Of a stretch of 64,000 bases of DNA, positions 1-64,000 are shown one piece after another. This DNA is from an uncultured Nitrososphaerota archaeon (lineage in GTDB: Archaea; Thermoproteota; Nitrososphaeria; Nitrososphaerales; Gagatemarchaeaceae): the NCBI GenBank assembly GCA_963718895.1, contig CAVRAG010000003.1, positions 1 to 64,000 on the forward strand. Reading direction: 5' to 3'. Numbering within the stretch: the first letter of the stretch is position 1; each line of letters starts with the position of its first letter. The notes below the pieces were generated by a model, which was given only the letters and a program-made list of their open reading frames with translations, had not been told where the DNA came from and made no database searches. The translations under genes were made by a program, and so were the position numbers.

Positions 1-473
1 GCCCGGGAGGTCAACGACGGCTATGCCGTCGCACGTCTGCCAGCTCACCGTCGAAGGGCTCGCGGAGGCAGGTGAGAAACTGGCCGGCTCCGAGGATTGC
101 CGTACTCGGGGTCGCGTTCAAGGGGAACACCTCGGACACCAGAGAGTCCCCGAGCCTGTCCGTAATCCAGGAGCTCGCTGAAGGCGGGGGCGGTGGTCGT
201 CGTGCACGACCCGCTCGTCAAGGGCGACGACCCGCCGGCTGCGCGCCCTCAGGGTCGAGACGCGCCAGGAGCGTGCGGGAATCCCTCAAGGGCGCGACCG
301 CCGCGCTGATTCTGACCGACCACCTCGAGTACCGCGGGCTGACGGGAGCTTCGATGAAGAAGTCGGGACCGGCGCTCAGGGTCGTCGTCGACGCACGCCA
401 CATCCTCGACCCCTCAGAGGCGCGGTCGGCCGGGCTCATCTACCGGGGCGTCGGGCACGGAACTGCGGACTAG
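1..473 (+). CDS. Nucleotide-sugar dehydrogenase (UDP-ManNAc/GlcNAc dehydrogenase family), C-terminal part; frameshifted and truncated by the window edge
   Basis: AREVND at window start, RIAVLGVAFKGNTSDTRESPS, LILTDHLEY, VVVDAR; spread over more than one frame. Confidence 0.8.
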   Translation, partial: PGGQRRLCRRTSASSPSKGSRRQVRNWPAPRIAVLGVAFKGNTSDTRESPSLSVIQELAEGGGGGRRARPARQGRRPAGCAPSGSRRARSVRESLKGATAALILTDHLEYRGLTGASMKKSGPALRVVVDARHILDPSEARSAGLIYRGVGHGTAD

Positions 474-485
474 GCGGGCCTGCGC

Positions 486-1058
486 ATGAACCGGCAGGAC
501 CTTCGCCCCGTGCTCCTTACGATAATCCTGTACGCCACGCTCGACCTGCTCTTCACCTGGATCTCCCTGTTCACCCGTCCTCCCGGGAGCCTGATAGGAC
601 TCTTCAGGAGCGCGGACACGATTCCGTCGCATCTTCTGCTCCTGGCGGCCGGAGGAGTCGCGCTGGGCCTAATCTCGACACTCGTCTTCAGGCGGTTCGA
701 CCTGGGCCTCTTGGTCCTCATCCCGAGCATCGTCGTGCTGACCGACTTGGACCACCTCCCCTCCGCGCTCGGAATAGCCCAGCCGATACGGCCGGCCCAC
801 TCCTTCATCTTCATAGCACTGGCGTTCATCCTCGTCGCAACTGTAATAAGGCGTCCAGACCTGTCGTTCGCAGTCATGTCAGGGTTCTTCGCTCATATAG
901 GGGTGGACACGGGCCTCTTCCCCCCTCTCTCCCCGGTCTCTTTCGACTACTACACCCTAGGGAACTACCAGGCCGAGTTCCTGGTTCTGGCTCTGGTCTC
1001 GGCTCTCACCGCCGGCTACCTGGGCAAGAGGCGGGCCACCGGGAAGCGATACGCATGA
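486..1058 (+). CDS. Membrane protein, YdjM-like metal-dependent hydrolase
   Basis: Several hydrophobic helices with DLDH...HS...AHxxxD metal-binding pattern. Confidence 0.55.
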   Translation: MNRQDLRPVLLTIILYATLDLLFTWISLFTRPPGSLIGLFRSADTIPSHLLLLAAGGVALGLISTLVFRRFDLGLLVLIPSIVVLTDLDHLPSALGIAQPIRPAHSFIFIALAFILVATVIRRPDLSFAVMSGFFAHIGVDTGLFPPLSPVSFDYYTLGNYQAEFLVLALVSALTAGYLGKRRATGKRYA

Positions 1059-2465
1059 AGACCAGCCAGAGGGAGATCAAGAGAAGCCACTCCGTCCTGA
1101 ACCTCTCCCCCGAGGAGGTGGTGGCCCTCCTGAAGAAGCACGAGCTCAGAGTCAGCATACTCGGCTTGGGGAGGATCGGGCTGCCGACGGCCGCGGTCTT
1201 CGCCGAGGCAGGGGCACGGGTCACCGGAATCGACATCGACGAGCAGGTCGTGAAGCAGACGAACGCCGGGGTCTCGCGGCTTACCGACGAGCCCGGGCTC
1301 GACCTGGTCGTCAAGAAGAACGTCGCCGAGGGGAGGCTGAGCGCGACCCTGAAGCCCGAGACGGTGCTGCACGACTCTGACTTCATCATCATATGCGTCC
1401 CAACGCCGGTGGACCTCACAAAGTCGCCGGACTACGCGCGCCATCAGGGCGCGTCTCGCACACCGTCGGCAAGTCCCTCTCGAAGGGGAGCATCGTGATA
1501 GTCGAGAGCACGGTCGGACCGGGTGTGGTCGAGGACATCGTCGGGTCGATAATCGAGGCCGAGTCGGGCATGAAGGCCGGACGCGACTTCGGACTGGTCA
1601 GCTGCCCCGAGAGGTCGGACCCCGGGTCGATCATGAAGAACATGCACTCCGTACCCAGGATAGTCGGGTCGACCGACGTCCACTGCGGCGACCTCGTGGC
1701 CGCCCTCTACCGCGAGGGCTTGGGCGTCGAGGTCGTCAGGGTCAGCAGCCCGAAGACCGCGAACGCCGTCAAGCTCACCGAGAACCTCTTCAGGGACGTC
1801 AACATAGCGCTCGCCAACGAGTTCGCGCTGCTCTACGAGAAGTTCGGGATAGACACCGTCGAGGTCATCAACGCATGCGCGACGAAGTACAACTTCATGC
1901 CGCACTACCCGGGAGCGGGGGTGGGCGGACCCTGCCTGCCGAGCAACTCGTACTACCTGATTAACGAGGGGCTCAAGGTCGGGAACATCCCCTACCTGAT
2001 CAGGCTGGCCAGGGAGGTCAACGACAGGATGCCGGACCACATGGTCGAGCTCACGGCGGAGGCGCTCAACGAGATCGGCAGGACGGTGAGCGGCGCCAGA
2101 ATAGCGGTCCTCGGGATAGCCTACAAGCCCGACGTCAAGGACATACAGCTGACCCCATCGAGCGCATCATCACCAGGCTCCGAGAGATGCACGCGGTCAT
2201 CGAGGTCTACGACCCTATGTTCGCGGGCGAGGAGGCGATGGGCCTCGTCGTGCACAAGACCTTGGAGGAGGCGGTCAGGGGCGCGAACTGCGTGATAATC
2301 GGCACAGCGCACAGTGAGTTCAAGAAGATCGACCTCGCGTCGCTGGCCAGGATGACCGCGAGAAAGGTCGCCATCGTGGACGGGAGGGGTGTCATCTCGC
2401 CGGCTGAGGCGAAGAGGGCGGGGTTCGCGTACCGCGGTGTGGGACGGGTCGCGCTCTCGACCTGA
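1055..2465 (+). CDS. Nucleotide-sugar dehydrogenase (WecC/WbpA family), two frameshifts
   Basis: GLGRIGLP, ICVPTP, ESTVGPG, CPER, KLTENLFRDVNIALANE, PGAGVGGPCLP, LGIAYKPD joined across ORFs 1055-1498, 1393-2295, 2187-2465. Confidence 0.9.
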
Positions 2466-2607
2466 GGTCCGCGGCCTGGTCCATCAAAGAGCCGGAGGGT
2501 TCGGCACGGGGTCGTCCGCAGGTCTCCTGCAGCCCACAGGTGTCCGCGATCGCACCTCTCCATCCCGCCTCACAATCCAATTATACCGACCGTGGCCGCG
2601 AGGCCCC

Positions 2608-3570
2608 GTGGCTAGTCCCTCGAGCGGTCAGCCCAAGTTGACGGGAAAGGTTCAGACGCTGGCATTCGGTGGCATGGAGTGGACGGACATCGTCGACCCC
2701 ACTGCAGACGAGACCGCCCTGCTGGGGCGCGAATACGGGTTCCACCCCCTCGACCTGCAGGACTGTCTCACCGGGAAGGTGACGAAGGTGGAGGACCACG
2801 GCGACCACCTGTTCATCCTGCTGCACTTCCCCCAAAAGGACAGTCAGGGAATCGTGGTCTCGGACCGGGTATCGATGTTCCTCGGAAAGGATTACCTGGT
2901 TACGCTCCACGCGGGTGACCTCGAATCTGTCGCGCGGCAGTTCGCCTCCTGCAGGGATGACGACCAGGAGCGTGTCTCGTCGATGAGGTCCTCGACCTTC
3001 CTGGCCTACAGGATGATCGACAACCTTGTGGGTACCATCTTTGCAATCCTCGACGACGTCCAGGGCGACCTGGATGACATCGAGTCCGTCGTGTTCGACG
3101 AGAAGAAGTCGCAGGCCGGACCAATCAACCACGCCCGCCGCCAGATAGCGACACTGGGTCGCATCGTCTTTCCCCTGAGGCTGTACCTGCCCGACCTCTC
3201 GAAGGCCCAGAAGTTCAGCAAGGAGGACCTCTCGATCTACTTCAGCGACCTCAATCACAAGATCGGCATGTCCTCGCGGACCATCGACGAGATGAAGGAG
3301 ATGCTGGAGATATACAAGGACACCGACTTCGTGACGAGCAGCAACAGGACGAACAACGTCCTCTCGGTACTGACGATCCTCTTCACCCTGACCATCCCGG
3401 CGAGCCTGCTGAGCTCCGTCTACGGGATGAACATCCCCCTTCCCGGCGGGCTGACGACTGGGCCGCTCGAGTTCGCAGGCGAGTACTCGTCCTTCCTCGT
3501 CATATTCATCCTGATGGTGATCCCTGCTCTGGTCATGGTCTGGTACTTCAGACGGGCCGGCTGGTTCTAG
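2608..3570 (+). CDS. corA: CorA-family Mg2+/Co2+ transporter
   Basis: FHPLDLQDC, YGMN signature followed by two C-terminal TM helices; GTG start estimated. Confidence 0.9.
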   Translation: MASPSSGQPKLTGKVQTLAFGGMEWTDIVDPTADETALLGREYGFHPLDLQDCLTGKVTKVEDHGDHLFILLHFPQKDSQGIVVSDRVSMFLGKDYLVTLHAGDLESVARQFASCRDDDQERVSSMRSSTFLAYRMIDNLVGTIFAILDDVQGDLDDIESVVFDEKKSQAGPINHARRQIATLGRIVFPLRLYLPDLSKAQKFSKEDLSIYFSDLNHKIGMSSRTIDEMKEMLEIYKDTDFVTSSNRTNNVLSVLTILFTLTIPASLLSSVYGMNIPLPGGLTTGPLEFAGEYSSFLVIFILMVIPALVMVWYFRRAGWF

Positions 3571-3627
3571 TCCTCCCCGGCGACCCTTCGGAGACCGAGC
3601 TGTCTGCCGATTTCTCCGGCGAGGGCC

Positions 3628-3951
3628 CTACCGGCCCATCTCTGCCTGGATCAGCTCGGCGAGCTTCTGGAAGTAGAGCCTCGTGGCCATCGGCATCCCC
3701 TCGAGGTTCCGGTCGATCGCCTCGAGCACGTATCCGACGGCCCGCCTCGAGGTCTTGAACTCGAACTTCATCGGCAGGATCTCGTTCTGGATGACCTGGA
3801 TGCTGTCCCTGAGGTGCTCGGGAGCCCTTGCCTTGGCGTCCCTCTCGATGCGCGAGTACCACCCAGCGAGGACGTTGGTGTCGAGCCCGAGCTTGAGGCC
3901 CTCAATCTCCCTGACGAGGCGCTCGATCATTCTGGTCTCTTCGTTGGCCAT
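3628..3951 (-). CDS. Conserved hypothetical protein (107 aa)
   Basis: ATG start, host-like codon usage, coupled to upstream zinc-finger gene. Confidence 0.7.
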   Translation of the reverse strand: MANEETRMIERLVREIEGLKLGLDTNVLAGWYSRIERDAKARAPEHLRDSIQVIQNEILPMKFEFKTSRRAVGYVLEAIDRNLEGMPMATRLYFQKLAELIQAEMGR

Positions 3952-4364
3952 TAGCTACACTTCATTTGGAAAATTTCATCCTTTTCGTACTCGGCTTCCC
4001 AGGCGTGCGTGCTGTTTCTGGCCCTTCTTAACGCTAGGAGCGTGTAGCCCTCGGGCTGCTCCCCGATGGCCTTCTGGAAGATTCCCTGCACGGTGTCCTT
4101 CTCTTCGTCGTAGTTCCTGATTATGTGCTGCCTGTACTTCTCGACCTCCTTCATGTGGTCCTTCAAGCAGAGCGTCTTGCCCTGGAAGCGCGAGGACGTC
4201 AGCCTCTTGACCTCCTCCCCGCAAACGTCGCACCTCACCTTCTCCATTCCGCAGCTCATGCAGACCCTCCCCACCCCTATCACGAGCGGGAAGCTTCCCG
4301 GGGCGGTCTCCTCCTTGCCACAGACGGCGCACTTCGCCGGGGTCTTCGAGCTCAGGTGCTGCAT
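3951..4364 (-). CDS. Zinc-finger hypothetical protein
   Basis: CxxC x3 plus CxxxH (CAVC, CMSC, CDVC, CLKDH). Confidence 0.7.
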   Translation of the reverse strand: MQHLSSKTPAKCAVCGKEETAPGSFPLVIGVGRVCMSCGMEKVRCDVCGEEVKRLTSSRFQGKTLCLKDHMKEVEKYRQHIIRNYDEEKDTVQGIFQKAIGEQPEGYTLLALRRARNSTHAWEAEYEKDEIFQMKCS

Positions 4365-4582
4365 GTCCGTTCGGAAGGCGTCATCGCTTAATACGTTTCT
4401 GTCGACGGGACCACGCGCTCTCTAGGGAGCCACCAGTCGGCTTTACACCCTTTGAGAGCTCCGTCTCGTCCTGGAGCGAGCTGGGTCCAAAGTGAAACCA
4501 CATTAGACTGTCTTGCTCACGCTGTTATGCTCGACGGGGACTTGCACAGAATTAAAAGACCTGTCCGCAGAGAGACCGAGAG

Positions 4583-6731
4583 TTGGCTCGGGCGAGTTCT
4601 TCCGGCTTTAGCTCGCTGTTGCTGCGTTGTGGTTCCTGGCTGAGGGGCACCCGACATTACCTTGTCCTCATTCTCCTTGACTTTGTCTTCTACAGTGGCT
4701 GGTCCGTGCTTACTGGCATCCCTCCAGCCGGCGATATCCGGGCCCACATCTTCCGGACCTTGGAGTTTGCCCCCGGGTTGTTCGGCGGCGACTACACGTC
4801 GATCCAGTATCACGGATACGCGTTCTTGGCCGGATACGGCATCGGATTCTACACGATAACCTGGTCGATGTACTCGTTCCTCTCGATCTTCTTCGCGAGC
4901 TTCCAAGCGGCGACCATCGCCTGCAACGTCATGTGGGTACTGACCCCTCTCGCTCTCGCATTCTCGGCCGTCGCGCTCGTTGACGCGCTTGGCGTGAGCT
5001 GGTCGTCTCACCGGAAGCGAATGCAGGTCTTGCTGGGTGCGACCGTCCTGCTCTTCCCCGGGGTCGTGGGGACCAACCTTGCCGGTTCGGATCCGTACAT
5101 GTTGAGCTTCGCATTCTCGCTTGTTGCTCTGGCATACGGCCTGCGCTCGAGGAACGGAGGTGGCGCACTCTTCGGTCTTCTAGCTTTCTCTGCCCTCTCG
5201 ATCTACACCGAGGGCTTCGGCTATTTCTTCATCGGAGCCGTCTTCCTCGGGCTGCTCGCGACGCGGAGGCCGGTCCTCAAGGTCCTCCCTGTCCTCGCGG
5301 CGGTCACCGCCTTCTCATGGGTGCAGCTGCTGGAGGTGTCGCGCTACATGACCCCGTACATCGAGGAGGTGCCGGCATTTGTGATCGGCTTTCTCCCGGC
5401 CTTCGCTGTCATGACGCTGATCGTCTGTGCCTACTCTTGCGTCATCTTCGTCTTTAGGGACAGGCTTGATGAGCGCTATCGCGCCGATCTTCATCGTGGT
5501 GACGATCACCGTTCTCGCGGCAGCAGCCGCCGTTGCCAGAGGCTCCTTTGGACTGGACTTTGGCCCACTGAACGCCCTGATCGACAACATACTCCCCTGG
5601 CGGCTCCTCTTCGTCAACCTCCCGGTGCTTCTCATCGTCTCGGTCTATTCGTGGAGCGACGGGAAGGTCGGGCTCCCCGGTCTCCGGAAGGGACTGGCCG
5701 TCGTCTCGATCGTCCTGGTCTCAGCGCCCATCCTCCTCGGGACCTATCCCATAGCCTTCGGACCTATGCCTTCTGCCGGGGAGTACCAGGCCTTCTCAGG
5801 GAGCCGTCTCCTCGTTGCAGGCCCGGCGCTCCTGTCCCCTGCGAGCCCGATCACATACTCCCCCGCCTTTGGTTACTCGACCGTCAGCGGGGCGTTCAGC
5901 CAGGGTGACCCCTCCTTCTTCTCCCTCACGGCGTACTATGAGTGGTCTGACAATCTGGTGAGCAATAGCGTGGTCGCGGAGAATCTCATGCACTTGACAG
6001 GAGCAAACGAGCTGATAGTGAGTTCCGACAACGCTCCTACGCTCGGCAACTCCTCCATTTCGAGCGCCGAGCACAGTTACTCTCAGGCTGAGGCGGTTAC
6101 GCCCATACTTCTGGAGGCGCCAAATCCTACCGAAGCGCTCGAGTTTGCACTCTTCGTCAACCTTCTTGGGAAGGACGGCTTCACCCTTGACTTCGTGACG
6201 AGCCCTACCACCAGCCAGGTCTTTGGAGTTGTGGTGCTGCCGGGGTATCAGGGCACAACTATTGGCGGCCTCCCCAGGTACCTCGTTCAGAACAACTCCT
6301 TTGAGTCCTCCAACCTGGGCGTGCCTCTCGTCAAGCCGTTCGTCAACCTACCTCTCGAGCCGTTTGGTCCAGCCTCCAACGCTTCCCTCGAGGCTGCATC
6401 TTCGATGGCAGCGTCCCTGATCTCGTTCTTCCACCCCACCTATGACCCTGTCACCCTGATCGCGGGACAGAGCTACTACTCCGTGTCGTCCAACTCGTCG
6501 TTGCCGATCCAGATCGCGGTGAGCTACTACCCGTACTTTGCGCCCGCAAACTACTCGCAGAACGTCTATCACTTCATGTTGCTTCCGGGACCGGAGAGGA
6601 TTTCCTGGCACCTTCCGTACTACGAAGTTGCCGCAGCAGTATCCTTGGTGGCTTCGCTGGTGTGCGCTCTCTTCGCCGGGAGGTTCCTGCGGAAGGACCT
6701 ATCTGCCGGACCCTCTCGAGCGGAAGCATGA
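4583..6731 (+). CDS. Polytopic membrane protein, possible GT-C glycosyltransferase-like; frameshifted near 5430-5490
   Basis: Many TM segments, D-x-x-x-H in first loop (GDIRAH), large extracellular C-terminal domain with terminal TM; ORFs 4583-5908 and 5427-6731 join. Confidence 0.5.
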
Positions 6732-6742
6732 AGGATTGGGTC

Positions 6743-7519
6743 TCAGATTAGCTCGGCCAGCTCGTCGACGCTCCCGATAACCGCCGTCGCCTTGGTCTTG
6801 GCCTTCCCGTCATAGACTCCCGTCCTCACGAGTATCGAGTCGATTCCCGTCCTGTGGGCGCCCTCCACATCCGTGTCTTCCTGGTCTCCTATCATCACGG
6901 TCTCCCCCTTCGTGCAGCCGGTCTGCTTCATCGCGACCTCGAACATGAACGGAGACGGCTTCCCCACGGCGAACCCCTTCTTGCCCGAGCCCCATTCGAT
7001 CGCCTTCAGGATCGGCCCGACAGTGATCGCCGGCCCGTTCCTGGACATGTAGAGCATGGCGGAGTGGTTCGCGACTATGTGCGAACCTCCCCTGGCGAGC
7101 TGCACGGCCTTGTCGAGCTTCCTGTAGGTCAGCTTCCTGTCCAGCCCTATCGCTACCACATCGGCCTTGCTCCCGCGGGTCCTCGTCAGGCCGACGCTGT
7201 CCAGCTCATCGGCGAAGCCCGACTCCCCCACCAGGAAGTAGGTCGCCCGGCCGTATCTCTTCGCTATGTACTCCGCCGTGGTCCTCGCGCTCGACAGGAT
7301 CTCATCCTTGGCCACAGCGATCCCATGGGCGTTGAGGCGCCTGTGCACCGTCCCGACGGAGTCGGTCGAGTTGTTCGTGATTATCCTGAGCATCTTCCCC
7401 TGGGACCTGATCCTTTCGAAGACCCTGGTCCCGCCGATCTTCACCGGAGTGTCCCTCCCCTTGAGGAGGACCCCGTCGAGGTCGAAGAGGAAAAGCCTCT
7501 TGCCCGATAGGTCTATCAT
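6743..7519 (-). CDS. HAD-IIA family hydrolase (NagD-like)
   Basis: FDLDGVL, ITNNS, GKPSP, MIGDQEDTD motifs. Confidence 0.92.
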   Translation of the reverse strand: MIDLSGKRLFLFDLDGVLLKGRDTPVKIGGTRVFERIRSQGKMLRIITNNSTDSVGTVHRRLNAHGIAVAKDEILSSARTTAEYIAKRYGRATYFLVGESGFADELDSVGLTRTRGSKADVVAIGLDRKLTYRKLDKAVQLARGGSHIVANHSAMLYMSRNGPAITVGPILKAIEWGSGKKGFAVGKPSPFMFEVAMKQTGCTKGETVMIGDQEDTDVEGAHRTGIDSILVRTGVYDGKAKTKATAVIGSVDELAELI

Positions 7520-7707
7520 CCGACCAGCGTCGGCATATCCCGGTTAATACAGTTCCCTGGCCCTGCTCGGACCGGGGAGTTCGCGGACCTCGCCCACCGC
7601 TTCCCGGACGGATCCAGGACACCGTCCACGCCCCTGTCGGCCTGCTTGCTACGCGAGTCCCGCCGAATCGTCCTCCAGCGCTAGGAACCGCCCTCCGTCT
7701 TGACAGA

Positions 7708-7758
7708 GTTCTCTCAACTCGTCGGAAGCCGTGAAGGGGCATTAACTGTCGATAGCTA
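7708..7758 (+). repeat. Left terminal inverted repeat
   Basis: GTTCTCTCAACTCGTCGGAAGCCGTGAAGGGGCATTAACTGTCGATAGCTA; 46/51 identical to the reverse complement of 9623-9673. Confidence 0.92.
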
Positions 7759-7852
7759 AGGTTCTAGCGCTCCAGAGGAACAATCGAACCAAGAACCCTC
7801 GGCTGTGAGTTGAACAACTCCTGCGGAATGAGGTTCGCTTGGCCCTCTTTCG

Positions 7853-8172
7853 GCCGGCGCAAACAACTTTCACGACGCTTATCGGAGGGAAGTTTGGCCG
7901 CAATTCGGAGAGTCCAAACGCGGTTCACATCAAGGAAATCCATGGCGGCGAAGTCCACAACAACAACAAGATGGAACGCCAGATTGGAGAAGTCTGAGAC
8001 AGGGAGAAAGTGATTCGCGGCATCAAAGAGCGATGCTGCATCGACCATTCTCGGGTACCAGATTTACCACAACAATTTCAGACCAGAGGCCGCAGGAATC
8101 AAGGTAGAAGGTGAGAATCCCTGGGTGACGGTAATCCAAGCGGGTACAGAAGAATCCAACGCAATGGCTTAA
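7853..8172 (+). pseudogene. C-terminal remnant of a DDE transposase/integrase (IS6-like, thaumarchaeal type)
   Basis: Broken frames give GANNFHDAYRREVW, HIKEIH, HNNNKMERQIGEV*DREKVIRGIK, ILGYQIYHNNFRP, EAAGIKVEGENPWVTVIQA; N-terminus missing, internal stop. Confidence 0.75.
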
Positions 8173-8250
8173 TTTCACCCCACCCTCCCATTCTATCTAG
8201 TCGTGAAAGTGCGAAAAGCGTTAATTAGGAAACCCAAGAAGGGAGGAGTA

Positions 8251-8946
8251 ATGGAGAGAGCACCAATGCTGGACATCTCCACTTACACGCCGAGCACACT
8301 TTTGGGTCGTTCGCTTAACGACATTGAAAGCAAGTCTGCCCCAAGCAGAGTCTACGTTGCTGGTGCAATGGAGATTCCTCTTCCCCGCCCCAGAGTTGCG
8401 GTAGTCGGGTCTAGGCAAGCAAAAGCCGAAAGCCTAGCGGATGCTGAATTAATCGTCAAGGCTCTGACACGAGAGGAAGTTGTCATTGTGAGTGGTCTCG
8501 CTAGAGGCATTGATTCTGCCGCACACAAAGCTGCGATTAGTTCGGGTGGCAAGACGATCGCTGTGTTGGGTACTCCTTTAGATAGAGTCTACCCCGCAGA
8601 GAATGCCGAGTTGCAAGCCGAGATAATCAAACATCATCTTGCGATTTCTCAATACGAAGTGGGCTCAGTTGTCACACGCTCAAATTTCGTCCGTCGAAAC
8701 CGGACAATGGCCCTTATTGCAGATGCATCAGTCATCGTGCAAGCTGGCGAGACAAGCGGTTCAATTTCTCAGGGATATGAGGCGCTTCGTCTCGGTAGAC
8801 CTCTCTTCATCTGGAAATCGCTCTTCGAGTCATCTTTGAAATGGCCCAAAGAGATGGTGAAGTATGGAGCAATGATGCTCTCCGACCCGAAGGAGTTGTT
8901 GGAGAATCTGCCATCGAGCAAGAAAGTTCTTGAGATAAGTCTTTGA
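8251..8946 (+). CDS. dprA: DprA/Smf (SLOG) family DNA-processing protein
   Basis: VAVVGSR, VSGLARGIDSAAH, AVLGT, FVRRNRTMA, GETSGS; GGAGG upstream of ATG 8251. Confidence 0.92.
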   Translation: MERAPMLDISTYTPSTLLGRSLNDIESKSAPSRVYVAGAMEIPLPRPRVAVVGSRQAKAESLADAELIVKALTREEVVIVSGLARGIDSAAHKAAISSGGKTIAVLGTPLDRVYPAENAELQAEIIKHHLAISQYEVGSVVTRSNFVRRNRTMALIADASVIVQAGETSGSISQGYEALRLGRPLFIWKSLFESSLKWPKEMVKYGAMMLSDPKELLENLPSSKKVLEISL

Positions 8947-8947
8947 G

Positions 8948-9625
8948 TTGCCCCTGCTTGACCACATTGAAAATTACACCTTAGAATACGGAGCGCTTTT
9001 CGCTTACTCTCCATACGGCACAAGGGAAGAGGAGAGGCTGTCCAGAAGTTACAGGACTGCCGTCAAAGGAGACGAATCCATTTCGATATCCGGGGAGGAG
9101 GTTTTGATGTCAGTTCTCATTGCACGAACGATTCAAGAAGCAAGAAATGATTTACCATTCTGGCGCTTGTTCGACGATAGACCAGTCCTAGTGCCTGCGA
9201 GGAGTACATCGCTAATGAAGGCAGATTCTCTTTGGGTTCCATTGCGAATCGCGACTGAGTTGCATAAAGTGGGGTTGGGAAGTCAAGTATCGACATGCCT
9301 CGAACGAGTACAGCCTCTCCAGAAGGCTGCAACTAGCACAAGTGGCAATCGACCCACAGTCGCGCAGCATCAAGCCTCGCAACGGGTGCAAAAGTTGATT
9401 TCAGAGCCAGAGTCAATCCTGATTGTTGATGATGTTGTCACATCTGGTGCTACGTCGGTCGGTTCTGCCAAATGCCTCAAAGCGGCTTTTCCTAGTGCAA
9501 GAATCTCTGCTTTTGCGGCCATAAGAACCGTTTCGCATTCAGAAAATTTCAAGGAAGTCATGGACCCAGTTCTTAGCCAGATTGTGCTCTATCCATCGGG
9601 AAGGACTCACAGATACCCCGACTAG
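8948..9625 (+). CDS. Type I phosphoribosyltransferase (ComF/ShosT-like)
   Basis: ILIVDDVVTSGAT PRPP-binding loop; starts 2 nt after the dprA stop; its stop overlaps the right IR. Confidence 0.85.
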   Translation: MPLLDHIENYTLEYGALFAYSPYGTREEERLSRSYRTAVKGDESISISGEEVLMSVLIARTIQEARNDLPFWRLFDDRPVLVPARSTSLMKADSLWVPLRIATELHKVGLGSQVSTCLERVQPLQKAATSTSGNRPTVAQHQASQRVQKLISEPESILIVDDVVTSGATSVGSAKCLKAAFPSARISAFAAIRTVSHSENFKEVMDPVLSQIVLYPSGRTHRYPD

Positions 9626-9673
9626 CTGCCGACAGTTAGCGCCCCTTCACGGCTGCCGACGAGTTGAGAGAAC
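9623..9673 (-). repeat. Right terminal inverted repeat
   Basis: Reverse complement GTTCTCTCAACTCGTCGGCAGCCGTGAAGGGGCGCTAACTGTCGGCAGCTA. Confidence 0.92.
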
Positions 9674-9733
9674 CATTGACCGGGCCCCTAAACGTCTAAA
9701 TAACCACACGGGAAGCGGGCAATCGAACATTCG

Positions 9734-10045
9734 ATGACGCAGTACGCCCGGATCAAGCTCACCAGCAGCAACCTCGAGAACCTCGACAGGCTCGCCAGGG
9801 AGATCAAAGACATCACAGAGAAGACCGGGGTGAAGATCAAGGGCCCCCAGCCCCTACCCACGAAGAGGCTCAAGATTACGACGAGGAAGGCGCCGACCGG
9901 CGAGGGGACGCACACCTTCGACCACTGGCAGCTGAGGATCCACCGGAGAATCATGGACATCGAGCCGGACGACCGGACGATGAAGCAGATAACGAAGCTC
10001 CGGATACCCGAAGACGTGAAGATCGAGCTCACGCTGACGAGCTAG
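9734..10045 (+). CDS. rpsJ: 30S ribosomal protein uS10
   Basis: ARIKLTS...GPQPLPTKRLKITTRKAP.GEG..TFDHWQLRIHRR, archaeal-type S10. Confidence 0.96.
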   Translation: MTQYARIKLTSSNLENLDRLAREIKDITEKTGVKIKGPQPLPTKRLKITTRKAPTGEGTHTFDHWQLRIHRRIMDIEPDDRTMKQITKLRIPEDVKIELTLTS

Positions 10046-12041
10046 ACCGTACCCATTCGACGGTCCTGCGGAGCCCCGTCTCAAGGCCGAGCTCGTACTC
10101 ATAGCCCAGCAGCCTCTTCATCTTCTCTGTCGAAGGATAGCTCACCTGGGGCTCAGACTCCGACGCGCTCCTTGGAGGGAGCATCTGCAGTTCCGAGGTC
10201 GAGCCGGTGAGGCGCCGTATCAGCTCGGCCAGTTCTCTTATGGTGACAGCCTTCTCGCCCCCGAAGTTGAAGGCCTGCCCGATAGCGGAGTCCTTGGCGA
10301 TCAGGTCGGCCACGAGCCTCCCGTAGTTCTCGGCGTGCGAGGGCGCCGTGGTGTCCCTGCCCGAATTGAAGAGCCTGATGGGCTCGTTGCGCAGGCAGGA
10401 CCTTACGAACCGCGGGACGGCCCTGGTCGGCGCGTCGTACTCGCCGAAGAGCAGCCAGGACCTCGTGATCGCGACTGGGAGGCCCTTCGCCCTGTGGTAG
10501 CCCATGACGAACGACTCCCCCGCCACCTTCGAGTAGTCGTACGGCACCCTCGGATTGAAGGCCGCCTGCTCGCTGACGGGGTTGGTGCTCGGGACGCCGT
10601 AGACGTTCGCCGACGAGTTCCCCGAAAAGGCAATCTTTCCATTTCTCTCGACCAAGAAATTGTGATTCTCAACTTCGATACAGAAGACGTTTCCGTCGTA
10701 GTCCTCTGAGTGGACATTGTTGTAGGTCTTGCCGAACATGGGAGTTCCGCTCTCTGCTGATATGTTCAGACGAAAACCTGTTGATTCTATCGTCCTGCCC
10801 GCGATTTGAGAGACGCTGTGAGAAAGCGAGCAGGTCGTAAAGTAACCCAATTTCGAGCACAACTCCATAGTGTCCTCCACCAGCCCGAGAGAGACAGTGG
10901 TTAGCATTCTTCCACGACTGCCGTCCGAGTCCAGCAATCCCTGAAGAAGCGAGTGGAGAAGTTTCGGATCGGAGTTGAGCATCCACCTCGGTATTCTCTT
11001 CGTATGCGCGCTGTGCGAACCCGAGTTGGTGTCGTAGCATTGCTGGAAGAACCCGTAAAGGAAGTCGGAGTTCACATAGACGGATTTCTTGTAGCCTGAC
11101 CATTGAAGAGAATTGCGCTGCAAGAGTTCTTCAAGATGATGTCTGCATTTATCCTGTTCAGGGATGTACAAGAAAGTTCTGGGATACTCGAATGCCTTCG
11201 AGACTGGGTTGACGGGCTGTGTCGTGAACCTTCCAAGACTATCTCGTCGTTCCATAAACTCGGCTTTCGATAGACCACTCTTGATGATCTGATACTGAGT
11301 GCCATTCAGATCCCCGTCCCCTACGAACAGCCCAGTAAGATAGTACAGGTCCGTTAGGCTTTGCAGTTCATTGTGGAAGATTGCCGGTAGCTTGTCGGGT
11401 CCTATCCATCGACCGCTGGCCAGACGACAGACGCTTCGCGAGGCAACCATTTCTGCGTCTTCAAAGACGGTTGCCCAGACTATTCGCCCGCCGAGTCTCG
11501 TTGGGACTTTTACCAACATCTTGTGGTTCGGGGTGACGAGAAGATCAATTCGCCTTCCGTCGAAATGGATCATCTTTCCAAGATGACGGTATACGTAGAC
11601 TCGCTCGATAGGCTTGACCTCAATCAGCCCGTTCGATGGGTTTAGCGTGAAAACGAGATCTCCAGTATGCAGTTCATTGTATCGCTTGATTCCCGCTGTC
11701 GTGAAGACGCGGGTTCGCTCATCGTAGCAAGCGTAGACAAATCGCTTGACGTTCTTCCGCAGCGCCAGCTCGAGCACGTTGAGAGTGCCGTAGCTGTTGA
11801 TCTCGAACGCGGCGTACGGGTTCTCGATGGTCCTGTTGAGGTCCGCTATCCCGGCGAGGTGAACGACCGCCTCGAAGTCGATTCTCCCAAGCTCCTCGAG
11901 GACGAACGACCTGTCCGTCACGCTCCCCGCGTTCGGGCCACCCGCGACGTCGGTCGGGACCGGCTCATGGCCGTGGGACGATAGGTACCTTACGACGTGC
12001 TTCGCTACGAAACCGGAGGCGCCGGTGACGAGGACCTTCAC
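10029..12041 (-). CDS. NAD-dependent nucleotide-sugar epimerase/dehydratase (extended SDR) containing an intein
   Basis: VTGASGFVA, HLAG, YA|SSANVYG, PYDYSK (YxxxK); extein about 299 aa. Confidence 0.92.
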   Translation of the reverse strand: MKVLVTGASGFVAKHVVRYLSSHGHEPVPTDVAGGPNAGSVTDRSFVLEELGRIDFEAVVHLAGIADLNRTIENPYAAFEINSYGTLNVLELALRKNVKRFVYACYDERTRVFTTAGIKRYNELHTGDLVFTLNPSNGLIEVKPIERVYVYRHLGKMIHFDGRRIDLLVTPNHKMLVKVPTRLGGRIVWATVFEDAEMVASRSVCRLASGRWIGPDKLPAIFHNELQSLTDLYYLTGLFVGDGDLNGTQYQIIKSGLSKAEFMERRDSLGRFTTQPVNPVSKAFEYPRTFLYIPEQDKCRHHLEELLQRNSLQWSGYKKSVYVNSDFLYGFFQQCYDTNSGSHSAHTKRIPRWMLNSDPKLLHSLLQGLLDSDGSRGRMLTTVSLGLVEDTMELCSKLGYFTTCSLSHSVSQIAGRTIESTGFRLNISAESGTPMFGKTYNNVHSEDYDGNVFCIEVENHNFLVERNGKIAFSGNSSANVYGVPSTNPVSEQAAFNPRVPYDYSKVAGESFVMGYHRAKGLPVAITRSWLLFGEYDAPTRAVPRFVRSCLRNEPIRLFNSGRDTTAPSHAENYGRLVADLIAKDSAIGQAFNFGGEKAVTIRELAELIRRLTGSTSELQMLPPRSASESEPQVSYPSTEKMKRLLGYEYELGLETGLRRTVEWVRSSSSA
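10617..11729 (-). mobile_element. Intein with LAGLIDADG homing endonuclease (371 aa)
   Basis: N-terminal CYDERTRV, block B VTPNHKM, LTGLFVGDG and LQGLLDSDG, C-terminal VFCIEVENHNFLVERNGKIAFSGN/S; lower GC than the exteins. Confidence 0.93.
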
Positions 12042-12091
12042 GGCTTCGGGGGGCCGGCCGTTCGTTATTTAAAAAAGACCCATCGGCGTCC

Positions 12092-12472
12092 CTAGGCCAG
12101 GTTCTCCCTGTAGGAGGCGACGAAGGACGGGTCGACCACTCCGGACACGAGCCTCTCCTTCCCCTCGGGGTCCAGGATGGGCATGGCCGTCGCGTGGTAG
12201 GGCAGGTCGAGCGAGTCCAGCTTGACGTCGTCCTCCACCTCGCCGACCTTCACGCACGCGCCGTCCCCGCACTCGAAGTGGAAGAGCCTGACGATCCGCC
12301 TCTCCCCGAACCCCCCTCCCCTCCCTCCGGCAGCGCTCGAGCCGTCGGGAAGCTGAAGGATGTAGATCGTGTTGGCAGTCCTGAGGTCCCTCAGGTCTAT
12401 CGGCTTCTCGGTCACGTAGACCCTCCTCCCCTTCCCGCTCACCAGCTCGAGGAGCTCGGTCAGGCCGTCCAT
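12092..12472 (-). CDS. Conserved hypothetical protein
   Basis: ATG start, Gly-rich GGRGGGFGERR motif, host-like codons. Confidence 0.65.
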   Translation of the reverse strand: MDGLTELLELVSGKGRRVYVTEKPIDLRDLRTANTIYILQLPDGSSAAGGRGGGFGERRIVRLFHFECGDGACVKVGEVEDDVKLDSLDLPYHATAMPILDPEGKERLVSGVVDPSFVASYRENLA

Positions 12473-12515
12473 GTCCGCTCAGGCGTCGGCTCGATGTTTA
12501 AGCTTGTAGAACGTG

Positions 12516-13457
12516 CTAGATCCCCAGCGCGTTTCTCAGGTTCTTGTACCTGTTCCGTATCGTGACCTCGGTCACGCCCGCGGCGTGCGCGATGTCCCTC
12601 TGGGTCTTGCCTTCGCCGGAGAGAGTGCTCGCGACGTAGAGGGCCGAGGCTGCCAGGCCGACGGGGTCCTTGCCCGCAGCAACGCCCGAACGTCTCGCGC
12701 GACCAAGTATCTCGAGCGCCCGTCTCCTGGTACCCTCGCCCGCCCCCACCTTCGAGGCGATCTTGGCTACCGACTTGGCCGGATCAGGGACCGGCATCCT
12801 GAGGTCCATCTCCCTGACGAGCAGGCGGTACGACCTCGCGAGGTCCTTCCTGTTGATGTTCGCGACGCTGGCGAGGTCCTTGAGCGTCCTGGGAATCTCG
12901 CTGTCCCTGCAGGCCGCGTAGAGCGACGCTGCGATCATCTCTGTGATCGACCTTCCGCGTATGAGCCCCTTCTCGAGCGCCTTCCTGTAGACGTACGCGG
13001 CCCTTTCGACTATGTCCTCGGAGAGCGAGAGCTTGTCAGCGAAGGTGCGGAGCTGGACGAAGGCCTTGCCGAGGTTCCTGTCGGACGACTCGTGCATCTG
13101 GGACCTCCTGTCCCAGGTCCTGAGCCTGTCGACCGTCGTCCTCATGGAGCCCGTCAGCGCCCTTCCCGTCGAGTCCCTGTCGGCGGACCCTATCATCGTC
13201 GAAAGGCCCATGTCGTGGGACGCGATCGAGGTGGGCAGTCCCGCCCTGCTCTCGTCCTTCCCTCCGTCCTTCGAGGAGGAGCTCCACTCGGGTCCGGTGT
13301 CCTCGATCCTCTCCTTCAGCACAAAACCGCAGTTACTGCAGATCAGCTCGCCGCTCTCGGAATCAAGAACCATCTGGCCTCTTCCGCATCGGGGGCACTT
13401 GTCCAGCGCCCGCTGGATTCTAAGTTGCCGCGCCATGTCCCTGCTTGTTGTTTGCAA
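12516..13457 (-). CDS. tfb: Transcription initiation factor IIB (paralogue 1)
   Basis: CPRC...GELICSNCG zinc ribbon, GPEW, IRGRS, PRTL, GKDP, TEVTIRNRYK; start may be ATG 13436. Confidence 0.96.
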   Translation of the reverse strand: MQTTSRDMARQLRIQRALDKCPRCGRGQMVLDSESGELICSNCGFVLKERIEDTGPEWSSSSKDGGKDESRAGLPTSIASHDMGLSTMIGSADRDSTGRALTGSMRTTVDRLRTWDRRSQMHESSDRNLGKAFVQLRTFADKLSLSEDIVERAAYVYRKALEKGLIRGRSITEMIAASLYAACRDSEIPRTLKDLASVANINRKDLARSYRLLVREMDLRMPVPDPAKSVAKIASKVGAGEGTRRRALEILGRARRSGVAAGKDPVGLAASALYVASTLSGEGKTQRDIAHAAGVTEVTIRNRYKNLRNALGI

Positions 13458-13748
13458 TCTAGATAACCATAGTTATATTTCTGGAACTGGTATTTATACT
13501 TAGTAGTCACACGAAACTTACTATGGTAGCGTTACTTGTCTTGGTAAAGTTGAACTTACCGCCACCGGGCGCAGAAAGGGACGATCTTTCGATGCAGATT
13601 TCAGGATGTTCTGCCATAAATCCTAATTTATTGAAGTTAAACATATGATATCTATCTGGAAGAGTCGGGAGACCTGCTGGCGACCACGCTGACCAATTGA
13701 CCATTGCCGGACACGGGCGGCTGGCTGAGATAAGGCTAGTGGAACTAT

Positions 13749-14936
13749 TTACCTTTCCTTCGAGAACTCAATGGTCACCGCGGCGAGCGAGACCGAGCCA
13801 AACTTCAGGACGTCCTCGTCGACCTTGAACCTCGAGCTGTGGTTGGGTGCGGCGCACCCCTTCGACGGGTTGTATGTCCCCAGATAGTAGAAGACCCCGG
13901 GGGCCTTCTGTAGGAACCTGGAGACGTCCTCCCCCCCGAGCCTCTGGTCCATCAGCCGAGTCTTGGTCCCCCTTATCTTCCTGAGCACCTTCGCGACCCT
14001 CTCCGCCGCCTTCTCGTCGTTGCGGGTGACGGGGTAGGGGTCCTTCTCGAACTCTATCTCGCACCTTGCTCCGTATGCCTGGCACGTCGAGGTGACGGCC
14101 TGCCTTATGTCCGCGAGCGCCTTGGCCCGGGTGTCGCTCTCGAGGGTGCGCATCGTCCCCTGCAGGACCACCTCGTCCGGGATGATGTTGTCCTTGGTCC
14201 CGCCGTGCACGCTGCAGATCGATATCACGAACGGCCTGATGGGGTTGACCATCCTCGAGGACACCCCCTGAACGGCTATGATCACCTGGGCGGCCACGTA
14301 GACGGGGTCCACGGTCTTGTGCGGAGCCGCTCCATGACCGCCCCTCCCGACCACCCGTATCTCGATGGTGTCGGGCCGGGCCATGAACGGGCCGCCCCGG
14401 ACTCCGAACGTGCCCGATGGAAAGTCGGCGGAGATGTGGAGGCCGAAGACGTTGTCGACGTGCGGGTTCTCCATGGCGCCCGCCTCGATCATGGGCTTGG
14501 CGCCACCCCTTCCTCCCTGCTCCTCGGCGGGCTGGAAGAGGAACTTCACGTCCCGCCGAGGTCCTGCTTGTGCTTCACGAGGAGCATCGCCGCGCCCAGC
14601 AGCATCGCGACGTGCGTGTCGTGCCCGCAGGCGTGCATGACCCCCTTCCTCTTGGACTTGAAGTCCACGTCCACGTTCTCCTGCACAGGAAGAGCGTCCA
14701 TGTCGGCTCTCAGGCCTACGACCCTGCCGCTCTTGCCCGTCCTGATGCAGCCCGACGACGCCAGATCCCGCCGACGCGGGTCTTCACCTCGATTCCCAGC
14801 GACTTTAGCTCCTTGGCGACCAGAGCTTGGCGGTGGCTTTCTCGTGGTAGGAGAGCTCCGGCTTCTGGTGGATCGTCCTCCTGATCTCTATGATTCGTGG
14901 CTCCAGACGTTTGACCTCATCTGTTAGGACCGGCAT
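13749..14936 (-). CDS. M20D amidohydrolase/carboxypeptidase, frameshifted in the 5' part
   Basis: [36 protein letters not shown] motifs across frames. Confidence 0.88.
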
Positions 14937-15009
14937 GGGGCGGCTTCGCGTTCATCTCCCGATAAATCCGTTGTGATTACGCCCTTGGGAGCTCTCTGCC
15001 GGACGCCAA

Positions 15010-15870
15010 TCAACTGACCGTGATTGTGCCCTTCATCCACGAGTGATAGTTGCAGATGTAGGTGTAGGTTCCCGGCGTCGTGAGTGTGACCTGGAAGGTG
15101 CTGCCCTGCTTCAAGTCCGGGGAGACCGAGGGGAGTGTTGCGCCGGATGGGCCGCTCGTGAAGTGGACGTTGTGGGTTGCGGAGTCCTGGTCGGTGAACG
15201 TGATCGTCGTCCCCGGAGAGACTGTCAGGCTGCTTGGGCTGAAGTTCTGCCCCGTCCCGGCCCCCTGGGGTATCGTGATCTGGGCTGCTCCGCCCGAGCC
15301 GCTAGAACTGCCCGAGCTCGAGCCGCTGCCGCTAGAACTCGAAGCCTGCGACCCTGAGTTCGAGGCGGTCCCAGCCGCTGACGAAGCCGAGGACGAACCG
15401 CAGAGAGAGTAGGTCGAGGCCGCCTGGGTGGAAGTCCCGACCGCGGTCGACGAGGCAGAGCTGGTGGTCTCGTTGGAGACGCTGGAGGAGGCAGACGGCG
15501 CGCTCGACGTGGTGGAATTCGACGTGGAGCCCGAGCCAGACGCGCTAGTGCTGTTTGAACCGGAGGAGCTGCCGGAAACCGAGGCGGACGGACTTGAGCT
15601 CCCTGAACTGGTCGTCGTCGAACTGTTGCTGGACGACGATGCAGCTCCGCTCGAGGAGGCGGTGCCTGAGCTCGGGGAGTTCCCGGACGTCGTCGAACTG
15701 CTCGATCCACTGGCCGCGACCCCGGCGGTCCCGATGCCGGCGCAGGGGTTCGAGAGTGCCGCCTGGTTGATTGCGAAGACCGCGACTCCGACTATGACTA
15801 TGAGACCGATGAGGATGAGGCCGCCGACGGAAGCTGCGAGCCCCTTGCGCCGCTTTTCTTCTACCTTCAA
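15010..15870 (-). CDS. Membrane-tethered cupredoxin (plastocyanin-like) with long Ser/Thr-rich linker
   Basis: KRRKG|LAAS class III-like signal plus TM; HNV...YICNYHSWM type-1 Cu ligands. Confidence 0.88.
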   Translation of the reverse strand: MKVEEKRRKGLAASVGGLILIGLIVIVGVAVFAINQAALSNPCAGIGTAGVAASGSSSSTTSGNSPSSGTASSSGAASSSSNSSTTTSSGSSSPSASVSGSSSGSNSTSASGSGSTSNSTTSSAPSASSSVSNETTSSASSTAVGTSTQAASTYSLCGSSSASSAAGTASNSGSQASSSSGSGSSSGSSSGSGGAAQITIPQGAGTGQNFSPSSLTVSPGTTITFTDQDSATHNVHFTSGPSGATLPSVSPDLKQGSTFQVTLTTPGTYTYICNYHSWMKGTITVS

Positions 15871-15924
15871 GATTCGAACCGGAAGAAGCACAGGGCGGGG
15901 AGGGATATGATTTTGGCATAGTTC

Positions 15925-15945
15925 TTAGGAAGAGTTTCTTCCTAA
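15925..15945. promoter_or_regulatory. Perfect 9-3-9 inverted repeat, candidate operator between divergent genes
   Basis: TTAGGAAGA-GTT-TCTTCCTAA. Confidence 0.6.
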
Positions 15946-16063
15946 TAGTAATCCGTGTGAAAGTAACATAAGCCGTAAGGCGACGAAATGGCCCTGACTA
16001 TCGACAAGAGTTGACGAAGTTCGTTCTCGAATCGATCGTCCAGGTTGGCGGGAGGCCCTAACG

Positions 16064-17209
16064 TTGTCCAACGATGGAGACGCGGCGGACGCCGGGGACG
16101 CGGCGGAGACAACCTCCGAAGAGAAAGATCCGAAGGCAAAGTCACTTGATACGATGAAGGAGGCCATGGACGCCCAGCAGGTGGCGCTCTCGGCGCAGTC
16201 CAGGGCGATGCAGGCCTCGACCGACGCCTACCTCGCAGAGCAGGAGTCGCAAAAGCGTGCGGCTGCCGCAAAGCAAGTCCAGAGCGAATCCAGGAGGACC
16301 TTCCTCAAGGCCGGGGGAGCAGCTCTGGTGGGCGCCGCCGTGGGAGTAGTGATCGGCGCAGGGGAGTCCTCTGCCATGACCATCCCGAAGGCTGACAGCT
16401 CGCTCTCCTCACTCAAGAACCAGTACAACAGCGTCGTCGCCTCGGCCAACAGCCAGATACTCTCGCTTCAGGGCCAGGTCCAGAAGCTCCAGACTGACCT
16501 CGCGACCACCGAGGGTTTCCTGACCATGAACACGACCGAGCAGGCCGTGATAGAGGCGATCGGGGAGACGATAATCCCCTCCGACAGCAGCGGCCCCGGT
16601 TTCAAGGAGGCCGGCGCGATCTTCTTCATAGACCGCCAGCTGACCGGCGACTACGGGAAGAACGGCAACATGTACATGGAGGGTCCATTCGTCCCTCCGA
16701 ACACAAAGGCCCCGGTCACGGTCGATGGGATAACCTACAGCGCGGGCACGCCGCCCGCGGCGGACCTGAACACCGGGTACGGATACCAGTATCCCATGGA
16801 CGTCCGGACGTTCTGGAGGCTGAGCGTCGACGCGCTCAACGATTACTCCCAGGCGGCGTACAACAACACCTTCGACCAGCTCTCCAGCTCACAGCGGGTG
16901 AGCGCGCTCACCGACCTCTTCGACAACAAGCCGACCACCTTCGGGAACATCCGCCCCTCCGACTTCGCCTTCGAGGTATTCATGATGAGCTGGGCGGGGT
17001 TCCTCATGGACCCCCTCTACGGAGGGAACAAGGGGATGGTCGGATGGGAATATACAGCCTTCAGCGGCGTCAACAACGGAAACTCGTTCGGCGAGGGCCA
17101 CACGTACGTCGACCTGATGGTGAGTAACACGCCTGTCCGACTCAAGCCGCTGAGCCTCGCGGAGTTCCAAGCCGCCAACGGGTACCTTCCGCAGACAGGA
17201 GGTCAGTAG
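16064..17209 (+). CDS. Gluconate 2-dehydrogenase subunit 3 family protein with Tat motif
   Basis: SRRTFLK, ETIIP.D..GPG.KEAG.IFFIDRQL, DPLYGGNKGMVGW. Confidence 0.85.
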   Translation: MSNDGDAADAGDAAETTSEEKDPKAKSLDTMKEAMDAQQVALSAQSRAMQASTDAYLAEQESQKRAAAAKQVQSESRRTFLKAGGAALVGAAVGVVIGAGESSAMTIPKADSSLSSLKNQYNSVVASANSQILSLQGQVQKLQTDLATTEGFLTMNTTEQAVIEAIGETIIPSDSSGPGFKEAGAIFFIDRQLTGDYGKNGNMYMEGPFVPPNTKAPVTVDGITYSAGTPPAADLNTGYGYQYPMDVRTFWRLSVDALNDYSQAAYNNTFDQLSSSQRVSALTDLFDNKPTTFGNIRPSDFAFEVFMMSWAGFLMDPLYGGNKGMVGWEYTAFSGVNNGNSFGEGHTYVDLMVSNTPVRLKPLSLAEFQAANGYLPQTGGQ

Positions 17210-17211
17210 AG

Positions 17212-18997
17212 ATGTCTCAAGTGATACAGGAGAAGCCGGCGGATGCGGTCGTCCTGGGTCTCGGCGCGATGGGCGGCGACATCGCCACCAAGCTCACCCT
17301 GGCTGGCGTCAAGACGGTAGGCATCGAGAAGGGCCCCTACTGGGACTACCTGAAAGACTTCGCTGCCGTCAAGTACGACGAGTGGGGGATAGCCTGGATG
17401 CGGAAGTTCGACCACTCTCTAATGATCTCGACCTTCAGCATCAGGAACAACATCAACCAGATGGCCCTCCCGGTTCGGCGCAACACAATGGGACAGATAC
17501 ACACTCTCGGCAACGGAGTCGGGGGTGCCACCCAGCACTACGGAGGGCAGATGGGGAGGTTCGGCCCCTGGGTGTACCAGATGAAGTCGTCGACGGTCAG
17601 CAGGTACGGGCAGGCCTTCCTCGACGCCGCGGTCCCCCACGAGGACATCCTCGACTTCCCGGTGACCTACGAGGACCTGCTACCCTACTACAAGGACTGG
17701 GAGCTGGCCTGGGGAGTCAACGGCACCGATCAGCAGCCCTTCTATCCTGACTCGGCCTACCCATATCCGCCCAACCCCACCACCCCGGTCGGCATGGCCT
17801 ACAGCGACGCGACGGAGGCCCTCGGGTACACGCCCAAGCCGATGCCCTGCTCCCTCGCCTCCAAGCCATTCACGAACCAGTACGGGGTCCAGGTCAACGC
17901 GTGCGTCTACGACGGATGGTGCGGAGAGGGGTGCAACTTCGTCTGCGAGGTGGGCGCCAAGGCCAACCCTGCCTTCAGGACCGTCCCCGCGGCCATCAAG
18001 ACGGGCAACCTCGACATGAGACTGAACAGCTACGTCTTCCGGCTCGACACCGACTCGACCGGCAAGGTCACCGCAGCGAGGTACTACGACTCGGAGGGCA
18101 ACGTCCACGTCCAGCCCGCCTCTGTCTTCGTGAGCACGATCTGGGGGTTCAACACCGTCAGGCTCATGCTAATCTCGAAGATCGGAAACCCCTACAACCC
18201 CACCAACATCTCTGGCGTCGCTCGGAAGAGGGATCGCACAGCCCACGGGTGGACCCGGGAGGAACGTCACCGGGACGCTCAGCATAGGCGCCAACGCCTA
18301 CCCCTCGGGCAACTCGCAGGGCGGAGGAATCCACATCCTCGACCTCGCGGACGACAACTTCGACCACACGGGAAAGAACTACATCGGGGGCAGCCGGGCC
18401 ATAGTCGGCCAGTACGCAGGCGGCGGCCCCGGTTGCCTTGGCATTGCGACAAACGCCAAGGCGGCGAACATCGGCTCGGCCTTCAAGGCGATGCAGAAGG
18501 ACGTCTTCATCCCGCAAAAGACCACGCTCAGCCTGAGCGGCAGCGGGAACGTCCCGCCGGTGACCGACTACTACGTCGACCTGGACCCCCACTACGACGA
18601 CATCTACGGCGACCCGCTCGCCAGGCAGACGCTCGACAACGTCGCCAACGGGACCAACTGCGCAAACGACCAGGCCTCCCTCTATGAGGCGATCCTCAAC
18701 AAGATGGGAGCCTCGAACGTCACCGTCGCCCAGCCTGCCACACCGCTCTCTGCGCACGTCACCAGCTGGTCGCATCACACCAGGGGCGGCGCCAGGATCG
18801 GGTCCGACCCCACGGTCTCGGTCTTCAACAAGTGGGGCCAGTGCTGGACCTCCGAGAACCTCTTCGCCGCCGGGGAGATCGTCGAGCCGGTGGGGAGCTG
18901 CACGGAGACCGGAGGAACCCATCCCGCAGGGGCTCTCGCTCTCATGACCGCCGACGGGATCAAGAAGTACCTGGCATCGCCGGGCTCCTTGGTCTGA
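17212..18997 (+). CDS. GMC oxidoreductase (gluconate 2-dehydrogenase flavoprotein-like), frameshifted near 18220
   Basis: GLGAMGG, IEKGP, GNGVGGAT.HY, CEVGAKA, HHTRGGARIG.DP, WGQCW..ENLF. Confidence 0.88.
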
Positions 18998-19009
18998 CCC
19001 AGCGGTGGC

Positions 19010-19660
19010 TTGGCCGAGACTCTGGGTGATTGCGAGATGCTCAAGGTTCCCGGGAGGGGGACCGTCGGAGTGCAGGTCTACACGCCGAAGATCCCCAAGC
19101 CGGAGGAGATAGCGATACTCAGGCCGGAGCTGCTGACCTGCTCCATGATGGTAGGGGAGTCGCTCAGGGGGATGAAGGATCTCTGGGCCATCGGAGGCGA
19201 CACCGGCCTGGTGCTTCACGGGGTTCCGGTGGAGCCGGACAGGATCGAGATCATCACGACGGCCAAGGGGGTCGACGACGCCCTCAGCGCGTTCCGGCTC
19301 CCGGTCACGGAGGCCCTCGAGAGGAGAGAGAGCCGGCTACCCAGGGACGCGATCATCGACGGGGTGAGCTATCCCCTCTTCGTCAGGAGCCGCTACGCCG
19401 CTCTGACCTCTGGAGGGACTCTCTTGGAGCTGCACGGGGACAGGCAGTACAAGGTGGGGGAGTGGGAGTGGGGCGACCCGCTCGAGTTCCTCCCCGATGT
19501 GACCCAGGTGATGACGGTCAAGGTCAATCTGGTCCCCCTCAGGCTCGAGAGCGAGTTCGCGTTCGCCCTCGGCTGGGCGGACCTCTCCAAGAAGATCGCG
19601 GACGCAATCGCGAGACAGACGCACCAGGGGATGAAGGTCCAGGGGATCGCGGCGGAGTAG
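19010..19660 (+). CDS. Nucleotidyltransferase-fold hypothetical protein
   Basis: WAIGGDTGLVLHGV.VEPDRIEI resembles a degenerate NTase GG...DxD motif. Confidence 0.45.
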   Translation: MAETLGDCEMLKVPGRGTVGVQVYTPKIPKPEEIAILRPELLTCSMMVGESLRGMKDLWAIGGDTGLVLHGVPVEPDRIEIITTAKGVDDALSAFRLPVTEALERRESRLPRDAIIDGVSYPLFVRSRYAALTSGGTLLELHGDRQYKVGEWEWGDPLEFLPDVTQVMTVKVNLVPLRLESEFAFALGWADLSKKIADAIARQTHQGMKVQGIAAE

Positions 19661-19665
19661 TCGAC

Positions 19666-20256
19666 TTGAGAAAGCCCGGGCCCGAAGCGGGATTCGACTG
19701 GCGTGCGCTGGACGACATCGACAGGGAGATAGTCCACGCCCTGAGGAAGGACGCTCGCAAATCGTTCCTCGCGCTCTCCAAGGAGCTCGGAATCTCAGAT
19801 GCCACCATCCACAAGCGGGTGGGGAAGCTCGAGAGGGCGGGGGTCATACTTGGGTACACCGCGAGCCTGGACCCAGAGCTTCTGGGCTACGGGGTCAGCG
19901 CCTTCATCGAGCTCCGCATCAAGCCAGGGACCGCCGAGGCGGTCGGCGAAGCCCTCGCCAGAATCCCGAACGTCCTCGACGTCTTCGAGCTGCACTCCCA
20001 TTGTGACATCCTGATAAGGGTCCAGACCCGCGATCTTCGAGAACTGAGGAACGAGCTGGTGAACCGGATCATGCTGATTCCCGATGTCGTCTCGCGGGAG
20101 ACCTGCGTCGTGCTCAACGTCGTGAAGAGCAGCCCCGGTCCTCCACCACAGCTCTCTCCCGCCGGGTCGGCGACCCAGAGCCGGGTCTCGCCTGGAGACC
20201 GCGGTACTCCATACACTCCCCACGATCGAGGCAGAGCCTCCAGCGTCTCACGCTGA
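19666..20256 (+). CDS. Lrp/AsnC family transcriptional regulator
   Basis: LDDIDREIV..LRKDARKSF..LSKELGISDATIHKRV.KLE..GVI.GY; TTG start inside ORF 19030-20256. Confidence 0.9.
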   Translation: MRKPGPEAGFDWRALDDIDREIVHALRKDARKSFLALSKELGISDATIHKRVGKLERAGVILGYTASLDPELLGYGVSAFIELRIKPGTAEAVGEALARIPNVLDVFELHSHCDILIRVQTRDLRELRNELVNRIMLIPDVVSRETCVVLNVVKSSPGPPPQLSPAGSATQSRVSPGDRGTPYTPHDRGRASSVSR

Positions 20257-20338
20257 GGCTGGAGCGCCGGTAAGGCCTTCGGCGTCAAATCGGATTCGTG
20301 GCCCTGCCCGACTGCGCCCGATGTGCATCTGTTGGCCG

Positions 20339-21607
20339 CTACGGAGCAAGACCGGCCCTCCCTCCTGGGGCCGCGGCCCGGCCATCACCCCGAGTCGGGA
20401 GGCTATCGCTGGCGTAGATCGCCTGCAGGACGAGGCTCACGACGCCCATCGCCACGACTATCAGCAGAAGAGACCAGTAGAGGACCTTGCCCCTTCCCCT
20501 TAGCGAGTGGACTCCCATCACGGCGCTCTTGGAGGCTATCAGACCGAGCAGGACCGCGGGGGCGATCAGGAAGATGACCTGCACCGCCAGCAGACTCAGG
20601 GAGAGGCCCACTAGGTTGAACGGCAGGAGGCTGATTGCCAGGGCGGGTATCGATTCCAGCAGGTACACCCTGAACAGGTTCTTCTTCCCCCACCCCATGG
20701 CGCTCGTCACCCCCCAGGCGCTCCCCAGCGAGACGACGACGAGCGCCACGAAGCCGGCGGATATGAGGCCGACGCCGAACAGGTAGGGCGAGAGGCTCCC
20801 TGACACGGCCGAGAGAGCTCCGGACAGGGCCTGGGGAGTCGCCAGGCTCGCGGTACCGGCTCCCGTCCCCACGGCCGCTATCTCCACGGCGATCAGTATC
20901 GATTCTGAGATGATCGCCCCCACGGCGGTCTCGAGCCTCATCGCCCAGAGGTTCTTGGAGGCGATGCCCTTCTCGGCGGTCGCGGAGGTCTGGTAGAACA
21001 GCATGAAGGGGACGATTGTGGACCCGACGTTCGCCGCTATCAGAAACAGGAAGGTCGGGGAGGCCGAGAAGTAGAACGGCTCGAACCTGATCCCCGAGCT
21101 CGCCGCGTAGTAGGCCGAGACGCCGTAGGAGACCGCCAGGACGAAGGAGATGGCCAGGAGCGGCTTCTCTATCTGCGCGTACCGGCGCCTGTACACCAGG
21201 AGGATGTTCAGGGCGAACGTCGACGGGACGGAGACGTAGGGCGGGACCCCGAAGATCTGTAGCCCTATGGCTATCCCGGCATATTCCAAGACGTAGATCA
21301 TCACGTCGGCCCCTACCATCGGCAGGGCGGCCGCAGCCGCGACCCGGGGGGCGAAGTTCTCCCTGATCAGCTGCCCCAGCCCCTTGCCGGTCACCGACCC
21401 CACCCTTCCCGCTACCTCCTGGATGACGAACAGGGGTACCGTGAGCGCGATGAGGAGCCAGATGAGCTTCGTTCCGTATAGCGCCCCGTTCTCGGCGGCG
21501 GTGATGACGCTGGCGGCGTCGACGTCGGCTATCATCACCAGCCAGGCAGGGCCCCACGTCCTCACCAGCGTCCTGAGTCTGGACGCCCGACCTTCCCCCT
21601 CGCTCAA
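20339..21607 (-). CDS. NRAMP-family divalent metal transporter
   Basis: GPAWLVMIADVDAAS, QEVAGRVGSVTGKG, GSTIVPFMLFYQ. Confidence 0.88.
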   Translation of the reverse strand: MSEGEGRASRLRTLVRTWGPAWLVMIADVDAASVITAAENGALYGTKLIWLLIALTVPLFVIQEVAGRVGSVTGKGLGQLIRENFAPRVAAAAALPMVGADVMIYVLEYAGIAIGLQIFGVPPYVSVPSTFALNILLVYRRRYAQIEKPLLAISFVLAVSYGVSAYYAASSGIRFEPFYFSASPTFLFLIAANVGSTIVPFMLFYQTSATAEKGIASKNLWAMRLETAVGAIISESILIAVEIAAVGTGAGTASLATPQALSGALSAVSGSLSPYLFGVGLISAGFVALVVVSLGSAWGVTSAMGWGKKNLFRVYLLESIPALAISLLPFNLVGLSLSLLAVQVIFLIAPAVLLGLIASKSAVMGVHSLRGRGKVLYWSLLLIVVAMGVVSLVLQAIYASDSLPTRGDGRAAAPGGRAGLAP

Positions 21608-21980
21608 TAGTAGTCCGCGGTTTCTCGAATCCGCCTTAAAGCGTTCGCTCGTGCCGGTCGGCGTCTTGATCCGGTCCAGCTCCAGACGACCGATCCGCGC
21701 TCAGGTTCCTTTGAATGAGAAGAACGCAGGTCTGGCGTCTATGTAGACGGAGGCTGCGTGAGCCGGCGGAACAAATCAGCGCTTCATATCAGAATTCTCC
21801 GTTCGAAGTCATGGCCGGACCTATATCAGGCGGCGAGGTTGCTATTCCATCCATATTCGAGCACGGTCACTTGGAAAGTTCTATCGAGATGTCGGTCTGA
21901 CGATACAGAGGAAGAGGATTCGATCGGAAGCCAAACTCAAATCATAATCGACACGACCCTGGCTCTCGCTAAGCGGCTCG

Positions 21981-22131
21981 CGCCGGGGGTAGGATTTTCG
22001 CCCGAGTCTTCTCGGGATTCGAACCCACGAGACCCGGATGGGTCACAGGCTGTCTTTGGCCAACTCAAGGCCCGCGCATTACTGTGGACGCGAATTGACC
22101 ACTCTGCTCTCAGGCACTGGTGAACCCCGGC
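21981..22131 (-). tRNA. tRNA-Ser(UGA) with four introns (22109-22123, 22082-22096, 22052-22063, 21995-22017)
   Basis: Spliced sequence GCCGGGG TA GCAGAGTGGTCTAATGC G CGGGC CTTGAGA GCCTG TGACCCATCCGGGTCT C GTGGG TTCGAAT CCTAC CCCCGGC G: full type II cloverleaf, G73 discriminator, no encoded CCA; BHB/BHL motif at each junction. Confidence 0.9.
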
Positions 22132-22299
22132 ATTCCCCGGCACCATCGGACTATCTCTTCCCCTTGATAAGGGCTTAAGATGCGGTCCCCGCTCGAGTTG
22201 AACTTCCATCGCGATGTTGGTACCTGCGATGCTGCGGAAGAAGGCTGCTACATAACAAAAAGACTGAAGCCGTAAGATGCTCAACATCTTCGCTCCTTC

Positions 22300-22578
22300 A
22301 TGAGTTCCACCGAGAACGAGGCCAGGGAGAGGAAGGGAAAGGACCCGGACTTCCCGTGGAAGAACGAGTCGCTCGAGGGCACCGACAGGGACGCCGCAAG
22401 GGAACACAACCCGGAGGACTCCGACCTGTCGCCGGACGACTTCAAACCCTGGGGTTCGATGCGCGCGACCCCGGACACAGATTCGTCTGCCGCCCAACCT
22501 CGCGACAATGGGACGGGGCTCGGTCCCGATGATAAGGCGACGAGGTCCCAGAGAGAGAAGGAAGACCCGGAACCCTGA
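22300..22578 (+). CDS. Small acidic, probably disordered hypothetical protein
   Basis: 92 aa, D/E/P-rich, ATG start. Confidence 0.5.
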   Translation: MSSTENEARERKGKDPDFPWKNESLEGTDRDAAREHNPEDSDLSPDDFKPWGSMRATPDTDSSAAQPRDNGTGLGPDDKATRSQREKEDPEP

Positions 22579-22677
22579 CCCATGGAAGAGTCCTCCAGCC
22601 GTTCGCCTCCTTTCGGACCTTCAGCGTCCATGAGTGAAGTCTGAACCGTTATTACCTGTCGGCTGCGACGTGCAACC

Positions 22678-23569
22678 ATGGCCTCAGTGAAGAAGGTAGC
22701 CGTCCTCGGAGCCGGCCTCATGGGACACGGCATAGCCCAGGTCTCGGCGCAGGTCGCAGGGTACGAGGTCTCGCTCCTCGACGTCGAGCAGGAGTACCTC
22801 GACAGGGGGATCGTCGATGATCAGGGATAGCCTGGCGAAGTTCGTTTCCAAGGGGTCGCTTACCCAGGCGGACGCGGAGAAGGTCGTCTCGAGGATCCAT
22901 CCGACCACAGACCTGAAGACCGCGGTCCAGGGCTCGCAGCTGGTGATCGAGGCCGCGACCGAAGACCCCAAGCTGAAGCTCCACCTCTACCGGCGCGTCG
23001 ACGAGCTCCTCGACCCCGGCGCGGTCCTCGCCTCGAACACGTCCTCGATCAGCATAACGCTGCTCGGGTCGGCGACGAAGAACCCCGAGAACGTGCTCGG
23101 GATGCACTTCTTCAACCCTCCCCAGCTCATGCCGCTCATCGAGATAATCAGGGGGGCGAAGACCTCCGACCTGACCGTGGCGTTCGCGAGGGAGGTTGCA
23201 TCGTCGATGAAGAAGGAGACGGTCCTCTGCAAGAAGGACTCGCCCGGGTTCATAGTGAACAGGATCCTGGTCCCCGCGCTCAACGAGGCGACGCTCCTCG
23301 TGAACGAGGGCGTGGCGGACCCCGAGGACATCGACAAGGCGATCGCGCTGGGACTGAACTGGCCGATGGGCCCGCTCAGGCTCCTGGACTACGTGGGCCT
23401 CGACACCACCCTGAACATCTCGGAGGTCTTCATGGCGGAGTTCCAAGATAGCAAATACAGGCCTTCGCCCCTCATCAAGCAGATGGTCAGGGCGGGGATG
23501 CTCGGAAGGAAGTCCGGGAAGGGATTCTACGAATGGGGCTCTGCTTCCTCGACTAGGCCGAAAGCCTGA
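22678..23569 (+). CDS. 3-hydroxyacyl(butyryl)-CoA dehydrogenase, frameshift near 22810
   Basis: [53 protein letters not shown]. Confidence 0.93.
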
Positions 23570-23954
23570 CGCGAAGCGTCTCCGGGATCGGCACCGGCTT
23601 GCCGTCCCCATCGATGACGACGTGGACGGTGGCGCCCCTGCAGAGCAGCTCCATCGCCGGGAGCTTGAAGACCTCGTTCTCGAACGTGACGCTGGTGTTG
23701 CCCATCTCCTTCACCCGGGTCCTGACGAGCAGTTCGTCGTCGAACCGCGCCGGGGCCATGTAGTTAGCCTGCGCTGCTACGACGGGCATGAAGATGCCTA
23801 GCTCCTCGATGTCCTTGTAGACGATCCCCCTGGACCTGAGCAGCTCGATCCTCCCGGACTCGAACCAGACCAGGTAGTTCGCGTAGTAGGCCACGCGCAT
23901 CGTGTCGGTGTCCGCGTACCTCACCCTCACCCTGATCTCGTGCTCGACGTTCAA
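23553..23954 (-). CDS. Acyl-CoA thioesterase (YbgC/FadM family)
   Basis: RVRYADTD.M.VAYYANYLVWFESGR, PARFDD. Confidence 0.9.
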   Translation of the reverse strand: MNVEHEIRVRVRYADTDTMRVAYYANYLVWFESGRIELLRSRGIVYKDIEELGIFMPVVAAQANYMAPARFDDELLVRTRVKEMGNTSVTFENEVFKLPAMELLCRGATVHVVIDGDGKPVPIPETLRVRLSA

Positions 23955-24020
23955 GCTGCTTATCGGGACCACCCCTTCCAGGGCTATGCTTTTTACGTTC
24001 CGCCCTACTGCGAGCTAGGC

Positions 24021-24797
24021 ATGGGTTACCAGACCATAACGGTATCCGACGAGCGGCCGGTCGCGGTGATAACTCTGAACCGTCCCGACGCGCTCAACGC
24101 CCTGAACGGCAGCATGGTCTCCGAGCTGACCGAGGCCCTGACGAGCCTGGCGAAGGACGACTCGATAAGATGCCTCGTCCTGACGGGGAGCGGGAGGGCG
24201 TTCTGCGCCGGGGCCGACATCAGGGAGATGGCGGGCAAGTCTGCCGTCGACATGGTCCGGACCGAGCACTTCCACGCCCTCTGGGAGATGGCCGGCAGGT
24301 ATCCCAAGCCAATGGTCGCAGCCCTCAGCGGCTACGCGCTGGGCGGCGGGCTCGAGCTGGCCATGTGCTGCGACGTCATCGTCGCCGCGGAGGGGACCAA
24401 GATGGGACTGCCCGAGATCAACATCGGGGTAATGCCTGGCGGAGGCGGGACACAGAGGCTCACCAGGGCCCTGGGCAAGTACAGGGCGATGGAGATGGTG
24501 CTCACCGGGTCGAACATCACGGCCGAGGAGGCCGCATCCCTCGGGCTGGTCAACAGGGTCGTGCCCGCTGGCCAGCACCTTCAGGAGGCGAGGAAGACCG
24601 CCCTCGTCATCGCCTCGAAGGGGCCCGTCGCCGTCAAGCTGGCGAAAGCGGCGGTCAACAGGGCCGAAGAGAGCGGACTCTCCGAGGGGCTGGAGTACGA
24701 GAGACAGCTGTTCTACATGATCTTCGCGACCAAGGACAAGGACGAGGGGATGAAGGCGTTCCTCGAGAAGAGACGGCCCGAGTTCAGGGGCGAGTGA
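24021..24797 (+). CDS. Enoyl-CoA hydratase/crotonase
   Basis: LNRPDALNAL, AFCAGADI, ALGGGLELA, PEINIG.PGGGGTQRL. Confidence 0.95.
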   Translation: MGYQTITVSDERPVAVITLNRPDALNALNGSMVSELTEALTSLAKDDSIRCLVLTGSGRAFCAGADIREMAGKSAVDMVRTEHFHALWEMAGRYPKPMVAALSGYALGGGLELAMCCDVIVAAEGTKMGLPEINIGVMPGGGGTQRLTRALGKYRAMEMVLTGSNITAEEAASLGLVNRVVPAGQHLQEARKTALVIASKGPVAVKLAKAAVNRAEESGLSEGLEYERQLFYMIFATKDKDEGMKAFLEKRRPEFRGE

Positions 24798-24868
24798 CGG
24801 GCCCCGCTAACCGTAAGCATAGCCAGCAAGTCTTATCTCTGCTGTGCAACGGCACACGGCGCCCGTTC

Positions 24869-25339
24869 ATGGTCCTCTACAGGCGAGCGAACAGACAGTA
24901 CGTAGCGATGTCCGAGGAGGAAGTCTGGAAGTTCCTCGAGTCGCAGACGAAGATCTACGCTGCCTTCCCGATGAGAGACGGATATCCTCACGTCTCGCCG
25001 ATCTGGTTCTGCGTGGAGGACGGGACGATCTACCTGAGGACCCACGACTACAAGACCAAGACCAAGCTCGCCCGCGCGGGGAAGGCCTGCCTCGTCGCGG
25101 ACGACGGCTACCTGTACAGGGAGCTCCGAGGCGTCATCGTCTGGGGGAGGTCTCGGGTGATAAGCGACCCGGAGCTGATCGGCCACATCAACGGCATCAT
25201 GGACAAGAAGTACGAGAGACAGCAGTGGAAGGCCTCCGAGATGCCGAGCGGCTGGGTCGAGGAGAGGAGGAAGGAGAAGCGGGCCTTCATCGAGGTCAAG
25301 CCCGAGAGGATCGACTCCTGGGATAACGGGAAGGTCTAA
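24869..25339 (+). CDS. Pyridoxamine 5'-phosphate oxidase-like (split-barrel flavin/F420-binding) protein
   Basis: DGYPHVSPIWF, ELRGVIVWG, P..I.SWD. Confidence 0.85.
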   Translation: MVLYRRANRQYVAMSEEEVWKFLESQTKIYAAFPMRDGYPHVSPIWFCVEDGTIYLRTHDYKTKTKLARAGKACLVADDGYLYRELRGVIVWGRSRVISDPELIGHINGIMDKKYERQQWKASEMPSGWVEERRKEKRAFIEVKPERIDSWDNGKV

Positions 25340-25911
25340 TCCCTCTCCCAGACCTCGTCCTTGACACCCTCGAGGGCGTTGCCGAACCTGGCGGCGTTGA
25401 AGAGATAGGTCGAGAGCCTGTTGAGGAACGGGACGAGCTCGGGGTTCACCTCCTCCTTCTTCGACAGCGAGACGACCGTCCTCTCCGCCCTCCTGCAGAC
25501 CGAGCGCGCGAGATGGAGGTTCGCCGAGAGCGCGCTCCCTCCGGGCAGGATGAAGCTCGTAAGACGCGGCAGCTTCGTCTGGAGGTCGTCGATCATCGCC
25601 TCGAGCCTCTCGGTGTCCCGCTTCTGAATCCGCGGGACCCTGTCCTGCTGCCCCTCTGCCACCCGTTCGGCGGCCAGGTCCGCCCCTGCGACGAAGAGCC
25701 TCCCCTGGACCCATCTCAGCCCCTCCGAGACCTCCTCCCTGTCTGTGCTGGACACGGCCACGCCGATGCAGCTGTTCAGCTCGTCGACCGTCCCGTAGGC
25801 CTCGACCCTCTTCGAGTCCTTGGCCACCCTCTTCGGTCCGTAGAGCCCCGTCTGGCCCTTGTCCCCCGCCCTAGTGTACAACTGAGTTTCGCGTTCTTGT
25901 CCTCTACTCAA
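25336..25911 (-). CDS. PduO-type ATP:cob(I)alamin adenosyltransferase
   Basis: YTRAGDKGQT, AYGTVDELNS, FILPGG, ARSVCRRAER, LNRLS. Confidence 0.95.
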   Translation of the reverse strand: MSRGQERETQLYTRAGDKGQTGLYGPKRVAKDSKRVEAYGTVDELNSCIGVAVSSTDREEVSEGLRWVQGRLFVAGADLAAERVAEGQQDRVPRIQKRDTERLEAMIDDLQTKLPRLTSFILPGGSALSANLHLARSVCRRAERTVVSLSKKEEVNPELVPFLNRLSTYLFNAARFGNALEGVKDEVWERD

Positions 25912-26020
25912 CTATTTTAGGCTTGGAGGTCGCAACTTTTATCGACCCAACGCATATAATCTAACGTTTCGTAGACACGAGAACTGGTGCAGTTCTAGAC
26001 GCCTACCGAGTTCTCGACCG

Positions 26021-26424
26021 ATGATTCAGATCATCTATTCACTCCGCACGAGGCACAGCGGATTCTGCCCGACATCAAGCTCCGGCTCAAGGAGATCATC
26101 GAGCGCAAGCGGATAGCCGACAGGCTCAAGGACGACATCGAGCACTACGGCCTGGTCGGGTTCGAGACCTCCGAGCTCTCGCTGAAGAACCAGGAGCTCG
26201 ACGCAGTCGTGAAGGACCTGATGGCGCGCGTCTCGGAGCTCGAGGACCTGGGGGTCAGGGTCCGCGACATCGACGCAGGGCTGATCGACTTCCCGGCAAT
26301 CCGGTTCGGGAACACCGTCTACCTCTGCTGGAGGTACGGCGAGTCCGAGATCGAGTTCTGGCACGGGGCCGACGAAGGGTTCAACGGGAGAAAGTCCCTG
26401 AAGCAGCAGGTAATCTCCCCCTGA
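26021..26424 (+). CDS. DUF2203 family protein; start uncertain
   Basis: FTPHEAQRILP...RDIDAGLIDFP...YLCWRYGE..I.FWH...GF.GRK. Confidence 0.8.
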
Positions 26425-26477
26425 GCGGCGTCCCAATCGACTAGGTTTTTGTATCGGCCCTTTCCTGTGCAGGGTCC

Positions 26478-26955
26478 ATGGTAGCCGCTACCGACGAGCT
26501 CAGAGGAAGGTTCCCCTGCGCCAGACTTCACCCTCCCGTCCTCGACCGGGAAGGATGTCTCTCTCCACGGGCTGCGAGGCAAGAAGGTGGTGCTCTACTT
26601 CTATCCGGAGGACGACACCTCCGGCTGCACCAAGGAGGCGTGTTCATTCAGGGACAACCTCCCCAACTTCGAGAAGCTCGACGCGGTCATCCTCGGCGTC
26701 AGCAAGGACTCGGTGGATTCGCACCAGAGGTTCATCAAGAAATACGGCCTCAACTTCACGCTGCTCAGCGACGAGGACCTCAAGGTCCACAACCTCTACG
26801 GCACCTGGAAGGAGAAGAACATGTACGGGAGGAAGTACATGGGGACGGAGCGCTCCACGTTCGTGATAGGAGAGGACGGGAAGATCAAGAAGGTCTTCAG
26901 GAAGGTACACGTGGACGGGCACGAGAAGGAAGTCCTGGACGCCCTCGCCTCATGA
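26478..26955 (+). CDS. bcp: Peroxiredoxin BCP/PrxQ, frameshift near 26560
   Basis: APDFTLP, VLYFYPEDDTSGCTKEACSFRD, ERSTFVI. Confidence 0.92.
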
Positions 26956-26965
26956 GTGGACGGCG

Positions 26966-27682
26966 TTGGGCTCAATCCTCGGCGGGTTGAAGGCCGGCGC
27001 CGTCGCGAGCATATTCTTCGCGGGCTCGGCCTCGGCGTTCAACGCGCTGATACTTCTCTCCTTCAGGAGTGATGTCATCACCTATCTCGACTCGACGTCG
27101 CCCTCGCAGTGCTCCTCGGCAGTGACCGCTGGACTTGTGGGCTCGGGAGAATACTGCTTCTCGACCCTCCTCTACCCCGGAATCCCGTTTTACGACTTTG
27201 TCCGGACACTCATCATCGCCATCTTCTTCTCCCTCTCGATCGGGATATACTTCGACTACATCCCCGGCCGATCCTACACGAGAAAGGCGCTCCTCGCCTC
27301 CCTCATCATGCTCGTCGTCATGCTCTTCCTGGGTCTCTACGGGCTCGTAACGGACGGGCTGCAGGAGGTCCTCATGGTCTCCTTCGAGATCGTGGCGGCG
27401 GCGATCTTCGCCGTCGTCTTCGCCCAGCTCTACCGGAGGTTCACGAGGGAGGTGGAGTTCCAGAGCCAGAGGACGGCCTCTATGAAGGTCATGGTCGACA
27501 GGCGCGACCTGACAGGCAGGAAGCGCACCTTCTCCACCAACTCGACGCACAAGGTCGAGGCCGTCTCCGAGGGGAAGCCGTTCAAGGAATGGCTCGTGAG
27601 CGGAGGGGTAAGCGTCAAGGAACCGAAGGAGTCCAAGACCACGATCAGGGTGGTCGGGGACGGCCTCCTGAAAGCCGCCTGA
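26966..27682 (+). CDS. Membrane protein with C-terminal beta domain
   Basis: About four TM helices followed by a soluble tail; host-like codons. Confidence 0.6.
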   Translation: MGSILGGLKAGAVASIFFAGSASAFNALILLSFRSDVITYLDSTSPSQCSSAVTAGLVGSGEYCFSTLLYPGIPFYDFVRTLIIAIFFSLSIGIYFDYIPGRSYTRKALLASLIMLVVMLFLGLYGLVTDGLQEVLMVSFEIVAAAIFAVVFAQLYRRFTREVEFQSQRTASMKVMVDRRDLTGRKRTFSTNSTHKVEAVSEGKPFKEWLVSGGVSVKEPKESKTTIRVVGDGLLKAA

Positions 27683-27724
27683 GCCGACGGCCCGGCGCCG
27701 TGGTCTGGCCGCGACCCGTCCCGG

Positions 27725-28213
27725 CTACTTGGTCCGCTCGTCCTCTCTGGCGAACGTGTTGACGAGGGGCCTGAACCCGCGCTTGGTATAGAACCTGGAG
27801 GCGATCTCGTTCCTCGCCGGGAAATCCGCCACTATCATCTCCGCCCCCATCTTCTTGAGCCTCTCGGAGGCGTGCTGCAGCATGTCGTCCCCGAGCGCCC
27901 TCCTCCTCCACTCCGGGAGGATGTAGAAGTCCGTGATCCTGCCTTCCCTGGAGGGCTGATAGAACAGCCTCTCCTCGACCTCCGCCCTGAGCACGCCCAG
28001 GACCTTCGGGCCCTTCGCGGCCACCAGGACGAGGCGGTTCTCCGCTCCCATAGACGCCCTCAGGTACTTAGTGGCCCTCGCCTTGGCGTCGTCGAACACC
28101 TTGAAGAGAGGGTCGAACTCTCCGTTGAGCTTCTTCATCCGAACGATCAGGTCCGCCGCCTCTTCGAGGTCCCCCTCCTCCGCCTCCCTTATCGCTGGTT
28201 CTTTCATATTCAA
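27725..28213 (-). CDS. GNAT family acetyltransferase
   Basis: DFYILPEWRRRALG, N.IA..FY.KRGF. Confidence 0.88.
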   Translation of the reverse strand: MNMKEPAIREAEEGDLEEAADLIVRMKKLNGEFDPLFKVFDDAKARATKYLRASMGAENRLVLVAAKGPKVLGVLRAEVEERLFYQPSREGRITDFYILPEWRRRALGDDMLQHASERLKKMGAEMIVADFPARNEIASRFYTKRGFRPLVNTFAREDERTK

Positions 28214-29568
28214 TCTCCCCGGTTCGCGGGTCTGTCTTCTGGGAGCGGTGCTATTATCCCCTTCTCGATCAGGACCGAGGAGAGGCTCCTGCTCTGTTGG
28301 ATGATCCGCCGCGCCTCCGCAAAGAGCTCGCCCTTCGAGAGGCTCTTGCGCGCCAACCCCTCCCGCTGTGCCTGCTCTCCTATCACGGCGGCGACGGACG
28401 GGAACACGTCCCAGTCGAGCATCGTGGGGATGATGTTCGTCCCGCTCAATCCCTTCGTCCTCGCGAAGTTCGCAAGCTCTCTCGCTGCCGCGATCACCAT
28501 CGTGTCGCTGATGGTCGTCGCACGCACGTCGAGGGCCCCCCGGAAGAGTCCCGGGAAGAGCACGCTGTTGTTCACCTGGTTGGGGAAGTCCGACCTCCCG
28601 GTCGCCACGATCGCCGCTCCCGCGTTCACCGCTTCATCGGGCCACATCTCAGGCACGGGGTTTGAGAGGAGGAATGTGATCGGGCCGCGGTTCATCGCTG
28701 AGATGTCCTCCCCCTTGATCACGTGAGGACCGGGGGTCGCCGCAGCGACGAGCACGTCCGCCCCGGACAGGGCGGCCTTCAGGGGCCCGTGGACCTTCGA
28801 GGCGTTGGTCTTGAGCGCCATCTCGTACTTCCACCTGTTCCTCATCAGGAGCTGGTCGATGTCCTCCCGCTCAGAATGGAGGATCCCCTTCGAATCGACG
28901 AGGATCATCTCGCTCGCCGGCGCCCCCGCCTCGATGAGGAGCCTCGCGGTGGCTATGTTGGCCGCGCCGGACCCGAAGAGCACTATCCTCGAGCTCTTGA
29001 GGTCTCTACCGGTGAGCTCGAGCGCGTTGTAGAGCGCCGCGAGTACGACGCCCGCCGTCCCCTGCTGGTCGTCGTGCCAGACGGGGATCTTCATCTTGCT
29101 GCGGAGCCTCTCAAGGATGTCGAAGCACCGGGGCGAGGCTATGTCCTCAAGGTTGATCCCGCCCAGGCCCGGCTCGAGCGCCTCGGCGACGGCTATGAAC
29201 TCCTCTTCCGAGGAGACCCTCACCGGGATCGGTATGGCGTCGACACCGCCCAGATACTTGTAGATGAGCGCCTTGCCCTCCATCACAGGGAGGGACGCCT
29301 CCGGGCCTATGTCCCCAAGGCCCAGGACCCTGCTGCCGTCGGTCAGGACGGCGATTGTGTTCCACCTGTTGGTGTAATCGAACGAGAGGGCGGCGTCCTT
29401 CTCGATTGCCCTCGACACAGCGGCCACCCCAGGGGTGTACCAGACCGAGAAGTCGTCGAGCGACCTGACGGGGACCTTGGGCACAGTACCGACCTTGCCC
29501 CGGTAGAACGCGGAGTACTCCAGCGCCCGACGTGACGCCTGGTCCTGGCCCTCTCCCTCCGTAGGCAT
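28210..29568 (-). CDS. NAD(P)-dependent malic enzyme
   Basis: [49 protein letters not shown]. Confidence 0.95.
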
Positions 29569-29625
29569 GCCGCCCTCGGGCGCGCTCGCTGTTTTAAAGG
29601 TGCATGAGAGTTCGGCAGGAGCCGA

Positions 29626-29775
29626 TTAGTGAGCGTGTCCGTACCTGTGCGGGTCCCTGTCGAACTGCGCCTTGCACGCAGCGGAACAGAAGTAGAAGGC
29701 GTGGCCGTCGTGCTCCGACTTGAGCTTGCTCTTGGTCTCATCGACCGTCATTCCGCAGACCGGATCCTTGACCAT
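29626..29775 (-). CDS. YHS/TRASH metal-binding domain protein
   Basis: KDPVCGM.V...FYFCSAACK.QF..DP.RY. Confidence 0.9.
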   Translation of the reverse strand: MVKDPVCGMTVDETKSKLKSEHDGHAFYFCSAACKAQFDRDPHRYGHAH

Positions 29776-29865
29776 GGTTGACCCTCGGCGGGTGAGATAT
29801 TTCAGACTTATCGCCGCCGGGAGTCTCCCCAAAGCTTATTTTCGGTCGGGTTCGCGCGAACAACA

Positions 29866-31229
29866 ATGACCATGGACCTGGCGGTCAGAGAGTACATCCA
29901 CGATAACCAGGACCGGTTTCTGAAGGACATAGCCAGGCTGGTCGCTCAGCCGAGCGTCTCGGCCAGGAACGAAGGGGTCGAGGAGTGCGCCCTCCTCGTC
30001 AAGAGGATGATCGAGGAGATAGGGGGCACGACCAAGATGCTGAAGCTCGAGGGCGCGCCCACCCTCGTCTACGGAGAGGTCGCCTCCAGCTCCAAGAAGA
30101 CGCTGCTCTTCTACAACCACTACGACGTGCAGCCGGTCGAGCCTCTCGAGCTCTGGAAGTCACCGCCGTTCGCGCCGGAGGTCCGCGACGGCAGGATGTA
30201 CGGGAGGGGTGTCTCAGACGACAAGGGCCAGCTCGTCGCCCGCCTCAAGCTGGTCGAGTCCTACGTCAAAGTCCACGGGGAGCCGCCGTGCAACATCAAG
30301 TTCTGCTTCGAGGGCGAGGAGGAGGTTGGGAGCGGACACCTGGACCGGTACGTCGAGACCTACCCCGACCTCTTCAAGTCGGACGCGGTGATCTGGGAGT
30401 ACGGGAAGATCGACGACAAGGGAAGGCCGGTCATCGGCCTCGGCGTCAAGGGCATGATCTACCTGGAGCTCGTCGTGAGGTCCCTGAGCCAGGACGCGCA
30501 CAGCATGTACGCCGCCGCGCTGCCCAACCCGGTCTGGAGGCTCGTTCGCCTGCTGAGCCTGATCAAGGACGAGCGCGAGGTGATCCTCATACCGGGATGG
30601 TACGACAAGGTCCTGCCTCTCGCGGGGGACGAGCTCAAGGTGCTCGAGGAGGAGCCCTCGGAGGCAGAGCACCTCCTCTCAACATACGGCGCGCCGGAGT
30701 TCGCAGGGAAGATGTCGACTGGCCGAGGCGAGGAAGTCCCTCGCTTCCCTCCCGACAGCGAACATCGCAGGCATCTGGGCGGGCTACCAGGGGCCAGGGA
30801 GCAAGACCGTCCTGCCGGCCGAGGTCCACTGCAAGATGGACTTCAGGCTGGTGCCCGACCAGGACCCCGACGAGCTCTTCTCACGTTTCAAGAAGTTCCT
30901 GGCCGACAACGGCTACTCCGACGTTCAGGTCACCGCGGGGACGATGGAACCCGCGGCGAGGACCAGCTACAAGAGCCCGTTGGCTCAGCGCGGCCTCCGA
31001 GGCCGCGGAGGAGGTCTTCAAGACCAAGCCTGTGCTCGAGATATCCAGCGCCGGGACCGGACCTCTCTACGTCTTCACTCGCAGGTACGGGGTCGACGCC
31101 ATCGACATCGGGTTCGCGCCGAACGACGACGCGATCCACGCGCCGAACGAGAACATCAGGCTCGACCTCCTCGAGAAGGGGATGGTGTGGATGGGGGAGA
31201 CGATTGAGAACTTCGTCGCGGGGACCTGA
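29866..31229 (+). CDS. M20 family dipeptidase/deacylase, two frameshifts
   Basis: YNHYDVQP, GRGVSDDKG, EGEEEVGS, DAHS, HAPNEN. Confidence 0.9.
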
Positions 31230-31383
31230 GTCTGCGCCCCGCGCGTCCCTCGAGAGGCGCGCGCCACGAGTATATGAAGGAAGGAATCTTAAACGATGCC
31301 TAAGAATTGCAACGGATGATAGCTTAACCAGCAAACATTATACCCGACCATCAGAGGGTCTTCACCCGCCAGAGATTCCATAA

Positions 31384-32524
31384 ATGATTGTGGGCGTCCC
31401 GAAAGAAACGGCACAGGGTGAAAAGCGAGTCTCTCTCATCCCCGACGGGGTCTCGAAGCTCGCAGGGTCCTCGGTCCTTCTTGAGGCTGGAGCAGGCGAC
31501 TGGGCCGGCTTCCCGGACGCCACATATGTCGAGAAGGGCGCGTCCATAGTCGCCGACGCCGCGGCGCTTTACGGTCAGGCCGACGTCGTGCTGAAGGTCA
31601 CTCCTCCCTCGAAAGCGGAGGCGGGGATGCTGAAGGAGGGGTCCGCGACCATATCGTTCCTCTACCCTCTGGCGAATCTTGAGGCCGTCAGGACGCTCAG
31701 CGCCCGAAAGGCGACCGCCTTCGCCATGGAGCTCATCCCGAGGATCAGCCGCGCCCAGCCGATGGACGCGCTCTCCTCGCAGTCCAACCTCGGCGGCTAC
31801 AAGGCCGTCGCTCTTGGCGGCCGAGGCGCTCCCGCAGATCTTCCCGATGATGATGACCGCCGCCGGTACCATCTCCCCCGCAAGGGTCTTCGTGGTGGGG
31901 GCGGGGGTCGCAGGCCTGCAGGCGATAGCCACGGCCCGGAGACTCGGCGCGGTGCTGGAGGCTTACGACGTACGACCGATAGTGAAGGAGCAGATCGAGA
32001 GCCTCGGGGCGAGGTTCGCCCAGATGCCCGTCGAGACGAAGGACGCGCAGGACGCCGGGGGATACGCCAAGGCCCAGACGCAGGAGTTCTACGCCAAACA
32101 GCAGAAGTTCCTGGCGGAGCGCGCCCAGGTCTCTGACGTGATCATAACGACGGCTCTCATCCCAGGACAGCGGGCTCCGATCCTGATATCGGAGGAGGCG
32201 GTCAAGGGGATGCGGAGCGGCTCCGTGGTCGTCGACATAGCGGCGGAGCAGGGCGGCAACTGTGCGCTCACCGAGCCGGGAAAGACGGTCATCAAGTACG
32301 GCGTGACGATAATCGGCCCGCTGAACCTGCCCTCGACCATGGCTCCGCAGGCGAGCCAGCTATACTCGCGGAACGTAACGTCTTTCCTCTCCAACATGAT
32401 GAAGGACGGCGCTCTGAACATAGACCCGAAGGATGACGTGGTCCGCGGGTCGCTCGTGATCAACAAGGGTGAGGTGGTACACCAGGCGACCAAGGCGGCC
32501 ATCGAGGGGGCCCAGACGAAATGA
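31384..32524 (+). CDS. pntAA: NAD(P) transhydrogenase alpha-1 subunit (domain I), frameshift near 31815
   Basis: IVGVPKE, EKRV, PRISRAQ.MDALSS, GAGVAGLQAI, GGYAK, GGNC. Confidence 0.93.
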
Positions 32525-32823
32525 CGCTGGCCACGACGGACCTCCAGATCAACCTGATAATCTTCATCCTGGCCACCTTCCTGGGCATCGAGCTTGTCCG
32601 GCACGTCTCGCGTCTGCTCCACACCCCGCTGATGGCGCTCACCAACGCGATCTCGTCTGTATCCATCGTCGCGGCCCTGATCGTGCTCGCGGACCCGAAG
32701 GATGACCTGGTGCTCATACTCGCCACGGTTGCAGTCGCGCTCGTCTTCACGAACATCGTGAGCGGGTTCGGGCTCACCGAACGCATACTGAGGCTGTTCA
32801 AGCAGCGGAAGGGGAACAAATGA
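32521..32823 (+). CDS. pntAB: NAD(P) transhydrogenase alpha-2 subunit
   Basis: LHTPLMALTNAISS, N..SGF..T.R.L. Confidence 0.93.
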   Translation: MTLATTDLQINLIIFILATFLGIELVRHVSRLLHTPLMALTNAISSVSIVAALIVLADPKDDLVLILATVAVALVFTNIVSGFGLTERILRLFKQRKGNK

Positions 32824-34209
32824 ACGACACCATCGTCGAGTACCTGTACGTCGTCGCCATCCTATTCTTCGTCCTCTCGCTCAAGTGGCTGAGCGAGGTC
32901 AAGACGTCCAGGTACGGGAACTGGATAGCCGCCTCGGGGATGGCCGTCGCCATAGGAGGAACGCTCCTCGCCTACCAGGTCCAGAGGATCGACCTCCTTA
33001 TCGTCGCCATCGTGGTCGGGGTCATCATCGGGACGCCGATCGCCCTGAAGGTCCCCATGACAGCGGTGCCCCAGAGGACCGCAGCCTCGCACGCCTTCGG
33101 GTCCCTGGCCGTCGCCTTGGTGGGTACCGCCGAGTACTACCAGAGGCTCCCGAACATCGACGTCTTCACTCTCACCGTCCTCTGCGCCGAGATGATCCTT
33201 GGATATCTGACCTTCATGGGCAGCTGCATTGCCTTCGCCAAGCTCCAGGGCCTGATACCCGGGAAGCCGTTCGTATACGGCGGGCGGAACTTCGTGAGCC
33301 TGGCGACGCTCGCTGGTCGCGGTCGCGCTTGCGATCTACCTCATCGCGAACCCGACACATTCGTACGTCCTCCCGTTCATGGCGGGATTCGCGATTCTCT
33401 TCGGATTCCTGCTCGTGATGGCGATTGGCGGAGCAGACATGCCCACCGTGATCGCGATCCTGAACTCCTACGCTGGGATGTCCGCGGCGGCGCTGGGTTT
33501 CGTCCTGAACAACCAGGTACTGATAGTGGCGGGAGCGCTGGACGGGTCCTCGGGGTTCATTCTGGCTGTGATCATGAGCAACGCCATGAACAGGTCCTTC
33601 ACGAACGTACTCTTCGGCGGGGTAGGTGCTGTCAAGGTCGCTGCCTCGGCCGGCCCCGAGGTCGCAGGGGGACGCACCGCCCAAGCTTTCACAGTGGACG
33701 ACGTCGCCACCATCTTGGAGCACGCGAGGTCGGTGGTCTTCGTCCCTGGATACGGGATGGCCGTAGCCCAGGCCCAGCACGTGGTCAAGGAGGTTGCTGA
33801 TATTCTGCAGGCTGACGGCATCGACGTGAAGTACGGCATACACCCGGTGGCGGGCAGGATGCCAGGGCACATGAACGTCCTGCTGGCGGAGGCCCAGGTC
33901 CCCTATGACCAGCTCTGGGAGATGGACCGCATCAACCCGCTGTTCCCCGAGACCGACGTCGCGATTGTAGTGGGGGCGAACGACGTAACCAACCCGGCGG
34001 CGAGGACCAGGCCTGATTCGCCTCTCTTCGGGATGCCGATAATGAACGTGGACAAGGCCAAGACCGTCGTGTTCATCAAGCGCTCGATGAGCCCCGGGTT
34101 CGCCGGGGTGGAGAACGAGCTGTTCTACCTCCCCAACACGATGATGGTCTTCGGGGACGCGAAGAAGGTGCTGGCCGACCTCGTCGCAGCCCTCAAGAAG
34201 CAGCACTGA
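32820..34209 (+). CDS. pntB: NAD(P) transhydrogenase beta subunit, frameshift near 33315
   Basis: IGGADMP, LNSYAG, AMNRS, PGYGMAVAQAQ, HPVAGRMPGHMNVLLAEA, GANDVTNP. Confidence 0.95.
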
Positions 34210-34390
34210 CATAGGGCTCCTCCGGACCCACCAAACCCCTCCCGCCCCGCGCTGGACTCTTGCAGTAGCCTTGCGGCGGTGGTTTTCAGGCTCCAGATAG
34301 TTGGTAAAGTGCTGACTCTGCTTTTATGCCTTTGTAAAGGTTTATATGTGCCAATTTAAGAACGAGCTATCTCTCCGGATTGTATTAGAT

Positions 34391-35329
34391 ATGTCTCGAA
34401 ACCCCAACTTTTCCAGGCTGATGAAGCTGGAGAAGGCTCTCGACAAGTGTCCTAGGTGCGCTCACAGCCCTATGATAATCGACTCCTCAGGTGGAGAGCT
34501 GTTCTGCAGCAACTGCGGCTTCGTCCTCAAGGAGAAGATGGAAGAGGCGGGGCCAGAGTGGCGGTCCTTCTCCAACGAGGAGAAGGACGAGAAGAGCAGG
34601 GTGGGTCTCCCCACATCTGTCGCGATATCCGACATGGGGCTGGCCACGGTCATAGGCGGCGAGAACAGGGACGCCTCGGGCAGGACTCTTTCCGGCTCGA
34701 TGCGGTCCACCGTCGAGCGGCTGAGGACCTGGGACCGGCGCAGCCAGGCGCACGAGTCTGCCGACAGGAACCTCAGACAGGCCTTCAGCGAGTTACACAG
34801 GTACGCGGACAAGCTCACGGTGAACGAGGCGGTCGTCGAGAAGGCGGCCTACATCTATCGCAAGGCCTTCGAGCGCGGGCTCGTGAGGGGCAGGTCGATC
34901 ACGGCCATAACCGTCGCATCGCTCTATGCTGCCTGCAGGGACATGGAGATTCCACGGACGCTCAAGGACATGGCGGCCGTCAGCAACATTAAGAAGAAAG
35001 ACATCGCTCGCTCGTACAGGCTCCTCTTCAGAGAGCTTGACATGCACATGCCGGTCGTCGACCCCGCTCGATGCATATCCAAGATAGCCTCGAGGGCGGG
35101 CATGAAGGAGAAGACACAGAGGAGGGCGCTCGAGATACTGGCGATGGCAGGACCGATGCGCGTCTCGGCGGGCAAGGATCCGATGGGGTTCGCCGCCTCC
35201 GCGCTCTACGTGGCCTGCACCCTGGAAAACGACGGGAAGACCCAGAGGGACATCGCAGAAGCGGCCGGAGTAACCGAGGTCACGATAAGGAACAGGTACA
35301 AGGGCCTCAGGGCCGCCCTGGGCTTCTAG
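34391..35329 (+). CDS. tfb: Transcription initiation factor IIB (paralogue 2)
   Basis: CPRC...CSNCG, GPEWRSF, VRGRS, GKDP, TEVTIRNRYK. Confidence 0.96.
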   Translation: MSRNPNFSRLMKLEKALDKCPRCAHSPMIIDSSGGELFCSNCGFVLKEKMEEAGPEWRSFSNEEKDEKSRVGLPTSVAISDMGLATVIGGENRDASGRTLSGSMRSTVERLRTWDRRSQAHESADRNLRQAFSELHRYADKLTVNEAVVEKAAYIYRKAFERGLVRGRSITAITVASLYAACRDMEIPRTLKDMAAVSNIKKKDIARSYRLLFRELDMHMPVVDPARCISKIASRAGMKEKTQRRALEILAMAGPMRVSAGKDPMGFAASALYVACTLENDGKTQRDIAEAAGVTEVTIRNRYKGLRAALGF

Positions 35330-35460
35330 ACCTTCCGTCCCCTGTCGCTCTTCCGGCAGGTCGCGGAGCCTGCGCGCACCCGCTCAAACGACCCTCGGGT
35401 CATGTGCCCCGAACGCCTTATGAGACCGACGAATGGGATCGTCCCGAACCGGCCAATTCG

Positions 35461-36471
35461 ATGAAAAGGAAGATACTAGCAGCCGCCCTGCTTCTCACTC
35501 TCGTGGTCGCGGGAGTTGCGGGACTTGAGATTGGACCACGCGGCACCACAAGCAGCGGCGCAAGTGCGACGACGAGCATCTCCTCGTCCGCCGTCCAGAT
35601 CTCGACTACCTCTTCGTCGAGCGGCGAGCAGATTGCAGGGGGGCAGATCAGGCACGTCATAGTGATCGTCATGGAGAACGAGGGCTACGGGAGCGTCATG
35701 GGGAACCCATCCGCTCCATACCAGAACCAGCTAGCATCGCGCTATGCGCTCGCAGGCAACTACTTCGCTGTCTCCCACCCCTCTCTGCCGAACTACCTGG
35801 CCCTTGTGGCGGGCGGTACCTTCGGCGTGACCTCCGACTGCCTTCCGTCCCAGTGCTCCCTGCAGGGCACGACGATTGCGAGCCTGCTGGACTCGAAAGG
35901 GCTGTCGTGGAAGGAATACGCGGAATCGATGACGGGCAATTGCTCGCAGACCGACAGCCAGGATGGCCTCTACGTCGCCAAGCACGATCCGTTCGTCTAT
36001 TTCGACGGCATATCTGGTAACTCAGGGTCAGGGCCGGTCTCGGGCTACTGCAACTCACACGTGGTTCCATTCGCGCAGTTCTCGAGTGACTTGGCGTCGT
36101 CGAACCTTCCGAGCTATTCCTTCATCACGCCGAACATCTGCGACGACGCACACAGCTGCGCTATCTCGGCTGGAGACCAATGGCTCTCTGCGGTGGTCCC
36201 CGGGATAATCGGGTCCAGTTCCTTCTCCTCCACAGCACTCTTCATCGTCTACGACGAGGGGAGCAACAACGCGGGGTTCGGTCCGAACTCAGGAGGGCAG
36301 GTCGTCTGCATCCTCGTCTCTCCGTTCGCCAAGCCCGGGTACCTCTCCCAGGCCCAATACTCTCACTACTCGCTCCTCGCGACCGTCGAGGCGTTGCTCA
36401 ACACGGGGAACCTGGGCAGGGACGACGTGAACGCCAGCGTAATGTCGGATCTCTTCTCGCCTACTGCATAG
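35461..36471 (+). CDS. Secreted phosphoesterase (acid phosphatase/PLC family)
   Basis: Signal peptide and Ser/Thr linker; HVIVIVMEN, HPSLPNYLA, KHDPF, TPNICDDAH, YDEG, YSHYSLL. Confidence 0.88.
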   Translation: MKRKILAAALLLTLVVAGVAGLEIGPRGTTSSGASATTSISSSAVQISTTSSSSGEQIAGGQIRHVIVIVMENEGYGSVMGNPSAPYQNQLASRYALAGNYFAVSHPSLPNYLALVAGGTFGVTSDCLPSQCSLQGTTIASLLDSKGLSWKEYAESMTGNCSQTDSQDGLYVAKHDPFVYFDGISGNSGSGPVSGYCNSHVVPFAQFSSDLASSNLPSYSFITPNICDDAHSCAISAGDQWLSAVVPGIIGSSSFSSTALFIVYDEGSNNAGFGPNSGGQVVCILVSPFAKPGYLSQAQYSHYSLLATVEALLNTGNLGRDDVNASVMSDLFSPTA

Positions 36472-36516
36472 GCCTTCCCCGTCCGGGCCCTCGGCGCCAG
36501 AAGAGAAATGTATATT

Positions 36517-36541
36517 AAATGAATGAATCGTTCATTCATTT
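36517..36541. promoter_or_regulatory. Perfect 11-3-11 palindrome, likely TetR operator abutting the TATA box
   Basis: AAATGAATGAA-TCG-TTCATTCATTT overlapping the end of TATATTAA (36511-36518), 11 nt before the tetR ATG. Confidence 0.8.
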
Positions 36542-36552
36542 TGGTTTACCGA

Positions 36553-37173
36553 ATGCCCAAGAGAAGGGTGAATCAGTCACTGCGCGAGGAAAAGTCGGAG
36601 AGAATCCTGGAGGCTGCCCGAACAGTCTTCGCGCGCAAGGGCATGGCGGCGACCATGGCAGAGGTGGCAGAAGAGGCGGGAGTAAGCCAAGGCCTTGCCT
36701 ACCGCTACTTCCCGAGCAAGGATGTGATTGTCGCCACCCTCCTCAAGAAGACCATCCAGTCGAGAGACAGGCTCAACTCGATGGTACGGGAGATACCAGG
36801 CACCCCGGGGGAGCGACTGGGCCATATCATATCTACGATGGTTGACAACAGGCGGAAGCGTCCCGAGTACTATCAGGTGATGTATCAGGGGATGGTCGAC
36901 GAGAAGCTGACGCAAGAGGTTCGGGATGCGATTGCCGAACAGGGTCGGGTTGCCTACGAGATAGTCCGACGGCTCGTGGTCGAGGGCCAGGCGACCGGGG
37001 AGATTGCGAGGGACGATCCTGACAAGCTGGTGACGGCCATATTCGCGTGCCTTGATGGGCTCTCGAGAAGGGTGATGACGCTGCGTGCGGACGAGGTCAG
37101 TGAGATCATGCCGGATGCCGGGATAGTCCTGAGGATGCTCAAGCCGGACTCATCGCAGGTGACCCAGCGTTGA
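36553..37173 (+). CDS. TetR/AcrR family regulator
   Basis: ILEAA..VFARKG..ATMAEVAEEAGVSQGLAYRYFPSK. Confidence 0.93.
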   Translation: MPKRRVNQSLREEKSERILEAARTVFARKGMAATMAEVAEEAGVSQGLAYRYFPSKDVIVATLLKKTIQSRDRLNSMVREIPGTPGERLGHIISTMVDNRRKRPEYYQVMYQGMVDEKLTQEVRDAIAEQGRVAYEIVRRLVVEGQATGEIARDDPDKLVTAIFACLDGLSRRVMTLRADEVSEIMPDAGIVLRMLKPDSSQVTQR

Positions 37174-38342
37174 ACCGGAGGGGCGTCTGCTACGATGTCG
37201 GGCGTGTGCATATGGACGGCAACTGGCGCCCCAAGTTCGACCCCAGGATTGTCCGCCGAGAGCTGGGCATCATAAAGCACGACCTCCACTGCAACGCCGT
37301 CAGAATCCAAGGGCTCGACATTGACAGGCTCATGACCGCGAGCGAGGACGCGCTGTCACAAGGGCTGGAGGTCTGGCTGTCTCCAGAGATGTGGGACAGA
37401 AGCCAGGACGAGACTGGTGAATACGTCGCGAGGGCGGCGGAGCGAGCGGAGGAGCTCCGCCAAAGGTGGCCCGGAAAGCTGGTCTTCAGTGTGGGGTCTG
37501 AGCTGACCCTCTTCTCCCAAGGGATGATCGAGGGCAACAACGTCTTTGACCGGATATCTCGGCCCTCGTTCTGGGGCGACATAATGGCCGGGAAGTACAG
37601 CGGCCCGCTCAATGCGTACCTCTCGAATCTAAGCGAGGCCGCGAGGAAGGCGTTCAACGGCCAGCTAACCTACTTCTCCGTGCCGTTCGAAGCCGTCGAC
37701 TGGAAGCCGTTCGATTTCGTCGGGGTGGACCATTACAGGGACGCACGGATCAAAGACTCCTATGGCCAGATGATAAGCAAGTACAAGGCGTTCGGCAAGC
37801 CCGTCGTCGTGGGGGAGTTCGGGTGCTGCACTTTCCGGGGCGCGGACCTGCTCGGAGCAAATGGCTTCATGATAACCTTCGGGATGATGGAAGGCCTCCT
37901 CGGCCCAAACCAGAAGTTTCCCAAGATGTTCTTGGATATGGCGCATGTCCCGCCCCGAGCCGATGGGCACTACATCCGTGATGAGGAGCTCCAGGCACGC
38001 GAGCTGGTGGATCAGTTGGGGGTGCTTGACGCAGCGGGGGTTGAAGGCGCCTTCGTACAAACCTTCGTTGTTCCCAACTCCCCATACCGCTCGGACCCGA
38101 GGTACGATACCGACATGGCGAACTTCAGCTTGGTGAGGAGCTTGCCCGAGGCAGACACGGAGGAGGAGTTCAGGAGACAGGCCATTAGAGGGGCCAGGGA
38201 GATGATGGGGGTGGACCTCGACCCCCACGTTCTGGATGGCTTCTCAGGTCCGACGGGCGAGCACGGAGTGACATATCCTGACATGCCGTGGGAACCCAAG
38301 AAATCGTTCAAGGCCGTGGCCGACTACTATGCCAAGCACTAG
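37170..38342 (+). CDS. TIM-barrel glycoside-hydrolase-like protein (family often labelled abortive infection protein)
   Basis: GVCYDVG, DLHCNAVRI, GSELT, VDHYRD, GEFGCCT, WEPK; translationally coupled to tetR. Confidence 0.65.
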   Translation: MNRRGVCYDVGRVHMDGNWRPKFDPRIVRRELGIIKHDLHCNAVRIQGLDIDRLMTASEDALSQGLEVWLSPEMWDRSQDETGEYVARAAERAEELRQRWPGKLVFSVGSELTLFSQGMIEGNNVFDRISRPSFWGDIMAGKYSGPLNAYLSNLSEAARKAFNGQLTYFSVPFEAVDWKPFDFVGVDHYRDARIKDSYGQMISKYKAFGKPVVVGEFGCCTFRGADLLGANGFMITFGMMEGLLGPNQKFPKMFLDMAHVPPRADGHYIRDEELQARELVDQLGVLDAAGVEGAFVQTFVVPNSPYRSDPRYDTDMANFSLVRSLPEADTEEEFRRQAIRGAREMMGVDLDPHVLDGFSGPTGEHGVTYPDMPWEPKKSFKAVADYYAKH

Positions 38343-38622
38343 GGTGGGCGTAGCCATCCAAGAGACACGCTCTCAGCCGCGCCTGAGCCGGCATGCCCTC
38401 ATCGGTGGCATCTCCCGGGCGCTGCCGGTCGAGTTCCTCCTCGGACATGTCGTAGCGCAGGCGGATTGGAGAGGCCTCCCGCGTACAGCGTGATCAATGG
38501 CTCGATAAGCTGCATTCCGGGTTCACAAGTCTTAATTTAGTGGTCTTTCCGACTGAAGCAGTCTAACGGTCTTGGGCTTTGGCGATCATCTCGGGATGTT
38601 CCAACAGAAGTAACGGGGTGCA

Positions 38623-39570
38623 TTGACCGCGGACCCCGAAGACGAAAGCCAGGTCGATGTTCCCAAGGGGCTGGGGGAGAGGGCGCGCGAGAGGCTCACT
38701 CTCAGGTATCTCATCTTCGTTCTGCCGGCTGTCGTGTACTCGGTCGGCGTGCTCGTGTATTATGTGGTCTACGGGCGGGTTCTGGAGTTCCTTCCAGCCG
38801 TCTTCCTCCTCGCCCTGGTACCAGTGATTGCGCTGGTAGGCTCTTCGAAGGAGACGGTGAGGCCCTGGATTCCTTTCATCGCCGTGATGCTCTGCTACGA
38901 GGCCCTCCAGGGGACGGTGGGCTCTTACGCTGCCACCAGGGTCCTCTACTCAGTCTATCCCTTGGACAAGGCGCTCTGGGGGTTCAACCTCACCGGGTGG
39001 GTTCAATCGACCTTCTCTTCCTCGGCCATGACTCTGGTCACCTCCTTCTTCTACTCCCTCCACCTGCCGCTAGTGGTCATCGCTTCTCTGGCGCTCTGGC
39101 GCTTCAACAGGCACATCTTCGCGAAATACGTGACCGCGATGGTCCTGACTTCGTATGCTGCGCTGGTCACATTCATCATCCTGCCCACGTCGCCGCCGTG
39201 GTATCTCGGCGTCGCACACGACCTCTTCTACGGAGGCACCTCCTCGGCGCTGCCAAACGGGGTCCTCTACGTGGTCTCGGCGTTCGAGGCCGACAAGTTC
39301 GCCGCGTTCCCCAGCCTCCACGCAGCCTACGCGATCATATTCTCCTATTTCATGATCAAGCTCGACCGTCGACTCGCCTTCATCTCGATTCCGATTACAA
39401 TCGCCATCCTGTTCTCCACCCTGTACCTCGGCCAGCACTATGTCATCGACCTCATGGCAGGAGCGGTGTACGCGCTCGTCCCCTGCCTGATCTCGGAGCG
39501 GTTCCAACTCTTGCCCCACAGAAAGGTCAAGGCCACTGATCACGTCGGCATGATACTGACGCGTGAATGA
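38623..39570 (+). CDS. PAP2/Aur1-like membrane phosphatase or phosphotransferase
   Basis: PTSPPW, AAFPSLHAA, STLYLGQHYVIDL. Confidence 0.85.
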   Translation: MTADPEDESQVDVPKGLGERARERLTLRYLIFVLPAVVYSVGVLVYYVVYGRVLEFLPAVFLLALVPVIALVGSSKETVRPWIPFIAVMLCYEALQGTVGSYAATRVLYSVYPLDKALWGFNLTGWVQSTFSSSAMTLVTSFFYSLHLPLVVIASLALWRFNRHIFAKYVTAMVLTSYAALVTFIILPTSPPWYLGVAHDLFYGGTSSALPNGVLYVVSAFEADKFAAFPSLHAAYAIIFSYFMIKLDRRLAFISIPITIAILFSTLYLGQHYVIDLMAGAVYALVPCLISERFQLLPHRKVKATDHVGMILTRE

Positions 39571-39785
39571 ATCCGCCGTTAGCTCGGGGCCGGAGCCTAC
39601 TCGTTCGGAAGTTGGTCCGCCCTCCCAACATCGTCCGGGGCTTCTGCGACGAACGTGAACGATGCGCTGGAGACAAGCTGCGTCCCCGAATCCGGGTCGG
39701 GCACGTACCTCGGCCGAGCGGATTTCTCTCTGGACCGTTTGTCTTTTGGAAGCATTTAAGAATCCTCCAGACCCTTCGATAGTCC

Positions 39786-39842
39786 GGCGGTGAAGCTCGC
39801 CATTAACCGCTCGCAAACGGATTGTGAGCCGATAGCTTCTAC
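39786..39842 (+). ncRNA. Fluoride (crcB) riboswitch
   Basis: GGCGGTGAAGCTCGCCATTAACCGCTCGCAA...TTGTGAGCCGATAGCTTCTAC: P1 GGCGG/TCGCC, pseudoknot GAAGC/GCTTC, GCTCGCAA/TTGTGAGC stem, just upstream of crcB. Confidence 0.88.
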
Positions 39843-39866
39843 CAAAAAACAGCGAGCGGTCAACAA

Positions 39867-40262
39867 GTGAAGTGGGACATAGTCTGGGATGTAGCGTTGG
39901 TCTCGATAGGTGCCGTAGCGGGAGCGCTCATCCGTTACAGGGTCACGGGCGAAGGCATCTTCGTCTACGGGCTGCCCGTCTCCGTGCTGATGATCAACAT
40001 CGTCGGGAGCTTCATTCTCGGGATGAGCGCAGCGGCCACGATACAGTTCGGGATGGACCCGCGACTGACGCTCTTCGTGGGCATTGGGTTCTGCGGCTCG
40101 CTGACCACAATGTCCACCTTCGCGTTCGAGACGGCCAACCTGATGGACGGAGGCCAGTTCCTGCTGGCTGGAGCAGACGTGTTCCTGAACGTGGGAGCCT
40201 CGATAGGGGCTATCTTCTTAGGGAGGGCTCTGCTGGTTCTGCTCCTTGGAGGCGCAGGCTGA
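39867..40262 (+). CDS. crcB: Fluoride channel Fluc/CrcB
   Basis: GA..GA..RY, N..GSF.LG, GFCGSLTTMSTF..E. Confidence 0.95.
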   Translation: MKWDIVWDVALVSIGAVAGALIRYRVTGEGIFVYGLPVSVLMINIVGSFILGMSAAATIQFGMDPRLTLFVGIGFCGSLTTMSTFAFETANLMDGGQFLLAGADVFLNVGASIGAIFLGRALLVLLLGGAG

Positions 40263-40268
40263 GCGAAG

Positions 40269-40598
40269 ATGCCCACGACCGAACTACCGACAAAGCGAAT
40301 GCTGAAGCTGACGATCAGGATACGGCACAGAGACGAGCACGCTGGGAAACCGATGGTCGACCTCCTTCTCGCGCTGTACAAGAGGAACGGCATCTCCGGC
40401 GCCACCGTCCTTCAGGGGATTCGAGGCTACGGCGCGCGCGGGTCGTCGAGGGCCGACGTTCTGGGTCTTTCGCTGAACCTCCCGGTAGTCATCGAGACGG
40501 TGGACCAACCCGACAGGATAAACGGGGTGCTCTCGGAGGTCAAGGCAATAGTCGGCATGAACGGGCTGATAACCCTAGAGGAAGTCGATGTCGCTTGA
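40269..40598 (+). CDS. DUF190 (PII-like) protein
   Basis: GATVLQGIRGYG, LSLNLPVVIE.VD, GLITLEEV; usual crcB neighbour. Confidence 0.9.
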   Translation: MPTTELPTKRMLKLTIRIRHRDEHAGKPMVDLLLALYKRNGISGATVLQGIRGYGARGSSRADVLGLSLNLPVVIETVDQPDRINGVLSEVKAIVGMNGLITLEEVDVA

Positions 40599-40787
40599 GC
40601 GCGCCTCTGCCAGGCTGCGTGAATCAGCACAGCCCGCGGGACGAGCTTGTTTGCCGAATGAAATGCATCGCCGGGAGGTCAGACCATCTTTCCTTTAGGT
40701 CCAATTATCTGATTCCCCCGGCTTTGCCGATGACGGTTCCCGTCCGGACGCCATCTACCTAGCGCGAGAGTCTTCTGTAGCGCGGCT

Positions 40788-41321
40788 TCAGGCGGTCGCG
40801 GCGGCGACCGTCGGCTGCTCCGGCGCTCCGGGCCGGTCGGCGCGCCCAATCTGGACGTGCCCGGATTTCTCGTCGTAGAGTTCTCTGAGCTCCCCGTAGT
40901 ATTCTCGTGCCACGCGCATCGCTCCATCGCTGTCACTCAGCAGCGTCCTGTGAAAGGCTGCAAACCGTTCGTTCTTGCGCGTGACCTGCTCCGCGAGTTT
41001 CAACATCCCCTTGAACTCTGCCTCCTCCTGCCTGTACAGACCGACCTTTGCCGCGTTCTCGTAGTAGATTCGTGCCCCGAGGTTGTCGCCTGAGGCCCTC
41101 GCCTCATCGGCCTTGGCTTTCAGCTCCCTCGGCTCGCCAAGCCGTGACGCCTGCTCGCCGGGGTTGAGAAGAAGGAAGTACTCCATCGCCTCAAAGAGAG
41201 CATTGTCGTTCTCGATGAACTTCGAGAGCGGCGGAGGGGTCAACAGCTCCTCCACACGGCCCAGATCGTCCTCGACTGGACGCTCCTGGGTGCGGGGGTC
41301 ATCGACCGAAGTGTGCAACAT
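40788..41321 (-). CDS. Hypothetical helical protein
   Basis: 177-aa ORF with plausible codon usage. Confidence 0.55.
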   Translation of the reverse strand: MLHTSVDDPRTQERPVEDDLGRVEELLTPPPLSKFIENDNALFEAMEYFLLLNPGEQASRLGEPRELKAKADEARASGDNLGARIYYENAAKVGLYRQEEAEFKGMLKLAEQVTRKNERFAAFHRTLLSDSDGAMRVAREYYGELRELYDEKSGHVQIGRADRPGAPEQPTVAAATA

Positions 41322-41505
41322 GGGAGCGGGGACAGCAGCTCTACCTTATCATCGATTCAACAATGTAAGAGGACGAGGTGTCACACCTCTTTAGCGGCAG
41401 GACTCTGGTGCCCCGCGCCCCGATTGACGCTGGCAGCGTCCTCCGAGAGGACGGGATTGGACGAGATCCAGCCGGTCCGGCCCATGCTGCTGGAGGACCG
41501 ACTAT

Positions 41506-44220
41506 TCACTCCTCCTGCACTGGCGGTGTCGTCGACGGTTCCCCTCGTCTGCCCTTGAGCACGAGGAGCATCGACGGGAAGTAGAATATCCGGATGACGA
41601 AGGTGTCGACTATCAGCGAGATGACGAACGCGATTCCGAGCTGCTCGAGGTAGCCGAAGGGCACCAGCCCCAGACTCCCAAGGGAGACGGCCAGTATCAG
41701 CCCGAGGGCCGTCACCACCGCCCCCGAACCGACCATCGCCCTCGCCAGCCCCTCCTCGAAGCCGTAGGCCTTCTGTTCCTCTCTGACCCTGGATAGGATG
41801 AACACCGCGAAGTCGTTGCCTAGAGACATTAGTATGACATAGACGACGATCGGGATCAGGAACACCAGCCTCTGCCCTAGCACGTACGTCGAGATCGCGT
41901 ACAGTATGGCGGTGGTCCATGTTATGCTTATGAAGACTCCCGTCAGCGAGATGAAAGGATACTTCACGTTCCGGAACGATAGCCCCAGGACGATGGCTAT
42001 GACCGCCAGGATCACGAGTTCCAGCTGGTTGAACGCTCCGTTGTAGTACGCCTGCAGGTCGATTATGCTCGAGGTCAGTCCCCCCACTAGGAACTGGTCG
42101 TTCTGCCTCAACTGACTAACGAGGGAGATTGCGCTGGGGGAGTAGGGGTCGTATTTCGTGAAGACGACGAAGTACGCGTCCGAGCCGTGGTTGAATACGA
42201 ACGCCCCGTCGAGTGTGCTCGGCTCGATCTTGGTGCCGTTTATGGTTGGACCTATGACCTGCTTGATCCCTTCCGTCCCCAGCAGGAGCCTTGCGTCAGC
42301 CTCGAGAGTCGTGGTCGCGTTGGGGGTGAGACCCCCGAAGACCGTGGTGACGTTCTGCGTGAAGCTCACTACCACGAACGTCGGATAGATGATGCTGCTG
42401 CCGAACTTCTGCTCGACCGTGTTCAGGGCCTGGACGCTCGACAATCCCGAAGGAAGTCCTTCGTTGACGTTGTAGGTCGTTGGGAGGTTGAACCACAGGT
42501 AGGTCGTGGGAACCGCGAGCAGGATGATCACTCCGATGATAAGGTACTTGCGGCGCTCGGAGATCTTGACGACCCGATAGAAGGTGGACCTCTCCATGGG
42601 CCTGGACGGTCTTCTCCCCTCCGGAGAGATGGGCGGCGATTCCTTCCTGCCCCGGAGGTGCAACCTCCCTCCCACGAACACCCTTGGGCCGATCAAGCTC
42701 AACAGTGCGGGCACGAGCGTCGTCTCCAGCGCCACCGTGAACAGCATCGTGAGCAGGAGGACCGGCCCCCAGCTCTCCAGACCCGAGACCAGCGAGATGG
42801 CGCCAAGGCTCAGGGCGACCGTAACTCCTGAGACGATGACCCCGAACCCGGCCTTTGTGGTGGCGATTGAGAGAGCCTCAAAGTCCGTTTTACCTGTCCT
42901 GAGCTCCTCCCTGTACCTCGCGAGGATGAAGACGAAGTAATCCGTGGAGACTCCCAGTATCACCGCGGTCAGCACGTCGGTGACCACGTAGTCGACGTGG
43001 CCCAGCAAGAGCCCGGTGAGGAATATTGAGACGTAGCCGAGGGCGGTCGCGAGCGAGACGACGATCAGAACCAGGAGTGGAGGGAGGTAGGCCGCGAAGA
43101 GCAGGCCGACGGCGATGGCGAGGAACACGAAGATCAGACCGAACGCGTATCCGCTGCTCGCCGAGAGCTGGGCCGTGTCGGCCGCGACCGCTCCCTGCCC
43201 CGTCACCTCGACGGCCCCGAAGTACTGCTGAGACAGGCTCCTGATCTCGGGCGTGGCGCTCTGAGCCGGGTAGAGGTCATTGGGACCGCGATAGTCCTCG
43301 GTGACGTTGAAGTTCACGGTTACCAGGTAGGTCGAGTTGTCAGGGCTGATGTAGTCCTGGGTCACGAACGAGGGGGCTCCCAGGAGGCCGTACTGCGAGA
43401 AGTAGTACTTGCTGGCGTTGTCTCCCGCCACGAGGGCGGTCTGAACCAGCAGAGCAGAGATGTGGAACCCAGCGAACTCGGAGAGGTAGGTCGCGACGGG
43501 CGCCACCATGTCTGTGCTGTAGTTAGTCACGTTGTACCCTGCTGTGTCGACCACGGCGAAGATGAAGAACGGACTTTCGTAGATGAAGCTCGGGACGGCG
43601 GCTGTGGCGGTCGCGTTCTGGACCTTGTCTGCCGGGCTCGAGAGGGCAGGGGCCAAGAAAGCCTTGTCGAGGTCCTGCAAGAAGGCGGATTCGTACTGGC
43701 TTCCGTCGTAGGACGCCTTCTGGGCGGTCTGGTTGACCGAAGCCTGAGAGTATCCGTACTGAGACCAGTTCCCTAGGAACGCGCTGGGAAACCGGTAGAC
43801 CTCGTTCGCGAGCTCCGAGAAGTTGTAGTACGTGTCGCGCATGCTCAGCACCGTGCTGTTAGTGAAGACCCCGTCCAGAAACTTCTCATAGCTGGAGAAG
43901 GCTGAACTGCTTCCCGAGTAGAACGGGATGTTGCTCGAGTTCAGTGCCTTCTGGAAAGCAATCGTCTGGCTCTCTATCTTGCCGATGGCTTCTCCGCTGC
44001 TGGGTTGGAACACTACCGTGAGTGTGGAGTTCGAAGGAGACACGGCCGAGAGCACCTGCTGTGCCACTCCGGATTCACTGTTGGAGAGCGACTTGGGGCT
44101 CTCCGAGTAACTGATGTATTGCCCGTAGCTCAGCAGGAGGGGTGTGAGGGCTAGGAAGGCGATGACCCAGATGACGATGACCGTCTTCTTTCTCTGGACC
44201 ACGAACCCGGAAATCTTCAA
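41506..44220 (-). CDS. MMPL/RND family transporter
   Basis: Two repeats of TM, large loop and five TM; GVSTDYFVFILARYREE and LGNDFAVFILSRVREE. Confidence 0.9.
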   Translation of the reverse strand: MKISGFVVQRKKTVIVIWVIAFLALTPLLLSYGQYISYSESPKSLSNSESGVAQQVLSAVSPSNSTLTVVFQPSSGEAIGKIESQTIAFQKALNSSNIPFYSGSSSAFSSYEKFLDGVFTNSTVLSMRDTYYNFSELANEVYRFPSAFLGNWSQYGYSQASVNQTAQKASYDGSQYESAFLQDLDKAFLAPALSSPADKVQNATATAAVPSFIYESPFFIFAVVDTAGYNVTNYSTDMVAPVATYLSEFAGFHISALLVQTALVAGDNASKYYFSQYGLLGAPSFVTQDYISPDNSTYLVTVNFNVTEDYRGPNDLYPAQSATPEIRSLSQQYFGAVEVTGQGAVAADTAQLSASSGYAFGLIFVFLAIAVGLLFAAYLPPLLVLIVVSLATALGYVSIFLTGLLLGHVDYVVTDVLTAVILGVSTDYFVFILARYREELRTGKTDFEALSIATTKAGFGVIVSGVTVALSLGAISLVSGLESWGPVLLLTMLFTVALETTLVPALLSLIGPRVFVGGRLHLRGRKESPPISPEGRRPSRPMERSTFYRVVKISERRKYLIIGVIILLAVPTTYLWFNLPTTYNVNEGLPSGLSSVQALNTVEQKFGSSIIYPTFVVVSFTQNVTTVFGGLTPNATTTLEADARLLLGTEGIKQVIGPTINGTKIEPSTLDGAFVFNHGSDAYFVVFTKYDPYSPSAISLVSQLRQNDQFLVGGLTSSIIDLQAYYNGAFNQLELVILAVIAIVLGLSFRNVKYPFISLTGVFISITWTTAILYAISTYVLGQRLVFLIPIVVYVILMSLGNDFAVFILSRVREEQKAYGFEEGLARAMVGSGAVVTALGLILAVSLGSLGLVPFGYLEQLGIAFVISLIVDTFVIRIFYFPSMLLVLKGRRGEPSTTPPVQEE

Positions 44221-44584
44221 TTCATTCCCTCTTCTTCCTCAGCGGAAGATTCCCTCTGCTGCGTTCGCAATAAGTGTTCGGCGGGGGTGCATGATTGTGG
44301 TATATTACAAGCTCAGTTCAAACTGCAAATGGCAAGTTTTCAGGATTTTCGAAGAGGATGCATGGATAAGTCTCCTGGCTCACTTTCGGAAATCCCCCTC
44401 CCGACTCTCACTTTCACCGTCCCCATTCCGTTATAGCCACCTGCGCAAGGCTCGAGCACATGGCCGAGACGAAGAAGAGGGACCCTGAACGAAAGCTTGA
44501 ACCCGAAGAGTATGAGATCTACCCCGACAGCACGAGCGTGATGCACTTCCTGCCGCCAAAGAGGTGAAGGGTTTGTGAGGACTG

Positions 44585-44830
44585 ATGAACAGCGTCATCC
44601 TAGAGTGCCCTAGGTGCCTGAATATGTTCATGGCCTCCACCCTGAAGGCGACCAGGGTCGGCGAGAACCTCTGGGGGAGCAGATGCAGGTGCGGGAACGT
44701 CATCGAGTTCGACCTTGACTACCTAGAACCCCTCGAGCTATGGGCCCAACCCAACGTGGCCAGCAGGATGAAGGAGATCGAGGGCTACGCGGTAAGGGTG
44801 GAGGGCCTGACCTACGCGAAAGACCGCTGA
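44585..44830 (+). CDS. Small zinc-ribbon protein
   Basis: CPRC...CRCG. Confidence 0.6.
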   Translation: MNSVILECPRCLNMFMASTLKATRVGENLWGSRCRCGNVIEFDLDYLEPLELWAQPNVASRMKEIEGYAVRVEGLTYAKDR

Positions 44831-44888
44831 CGCAGGAGAGTGAGGCCTCAGAGCTTCGTTGCGCTCGCGTGGATGGCTGATAGACGGG

Positions 44889-46355
44889 TCAATCCTGCAC
44901 TACCTGTCTCTGGGCTCGCTTTCCCATGACCTCTTGCGCGAAGATGGCGAGTACCACAGAGATAGCGAACCCCGCGACCGCGAAATAGAAGGAATACTGG
45001 AACGCGATTCGCTCTGGGAGCGAGACAGGAACTCCGCCTACGACGTACGTCACGGTGTACGTCGAGAGCAGCGAGCCAGCGATTGGAGCGCCGAGACTGC
45101 TCCCCATGTTGCGGAAGACCGTGCTGAGGGAGGTGGCCAATCCCATCTCTCTCTTCTTGACCGAGAGCACGAGCAGGTTCTGCGTCGCGACCAACATCAT
45201 CCCAAGTCCCAGCGAGGCCAAAACGAGGCACACAACGATGCCCATTGCGCTGGTAGTTGTGGATAGGAGGAAGAACCCGGCGCCTCCCAGGACGCCTCCC
45301 GCGTAGAGAAACGGCTTGACGCCATAGGTCGGGATTAGACGGCCGACGGGTATGGCCACTATCAGTATCGCGACCGCCAGAGGAAGGAGATAGAGCCCAG
45401 TCGTGAAGATGTCGAAACCGTGGCCGCTCGGGGCGGGGAGCTCCAGCTCATAGGTGATCGCCTGGAAGGCCAAGAAGAGTGCCATGCCTGACGTAAGCCC
45501 TATCGCATTGGAGACCACCACGTTCCGTATTCCTAGCAGTTTCAGGTTGAGAATCGGGTCGCTCTTGCCTCTTTCGTAGATCACCAGAGGTCCCAGGAGT
45601 ATGCCGCCTCCGAAGACGAGGCCCAGGACGGAGGTTGAGGTCCACCCCCAAGATGACCCCTCAGAGAGACCGAAAACGATCATCCCAAGGGTCAGGCCCA
45701 GCCAGCCGGCACCAACGTAGTCGAGCTTGGCCATCGGGTTCTTGAATGCGGACTCCTTGAGAGTGAAGAAGAGAAGGGCCGTGAGCACGGCGATGAAGGG
45801 GAGCGCGATGTGGTAGTTGGCCTGCCAACCGTAGGAATTGGCCACGAATGCCCCTATCGGGAGACCGAGCGCTGCACCGGCGCCGAACATCGCGCTGAGC
45901 AGGCCTTGGGCGCGGGGCACCATCTCGCGCGGGAACTCCTCCCTCACGAGGCTGAAGGCCAGAGGGAAGATACCAAGACCGATTCCCTGGAAGGTTCGGG
46001 AGATGAGGAGCGTGGTGAAGTTGGGGGCGAAGGATGTGGTAGCCACCATGGCCACGTAGAGCACGAGGACGTAGATCAGGATCCGTTTCTTGCCGTAGAT
46101 GTCGCCGAGCTTCCCAACCAGGGGATTCACCGCCGTGCCGAAAACCGTGTAGAGCGAGAGTATGAGGCTGACCTCCGCTATCGAGACCTTGTAGTCGGAG
46201 GCGATCCTCGGCAAGGAGGGTGTGAGCATGATGTCCACATAGAGGACGAAGGCCGCGAGCACTGCGAGCAGAAGGAGGACGCGGTTCGCATATTTCTTGT
46301 CGAACGTCTGGTTCTGTTCCGGAGGTTGCGGAACCGGAGCATCGTTGTTCGACAT
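44889..46355 (-). CDS. MFS transporter (DHA2-like, 14 TM)
   Basis: GKLGDIYGKKR motif A, RTFQGIG, FRNMGSSLG. Confidence 0.92.
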   Translation of the reverse strand: MSNNDAPVPQPPEQNQTFDKKYANRVLLLLAVLAAFVLYVDIMLTPSLPRIASDYKVSIAEVSLILSLYTVFGTAVNPLVGKLGDIYGKKRILIYVLVLYVAMVATTSFAPNFTTLLISRTFQGIGLGIFPLAFSLVREEFPREMVPRAQGLLSAMFGAGAALGLPIGAFVANSYGWQANYHIALPFIAVLTALLFFTLKESAFKNPMAKLDYVGAGWLGLTLGMIVFGLSEGSSWGWTSTSVLGLVFGGGILLGPLVIYERGKSDPILNLKLLGIRNVVVSNAIGLTSGMALFLAFQAITYELELPAPSGHGFDIFTTGLYLLPLAVAILIVAIPVGRLIPTYGVKPFLYAGGVLGGAGFFLLSTTTSAMGIVVCLVLASLGLGMMLVATQNLLVLSVKKREMGLATSLSTVFRNMGSSLGAPIAGSLLSTYTVTYVVGGVPVSLPERIAFQYSFYFAVAGFAISVVLAIFAQEVMGKRAQRQVVQD

Positions 46356-46489
46356 GGCCCGGGCGCCCGGCGACAACGGCATATATGTCTAACGATATCG
46401 TCACCGATATACGCTCCCTCGACATCGTACTTACCTACAGTTCATTGCCGGATGGAGTCTGTCGCGCCCTCTTGCACGACAGCCGGGCC

Positions 46490-46678
46490 TCAGCCCGCCA
46501 AGAGTATGTAGACCCCGACGGCGGTCATCGCGCCCACCCCCATCAGCCGGGAACGGTCCCACCTCGAGACGCGTCCGAGTATGATTAGCGTCGCCCAGTG
46601 GTCCGGAGCGGACATGTAAAGGATCCCAACGAGGGCAGCGGCGAGCAACAAAGGACCCTGAGCGAGCACACTGAGCAC
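46490..46678 (-). pseudogene. Truncated fragment resembling the N-terminus of a Ni/Co transporter-like membrane protein
   Basis: APDHW motif followed by W...R...G; only 62 aa. Confidence 0.35.
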
Positions 46679-46954
46679 CCTATCCCAAGATTGCCAGTCT
46701 TCTTGCCACGCCCCAATCTCGACGAGAAGGACTGTCCCTCAAGCAACCATCCCATTGAGCGGGTGGGCGTGCCCATGGGTACTCAATCCTCCTGAGGGCG
46801 CCCTCTCCCTTGTAATCGACCAATTTATGCCATCCGAGGGGAGGGGATATCTGTATATCTCTATCGTTTCCTTGCACCAGACCTGACCGGAGGCCTCGGG
46901 ACACATCTGCCCACGGATAACTCCCTTAAATGAGGGCCCGGCACTGAGGCTCAC

Positions 46955-47527
46955 ATGCGCCTCGTCATAGGAATCTCCGGGGCCAGCGGTGCCATCTACG
47001 GAATAAGAGCACTCGAGGCGCTGAAGGCTGCCAAGGTCGAGACGCACCTGATCCTGACCTCCGCGGCGCGGGAGACGATTCGCATCGAGACCGACCTCGC
47101 TGCAGCCGATGTCGAGAGGCTCGCCACGGAGACCTACAGGATAGACGACCCGGCCGCGAAGCTCTCGAGCGGCTCGTTCCGCACCGATGGCATGATCGTG
47201 ATTCCCTGCAGCATGAAGACGCTAGGGGGCGTCGCGAGCGGCTACGCCGACAACCTCCTTCTCAGGGCGGCCGAGGTCTCGATGAAGGAGAGGCGCCCGC
47301 TGGTACTCGTGGTCAGGGAGACCCCCTTGACCCTGATCGACCTGGAGAACATGGTCAAGGTCGCGCGAGCCGGTGCCGTAGTCCTGCCTGCCATGCCCGC
47401 CTTCCACAACAGGCCAAAGACGATCGACGACATTGTCAATCACGTCGTCGGGAAGGTCTTCGACGTCCTCGGCATCGCGCACGGCCTTGCGCCGCGCTGG
47501 GATGGGCCCCCGGGTGCCTCTGCCTAG
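46955..47527 (+). CDS. ubiX: Flavin prenyltransferase UbiX
   Basis: GISGASG, SSGS, PCSMKTL, RAAEV.MKERR, RETPL, PAMPAF. Confidence 0.96.
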   Translation: MRLVIGISGASGAIYGIRALEALKAAKVETHLILTSAARETIRIETDLAAADVERLATETYRIDDPAAKLSSGSFRTDGMIVIPCSMKTLGGVASGYADNLLLRAAEVSMKERRPLVLVVRETPLTLIDLENMVKVARAGAVVLPAMPAFHNRPKTIDDIVNHVVGKVFDVLGIAHGLAPRWDGPPGASA

Positions 47528-47554
47528 CCGTCCACATGAGGATGGTCCGTAGCT

Positions 47555-47935
47555 TCAATACCGGACGGTCGCGCCGCTCACCCTGAGTCGGGAACCTTGC
47601 CCTATCTTGGTTATGTCGACCATGTCCACGCAGGGAATCCCGGATATTATCGCGCCGACGGCGACGATCGTCTCGCACTTTTCGTTTATGATCGCGGACG
47701 GGGCGAGGCCGCTCTTGCTGAGCCTGTAGAGAATGTAGGAGCCCACCGTCGAGCCCTTCCCGTACGGGAAGACCAGGACCCTGTCCTTCACGCACTCTCC
47801 CTTGAGCTCGTGACCCCTCTCGATGACCTCACCCGAGGTGGGGTCCACCCCACCGTAGAAGGATATGGGTTGCGAGGTCACGAGGGCCTCTCCCTCCGCC
47901 TCTCCGCCGTAGATCACCCTTCCCTTCAGCCTCAA
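47555..47935 (-). CDS. Aconitase X swivel subunit (DUF126), phosphomevalonate dehydratase small subunit
   Basis: ISFYGGVDP..G.VIE..H, VFP.GKGSTVGSY, GAIISGIP. Confidence 0.9.
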   Translation of the reverse strand: MRLKGRVIYGGEAEGEALVTSQPISFYGGVDPTSGEVIERGHELKGECVKDRVLVFPYGKGSTVGSYILYRLSKSGLAPSAIINEKCETIVAVGAIISGIPCVDMVDITKIGQGSRLRVSGATVRY

Positions 47936-49116
47936 CTCGACCTGGTCGCCTCCGAGACGCACCTTTCGAGGGTCAGGAACCTCACGCGCAGGCCGTTGTT
48001 CCTCAGGTAATGGCAGGCCTTTGCCGAGTTCGTCGCTACCACTTTGTATCCCATCGTCTCTATCGGCGCAACGACCATGCAAGTGTCGCAGGCGAACTTT
48101 GCTCCGCTCCGCTCGATCACCTTCGAGTACCCCTTCGCATCGCTTTGCCGCCTCACTTCCCGGCTGCAGCATATCCAGAATTCTCTGGTGACTTTGCGCC
48201 CCGTCAGCAGTCCGGCGATGGTCGCCAGCTCCTTGAGCGAGCAGTGGGGGCAACCCACCGAGACGAAATCGGGGTCGCCGTCATCGTTCAGGCTGGCGAC
48301 CGCCTCTGAGAGGTCGCGTGGGCCGAATGTGAGGGTCTCGGTTCCGTCGGGCGGGTTCCCGGCCTCCGGGGTGACGCCCGCCATGTGGAACATCGCGACC
48401 CCGCCCGAGCTCGCCAGGGCGGCGGACAGCTCCTTCGACTCCTCGAGCCCGGCTTCGCTTATCCCCCTGAAATGGGGCACCCCGTTCCGGACAACCTTGC
48501 CGACGGAGTATCCCATCGCTGCGAAGTCCTCGGGCGTGGTGAGCTCCGCGGCCACGTCCACCACCATCGTCGCGACCCTGTTCGCATCGAGATGGTATCC
48601 GTAGAGAGGGGTTCTCCCGGTAAGGCTCGCGGCCAAGGCGCTGGGACCTCCCTCGCGGTTGGTCCTCGCGCCGAGGACTGAGTTGGCGTAGACGACCGCC
48701 GAGCTCTCTCCCCAGGCGATGTGCTCCCCGAGGCGCGGCTCGTTCCCCGCAAGATAGGGTGTGCAGGTGCACGAGATCTCCAGCCCGAGCCTCCGGTATG
48801 CGTCGATTATCTCGAGCTGCTTGCTTGCGAAGCCGCTGTCGATTCCCTGCAGCTTCCAGTTCGTCAGGTCCATCCCCGCGGGGTTCAGGGTCGTCTTGAC
48901 CCGCGCCCTTCCGTCCTCTGCCAGCTCCCTTAGGAACTCGATCCCCGCGTCTCCCAGATTCTTGTACGAGACGCCGGAGACCTGCACGCTGGAGACGGGG
49001 ACTAGCCTCTTGGCGCCGTAGATCTCCCCGAGGGCCACCAGGATCTCCATGCTCTTCTTGGTGGCGTGGCCCTCACCTCCCGAGAGCATTTCCTTCTCCT
49101 CTGGTGTGAGACGCAT
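47932..49116 (-). CDS. Aconitase X catalytic subunit (DUF521), phosphomevalonate dehydratase large subunit
   Basis: SGVSYKN.G, TLNPAG, CTCTPY, ESSAV.YANS, GCPHCS, DTCMVV, TNSAK. Confidence 0.92.
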   Translation of the reverse strand: MRLTPEEKEMLSGGEGHATKKSMEILVALGEIYGAKRLVPVSSVQVSGVSYKNLGDAGIEFLRELAEDGRARVKTTLNPAGMDLTNWKLQGIDSGFASKQLEIIDAYRRLGLEISCTCTPYLAGNEPRLGEHIAWGESSAVVYANSVLGARTNREGGPSALAASLTGRTPLYGYHLDANRVATMVVDVAAELTTPEDFAAMGYSVGKVVRNGVPHFRGISEAGLEESKELSAALASSGGVAMFHMAGVTPEAGNPPDGTETLTFGPRDLSEAVASLNDDGDPDFVSVGCPHCSLKELATIAGLLTGRKVTREFWICCSREVRRQSDAKGYSKVIERSGAKFACDTCMVVAPIETMGYKVVATNSAKACHYLRNNGLRVRFLTLERCVSEATRSS

Positions 49117-49126
49117 TCTCGATCAG

Positions 49127-50428
49127 CTACAGGTAGTCTTCTACCTTCATACCGTCCTCGAGGGGGATCCTGGCCTTGTCGAACTGACCTCTCGGTACTC
49201 CCAGGGGGATGGTCGCATCGAGTCCGGCCTTGCAGGTCTTTCTTGTGACCTGGTCGGCAGATGGGTCGAGGGACGACCCATACTCGTCGGGCTTCAGCAG
49301 AAGGTCGCGGTCGAGTTGGGCCCTCGTCGAGACGGCCCACTCCACGGCGTCGGGGTCATCGAGGTCCACGTCATCGTCCACGACGACAGCGTGCTTCAGG
49401 CTCTGATGGCCCCTGAACGCGGCCTCGAGCGCGTCCCTCGGATCATCCTCCTTTTCCTTCCTTATCTTGATGACAGCATGCAGCCAGGAGCTGCCCCCAG
49501 CGGTCAGACGCACGTCAAGGCAGGCGCAGACCCTGTTGACTTCCCTGAACATAGTGGCCTCGCGCGGCATGCCCATCAGCATCCTGTGCTCGGCGGCCCC
49601 GGGCAGGATGGCCTGATAGATTGGGTCCCTTCGGTGTGTTATGCGTTTGATTTTGATGACCCTCTGCTTCCTGACGATGTCGTAGGCGCCTGTGATGTCG
49701 GGGAACGGCCCCTCGTCGACCAACTCATCCGTGATCGTGCCCTCCAGGACGAGTTCACACTCGGCCGGTACCACCGAGTCGTTCGTCGTGCATCTGACGA
49801 ACGACATCTCCTTGAGTGCGTTCGCTATCTCCAACTCGCTCTTCCCGATCTCGCACGAAACGGCCGCGGCGAATAGGAACGCGGGATGATTGCCCAGGGA
49901 GATGCCCACCTCCCGGTTCCCCCTCTTCACGAACTCGTCGAGATGGCGGGGTAGGATTCTCGCGGCGACCCTGTCCCTGCCTATGAGCATCAGGCGGTGG
50001 TAGCTCGCGTTGAAGCCAAACTCCCGGTCCTTGGCAACCGCTATCCCTGCCGTCGCGTAGGGGCCGCCGTCGCGTTCGCAGTGCGTCAGGATCGGGATTC
50101 TATAGAGGTCGACCTCGTCTTCGACCACCTCTTGGCACGGCGCACGATCGACGGCGCTGAACGGCCTAGGATTCTCGATGGACTCCAAGACCCTTCCGAG
50201 GAGCTGGCCCTGGTGCACGCCCAGGGCTCTCGCGAGTAGATTCCTGCCGCCGCAGACGCCGATCGCGACCCTGTACTCCCTAGTCTCCTTGACATCCTCG
50301 AAGAGGAGGGGGTGGCCATCGAGCTTGTGCGCGAGAGCGGCGATCTCGTACTTGGTCGACACCTGCTTGGTGATGTGCCTCAAGTCACCGGTCTCATCCA
50401 GCTCCCTGAGGAACCCTCTGAAACTCAA
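49127..50428 (-). CDS. UbiD family decarboxylase (anhydromevalonate phosphate decarboxylase candidate)
   Basis: DGGPY, SYHR, EGPF.D..G.YD, K.VVVVDDDVD; clustered with AcnX and UbiX. Confidence 0.88.
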   Translation of the reverse strand: MSFRGFLRELDETGDLRHITKQVSTKYEIAALAHKLDGHPLLFEDVKETREYRVAIGVCGGRNLLARALGVHQGQLLGRVLESIENPRPFSAVDRAPCQEVVEDEVDLYRIPILTHCERDGGPYATAGIAVAKDREFGFNASYHRLMLIGRDRVAARILPRHLDEFVKRGNREVGISLGNHPAFLFAAAVSCEIGKSELEIANALKEMSFVRCTTNDSVVPAECELVLEGTITDELVDEGPFPDITGAYDIVRKQRVIKIKRITHRRDPIYQAILPGAAEHRMLMGMPREATMFREVNRVCACLDVRLTAGGSSWLHAVIKIRKEKEDDPRDALEAAFRGHQSLKHAVVVDDDVDLDDPDAVEWAVSTRAQLDRDLLLKPDEYGSSLDPSADQVTRKTCKAGLDATIPLGVPRGQFDKARIPLEDGMKVEDYL

Positions 50429-50621
50429 TCGAACCAGACCATGCCAAGTCGCCTTGAGCCTGCGCGACGGATTGTCATTTAAGAACCTTGCAGGACGGGT
50501 CACCGGCTGTCAAGACCCACGGGACCGCCTGTCTCGTCCTCGGGGATTACGATCCGTTGATGGATTGCTCTGCGCTTCGAGTCCGAGAGAGTTTATTAGA
50601 GATTCGCGCCCTCGACGGTCC

Positions 50622-50990
50622 ATGTCAAGCCACGAGGTCAAGAACATGGCTGCCTCGAAAGAGGTCAGAGAATTCAATCATTCGAGAATCGAGCTGGTGA
50701 ACATCGCAGGCGGCACGGTCGCACGGTTCGTATTGCAGAAGGGGTGGAAGTGGTCGAACGACGTCAAGCCGGTGGTCAAGACCGAGTGGTGCGAAGCTCC
50801 ACACCTTCAGTACGTGATCTCCGGCAGGTACCGCGTAAGGATGAAGGACGGGACAGAGTTTGACATCGGAGCGGGAGACGTGGCATCTGTACCCCCCGGC
50901 CACGATGCGTGGGTCATCGGAGATGAGCCTCTCGTCGGCATCGAGTTCGTCGGCGGGAGAATTGCGTCCGAAGGACCGGGGAAGAACTAG
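50622..50990 (+). CDS. Cupin domain protein
   Basis: GWKWS.DVKP, C.APH.QYVISG, PPGHDAWV.G. Confidence 0.85.
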   Translation: MSSHEVKNMAASKEVREFNHSRIELVNIAGGTVARFVLQKGWKWSNDVKPVVKTEWCEAPHLQYVISGRYRVRMKDGTEFDIGAGDVASVPPGHDAWVIGDEPLVGIEFVGGRIASEGPGKN

Positions 50991-51078
50991 AGAGAATCCT
51001 GCTCGAATGCGAGCCGGATTTTGAAAAGCGCCGTAGATACAAACATTAATTAGCAACGGAGGTATTTCTCCGAATGAT

Positions 51079-51603
51079 TTGGCCTCAGAGACAGGCGGAA
51101 GCGAAGATACGATGGACGAGAGCGCCGGCGGATCCATGCCAGCAACAGACATGAGCGATGCTCCCGTGCCGTCGCCAGAAATTGAGGTGCCCACGCCAGC
51201 GGGCCCTCAGGTTGAGGGAAGACGGACGCAGCTCAAGATAGTGCGAGAGAACATAGATTCCCTTTCAAGGGACGTCGGGAACTTTAGAAGCAGTCACGCA
51301 GCGAGCATCAAGAGATTGGAGAAGCAGGTCGCCGCCCTCCGGAGCGAACTGGCAGCCACCAAGCTCTCGAAGGACGTAGGAAGCTTCAGGAAGAGCCACG
51401 ATGCAAGCGCCAAGAGGCTGGAGAAGCAGCTCGCGACCCTGCGCAGTGACCTGGCTGCGCTGAAGACAAGCATAGCGAAGGACGCGGCTAGGAGCAGGGC
51501 CAAGCAAGAGGCAGTGTTATCGAAGATTCTGGCGAAGGTGAGCGCGAAGCCTCCGAAGGCTTCGAAAGCTGCCAAACCCGCAAAGAGCACAAAGAAGCGA
51601 TAG
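51079..51603 (+). CDS. Coiled-coil protein with internal 34-aa tandem repeat and Lys/Ala-rich tail
   Basis: Acidic N-terminus, two repeats LSxDVGxFRxSHxASxKRLEKQxAxLRSxLAAxK, tail AKPPKASKAAKPAKSTKKR. Confidence 0.7.
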   Translation: MASETGGSEDTMDESAGGSMPATDMSDAPVPSPEIEVPTPAGPQVEGRRTQLKIVRENIDSLSRDVGNFRSSHAASIKRLEKQVAALRSELAATKLSKDVGSFRKSHDASAKRLEKQLATLRSDLAALKTSIAKDAARSRAKQEAVLSKILAKVSAKPPKASKAAKPAKSTKKR

Positions 51604-51769
51604 AGTCTCCCAGGGTACACGGATTCCTCACCGCCCCGCAGGGTTGGCGGCGAGACCTCTCACCACTAGCCATGGTGCCGCGCTCTTCAATGCCGAGGGG
51701 AAATGCGGCGCGAGTAGTCGCTCGCAGAAGATGCGGTAGCCTTAACTTGATCATGATTGACGAATCTGC

Positions 51770-52117
51770 ATGGAAACCTGCAGCAGTTGCGGCGCCAATC
51801 TTGCCGAGAACGCGAAGTACTGCAATGAATGCGGAGCCTCCGTCCTGAAGAACACGACGACACAGGAGTTCACAGTCTCGGCGGACGAAGTTACGAAGAA
51901 GCTGAAAGAACTGCTGCACGAGGGGAACGTCTCAAAGATAATCGTGAAGGACGAGACTGGGAAAGCCCTCCTGGAGATACCCGTCACAGCCGGCCTCGTC
52001 GGTGTCCTCATAGCGCCATGGCTGGCAGCGGCTGGGGTCATCGCTGCGTTCGCGACCAAGTGCACCATCGTGGTCGTGAGGAACAAGGGAGTGGCGCAGC
52101 CAGCAACCAAAGTATGA
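51770..52117 (+). CDS. Zinc ribbon plus DUF4342 protein
   Basis: CSSCG...YCNECG, KLKELLHEGNV.KI, LLEIPVTAG. Confidence 0.85.
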   Translation: METCSSCGANLAENAKYCNECGASVLKNTTTQEFTVSADEVTKKLKELLHEGNVSKIIVKDETGKALLEIPVTAGLVGVLIAPWLAAAGVIAAFATKCTIVVVRNKGVAQPATKV

Positions 52118-52202
52118 CCCTTGAACGGTCGGCACGGCGGCAAGCTTCGAGAGGATGCTCTCCCTGACTTGATTTTGAATCGTCACCGCGTCGTTGATTG
52201 AG

Positions 52203-52946
52203 CTAGACTGGCGAGGCGCCTATGAAGTGTCCTATCAGGAAGCCAGCCAGCCCGGCCGCAAGGCCGATCGCGGTCATCTGGAGCCCGCTCTTCCAGATTG
52301 ACCCGACCGTCGTCCTGGCCTCGTAGTACCCGATGACGAAGAGCACCACCCCGCTGACGGTCACCGATCCGACCGCGCCTAGCAGGACGTCCTTGCCCAC
52401 CAGGAAGTAGGGTATCAGGGGGATTATCGAGCCAAAGATGGTGGAGCTCAGCACGACCACGAAGCTCCTCCTCGGTTCAGACTTGTCTACCGGCGCAAGG
52501 TTGAGCTCGTGGGACATCATGAAGTCGAGCCACGCCCTCGGCCTGGAGGCTATCAGGTCGGTCATGCGCTCGAGTTCCTCCCCTTTGTACCCCCATTTCT
52601 GGAAGACTTCTCTCACCTCCTTCTTCTCCATCTGTGGCACCTCCTTCATCTCGGCCTTTTCGCGGGCGACCTCTTTCAGGTACTGCTTCCTCCTCGCGAG
52701 GGTGGACGTGTAGGCCACGGCCCCCATGGAGATCGATTCCGCGCCGAGGGCTGCGAAGGCTGCGACGAAGATCAGTCGGAGATCGCTGGTCGCCGCGGAG
52801 AGCCCGAGCAGGATTCCGAGGACGTTCACAAGCCCGTCCTGGCTTCCTAGGATGAAGTTCGAGAGGAAACCGGAGCGCGCGTGTAGTTCCGCAGATTGCT
52901 TCGACTTCAAGACAGGTGGCTCCAAATGCCGTTCGGGTCGATGCAA
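52203..52946 (-). CDS. VIT1/CCC1 family Fe/Mn transporter
   Basis: LGSQDGLV, AESISMGA.AY, MMSHEL, GSIIPLIPY. Confidence 0.92.
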   Translation of the reverse strand: MHRPERHLEPPVLKSKQSAELHARSGFLSNFILGSQDGLVNVLGILLGLSAATSDLRLIFVAAFAALGAESISMGAVAYTSTLARRKQYLKEVAREKAEMKEVPQMEKKEVREVFQKWGYKGEELERMTDLIASRPRAWLDFMMSHELNLAPVDKSEPRRSFVVVLSSTIFGSIIPLIPYFLVGKDVLLGAVGSVTVSGVVLFVIGYYEARTTVGSIWKSGLQMTAIGLAAGLAGFLIGHFIGASPV

Positions 52947-53250
52947 GAGTGAGAACCCAGTCGGACCCTCAAGACAGGTTTCACGCTACCCCTTCCTTTC
53001 ACGCTCCCGTCCCGGAGTTATAACGGTAACCGTCCGGCCTGGCGGGCAGAAGCGAACGGGGACCAGAGGAGTATGCGCTTCCGACTGATGACGTTCCGAT
53101 GGCCTTCGTCAAGACACACTTTCGTTGCGTGGGTTCGAGTCATCTAGTGGGGACATGACGTCGGAATCGGGCCGACCGATCGATGCTCCAACTGAGGCGC
53201 GACAATCCGTGACAGTATGGGTTCGTGTCGGGTAGACCCTCGCGGGCCCT

Positions 53251-54813
53251 TCACCTTTGTGCGAGTTGTATGAGCTCTGATGCTCTCTCCCCTTCGTTCG
53301 CCGAGAGAGCCGCCATCCCTCCTCTCAGGCTCACGACCCTCACTCCCCGCTCAAAGAGGAGCTCGGCAATCCTTAGGGAGGTGCCGCCGTTCATGCAAAC
53401 GAGCAACAACTTCCTCCCATCATGGGGGAGGATCCTTCCTAGTCCTTCGGTGATCTCTCGACGCAGGTATAGCGACTCCACATCTCCCGCCTCCGCGACG
53501 CGGATTTCGCTCTTGTCGCGCTTCAGCGAGGACGCCAGAAGTTCGATCCCGCATTCCGAAGGAAGGAAGACGGGGTGCGTCCAGACAACCCCTCCGAACT
53601 CTGCCCGGTGCGAGCTCGCTTCCTGAGCGGTCACCTCGAGGCTCTCTTCGGGCTCCCGCCTTACCTTGCTCTCGGTGTACTTCTGGATTCCGTCGGCCAG
53701 AATCACGACGAACCGCTCGCCGGCGCCGTAGTTGATCATCTGAAGGGTCGCGTAGATGGCCAAGGCGCTGCTCTCTCCGATGTCGTACCCCTTCCTCACG
53801 AAGAACGCCATGGCCCGCTTGGCCGCCGCGAAGTCCACTTCGTGCTCGCCTGCGTACAAGTTGGGCTCGTAGAACCTCAGACCGAGCGCCTTTTCCCTGG
53901 TCCGTATTCCTGCGACGTCTTGGTCCCTCGCAGGGAAGGCTACGTGTACCGCCTTCCTCCCGAACTTCGCCTGAACATATCTGCTGAGACCGGTTGACGT
54001 GCCCCCCGTGCCGAAGGCGCAGACGAGCTTGAATTCCGAGAGTGAACCCCCGCGCTCCTCGAGTTGCTGCTCTATCTCCGGGCCGGTCAGGGTCTCGTGC
54101 GCCCTCACGTTCAATTCGTTGTCGTACTGCTCAGGACAGAACCCGCCGTAGGCCCTCGCCAGGAGCTTCGCCAGACCTATCGCATCCCCTCTCGCGAGGA
54201 GGCGCTCCATTTCTTCGGGCGAGTCTTCGAAGAAGGATGTGTCGAAACCATAGCGTGAGAGCTGGCTCCTGACACTGGAGGCCACCGCCCTCGCGGCGAG
54301 CGCGCCAGGGTCCACCTTCGTCCCGGGCGCAGGGCATATCTCGATGTCAAGGTTGAGAGTCTTCACTCCGGACCTGTCGAGCTCCCTGAGGACCCCGTCC
54401 TGGAGCTTCCTGGAGACAAGGGCGACGACGTCGATGTCGAGCCTCCTCATCAATCCTAGCGCTATACCGAAGTTTCCGGAGGTCGCTTCGAAGACCGTCG
54501 TCTTCCCCCTGATTCTGCCTGAGAGGATCGCGTCTTGGACCATCTGGATGGCGGGTCTGACCTTGACCGAACCCCCCACCATCTCCGACTCGAGCTTTCC
54601 GTATACCCTGAGTTCCCTCCCGGAGAGATCCAGGCCATACTCGGACCTGCCGCACTCGATGAGATCAGCGGTGATATCGACCAATGGGGTGGCGTTGACT
54701 ACGGTCGCCCCATCGACGTCGAGATGGGGGACCCTGCTCTTGATCTCCCTGACGAACCGCTCGAGCAGAACCGAATCCGCGACCGACTCTTGACTCGCAC
54801 CTGCTGGAGTCAA
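53251..54813 (-). CDS. PLP-dependent cysteine synthase-family enzyme fused to a C-terminal rhodanese domain
   Basis: GGSVKVR (PLP Lys), EATSGNFG, QYDNELN..AH, GTGGT; C-terminal LLVCMNGGTS...SLRGG. Confidence 0.85.
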   Translation of the reverse strand: MTPAGASQESVADSVLLERFVREIKSRVPHLDVDGATVVNATPLVDITADLIECGRSEYGLDLSGRELRVYGKLESEMVGGSVKVRPAIQMVQDAILSGRIRGKTTVFEATSGNFGIALGLMRRLDIDVVALVSRKLQDGVLRELDRSGVKTLNLDIEICPAPGTKVDPGALAARAVASSVRSQLSRYGFDTSFFEDSPEEMERLLARGDAIGLAKLLARAYGGFCPEQYDNELNVRAHETLTGPEIEQQLEERGGSLSEFKLVCAFGTGGTSTGLSRYVQAKFGRKAVHVAFPARDQDVAGIRTREKALGLRFYEPNLYAGEHEVDFAAAKRAMAFFVRKGYDIGESSALAIYATLQMINYGAGERFVVILADGIQKYTESKVRREPEESLEVTAQEASSHRAEFGGVVWTHPVFLPSECGIELLASSLKRDKSEIRVAEAGDVESLYLRREITEGLGRILPHDGRKLLLVCMNGGTSLRIAELLFERGVRVVSLRGGMAALSANEGERASELIQLAQR

Positions 54814-54859
54814 CGACGCTCCCCTCCTTCGAGCCCTGACATGGGACCACTGTGCGACC

Positions 54860-55372
54860 CTAGACGAAAATCGTGGCAGTGCCGGCGGAAGTGGCCCAGT
54901 CGAGAAACGTGGAAGCCCCGACGATGTCGTCGGTCAGAGGTATCAGGTCCTTCTCTTGGATGCCCATCAGGCCCATCGTCGGCGAGCACGCGTGGAATCG
55001 GACTCCGAGGTCCTTCGCCTGTTGCATCATCTCAGGGATAGTCGGCCAGTACTTCTTGATCTGGCCCTTCATCATCTTCGTGGCCATCGCCGTCATGCCC
55101 GGGAGGACCCCGAGGATGTTCGGCATCGGGAGCGCCGGATTGCCAACGGAAGCAAGCTTCGTCTTTGTGTGGCTCCTCCTGTCAAGGAGTTTCAGCCCCC
55201 AGAACGTGAAGTACATCTCCACCTCCATCCCCGAGGCCGCGGCTGTTGTGGCCAGAATCAGCGGGGGATAGACCTGATCTATGGTGTTCTTGGTGACGAC
55301 CAAGACCAGTCGGTTCGCCCTCTTTCCTGCTTCCGCTTCCTTCGCTTGAGAGACCAGCGCCATTCCGGTCAC
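54860..55372 (-). CDS. DsrE2-like sulfur carrier (DsrE/DsrF/DrsH family)
   Basis: LATTAAASG, YFTFWGL, ACSPTM, GASTFL. Confidence 0.88.
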   Translation of the reverse strand: MTGMALVSQAKEAEAGKRANRLVLVVTKNTIDQVYPPLILATTAAASGMEVEMYFTFWGLKLLDRRSHTKTKLASVGNPALPMPNILGVLPGMTAMATKMMKGQIKKYWPTIPEMMQQAKDLGVRFHACSPTMGLMGIQEKDLIPLTDDIVGASTFLDWATSAGTATIFV

Positions 55373-55620
55373 TTCGTCCTCCTTATCTGGAACCTGTAGA
55401 CCTTGGGGTCACTTGGCTCTTCGGTCACGCCGACGAGTTCGTTGCCCGTCATCCTCGCCCAGGCGGTGAGGTCTGGCTTGGATCCGGGGTCGGTTGCAAG
55501 AACCTCAATCACCTCCCCGACTCTGACCTGTTTTATTGCCTGGCTGGTCCTCAACACCGGAAGGGGACACAGGGTTCCCTTCGTGTCCAGCACAAGACCG
55601 CTCTCTTGAGACGTTACCAT
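55369..55620 (-). CDS. tusA: Sulfurtransferase TusA
   Basis: LDTKGTLCPLPV, GEVIEVLATDPGS..D..AW. Confidence 0.93.
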   Translation of the reverse strand: MVTSQESGLVLDTKGTLCPLPVLRTSQAIKQVRVGEVIEVLATDPGSKPDLTAWARMTGNELVGVTEEPSDPKVYRFQIRRTK

Positions 55621-55708
55621 GACTGGTTTCCAGGCGACGAAGACGGTACATAAGGCGTACCTTTCACGCAAAATACTTAATGATAGGCGCAGGAGCTACG
55701 CCTACCTG

Positions 55709-56692
55709 ATGCAACTCAGCGGGAGGCTGGTGGACGAGATTCTCGAGGTTGCGCGCGAGGGGAAACCACGGGAGAACGGCATAACGATGGCGTCGGATCA
55801 GCTCGGTTCGATTGACCGTGGGCTTCTGGAGCAGTCCGCCGACTACATCGATTTCGTCAAGGTAGGCCTGAGCCTGCCACTCATGGTCGAACGGTCATGG
55901 TTGCTGGAGAGGGTACACCACTTCCATGATCTTGGAATCAAGGTCATGAGCGGAGGAACCCTGATCGAGGTCGCGGTCCAGAAGGGCGTCGTCCCCCAGG
56001 TGCTCGGCGGCCTCGCCGAGCTCGAGTTTGATGCGGTGGAAGTCAGCGAGCTTGCGGGAGGGCTCCCGTTCGAGACGAAGCAGATGATCGCCAGCAAGGC
56101 AGCGGAGCTCTCGATGGAATGGGTCTACGAAGCGGGCAAGAGGGACAGGTCCTTGATGTCCGCCGGCGACACCGTCTCGAAGGTCCGGGAGGCATTAGAG
56201 CTGAAGAGCCGCAGGGTCATTGTCAAGGTGCCGAAGGCGGGAACAAGCGTCGGAGGAGGCGACGCTCAACGGGAGGGGACCTGGGATGTGTTGAACGAGG
56301 TCGCGGGCACATTTGGTCCCCCGAACCTCATCTTCGAGACTGGCGACATGCAGCAGCTCTCGGCCCTCGTCCTGGAATTCGGGCCGGCAGTGAATCTCGC
56401 AGGCGTGCCCATGAACGAGGCCCTCATCCTCGAGATGCAAAGGCTCGGTCTGACGGTCGAGACCCTTGGGTTGTCTCGACCCCTCCAGAGTTTCGATGGA
56501 TCTCCGGCGGCCAAGTTCATCTATCACCTCATAAGGACGGAACACCCAATCGACCAACCTACCCTCTGTCTGAGGTCGGGGCTGCCGAGGAGGACCGTGC
56601 AGGCTGCCCTAGCTACCTTGGTAGAGGGCGGCCTTGTTCGCGAAGTCTCTGACTCATCCGACCTGCGCAGACGCCGGTACACGATGGGATGA
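55709..56692 (+). CDS. ComA (phosphosulfolactate synthase)-like barrel fused to a C-terminal winged HTH
   Basis: KPRENGIT, IDFVKVG, GGTLIE, EAGK, VNL, LE.QRLGL; tail PAAKFIY.LI...SGLPRRTVQAALATL.E.GLV...DLRRRRY. Confidence 0.8.
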   Translation: MQLSGRLVDEILEVAREGKPRENGITMASDQLGSIDRGLLEQSADYIDFVKVGLSLPLMVERSWLLERVHHFHDLGIKVMSGGTLIEVAVQKGVVPQVLGGLAELEFDAVEVSELAGGLPFETKQMIASKAAELSMEWVYEAGKRDRSLMSAGDTVSKVREALELKSRRVIVKVPKAGTSVGGGDAQREGTWDVLNEVAGTFGPPNLIFETGDMQQLSALVLEFGPAVNLAGVPMNEALILEMQRLGLTVETLGLSRPLQSFDGSPAAKFIYHLIRTEHPIDQPTLCLRSGLPRRTVQAALATLVEGGLVREVSDSSDLRRRRYTMG

Positions 56693-57000
56693 AACGAAAG
56701 GTTCGCCACGACGGAGCATGATGTGCCCTGTCCGTTCGCTTCTTGGGGTCTCGCGGACGAGTTGGCTAGGTTGATGGTGGGACCGGTGAGACGTGGCGCG
56801 TTCTTGGTCCTGGTATCGGATTCGTTGCTGCATGACTCTGGTCATCGAATGGAGGAAGTCGGTGAGATTCGACCAGCACACTTTCGTTTGGTGGATTTGA
56901 ATGATTCATAACGAATGGGCCTAGAGTACTCAAGGCGTCCAGATTCGTCCAAATGGCACCGACAATCGCTCCTGCCTCTTGCGGCTGACGTGTTCATACC

Positions 57001-57594
57001 TCACTCTTCAGGCCGGCCCATCTTTTCGACCACTCTCCGGCGGAAGCAGTCTGCCGCGTGATCATTGACGATGCCGGTCGCCTGCATCCACGCATAGACG
57101 ATTACAGGGCCTACGAATTTGAAACCTCGCTTCTTCAGTACTTTGGATAGCTCCTCTGAGAGCGGAGTCATGGTAGGCACGGGGCTGGTGTTCTGAATCG
57201 GCCTTCCACCGGCGATGTCCCAGATGAAGGTCGAGAAATCCACTCCTGCGGCCTGCATATCTAGATAGATACGAGCGCCAGCGATCGTCGCCTCGATCTT
57301 GGCCCGAGATCGGATGATCCCAGGGTCTTCAAGGAGTCGCGCCACGTCCGCTTTGCTAAACCGCGCAACCAGTTCTGGATCGAAGTTCTCGAACGCCTTG
57401 CGAAACGCTTCGCGCTTGCGAAGAATGATGGTCCAGGAAAGACCTGCCTGGAAGCCCTCGAGCATAAGTGTCTCCCAGAGCTTTCGGCCGTCGTGCTCCG
57501 GCACCCCCCACTCCTCGTCGTGGTAGGTACGGAGGAGCGTGCCGCTCTCCGCCCATGAACAACGATGCTCCAAGTGTGGTTGACGGGTGTTCAA
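57001..57594 (-). CDS. tag: DNA-3-methyladenine glycosylase I
   Basis: RC.W, YHDEEWG, LEGFQAGLSW.IL.KR, GFKFVGP, VNDH...C. Confidence 0.95.
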   Translation of the reverse strand: MNTRQPHLEHRCSWAESGTLLRTYHDEEWGVPEHDGRKLWETLMLEGFQAGLSWTIILRKREAFRKAFENFDPELVARFSKADVARLLEDPGIIRSRAKIEATIAGARIYLDMQAAGVDFSTFIWDIAGGRPIQNTSPVPTMTPLSEELSKVLKKRGFKFVGPVIVYAWMQATGIVNDHAADCFRRRVVEKMGRPEE

Positions 57595-57633
57595 ATGCTC
57601 ACCAGATTCGGAGCACCTCTGCTCAAGGGTAGC

Positions 57634-57944
57634 CTAATGGGTGACAGCGGGCACGGAACTATCCACAATCATTGCGGTGTGGTCGCCTCCCCTGAAACGA
57701 TTCTGACTGGCATCCTGGTATGCGGGACTCGAATAACACGCCTTAGCCCCCGCGAGCGTTGGGAACTCCAGGATACTGATTCCTTCGGTCGTCGGACCCC
57801 CGAGAACCTCAAAGGGGGTTCCGTAGGAGACGGGATTCTTCATACTGTAACCAGCCAAAAAATCTTGGGCCTGGCATCCGCGTAGATCTTGAGCTGCGAC
57901 GGTTCACGGGTGCGAACACGCGTGAAAACGATGTTTACCATCAT
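57634..57944 (-). CDS. DUF1330 family protein, frameshifted or degraded
   Basis: YG..FEVL.G, ILEFPT...AKA.YSSPAYQ.A...R. Confidence 0.7.
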
Positions 57945-58318
57945 CTTGAATGTCTCCCAGTGCAAAGAGAGAATGCACGTTATTTATTTGTTCACGGATC
58001 ACAGGTAGGGGGTATTGGATTCTCATCGTCTCGCTATTCTTGGTTATCACCCCCGTAAAGCAGCATGTGTTTGCATATCGATTGGCACTTCCTGAGTGTC
58101 TGGGACTCGAATTCGAGCGACTGGGTCATAAGTGCAGAAGTTCCAAGGCTTTATTGACGAAGGTGTCGGCATGACGGACCAGACTTCGGCCATGCGTCCG
58201 GATGCTACCGGGACAGGCTCATCAAGCCCAAATGAACCTGGACGACACCCGCGCCGACTTGCTCTGCATCCAGAGGTCCTGCCGGATGGGTATCCCGCGC
58301 CGCCCGTGAGTTATGGAG

Positions 58319-58528
58319 CTACTGCTTGCTCGACATGTAGCCCCAGGCTATTACCCCGACCAGCATGAGCACCGACCCGGCCAGACCAGTCACGAACGCG
58401 CCCGCCATGTCCGAGCTGAGGCCCACCCCCTGAAACGAGTTGATGACCGACGGAGCCACGAGCCAGGCGACGAAGCCCAGGGCGTACCCGATCAGCCAGA
58501 ATCCGAACATTACAGCTTTTCGACCCAA
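58319..58528 (-). CDS. Small two-TM membrane protein
   Basis: 69 aa, two hydrophobic helices. Confidence 0.55.
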   Translation of the reverse strand: MGRKAVMFGFWLIGYALGFVAWLVAPSVINSFQGVGLSSDMAGAFVTGLAGSVLMLVGVIAWGYMSSKQ

Positions 58529-58621
58529 TCTTGGTTACCGATACATGATGGGACAGGAATCGGGTAAATGCAGGGAGAGTTGAATCTCTTAACCTTCAGG
58601 TCGAATTTCTAGCCGAATCCG

Positions 58622-58636
58622 GTACAAATTTTGTAC
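58622..58636. promoter_or_regulatory. 7-1-7 palindrome upstream of a TATA box
   Basis: GTACAAA-T-TTTGTAC just upstream of CTTATATT; degenerate copy GTCCAAAAACTTGGGC at 60691-60706 before the paralogue. Confidence 0.55.
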
Positions 58637-58677
58637 GCGCCAAACCTCTTATATTGTCTGTGACCCCTTCGAGGCAC

Positions 58678-58956
58678 ATGGGAAAATCTAGGTTCGAGGT
58701 GGGCGAGAGGGAGAAGCACTCGCTCACAGTCGATACCGACCGGGTTATGAAGACAATCCGTATCGAAGTGGATGGCCAGAAGGTCATTGACGAATCCCTC
58801 TTCTCGCCTGGTGCGAAGAAGTTCGCGTTCGACGTCGGAAGTCCAGAGGTCCACAAAGTCGAAGTCAACTTCGGGATGACGCGCTGGGCCTTTGGGAGAA
58901 AAATGACCGTGCTCGTGGACGGCAAGCCTGTACAGAGCTCTAGCGCGGGTAAATAG
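58678..58956 (+). CDS. Small beta-rich hypothetical protein (copy 1)
   Basis: FEVGEREKH...IEVDG...FDVGSPEVHKVEV...VLVDGKP. Confidence 0.75.
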   Translation: MGKSRFEVGEREKHSLTVDTDRVMKTIRIEVDGQKVIDESLFSPGAKKFAFDVGSPEVHKVEVNFGMTRWAFGRKMTVLVDGKPVQSSSAGK

Positions 58957-58987
58957 AGCAGGCACTCGCCATCAGTGATGCCGCCGG

Positions 58988-59933
58988 ATGATTGAAACTA
59001 AAGGTCTCACGAAGAGGTTCGGCGGCCTCACAGCCGTTGACAACCTGACTCTCAAGGTCAACGCTGGGGAGGTTTTCGGTTTCTTGGGACCCAACGGGGC
59101 AGGCAAGACGACGACCGTAAGGATGCTCTGCTGCCTCATCTCGAAGACGAGCGGCGAAGCCAGGATCGGCGACTACGACACGGGGAGGAGCGAGGACGCT
59201 CTGAAGATACGGAAACTCATCGGCTTGGTGCCTGACAACGTGGGCCTCTACGAAGACCTGAGCGCATACGACAACTTGGACTTTTACGGCAAGCTGTACG
59301 GCTGCACAGAGGCCCAGAGGAAGGAGAACATCCAGCGATTCCTGACAATGCTGGGTCTGTGGGAGAAGAGGGATGCTATGGCGGGAACCTTCTCCAAAGG
59401 GATGAAGCAGAAGCTCGCCATCGCGCGCGCCCTCATACACGAGCCAGAGCTCCTCTTCATGGACGAACCCACGGCCAACCTGGACCCGGAGTCGTCCAAG
59501 ACAGTCAGGGACTTCATCCTCGAGCTGAAGAAGGAGAAGAGGACCATCTTCCTCAACACGCACAACCTGGACGAGGCCCAGAGGATATGCGACAGGATAG
59601 GGATCCTGAGCACCAGGCTCCTCGCGACTGGCACTCCCCAGGAACTCGAGAAGGCGCTCAGCAGCGGCGGAGGCACCAGGAGGACAGTCGTGCTGCTTCA
59701 GGAGCAAGCGACCGACGCGATTCTGGCGGGAGTGAGACAGCTCCCCGCTGCGGGAAGCGTCACGGCTGAAGGGAACAAGCTGGAGGTCGCATTGAGCGAC
59801 CCTGACAAACAGAACGCCGCCGTGATCGAGTGCAATCGTCAGGGCCGGGGGGCGCATCCAGTCCGTGACGATAGTCAGCGCCTCGCTTGAAGACGTCTAC
59901 CTGAAGCTGGTGAGGGAAGGAGGGGGGAGTTAG
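58988..59933 (+). CDS. ABC transporter ATP-binding protein, frameshift near 59835
   Basis: GPNGAGKTT, FSKGMKQK, MDEPT, NTH; C-terminal SLEDVYLKL in the shifted frame. Confidence 0.93.
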
Positions 59934-59938
59934 GGACC

Positions 59939-60670
59939 GTGAGGCTCTCCCAGTCCTGGATCATAACGGCAAAGGACCTCAAGACTCTCCGCAAGAAGAA
60001 GAGCATCGTCTATCTGGTGGCCTTCATTCCGCTTTTCGTCGCCATTCTCATCCCCACAATCATAGGCTACATCGGCCAGAAGAAGACCCCTGCCGAGCTG
60101 GTGGTCCTGCTACCCGCGTTCCTCTTCTTCTACGTCATTCTGGGCTCGTATCTCTCCACTCCGATAGCATCCTACACCATCGCTGGCGAAAAACTCGAGA
60201 AGAGCCTCGAGCCGCTGCTTGCGACGCCAACGACGGACAGCGAGATTCTACTTGGAAAGGGCATAGCTGCCTTCTTGCCACCACTAGTTGCGGTGCTGGG
60301 AGGATCCGCGCTCTTCATGCTTTTCATGGACCTGACCACCAAGGACAGGCTTGGTTACTACTATTTCCCGGACTCGAATTCAGCCATCGTTGTACTCTTG
60401 CTTCTTCCGCTCGCGTTGTTGATGAGCGTACAGATGAACGTAATCGTGTCCTCGAAGGTGACCGACATCAGGGCTGGACAACAACTCGGAGCGCTGACAA
60501 TCGTTCCATTCATAGGGGTGTACGTCGCCGGCGAGCTGAACTTAATCAACCTCGGAGACACCAGCAACCTACTGATAATCGCGGGAGCCTTGGTCTTGGT
60601 AGACGTGCTGCTCTTCTTCGTCTCGAGAGCGACCTTCCGCAGAGAGGAGATACTGACAAAATGGAAGTAG
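59939..60670 (+). CDS. ABC-2 type permease
   Basis: IAGEK.EKSLEPLLATP, ILLGK, six TM, FRREEIL. Confidence 0.92.
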   Translation: MRLSQSWIITAKDLKTLRKKKSIVYLVAFIPLFVAILIPTIIGYIGQKKTPAELVVLLPAFLFFYVILGSYLSTPIASYTIAGEKLEKSLEPLLATPTTDSEILLGKGIAAFLPPLVAVLGGSALFMLFMDLTTKDRLGYYYFPDSNSAIVVLLLLPLALLMSVQMNVIVSSKVTDIRAGQQLGALTIVPFIGVYVAGELNLINLGDTSNLLIIAGALVLVDVLLFFVSRATFRREEILTKWK

Positions 60671-60748
60671 GCGCCTCAGCCTCGAAGTCGGTCCAAAAAC
60701 TTGGGCGGCGCAGATCTCTTTTATGTTCTGTCACCCTTCGCAAGACGC

Positions 60749-61021
60749 ATGGCCAAATCCAGCTTCGAAGTAGGAGAGAAAGAGAAGCACACGCTTACAG
60801 TAGACCACGACGTGGTAATGAAGAGAACCCGCATAGAGCTGGACGGAGAGAAGCTGGCCGACGAATACCACTACTCGCCCCTTGCGAAGACATGGTCCTT
60901 CGACGTAGGAAGCTCCGAGGTACACAAGGTCGAAGTCAGCCTGGGAAGGTTTTCGTACTTCAAAGGGAGGAAAGTGGAGGTGCTCGTGGACGGGAAGCCA
61001 GCTCGGAGTTCGAGCACCTGA
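60749..61021 (+). CDS. Small beta-rich hypothetical protein (copy 2)
   Basis: Paralogue of 58678-58956 (FEVGEKEKH...FDVGSSEVHKVEV...VLVDGKP). Confidence 0.75.
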   Translation: MAKSSFEVGEKEKHTLTVDHDVVMKRTRIELDGEKLADEYHYSPLAKTWSFDVGSSEVHKVEVSLGRFSYFKGRKVEVLVDGKPARSSST

Positions 61022-61061
61022 AACCGAGGACATGGCGCCACGCAGCAGTGACACCATCGAA

Positions 61062-61250
61062 CTGATTGAAACTGAAGACCTCACCAGGGGGTCCGGCGAC
61101 CTCACAGCAGAGGACAGCTTGACACTTCGCGTAAACTAGGGCGAGGCCTTCGGCTTCCTAGGGCTAACGGGCTGGGAAAACCATCACCGTCTGGATGCAA
61201 GACTGCTTGATTTCCAAGACAAGTGGCACGGCCAGAATCGGCGAGTCTCG
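61062..61250 (+). pseudogene. Decayed duplicate of the 5' end of the ABC ATPase
   Basis: IETEDLTRGSGDLTAEDSLTLRVN*GEAFGFLG...CLISKTSGTARIG aligns to the N-terminus of 58988; stop plus frameshifts. Confidence 0.75.
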
Positions 61251-61482
61251 TGGCTTGCCTGGAGATCGAGAATCCGTCCAGTACGAGTCTTGTACCAACC
61301 AAGTCGCATTTATCGGGTGGTGAAGGCTCTCGCCAGGAGACATTGACGGAATTGGGGGTGGGGCTGGTGAGTCCTGGTCTCAACTTGAGTTCAAATCCCG
61401 GCTTGACTCTAACACCTAAAATAATAAGCCAACTGTGAGCTTGTTCTATCTGAAAGAGGAAGAAATAAGCTCAGAATTTGAA

Positions 61483-61505
61483 GTGGGGCCGGTGAGATTT
61501 GAACT
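61483..61505 (-). mobile_element. att-like site: isolated tRNA 3' end (T-loop plus acceptor strand), left boundary of a lower-GC island
   Basis: Minus strand AGTTCAAAT-CTCAC-CGGCCCC-AC; no tRNA 5' half adjacent. Confidence 0.65.
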
Positions 61506-61585
61506 AAGTTCAGTTCACATCCAGAGAGTTCGGGCTGCTTTCGGGCGAAAAATCTGCTCCAATTCAAATGCTGCCTTGAAAGAAA

Positions 61586-62150
61586 TATGACCTAATCTTT
61601 CTTCATCCGCCTTATTTGCCCATGATTCGCTACTCAGGAAATCCTTGAGACGTCCAACTCCGCGGCGATAGGGAAATCAACAAAAAGCCAATTGATGTAG
61701 TAAACAGGCTATCTGAGTATCTCGGCGAGTCCGGCCACTTGGTTATTCTCATCGGAACATGAGGAACAGTGGAAGCTACTTTCCCCTAGGCGCTTACCTG
61801 GAGGCTACGTACAGGGAAGAATTGAAAGAACAGCTGATTAAGCTACCGCACAATACCTTCAGCTCTCGCAAGGAGTATTCGTCACACAAATTTATCCCCA
61901 TAACCCACAAGAAGGTCTTGGTATTTTTGAGAAATTCAAACAGATAACGTGGGTTGAGCTCGTTACTAGGGCCCTCGAGGAACTGGGAGGGAAAGCGGAC
62001 TTTGAAGGATTTGTATCGGAAATTGCTGAATCGTCCGAAAGGCCTCACGAACCCAACGTGGCAGGCGACGATCAAGAGGACTTTGGGGGCGGGAGCGAAG
62101 CAGGTGGACCTTTGGGTTCGGACCAGCGAGGAAAGGCGAGTGAATCAATG
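61586..62150 (+). pseudogene. Amino (N4/N6) DNA methyltransferase remnant with C-terminal HTH-like tail
   Basis: YDLIFLHPPY..MIRYSGNP*D, G.LVILIG, FIPITH.KVLVF, TW.ELV..ALEELGGKA, LY..L..RPK...NPTWQATI.RTL across broken frames. Confidence 0.65.
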
Positions 62151-62245
62151 TCGGAAGCCAATTCAGCGGAAATTGGAGGACTCGAACTCGGATTCAAGCG
62201 AGAAGGATTAAAGAATGTTTGACTCAAGGGAGCAAGGAAATCTCC

Positions 62246-62754
62246 ATGCCAATCCCAAATGATGAGGGAAAGAAACTCTTCCTGAATGAGCATTTCGTGT
62301 ATGAGGTCCAGGGGATTGTCGCTGCTAGGCAGCTGCACTACTATGCTCTGACTTCCTACTCGCTGAACCAGATGGATGCCATGAAATATATGGCTACAAG
62401 AATATGGCACTCGACAACACCCTGATGCATGCGAGGAACCTTGTGGAGTTCCTATTCTTCTCGCTGGACAAGGATCAGAAGACCGCGCGAGCCAAGGATT
62501 ACCTCCGCGACTGGGGTCCCGAGATGGTTGGGGAGATAAAGAAGTTCAATGGCCGCGTGAACGACGAGATCACACATCTAGGGTGGGCCAGACTGGAACA
62601 GGAGTACGCGACGAAGGGCTGGGACATGAACAAATTGACGAACGAGCTGATTGTTATTGTTTTGGACTTCGTTAAGAAGGTGAAGACACAAGGCAAATAT
62701 TTCGGAGAGGGTATCTGGGCGATTGAGAACCAGCTCTACATGTTTCCCATTTGA
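62246..62754 (+). CDS. HEPN-like helical protein, frameshift near 62400
   Basis: EH..YEV...HARNL.EF...RVNDEITH (R-x6-H). Confidence 0.4.
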
Positions 62755-62760
62755 CTTGGC

Positions 62761-63060
62761 TTAGATTCCGAAAAGCCACACCCTCACGATGACTGTAGCG
62801 ATGAAAAAGAGGGAGAACGAGAACTCAAACCCAAAGACTTCCACTTCGATCAGATACTTCTTGAGGAAGTCGCCCGTCAACATTTCAACTAGTGCTGTTG
62901 CAAAGAATGAGAAAACAGAGCCGATGAAAGCACCTACCCACCACGTAACGAAGAGGTTAAAGGCCCAGGTTGGAAGGATAACTGCCAGAACTATGGCGGC
63001 GACTGCGAATCCACCGAGAAGAGTTCCCAGCTGCTTGTAGGCCTTTCTAGTCGCAGACAT
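62761..63060 (-). CDS. Small three-TM membrane protein
   Basis: 99 aa, hydrophobic. Confidence 0.6.
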   Translation of the reverse strand: MSATRKAYKQLGTLLGGFAVAAIVLAVILPTWAFNLFVTWWVGAFIGSVFSFFATALVEMLTGDFLKKYLIEVEVFGFEFSFSLFFIATVIVRVWLFGI

Positions 63061-63086
63061 ACTCCCCTAAATTTCCAACGTCTTCT

Positions 63087-63770
63087 TTACTCGGTGCCTT
63101 TTCGGACGATTCCAAGCTGAACCATTACTTCCCCTTCCGTTTCATCCGCATCTTCCTCCTCATCGACTATCACCACATAGGTGTTCCTGGCCTTCGGTGA
63201 AGTGTAACGAACATCTGTCTCCTTTATTTTACCTGAATCCTGATAGGGATTGACATTGTAATTCTGCTTGAGGGAGTTCAGCCCGCTCTGCCCCATTATT
63301 TGAACGGAAATCCAATCTTTCGATTTCACATGACCGACAATCTCATCTCCCGCGTTCAGATATATCCCAAATTCCTCGAATTCATCAAGTGCGATCGTCC
63401 TATTGATCCACCAAGCAGACTCCTTATTCTCTTTGGCTTGTTCTGAAACCTGAGGGGCAGGCTTGGTCCCAATGTAGACATCACCTTGACTATGAATTAT
63501 GGGTGAATTCGTTGGACTTGTCTGGTTTGTCATGGTATTCCCACGCCCACGCTGTTGAGCCATGACGTTGTCACTACCGCTTTGTTTTTTGAGGTTGATT
63601 CGCACGTCCCTGAATTTCAGGAGTGCTCCCGCAGCTACGCCTTCACAGACTATCAAAATGTAATAGTTGAAAGGATTGAGCCCGGTCAGCCCCGCTGCTC
63701 CGAAGACAATCGCGATGATTAGCCATCTGAAATCATTGTCCTTATCATGCTGGTTCTTTTCCTTAGCCAT
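63087..63770 (-). CDS. Membrane-anchored protein with C-terminal beta-sandwich-like domain
   Basis: Two N-terminal TM helices, polar linker, beta-strand-rich tail. Confidence 0.55.
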   Translation of the reverse strand: MAKEKNQHDKDNDFRWLIIAIVFGAAGLTGLNPFNYYILIVCEGVAAGALLKFRDVRINLKKQSGSDNVMAQQRGRGNTMTNQTSPTNSPIIHSQGDVYIGTKPAPQVSEQAKENKESAWWINRTIALDEFEEFGIYLNAGDEIVGHVKSKDWISVQIMGQSGLNSLKQNYNVNPYQDSGKIKETDVRYTSPKARNTYVVIVDEEEDADETEGEVMVQLGIVRKGTE

Positions 63771-64000
63771 TCTCGTTCATTTTGACCCATACCCACTTAC
63801 TTCTTCGAATCGCTCGCAAGAGCGCCCAGCAGGAACACCAAGATTCCGGCGCCGATAATTGCGCCAACCGCGTTGGCTTGTGCCGTTACGTTGTTCTGCA
63901 CGACTGAGATGCGGTTCATAATTGTCAAGAATATCGCGTCGGGGGACTGATCTCGCGAGAACTCAACCCATTCGCGGTCAGTATCAATCTGTACTGATTT

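Follow-up and report, generated by a model that had tools for sequence, protein, structure and literature searches.

The window analysed here is a stretch of 64,000 nt from an uncultured archaeon (assembly GCA_963718895.1, contig CAVRAG010000003.1). On its minus strand, the 151 nt between 21981 and 22131 read as a tRNA-Ser(UGA) gene of five exons and four introns, as judged from ARAGORN analysis of the spliced product and from spliced alignment; the anticodon lies at 22067–22065. We refer to the introns as I1–I4 in 5′ to 3′ order, to the present genome as G000 and to its relatives by other G numbers. Exon 1 (22124–22131) holds positions 1–8, that is, the 5′ strand of the acceptor stem together with U8, and is separated by I1, a 15-nt intron at 8/9 (22109–22123), from exon 2 (22097–22108), which extends from position 9 to about 20a. 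I2, also of 15 nt (22082–22096), interrupts the D-loop at about 20a/20b. Exon 3 (22064–22081) supplies the remaining D-arm, the 5′ strand of the anticodon stem and the anticodon loop as far as position 37, where the 12-nt I3 (22052–22063) occupies the canonical 37/38 site. Positions 38–59, comprising the 3′ strand of the anticodon stem, the variable arm and the T stem and loop, are encoded by exon 4 (22018–22051); the 23-nt I4 (21995–22017) then splits the T-loop at 59/60, and exon 5 (21981–21994) completes the tRNA with positions 60–73, the CCA not being encoded.

Upstream of the gene, on the same strand, lies a feature that an earlier note on this DNA had overlooked: an exact copy (7/7 nt) of the acceptor 5′ strand at 22141–22135, separated from exon 1 by a 3-nt spacer (22134–22132). 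A TATA-like TTATCAA (22164–22170, minus strand) stands 22 nt upstream of this leader copy and is, by its spacing only, a putative promoter element; similar A/T-rich boxes were seen by eye 24–27 nt before other tRNA genes of G000.

By coordinates, exons of 8, 12, 18, 34 and 14 nt join to a product of 86 nt, which ARAGORN accepts as tRNA-Ser(tga) with seven Watson–Crick acceptor pairs. The long variable arm, G73 and the serine anticodon, all apparent in the ARAGORN drawing and the sequence, are those of a type II tRNA-Ser, in agreement with the proposal of the earlier note that removal of four minus-strand segments restores such a tRNA. Each of the four intron segments occurs once within the 151 nt. 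A split or permuted tRNA gene was considered and ruled out, the five exons being collinear within 151 nt on one strand.

Each intron can be drawn as a motif of the bulge–helix–bulge (BHB) kind with two 3-nt bulges, a 4-bp helix and at least one flanking helix, I3 in a relaxed form. In I1, all four central pairs form (one of them G-U), the CCTG of the intron pairing with exon positions 3–6, and this helix is flanked by an outer exon helix of 2 bp (G1-C11 and C2-G10) and an intron helix of 2 bp. I2 likewise has four of four central pairs and an intron helix of 2 bp, the exon helix being absent. The relaxed motif of I3 has three of four central pairs and stacks on the anticodon stem. The complete hBHBh′ motif of I4 combines four central pairs with flanking helices of 5 bp (the T stem) and 6 bp, and is the minimum-energy fold of its segment. 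This scoring bears out the motif details first given for the four introns. When the whole precursor is folded, the end of exon 2 and the start of I2 are predicted to pair with the start of I3 (approximately 22100–22055, minus strand), leaving their own motifs unformed; this predicted pairing may be incidental.

Motif rules differ greatly in what they can tell. Under our strict rule a BHB motif has four central pairs and a flanking helix of at least 2 bp, and the relaxed rule is looser; because about 120 placements within this G+C-rich 151-nt gene satisfy the relaxed rules, these alone are uninformative, and their enumeration was dropped as a gene finder for being too permissive (about 120 candidates in 151 nt). 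The argument for splicing is therefore carried here by comparison with relatives. A spliced alignment blind to BHB motifs, in which insertions of at least 6 nt were counted, was made for 36 orthologues found by exon similarity. DNA matches in the relatives begin and end exactly at the proposed exon–intron boundaries, and each intron is precisely present or absent: I1 is found in 10 of the 36, I2 in 14 (with hairpin sequences that differ), I4 in five (G000, G001, G009, G056 and G057) and I3 in most, being missing from G001, G022, G012, G009 and G013. Only G000 has all four together. Every exon junction of the in silico product exists as contiguous DNA in at least one relative; exons 1 and 2, for example, are continuous in G019, G002 and G013. 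Within the genus all insertions fall at the same four sites, and in nine genes of the genus the exons are identical at 86 of 86 positions while the introns differ in sequence and length. With its exons identical, this series offers a clean natural experiment in intron gain and loss.

The locus is orthologous, since relatives with and without I1 share one and the same gene upstream, that of a 3-hydroxyacyl-CoA dehydrogenase. This conserved synteny also led us to reject disruption by a mobile element as the source of the differing upstream region. A tree of the dehydrogenase supported only the pairing of G000 with G001 (86/79) and left 8 of its 12 inner branches open. The intron at the I4 site is 21–23 nt long in G000 and G001 and 49–51 nt long in G009 (L012) and in G057 and G056 (L096 and L097), the long introns having the same end bases as the short ones and a different, longer inner hairpin. 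Ser(UGA) genes of other families (L183, L189 and others of family f7, and L018 of G029) have an additional anticodon-stem intron, at about 29/30 to 30/31, that G000 lacks; together with the four of G000, this brings the intron sites of the gene across the order to at least five.

The 62 insertions recovered from the 36 orthologues could be compared with 5959 placements of the same length in the same genes. Strict BHB motifs were present at 33 and relaxed motifs at 55 of the insertions, as against 1.0% and 1.7% of the placements, an enrichment that is not a probability because the rows are related rather than independent. In G051 the four central pairs of the 8/9 intron were read by hand, the aligner boundary being one base off; the other nine carriers likewise have four. 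Among the 10 sequencing runs listed, none that holds the locus is on record as RNA. We conclude from the comparison of genomes that all four segments are very likely true introns, spliced from the transcript of a working gene, and the orthologues thus support the claim from which this study set out, that this is a real tRNA-Ser(UGA) gene whose five exons are separated by four BHB-type introns, including one at 8/9.

As had been anticipated, standard tRNA finders pass over the gene. ARAGORN missed the raw sequence in both the window and an excerpt, with and without its intron option. No Rfam model matched the raw gene at gathering score, and in E-value mode the only match was to tRNA-Sec, at 14.6 bits; the general tRNA model RF00005, run across the whole genome, reported nothing at this locus even at E≤1. 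While the unspliced gene thus fails the RF00005 gathering score of 29 bits, orthologues with the canonical intron alone pass (for example G061 with 50.4 bits and G105 with 49.6 bits). The window's only Rfam match at gathering score is a fluoride riboswitch (RF01734) at 39777–39848 on the plus strand, which scores 39.2 bits where 34 is the gathering score.

RF00005 passes 28 genes in G000; in two complete sister-genus genomes it matches only 31 and 36, and in one complete genome from a different family of the order 42. A partial, motif-blind census of G000 was made with the 41 compact tRNAs of the complete relative G035 as references and ARAGORN for validation; it gave 15,325 spliced alignments with gaps of free length, mostly noise, which length filters and ARAGORN reduced to 36 loci, many isoacceptors being missed. 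Besides the present gene, at least five tRNA genes of G000 with three insertions emerged (C8:570270–570403, C8:1022043–1022175, C8:1026373–1026506, C8:1318506–1318645 and C7:619301–619415), which are Met(CAT), Gly(GCC), Ala(GGC), Phe(GAA) and one of unclear identity; in addition, three insertions were read by eye in Ser(CGA) at C8:1607038–1607214. Neither a four-insertion gene nor a further 8/9 site was found among the other G000 genes in this partial census. Gagatemarchaeaceae thus appear to have many introns in their tRNA genes. In the principal genomics paper on this family, the word ‘intron’ occurs nowhere in the main text. Because the family is intron-rich and the Rfam tRNA model passes few of its genes, annotation pipelines would report as ‘missing’ tRNAs that are in fact present in this soil and peat family. 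Near-identical tRNA loci were also seen twice, on different contigs of G000 (C9/C11, C10/C8 and C1/C5): a tRNA-Pro(GGG), a stretch with Thr(GGU)–Leu(CAG)–Ser(CGA) and a tRNA-like match of 27 bits. This duplication is consistent with the 5.4% contamination, or redundancy, of the draft.

Does the genome have another gene for this tRNA? A blastn-short search of the 3.13-Mb draft with the spliced product found no coherent second copy of Ser(UGA), and the partial census, which did find serine genes with GCU, GGA and CGA anticodons, recovered no other with UGA. Since the completeness of the draft is 80.5%, the portion not recovered could contain a second gene for Ser(UGA). The locus at C8:1607038 was examined as a possible second copy and rejected, for it has CGA in its anticodon loop by eye, the ARAGORN call of ‘Thr agt’ having come from misplaced alignment boundaries. 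The genome does use UCA: across 481 long open reading frames its frequency is 6.7 per 1000 codons.

The machinery that splicing would require is encoded in the genome, as far as can be read from protein and RNA families. Two paralogues of the splicing endonuclease EndA are present (PF01974/PF02778 proteins, encoded at C8:116316–116873 and C7:620576–621121), together with the ligase RtcB (564 bits) and a full-length archaeal RNase P RNA (185 bits), so that G000 would have both an EndA of two-subunit type and a means of joining exons. Among solved structures, one EndA paralogue comes nearest to chain B of entries 3p1z and 3ajv, and the other aligns a Lys at the His of the first paralogue's GIDHAP stretch. 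We take this His to be catalytic, and the two solved entries to be heterotetramers of the broad-specificity kind that such EndA pairs presumably form. The nearest relatives of the catalytic EndA, at 88–93% identity, come from records of Candidatus Gagatemarchaeum stordalenia, Nitrososphaerales and Thaumarchaeota metagenome-assembled genomes, and the host is most likely an uncultured, non-ammonia-oxidising thaumarchaeon of the Gagatemarchaeaceae.

The 7-nt leader copy is closely tied to I1. Among the 36 orthologues it accompanies all 10 that have the 8/9 intron and only 1 of the 26 that do not. This single exception, G033 (L015), belongs to another family and has the copy 2 nt upstream of a gene without the intron, copy and real strand sharing a G-to-A change at position 7; either the intron was lost and the copy left behind, or the copy preceded the intron. 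No such copy was found at the 34 other tRNA genes called by ARAGORN in G000. When 401 genomes of the order were searched with a pattern for 8/9-intron genes that ignores the leader, 34 of them matched, as against 1 of 401 in a reversed control. By family, there were matches in 12 of 96 genomes of f1, with G000 in addition, and in 1 of 1 of f2, 8 of 13 of f7, 9 of 11 of f9, 1 of 15 of f14 and 2 of 2 of f18, while both of the two largest families had 0 of 112. One match, in G098, was discarded as a false positive in coding-like sequence, and G193, which is flagged as unpublished, was left out of the counts.

We parsed 29 genes with an 8/9 intron, 28 from the leader-blind pattern and one (G041) from the similarity search. 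Within the 45 nt upstream, 28 of the 29 have a copy of the acceptor strand, exact in 22 and with one mismatch in 6, although counts of copy and intron overstate independence because the genes are related; in the remaining gene (G119, family f9) the copy is only partial. The copy-bearing genes span six families (among them f1, f2, f7, f9 and f18) and two tRNA species. Spacers between copy and gene range from 3 to 26 nt across the 28 genes, those of 8–26 nt occurring in f7, f2 and f18. Position 7 of the copy tracks the acceptor pair 7-66, with G where position 66 is C in 16 genes and A where it is T in 7; the exception is formed by five f9 genes with a CAT anticodon, in which the copy has A opposite C66. 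The base after the real strand is T in all 29 genes, whereas the copy is followed by A in 13, G in 6, T in 5 and C in 4, which argues that the downstream strand is exon 1. By eye, no consistent complementarity across relatives was seen between I1 and the leader just upstream of the copy.

The CAT-anticodon tRNA of f9 (L207–L211, in G138, G155, G170, G032 and G189) shares its first 11 bases with Ser(UGA) and has both an 8/9 intron and, across a 3-nt spacer, a leader copy identical at six of seven positions; it is conserved in 9–10 of the 11 genomes of the family. The whole unit could have been transferred between tRNA genes.

The motif of an 8/9 intron needs the acceptor 5′ strand. Minimum-energy structures were predicted for the 29 genes with and without the leader. 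Without it, every one of the 29 genes has the real 5′ strand paired with the 3′ strand of the acceptor stem, and in none does I1 form its central helix; the folds do compete for the acceptor 5′ strand, as the earlier note had maintained. Once the leader is included, it is the copy that pairs with the acceptor 3′ strand in each of the 27 genes with a located copy (G001, which was mis-parsed, and G119, where a full copy is absent, fall outside this set), and the real strand is predicted to pair elsewhere. The exact BHB register of I1, with three or four of its four pairs, was predicted in only 10 of these 27 genes. In G000 the predicted I1 helix is slipped by one G, which is unsurprising in a run of G, yet weakens the evidence. 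Ordered splicing, which had been proposed on account of the competing folds, is not required because the upstream copy of the strand can resolve the conflict.

We propose the following pathway for the precursor, in which the steps of RNA processing and the decoy role of the leader are deduced from sequence and predicted folds. Transcription would begin at or near the 7-nt copy; the TATA-like box, by its spacing alone, fits a transcript that starts there. In the precursor the leader copy would pair with the acceptor 3′ strand, and the real 5′ strand, thus freed, could pair with the CCUG of I1 to form the central helix of the BHB. The motifs of I2, I3 and I4 would be compatible with an ordinary cloverleaf, because they draw on bases of the D-loop, on the anticodon stem and on the T stem. 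A two-subunit EndA would then cleave all eight sites and RtcB would ligate the exons. Once I1 had been removed, the real strand, now continuous with U8–A9, would displace the leader copy, after which RNase P would remove the 10-nt leader and CCA would be added.

Three other readings have to be weighed against this. That the gene is a decaying pseudogene, or that only some of the segments are introns and the others tolerated insertions such as an enlarged D-loop, might be suspected from the weak motifs of I2 (no exon helix) and I3 (three of four central pairs), and a 2026 preprint on Asgard archaea, in its treatment of D-arm insertions, warns that some of these may not be introns. Such a gene would nevertheless be the sole Ser(UGA) gene found in a genome that uses UCA, and its exons would have stayed invariant in nine congeners while the insertions varied. 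At the D-loop site, the central helix GTGG/CCAC is the same in 12 of 14 carriers beside hairpins of differing sequence. The contact between D-loop and T-loop that involves G18–G19 is an established feature of tRNA structure, and a 15-nt insert retained next to these bases would upset it. We therefore consider decay or partial splicing very improbable. The upstream copy might, alternatively, be the true exon 1, I1 then being a 25-nt 8/9 intron that holds a second copy of the strand, with no decoy and nearly no leader. Were this so, 23 of the 28 genes would have A, G or C as position 8, whereas the base after the downstream strand is T in all 29 and every orthologue that lacks the intron has T at position 8; the copy in the five f9 genes would mispair with C66; and a single site would hold introns of very different kinds, given the spacers of 8–26 nt in f7, f2 and f18. 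These difficulties render this arrangement unlikely, even though it would leave the 3′ splice site and the central-helix partner unchanged, would place the TATA-like box, 22 nt before the copy, at about the spacing seen by eye before the mature 5′ ends of other tRNA genes, and would give the same mature sequence in the genes with T after the copy (G001, G052, G030, G146 and G162).

Harder to set aside is the view that the copy has no function, being left over from the arrival of the 8/9 intron by local duplication or as a gene-conversion tract, and is simply trimmed with the leader by RNase P. Partial 5′ copies beside a newly disrupted tRNA-Thr gene of Caldiarchaeum, as presented in passages of the report on that gene (PMC3293823), provide a precedent, and G033 retains a copy without an intron. 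A functionless remnant would nonetheless have been kept at 7 nt, exact or nearly so, across six families in which the length (3–26 nt) and sequence of the spacer vary freely; its position 7 changes together with pair 7-66; and, if the copy is taken away, the predicted fold frees the 5′ strand in 0 of 29 genes. We hold this view to be possible, though doubtful, and incline slightly towards the leader copy being a functional decoy, one that, by the folding predictions, probably enables removal of the intron that follows base 8.

Overall, the best explanation of the locus, to which we assign a probability of roughly 0.85, is a working gene for tRNA-Ser(UGA), no other having been found in the genome, whose four BHB introns would be removed by the pathway proposed here; its decoy step, taken by itself, is favoured only slightly. 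Whether the role of the leader extends further we put at even odds: the acceptor-strand copy would then be a required, cis-acting splicing helper for 8/9 introns, long kept in at least six families of Nitrososphaerales and in two tRNA species, and a general element of archaeal pre-tRNA that has yet to be described. If true, this would explain how an intron persists where its motif must compete with a seven-pair G-C stem; the leader copy offers a concrete and testable answer to the problem of removing an intron whose motif needs the acceptor strand, and as a sequence signature the copied strand could help tRNA finders locate introns close to the 5′ end.

Previous statements on intron number and position place the gene in context. 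The maximum of three introns per tRNA gene given in the earlier note is indeed that given in passages of a 2014 review (PMC4033280) and, as ‘up to three’, of the 2021 paper on tRNAscan-SE 2.0 (PMC8450103), but it no longer holds, since the 2026 Asgard preprint reports, in the part concerned with intron numbers, single tRNA genes with up to five intervening sequences; four introns in one gene are thus no record. The statement that 8/9 is not a commonly listed site also stands in part: the list in one review (3/4, 20/21, 22/23, 25/26, 29/30, 30/31, 45/46, 53/54, 56/57, 59/60, ‘etc.’; PMC4090602), which is open-ended, does not include it, whereas the pattern occurs in 34 of 401 genomes of the order. 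No paper on an 8/9 intron or a copied acceptor strand was found among titles and the beginnings of abstracts, and an 8/9 intron may have been annotated before.

Among the closest known counterparts are the multi-intron tRNA genes of Thermoproteales (Sugahara and colleagues, as reviewed in PMC4033280 and PMC4090602). As related in the relevant passages of these reviews, they resemble the present gene in having several short BHB introns at canonical and non-canonical sites, a two-subunit EndA and an intron content that varies between close relatives. The gene described here differs in belonging to the class Nitrososphaeria, in having four introns rather than the stated three and in using a site outside the list in PMC4090602; it also has a leader copy of the acceptor strand, which those passages do not mention. 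In the Asgard archaea, according to the sections of the 2026 preprint on tRNA gene structure, the majority of tRNA genes are interrupted, annotators overlook insertions in the D-arm and introns have been gained and lost repeatedly, much as in the present case; that phylum is a different one, insertions in the acceptor stem or its junctions are few and are grouped there as ‘other’, and a leader element is not described in those sections.

Of the same phylum and of the same kind are the non-canonical thaumarchaeal introns treated in the tRNAscan-SE 2.0 paper, certain passages of which note that introns near the 5′ or 3′ end need flanking sequence for their detection (PMC8450103); the same passages differ from our findings in their limit of ‘up to three’ introns and do not mention a copied acceptor strand. 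A parallel to the leader itself is the tRNA-Thr of Caldiarchaeum subterraneum, where, as in G000, a spare 5′ part of a tRNA lies upstream of a gene with an extra intron. There, in the account of that locus within PMC3293823, the copy is a 27-nt fragment, a 1.9-kb mobile insertion lies between, and the arrangement is read as a by-product of recombination; the copy described here, in contrast, is 7 nt long, lies 3–26 nt upstream, within what is presumed to be the transcript, and stays conserved from one family to another.

Follow-up and report, generated by a model that had tools for sequence, protein, structure and literature searches.

A copy of the acceptor 5′ strand in the leader of an archaeal tRNA-Ser(UGA) gene accompanies the 8/9 intron and may free the real strand for splicing

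The tRNA gene described here lies on the minus strand (22131-21981) of the window, the whole 64,000-nucleotide stretch of DNA that was analysed, which comes from a soil archaeon. Downstream, the same strand carries a gene for an Nramp-family transporter; upstream, the other strand carries one for a 3-hydroxyacyl-CoA dehydrogenase. In the unspliced window, no tRNA was called at this position by ARAGORN or by Rfam, and in-silico removal of four segments gave a sequence that ARAGORN identified as an 86-nt class II tRNA-Ser(UGA) with discriminator G. The four intervening sequences could be identified because the same gene in congeneric relatives has fewer insertions. They are BHB introns at 8/9, in the D-loop, at 37/38 and at 59/60 (Table 1), and this gene is the only one among 19 genus-level homologues that contains all four together. 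The BHB of the 37/38 intron is relaxed, with three of its four central pairs present by eye, and the BHB of the 59/60 intron was present in the minimum-energy fold of the precursor (ViennaRNA). In the parts of PMC4033280 and PMC8450103 available to us, the maximum number of introns in an archaeal tRNA gene is given as three, so the four introns of this gene are notable.

A BLAST search with a 241-nt stretch showed one copy of tRNA-Ser(UGA) in the archaeon's own genome, whose completeness is 80.5%. The same genome contains two ORFs with the tRNA-intron endonuclease domain PF01974 (open frames of 196 and 182 aa, 91 and 86 bits), a pair that would be expected for a broad-specificity EndA heterotetramer, together with RtcB detected by PF01139 (564 bits) and an archaeal RNase P RNA (185 bits). 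Most of its tRNA genes have at least one non-canonical intron; one example is the tRNA-His gene at C4:197230-197332 (minus strand), in which a 30-nt D-loop intron partially repeats exon 1. ARAGORN with its intron option missed many of these genes and reported spurious introns of hundreds to thousands of bases. According to the available part of PMC8450103, tRNAscan-SE 2.0 adds 60 nt of flanking sequence to find introns near the gene ends.

Next to the tRNA gene, a small basic ORF at about 21765-21947 (plus strand) converges on it and stops about 34 nt past the tRNA 3′ end, with a C-terminus of ...GKFYRDVGLTIQRKRIRSEAKLKS. It is conserved in L002, L003, L004, L158, L160 and L162 by tblastx, and the ORF listing contains no ORF of at least 50 aa in its frame.

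Table 1. Features of the tRNA-Ser(UGA) gene and its leader, in the direction of the minus strand
Feature	Position	Strand	Basis or remark
AT-rich box TCTTAAG	22174..22180	minus	starts 39 nt before the copy; partly conserved in homologues
TATA-like box CTTATCAA, likelier promoter element	22164..22171	minus	function predicted from archaeal promoter geometry
Leader GGT 5′ of the copy	22142..22144	minus	T·G73 and G:C74 would lengthen the helix to 9 bp
Leader copy GCCGGGG, putative spare acceptor 5′ strand	22135..22141	minus	identical to nt 1-7; predicted pairing with 21988-21982, probability about 1.0
Spacer AAT between copy and G1	22132..22134	minus	sequence and length variable in homologues
Exon 1: nt 1-7 GCCGGGG (22131-22125) and U8 (22124)	22124..22131	minus	intron-less homologues; ARAGORN on spliced sequence
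8/9 intron, 15 nt, TCACCAGTGCCTGAG	22109..22123	minus	missing in L006, L008 and others
Exon 2: nt 9 to D-loop, AGCAGAGTGGTC	22097..22108	minus	homologue comparison; ARAGORN on spliced sequence
D-loop intron, 15 nt, GTGG-TC/A ... CCAC-AG/T	22082..22096	minus	indel against L005, L007, L009
Exon 3 to nt 37, anticodon UGA	22064..22081	minus	ARAGORN on spliced sequence
Canonical 37/38 intron, 12 nt	22052..22063	minus	indel against L002, L009, L155 and others
Exon 4: nt 38 to 59, long variable arm included	22018..22051	minus	ARAGORN on spliced sequence
59/60 T-loop intron, 23 nt, TTCG-AA/T CCCGAG..CTCGGG CGAA-AA/T	21995..22017	minus	in the genus set only in L001 and L002/L158
Exon 5: T-stem 3′ side, 3′ acceptor strand CCCCGGC (21988-21982), discriminator G (21981)	21981..21994	minus	
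First trailer bases CG	21979..21980	minus	C 21980 able to pair with leader G 22143

Upstream of G1, the minus strand reads GGT-GCCGGGG (22144-22135), AAT, GCCGGGG (22131-22125) and T8, which confirms the second copy of tRNA nt 1-7 reported by a first-pass annotation of this DNA. The 9-bp complementarity with one G·U pair that it described was also found, between the leader segment GTGCCGGGG (22143-22135) and CCCCGGCGC (21988-21980), which covers the 3′ acceptor strand, the discriminator G and a trailer C. The pair between leader G 22143 and C74 is G:C in 18 of 19 genus-level sequences; C74 alone is uninformative because it is also kept in homologues without the 8/9 intron. In all 35 same-register alignment rows, a T or C precedes the copy and can pair with G73 (UG in 26, CG in 9). 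A change from T to C just before the copy in L003 and L004 improves the pair with G73 and breaks an alternative pairing with the intron.

The whole genome was scanned for exact 7-mer direct repeats (gap 0-12) with a downstream complement and a T-loop motif, and the sole tRNA-like match was this gene. None of the approximately 36 other tRNA genes of the genome, many of which have several non-canonical introns, contains an 8/9 intron. A tRNA-Leu-like gene at G000:C8 ~1579323 (plus strand), which has no 8/9 intron, carries a near copy (GTCGGGG, compared with GCCGGGG) 7 nt before G1, with G·U pairing possible; this could be a chance match, as one in about 37 genes.

Archaeal promoter boxes are centred about 26-27 nt before the transcription start. 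The TATA-like CTTAAG box named by the first-pass annotation is present, at 22179-22174 and not at 22173-22178. It is probably not the one in use, and CTTATCAA is the likelier TATA element; with either box, the copy is predicted to be inside the RNA, as had been proposed. In this gene and all f1 homologues examined, exactly 22 nt separate the copy from the end of a box of the type CTTATCAA, CTTATCAG or CTTATGAA. In 36 other tRNA genes of the own genome, the AT-rich peak is located 36-27 nt before G1, and boxes of the TCTTAA type begin 32-36 nt before G1 in 6 of the 36. In f9, a TATATATA box ends 21-22 nt before the leader complement, and in f7 and f27, boxes of the ATTTTAAG and GGTTTAA types end 26-38 nt before the copy. 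From this geometry, the predicted start for f1 and f9 is at the copy or a few bases upstream of it; for f7 and f27 it is 4-16 nt upstream. With the TCTTAAG box (22180-22174), transcription would begin about 10 nt before the copy. With a start at or just before the copy, the GGT extension may be outside the RNA, which would leave a 7-bp helix and make the copy the extreme 5′ end of the transcript. The leader block GAGATAGTCC (22145-22160, minus strand), which separates the CTTATCAA box from the copy, shows fair conservation within the genus, with TAGTCC nearly invariant, and resembles GATAATAGTG in L015 and ATAGGTAGATGT in L023.

The 8/9 splice motif was evaluated against the published BHB definition, as restated in the available text of bioRxiv 10.64898/2026.10.13.758758. 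In agreement with the earlier description, the 8/9 BHB uses acceptor nt 1-6: the central helix pairs C3-G6 with intron CCUG, and the outer helix consists of G1:C11 and C2:G10. The intron side of the central helix is CCUG here and CCCG in many relatives, and a small hairpin lies inside the intron. In 39 sequences, the central 4-bp helix (exon -6 to -3 with intron n-5 to n-2) was 100% paired, with C3:G, G4·U or G4:C, G5:C and G6:C, and the six core BHB pairs are possible in 40 of 40 distinct homologues. From the helix positions, 3-nt bulges are predicted on opposite strands, G7 U8/N and N N/A9 (G9 in other families). G1:C11 and C2:G10 of the outer helix h are present in 39 of 39 sequences, and in 27 of the 39, A12 also pairs with the base preceding G1. 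The outer helix h′ is weaker, with C:G in 19 of 19 and the next two pairs in 14 and 11 of the 19. Judged from sequence, the 8/9 intron fits the archaeal hBHBh′ class by its helices and bulges, by the canonical tRNA that remains after its removal, and by the EndA and ligase genes of the same genome. As the motif needs nt 1-6 and the 5′ side of the D-stem, it is incompatible with the acceptor stem.

The genomes of 401 relatives were searched, which gave 35 matches compared with one for a reversed control. Six of the 35 were not tRNAs (L223-L225 and L232-L234), and the remaining 29 were tRNA-Ser genes with an 8/9 intron from five families: 13 genomes in f1 (the own genome included), nine in f7, four in f9, two in f27 and one in f2. 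The leader duplication co-occurs with the intron in these relatives, as the first-pass annotation would lead one to expect: a leader complement of at least 8 bp was present in 29 of 29 genomes (28 of 28 without one unpublished f7 genome, G475, locus L204) and in 15 of 15 metagenome loci. In all 29 genomes, the leader segment pairs over 8-13 bp with the 3′ acceptor strand and G73. The leader contains an exact 7-nt copy in 24 of them, GCTGGGA in one (6/7 identical, pairing via G·U) and GGCGCCGG in the four of f9. This f9 segment is shifted in register by 2 and pairs with CCGGCGCC, which comprises nt 68-72, G73 and two trailer bases. The 15 loci on metagenome contigs all have GGTGCCGGGG, a spacer of 3-4 nt and then GCCGGGGT. 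The exact 7-nt copy occurs in 44 of the 50 parsed loci with an 8/9 intron. A search with a 16-letter pattern was unspecific, since at least 120 loci matched and one of the 120 listed was real; this was L092, a homologous locus in a public MAG with the same sequence as L009.

In the 19 distinct genus-level homologues, the copy is invariant, and every spacer column and 11 of 14 upstream leader columns are variable. The copy is retained while the spacer spans 3-26 nt and the intron 13-42 nt, with unrelated sequences. Variants of the acceptor are mirrored by the copy, with GCCGGGG accompanying C66 and GCCGGGA accompanying U66, and both combinations are found inside f7. For copy position 7 and position 66 in alignment A2, the 35 same-register rows comprise 28 with G:C and 7 with A:U and contain no mismatch; the four f9 rows have G·U at this place and pair in the other register. 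The compared sequences are related, and the G7/A7 signal represents few independent changes, at least one of them within f7. Covariation over the whole structure was not above shuffled controls, in which the observed percentage of paired positions was reached by 80 of 500 and 116 of 500 shuffles, because most of the pairs never vary. The longer helices of 12-13 bp (L007, L153, L154 and L156) were considered as compensatory and rejected, as their pair counts showed no excess over shuffles; extension of the helix past 10 bp was likewise not above chance by a rough estimate. The 20-26 nt spacers of the f7 loci L201, L202 and L205 share AAGGC..AGC...GTGCTT, and from sequence comparison a separate conserved element may be present in these long spacers.

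Serine tRNA genes without the 8/9 intron were also analyzed. In 27 such genes parsed from 30 loci, the longest helix between the leader and the 3′ end was 3-6 bp in 24, 7 bp in one (L242) and 9 bp in two (L241 and L260). The 14 homologues without the intron from the first search included one exact copy, in the tRNA-Ser(UGA) gene L015 (G033), which reads GCCGGGA CC GCCGGGA. In the tRNA-Ser(CGA) gene L241 (G484), an exact GTGCCGGGG copy lies 10 nt upstream; the orthologues of this gene, L237 and L250, have no copy. The copies in L015 and L241 could result from intron loss, from gene conversion or from a copy that predates the intron. As these two genes carry the copy alone, it is not strictly tied to the 8/9 intron. 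Among the loci examined, the intron never occurred without the leader complement, and the complement occurred occasionally without the intron.

For other tRNAs, the pattern GGGCCSG N2-5 GGGCCSG T matched the 401 genomes about as often as its reversed control, and none of the 30 loci inspected out of 59 GGGCCSG-pattern matches was tRNA-like. In tRNA-His relatives, represented by 14 loci with a GTG anticodon loop, no intron was found near the 5′ end.

The precursors of 40 distinct sequences were folded by ViennaRNA at 37 °C with and without the leader, and the values obtained are predictions. The leader helix had a median probability of 0.98 and a minimum of 0.64, and the probability of the real acceptor stem was 0.00 with the leader and 0.98 without it. 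The median ensemble cost of forcing the six BHB pairs was 3.9 kcal/mol with the leader, compared with 9.1 kcal/mol without it, and the cost was lower with the leader in 38 of 40 precursors, the exceptions being L204 and L207. Complementing the copy in silico raised the cost just as deleting the leader did (10.2 compared with 3.9 kcal/mol for the 19 genus-level sequences). In the folding model, the copy would thus free the 5′ strand, in line with the built-in folding aid suggested by the first-pass annotation. The exact BHB is not the dominant fold even with the leader (median probability 0.01, maximum 0.39), and in L001 the model prefers a register shifted by one base with the outer helix kept.

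It had further been suggested that the strands are swapped back after splicing, and this was not predicted. When the 8/9 intron was removed in silico, the copy helix was still dominant (0.99), and when in addition the trailer was trimmed to the discriminator, the real stem reached a median of only 0.27. The nearest-neighbour model favours the copy helix also after splicing, so secondary-structure energies do not explain how the 3′ strand would go back to the real 5′ strand. We infer that the swap back would proceed via tertiary folding and irreversible RNase P cleavage of a minor conformer.

The best explanation, and one that we consider probable, is that the leader carries a surrogate acceptor 5′ strand that frees the real strand for the 8/9 BHB. 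It draws on the anatomy, the conservation, the co-occurrence and the predicted energies described above; the copy would be transcribed, the steps would follow in the order given here, and the strands would finally swap back. In the primary transcript, the copy would pair with the 3′ acceptor strand over 7 bp, or up to 9 bp with G73 and C74, and this helix would keep the GC-rich real acceptor stem from forming. The freed nt 1-6 would then build the 8/9 BHB, C3-G6 with intron CCUG, and G1 and C2 with C11 and G10. The splicing endonuclease would cut, and RtcB would ligate U8 to A9. After removal of the intron, the real 5′ strand would retake the 3′ strand, and RNase P would cut irreversibly at G1, by which the copy would be removed.

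The copy might instead be an evolutionary relic, a mark of the ancestral 5′ end or of an old local duplication that came about together with the intron, and play no part in RNA folding. The distance from the copy to the AT box equals that from G1 to the box in ordinary tRNA genes of the own genome, what precedes the copy here looks like the leader of L023, which lacks the intron and has ATAGGTAGATGT ahead of G1, copies without the intron stand in L015 and L241, and the covariation controls were not significant. However, a neutral 7-mer would not stay intact in 40 distinct sequences of five families amid the turnover of flanks, spacer and intron length, and it would not track the G7/A7 change of the acceptor. 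In f9, moreover, a different segment still forms 8-9 bp with the 3′ end, and we regard a relic as unlikely. A recent tandem duplication is not indicated, because, judged by eye, the sequence upstream of the copy does not recur in the spacers. The helix between the leader and the 3′ end could also be functional for another purpose, such as protection of the 3′ end, blocking of premature RNase P, RNase Z or aminoacylation, or timing of the processing of several introns. This would account for the leader complement in the few genes without the 8/9 intron (L015, L241 and L260) and for a helix that is predicted to outlast 8/9 splicing. It fits less well with a helix present in 29 of 29 intron-bearing genomes and reaching at least 8 bp in only 2 of 27 controls, with the lack of a copy in the other multi-intron tRNA genes of the own genome, and with an energy effect that hits exactly the strand needed by the BHB; such a purpose is improbable in our view.

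If the copy were outside the RNA, between the TATA box and the start, it would act, if at all, as DNA, either as an initiator or as the initially melted region. The box positions in f7 and f27, 26-38 nt before the copy, place the copy well within the transcript. In f1 and f9, 20-22 nt separate the end of the AT-rich box from the segment, so that the start is predicted at the segment's first base, and the pyrimidine that always precedes the copy is initiator-like. A promoter element would nevertheless have no reason to mirror the acceptor strand, to track G7/A7 or to keep the shifted-register complementarity of f9, which makes a role as DNA quite improbable. The upstream copy could also be read as the true exon 1, with the spacer and the proximal GCCGGGG as part of a larger or additional intron, since the duplicated CCGG cores could pair and mimic a small BHB and the copy could equally form the central helix of the 8/9 BHB. 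Against this, T8 follows only the proximal strand in all sequences examined; the base after the copy is A in 13 of 19 genus-level sequences, and other loci have unrelated spacers at this point. Joining at the copy would yield a tRNA that either lacks U8 or has A8, and the intron-less homologues read GCCGGGG-T-A/G-GCAG. The outer helix would be poor and is lost by eye in L003, L004 and L163, and the helix between the copy and the 3′ end is predicted at about 1.0; this reading of the exon boundary is therefore very improbable. Two other candidates were tried and rejected, a C/D-box reading of leader GATGG and intron CTGA, which is not conserved by eye, and removal of the leader by EndA via a spacer BHB, for which 2-3 bp and not 4 are available between the spacer and the 3′ bulge.

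An intron directly behind the acceptor stem poses a folding problem, since one strand is required both by the splice motif and by the tRNA's most stable helix; the leader copy points to a simple solution that the transcript itself would carry. If a surrogate strand in the leader is indeed used, tRNA gene finders and intron censuses should count the leader as a functional part of the gene. It would explain where non-canonical introns persist and would predict an obligatory order of splicing and end maturation. As only one tRNA-Ser(UGA) gene was found in this genome, which is 80.5% complete, the mechanism would be essential for reading UCA codons. We tentatively propose that surrogate acceptor strands in the leaders of archaeal pre-tRNAs form a general class of cis-acting folding helpers that has so far not been described. 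They would license BHB introns at positions of about 1 to 9, where the motif borrows the acceptor 5′ strand, require splicing to precede RNase P cleavage, and account for the gain and retention of intron positions that would otherwise be forbidden. L015 and L241 hint that a leader copy may arise first by chance and then permit the gain of an intron.

A leader element that replaces the real 5′ strand on the 3′ acceptor strand is not described in the available parts of PMC4090602, PMC4033280 and PMC8450103, and among the titles and abstracts returned by our literature search, none reports an acceptor-strand copy in a leader. The word "leader" is absent from the main text of bioRxiv 10.64898/2026.10.13.758758, whose supplements may list introns of the acceptor region. 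The 8/9 intron shares its hBHBh′ anatomy with the non-canonical and multiple BHB introns of archaea (Thermoproteales and Thaumarchaeota), as described in the accessible parts of PMC4090602, PMC4033280 and PMC8450103. As in the split and permuted tRNA genes of Nanoarchaeum equitans, Caldivirga and Thermofilum (PMC3218864, PMC3978253), leader and trailer sequences outside the mature tRNA would pair with one another and make the precursor spliceable. In those genes, unlike here, a leader:trailer helix carries the BHB and is cut by EndA; the helix in the present gene mimics the acceptor stem, and its removal by RNase P is proposed. The helix between the leader and the 3′ strand is continuous over 8-13 bp without bulges and ends at a single-stranded spacer of 3-26 nt, which is a junction and not a BHB. 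In attenuators and riboswitches, a strand can pair with either of two partners but not with both, and the choice between them depends on a third segment (sequester and anti-sequester). By analogy, the logic of alternative pairing proposed for the leader copy would be similar to theirs. Unlike in these systems, no ligand and no control of transcription would be involved, and the switch would run on the removal of the intron and the cut by RNase P.
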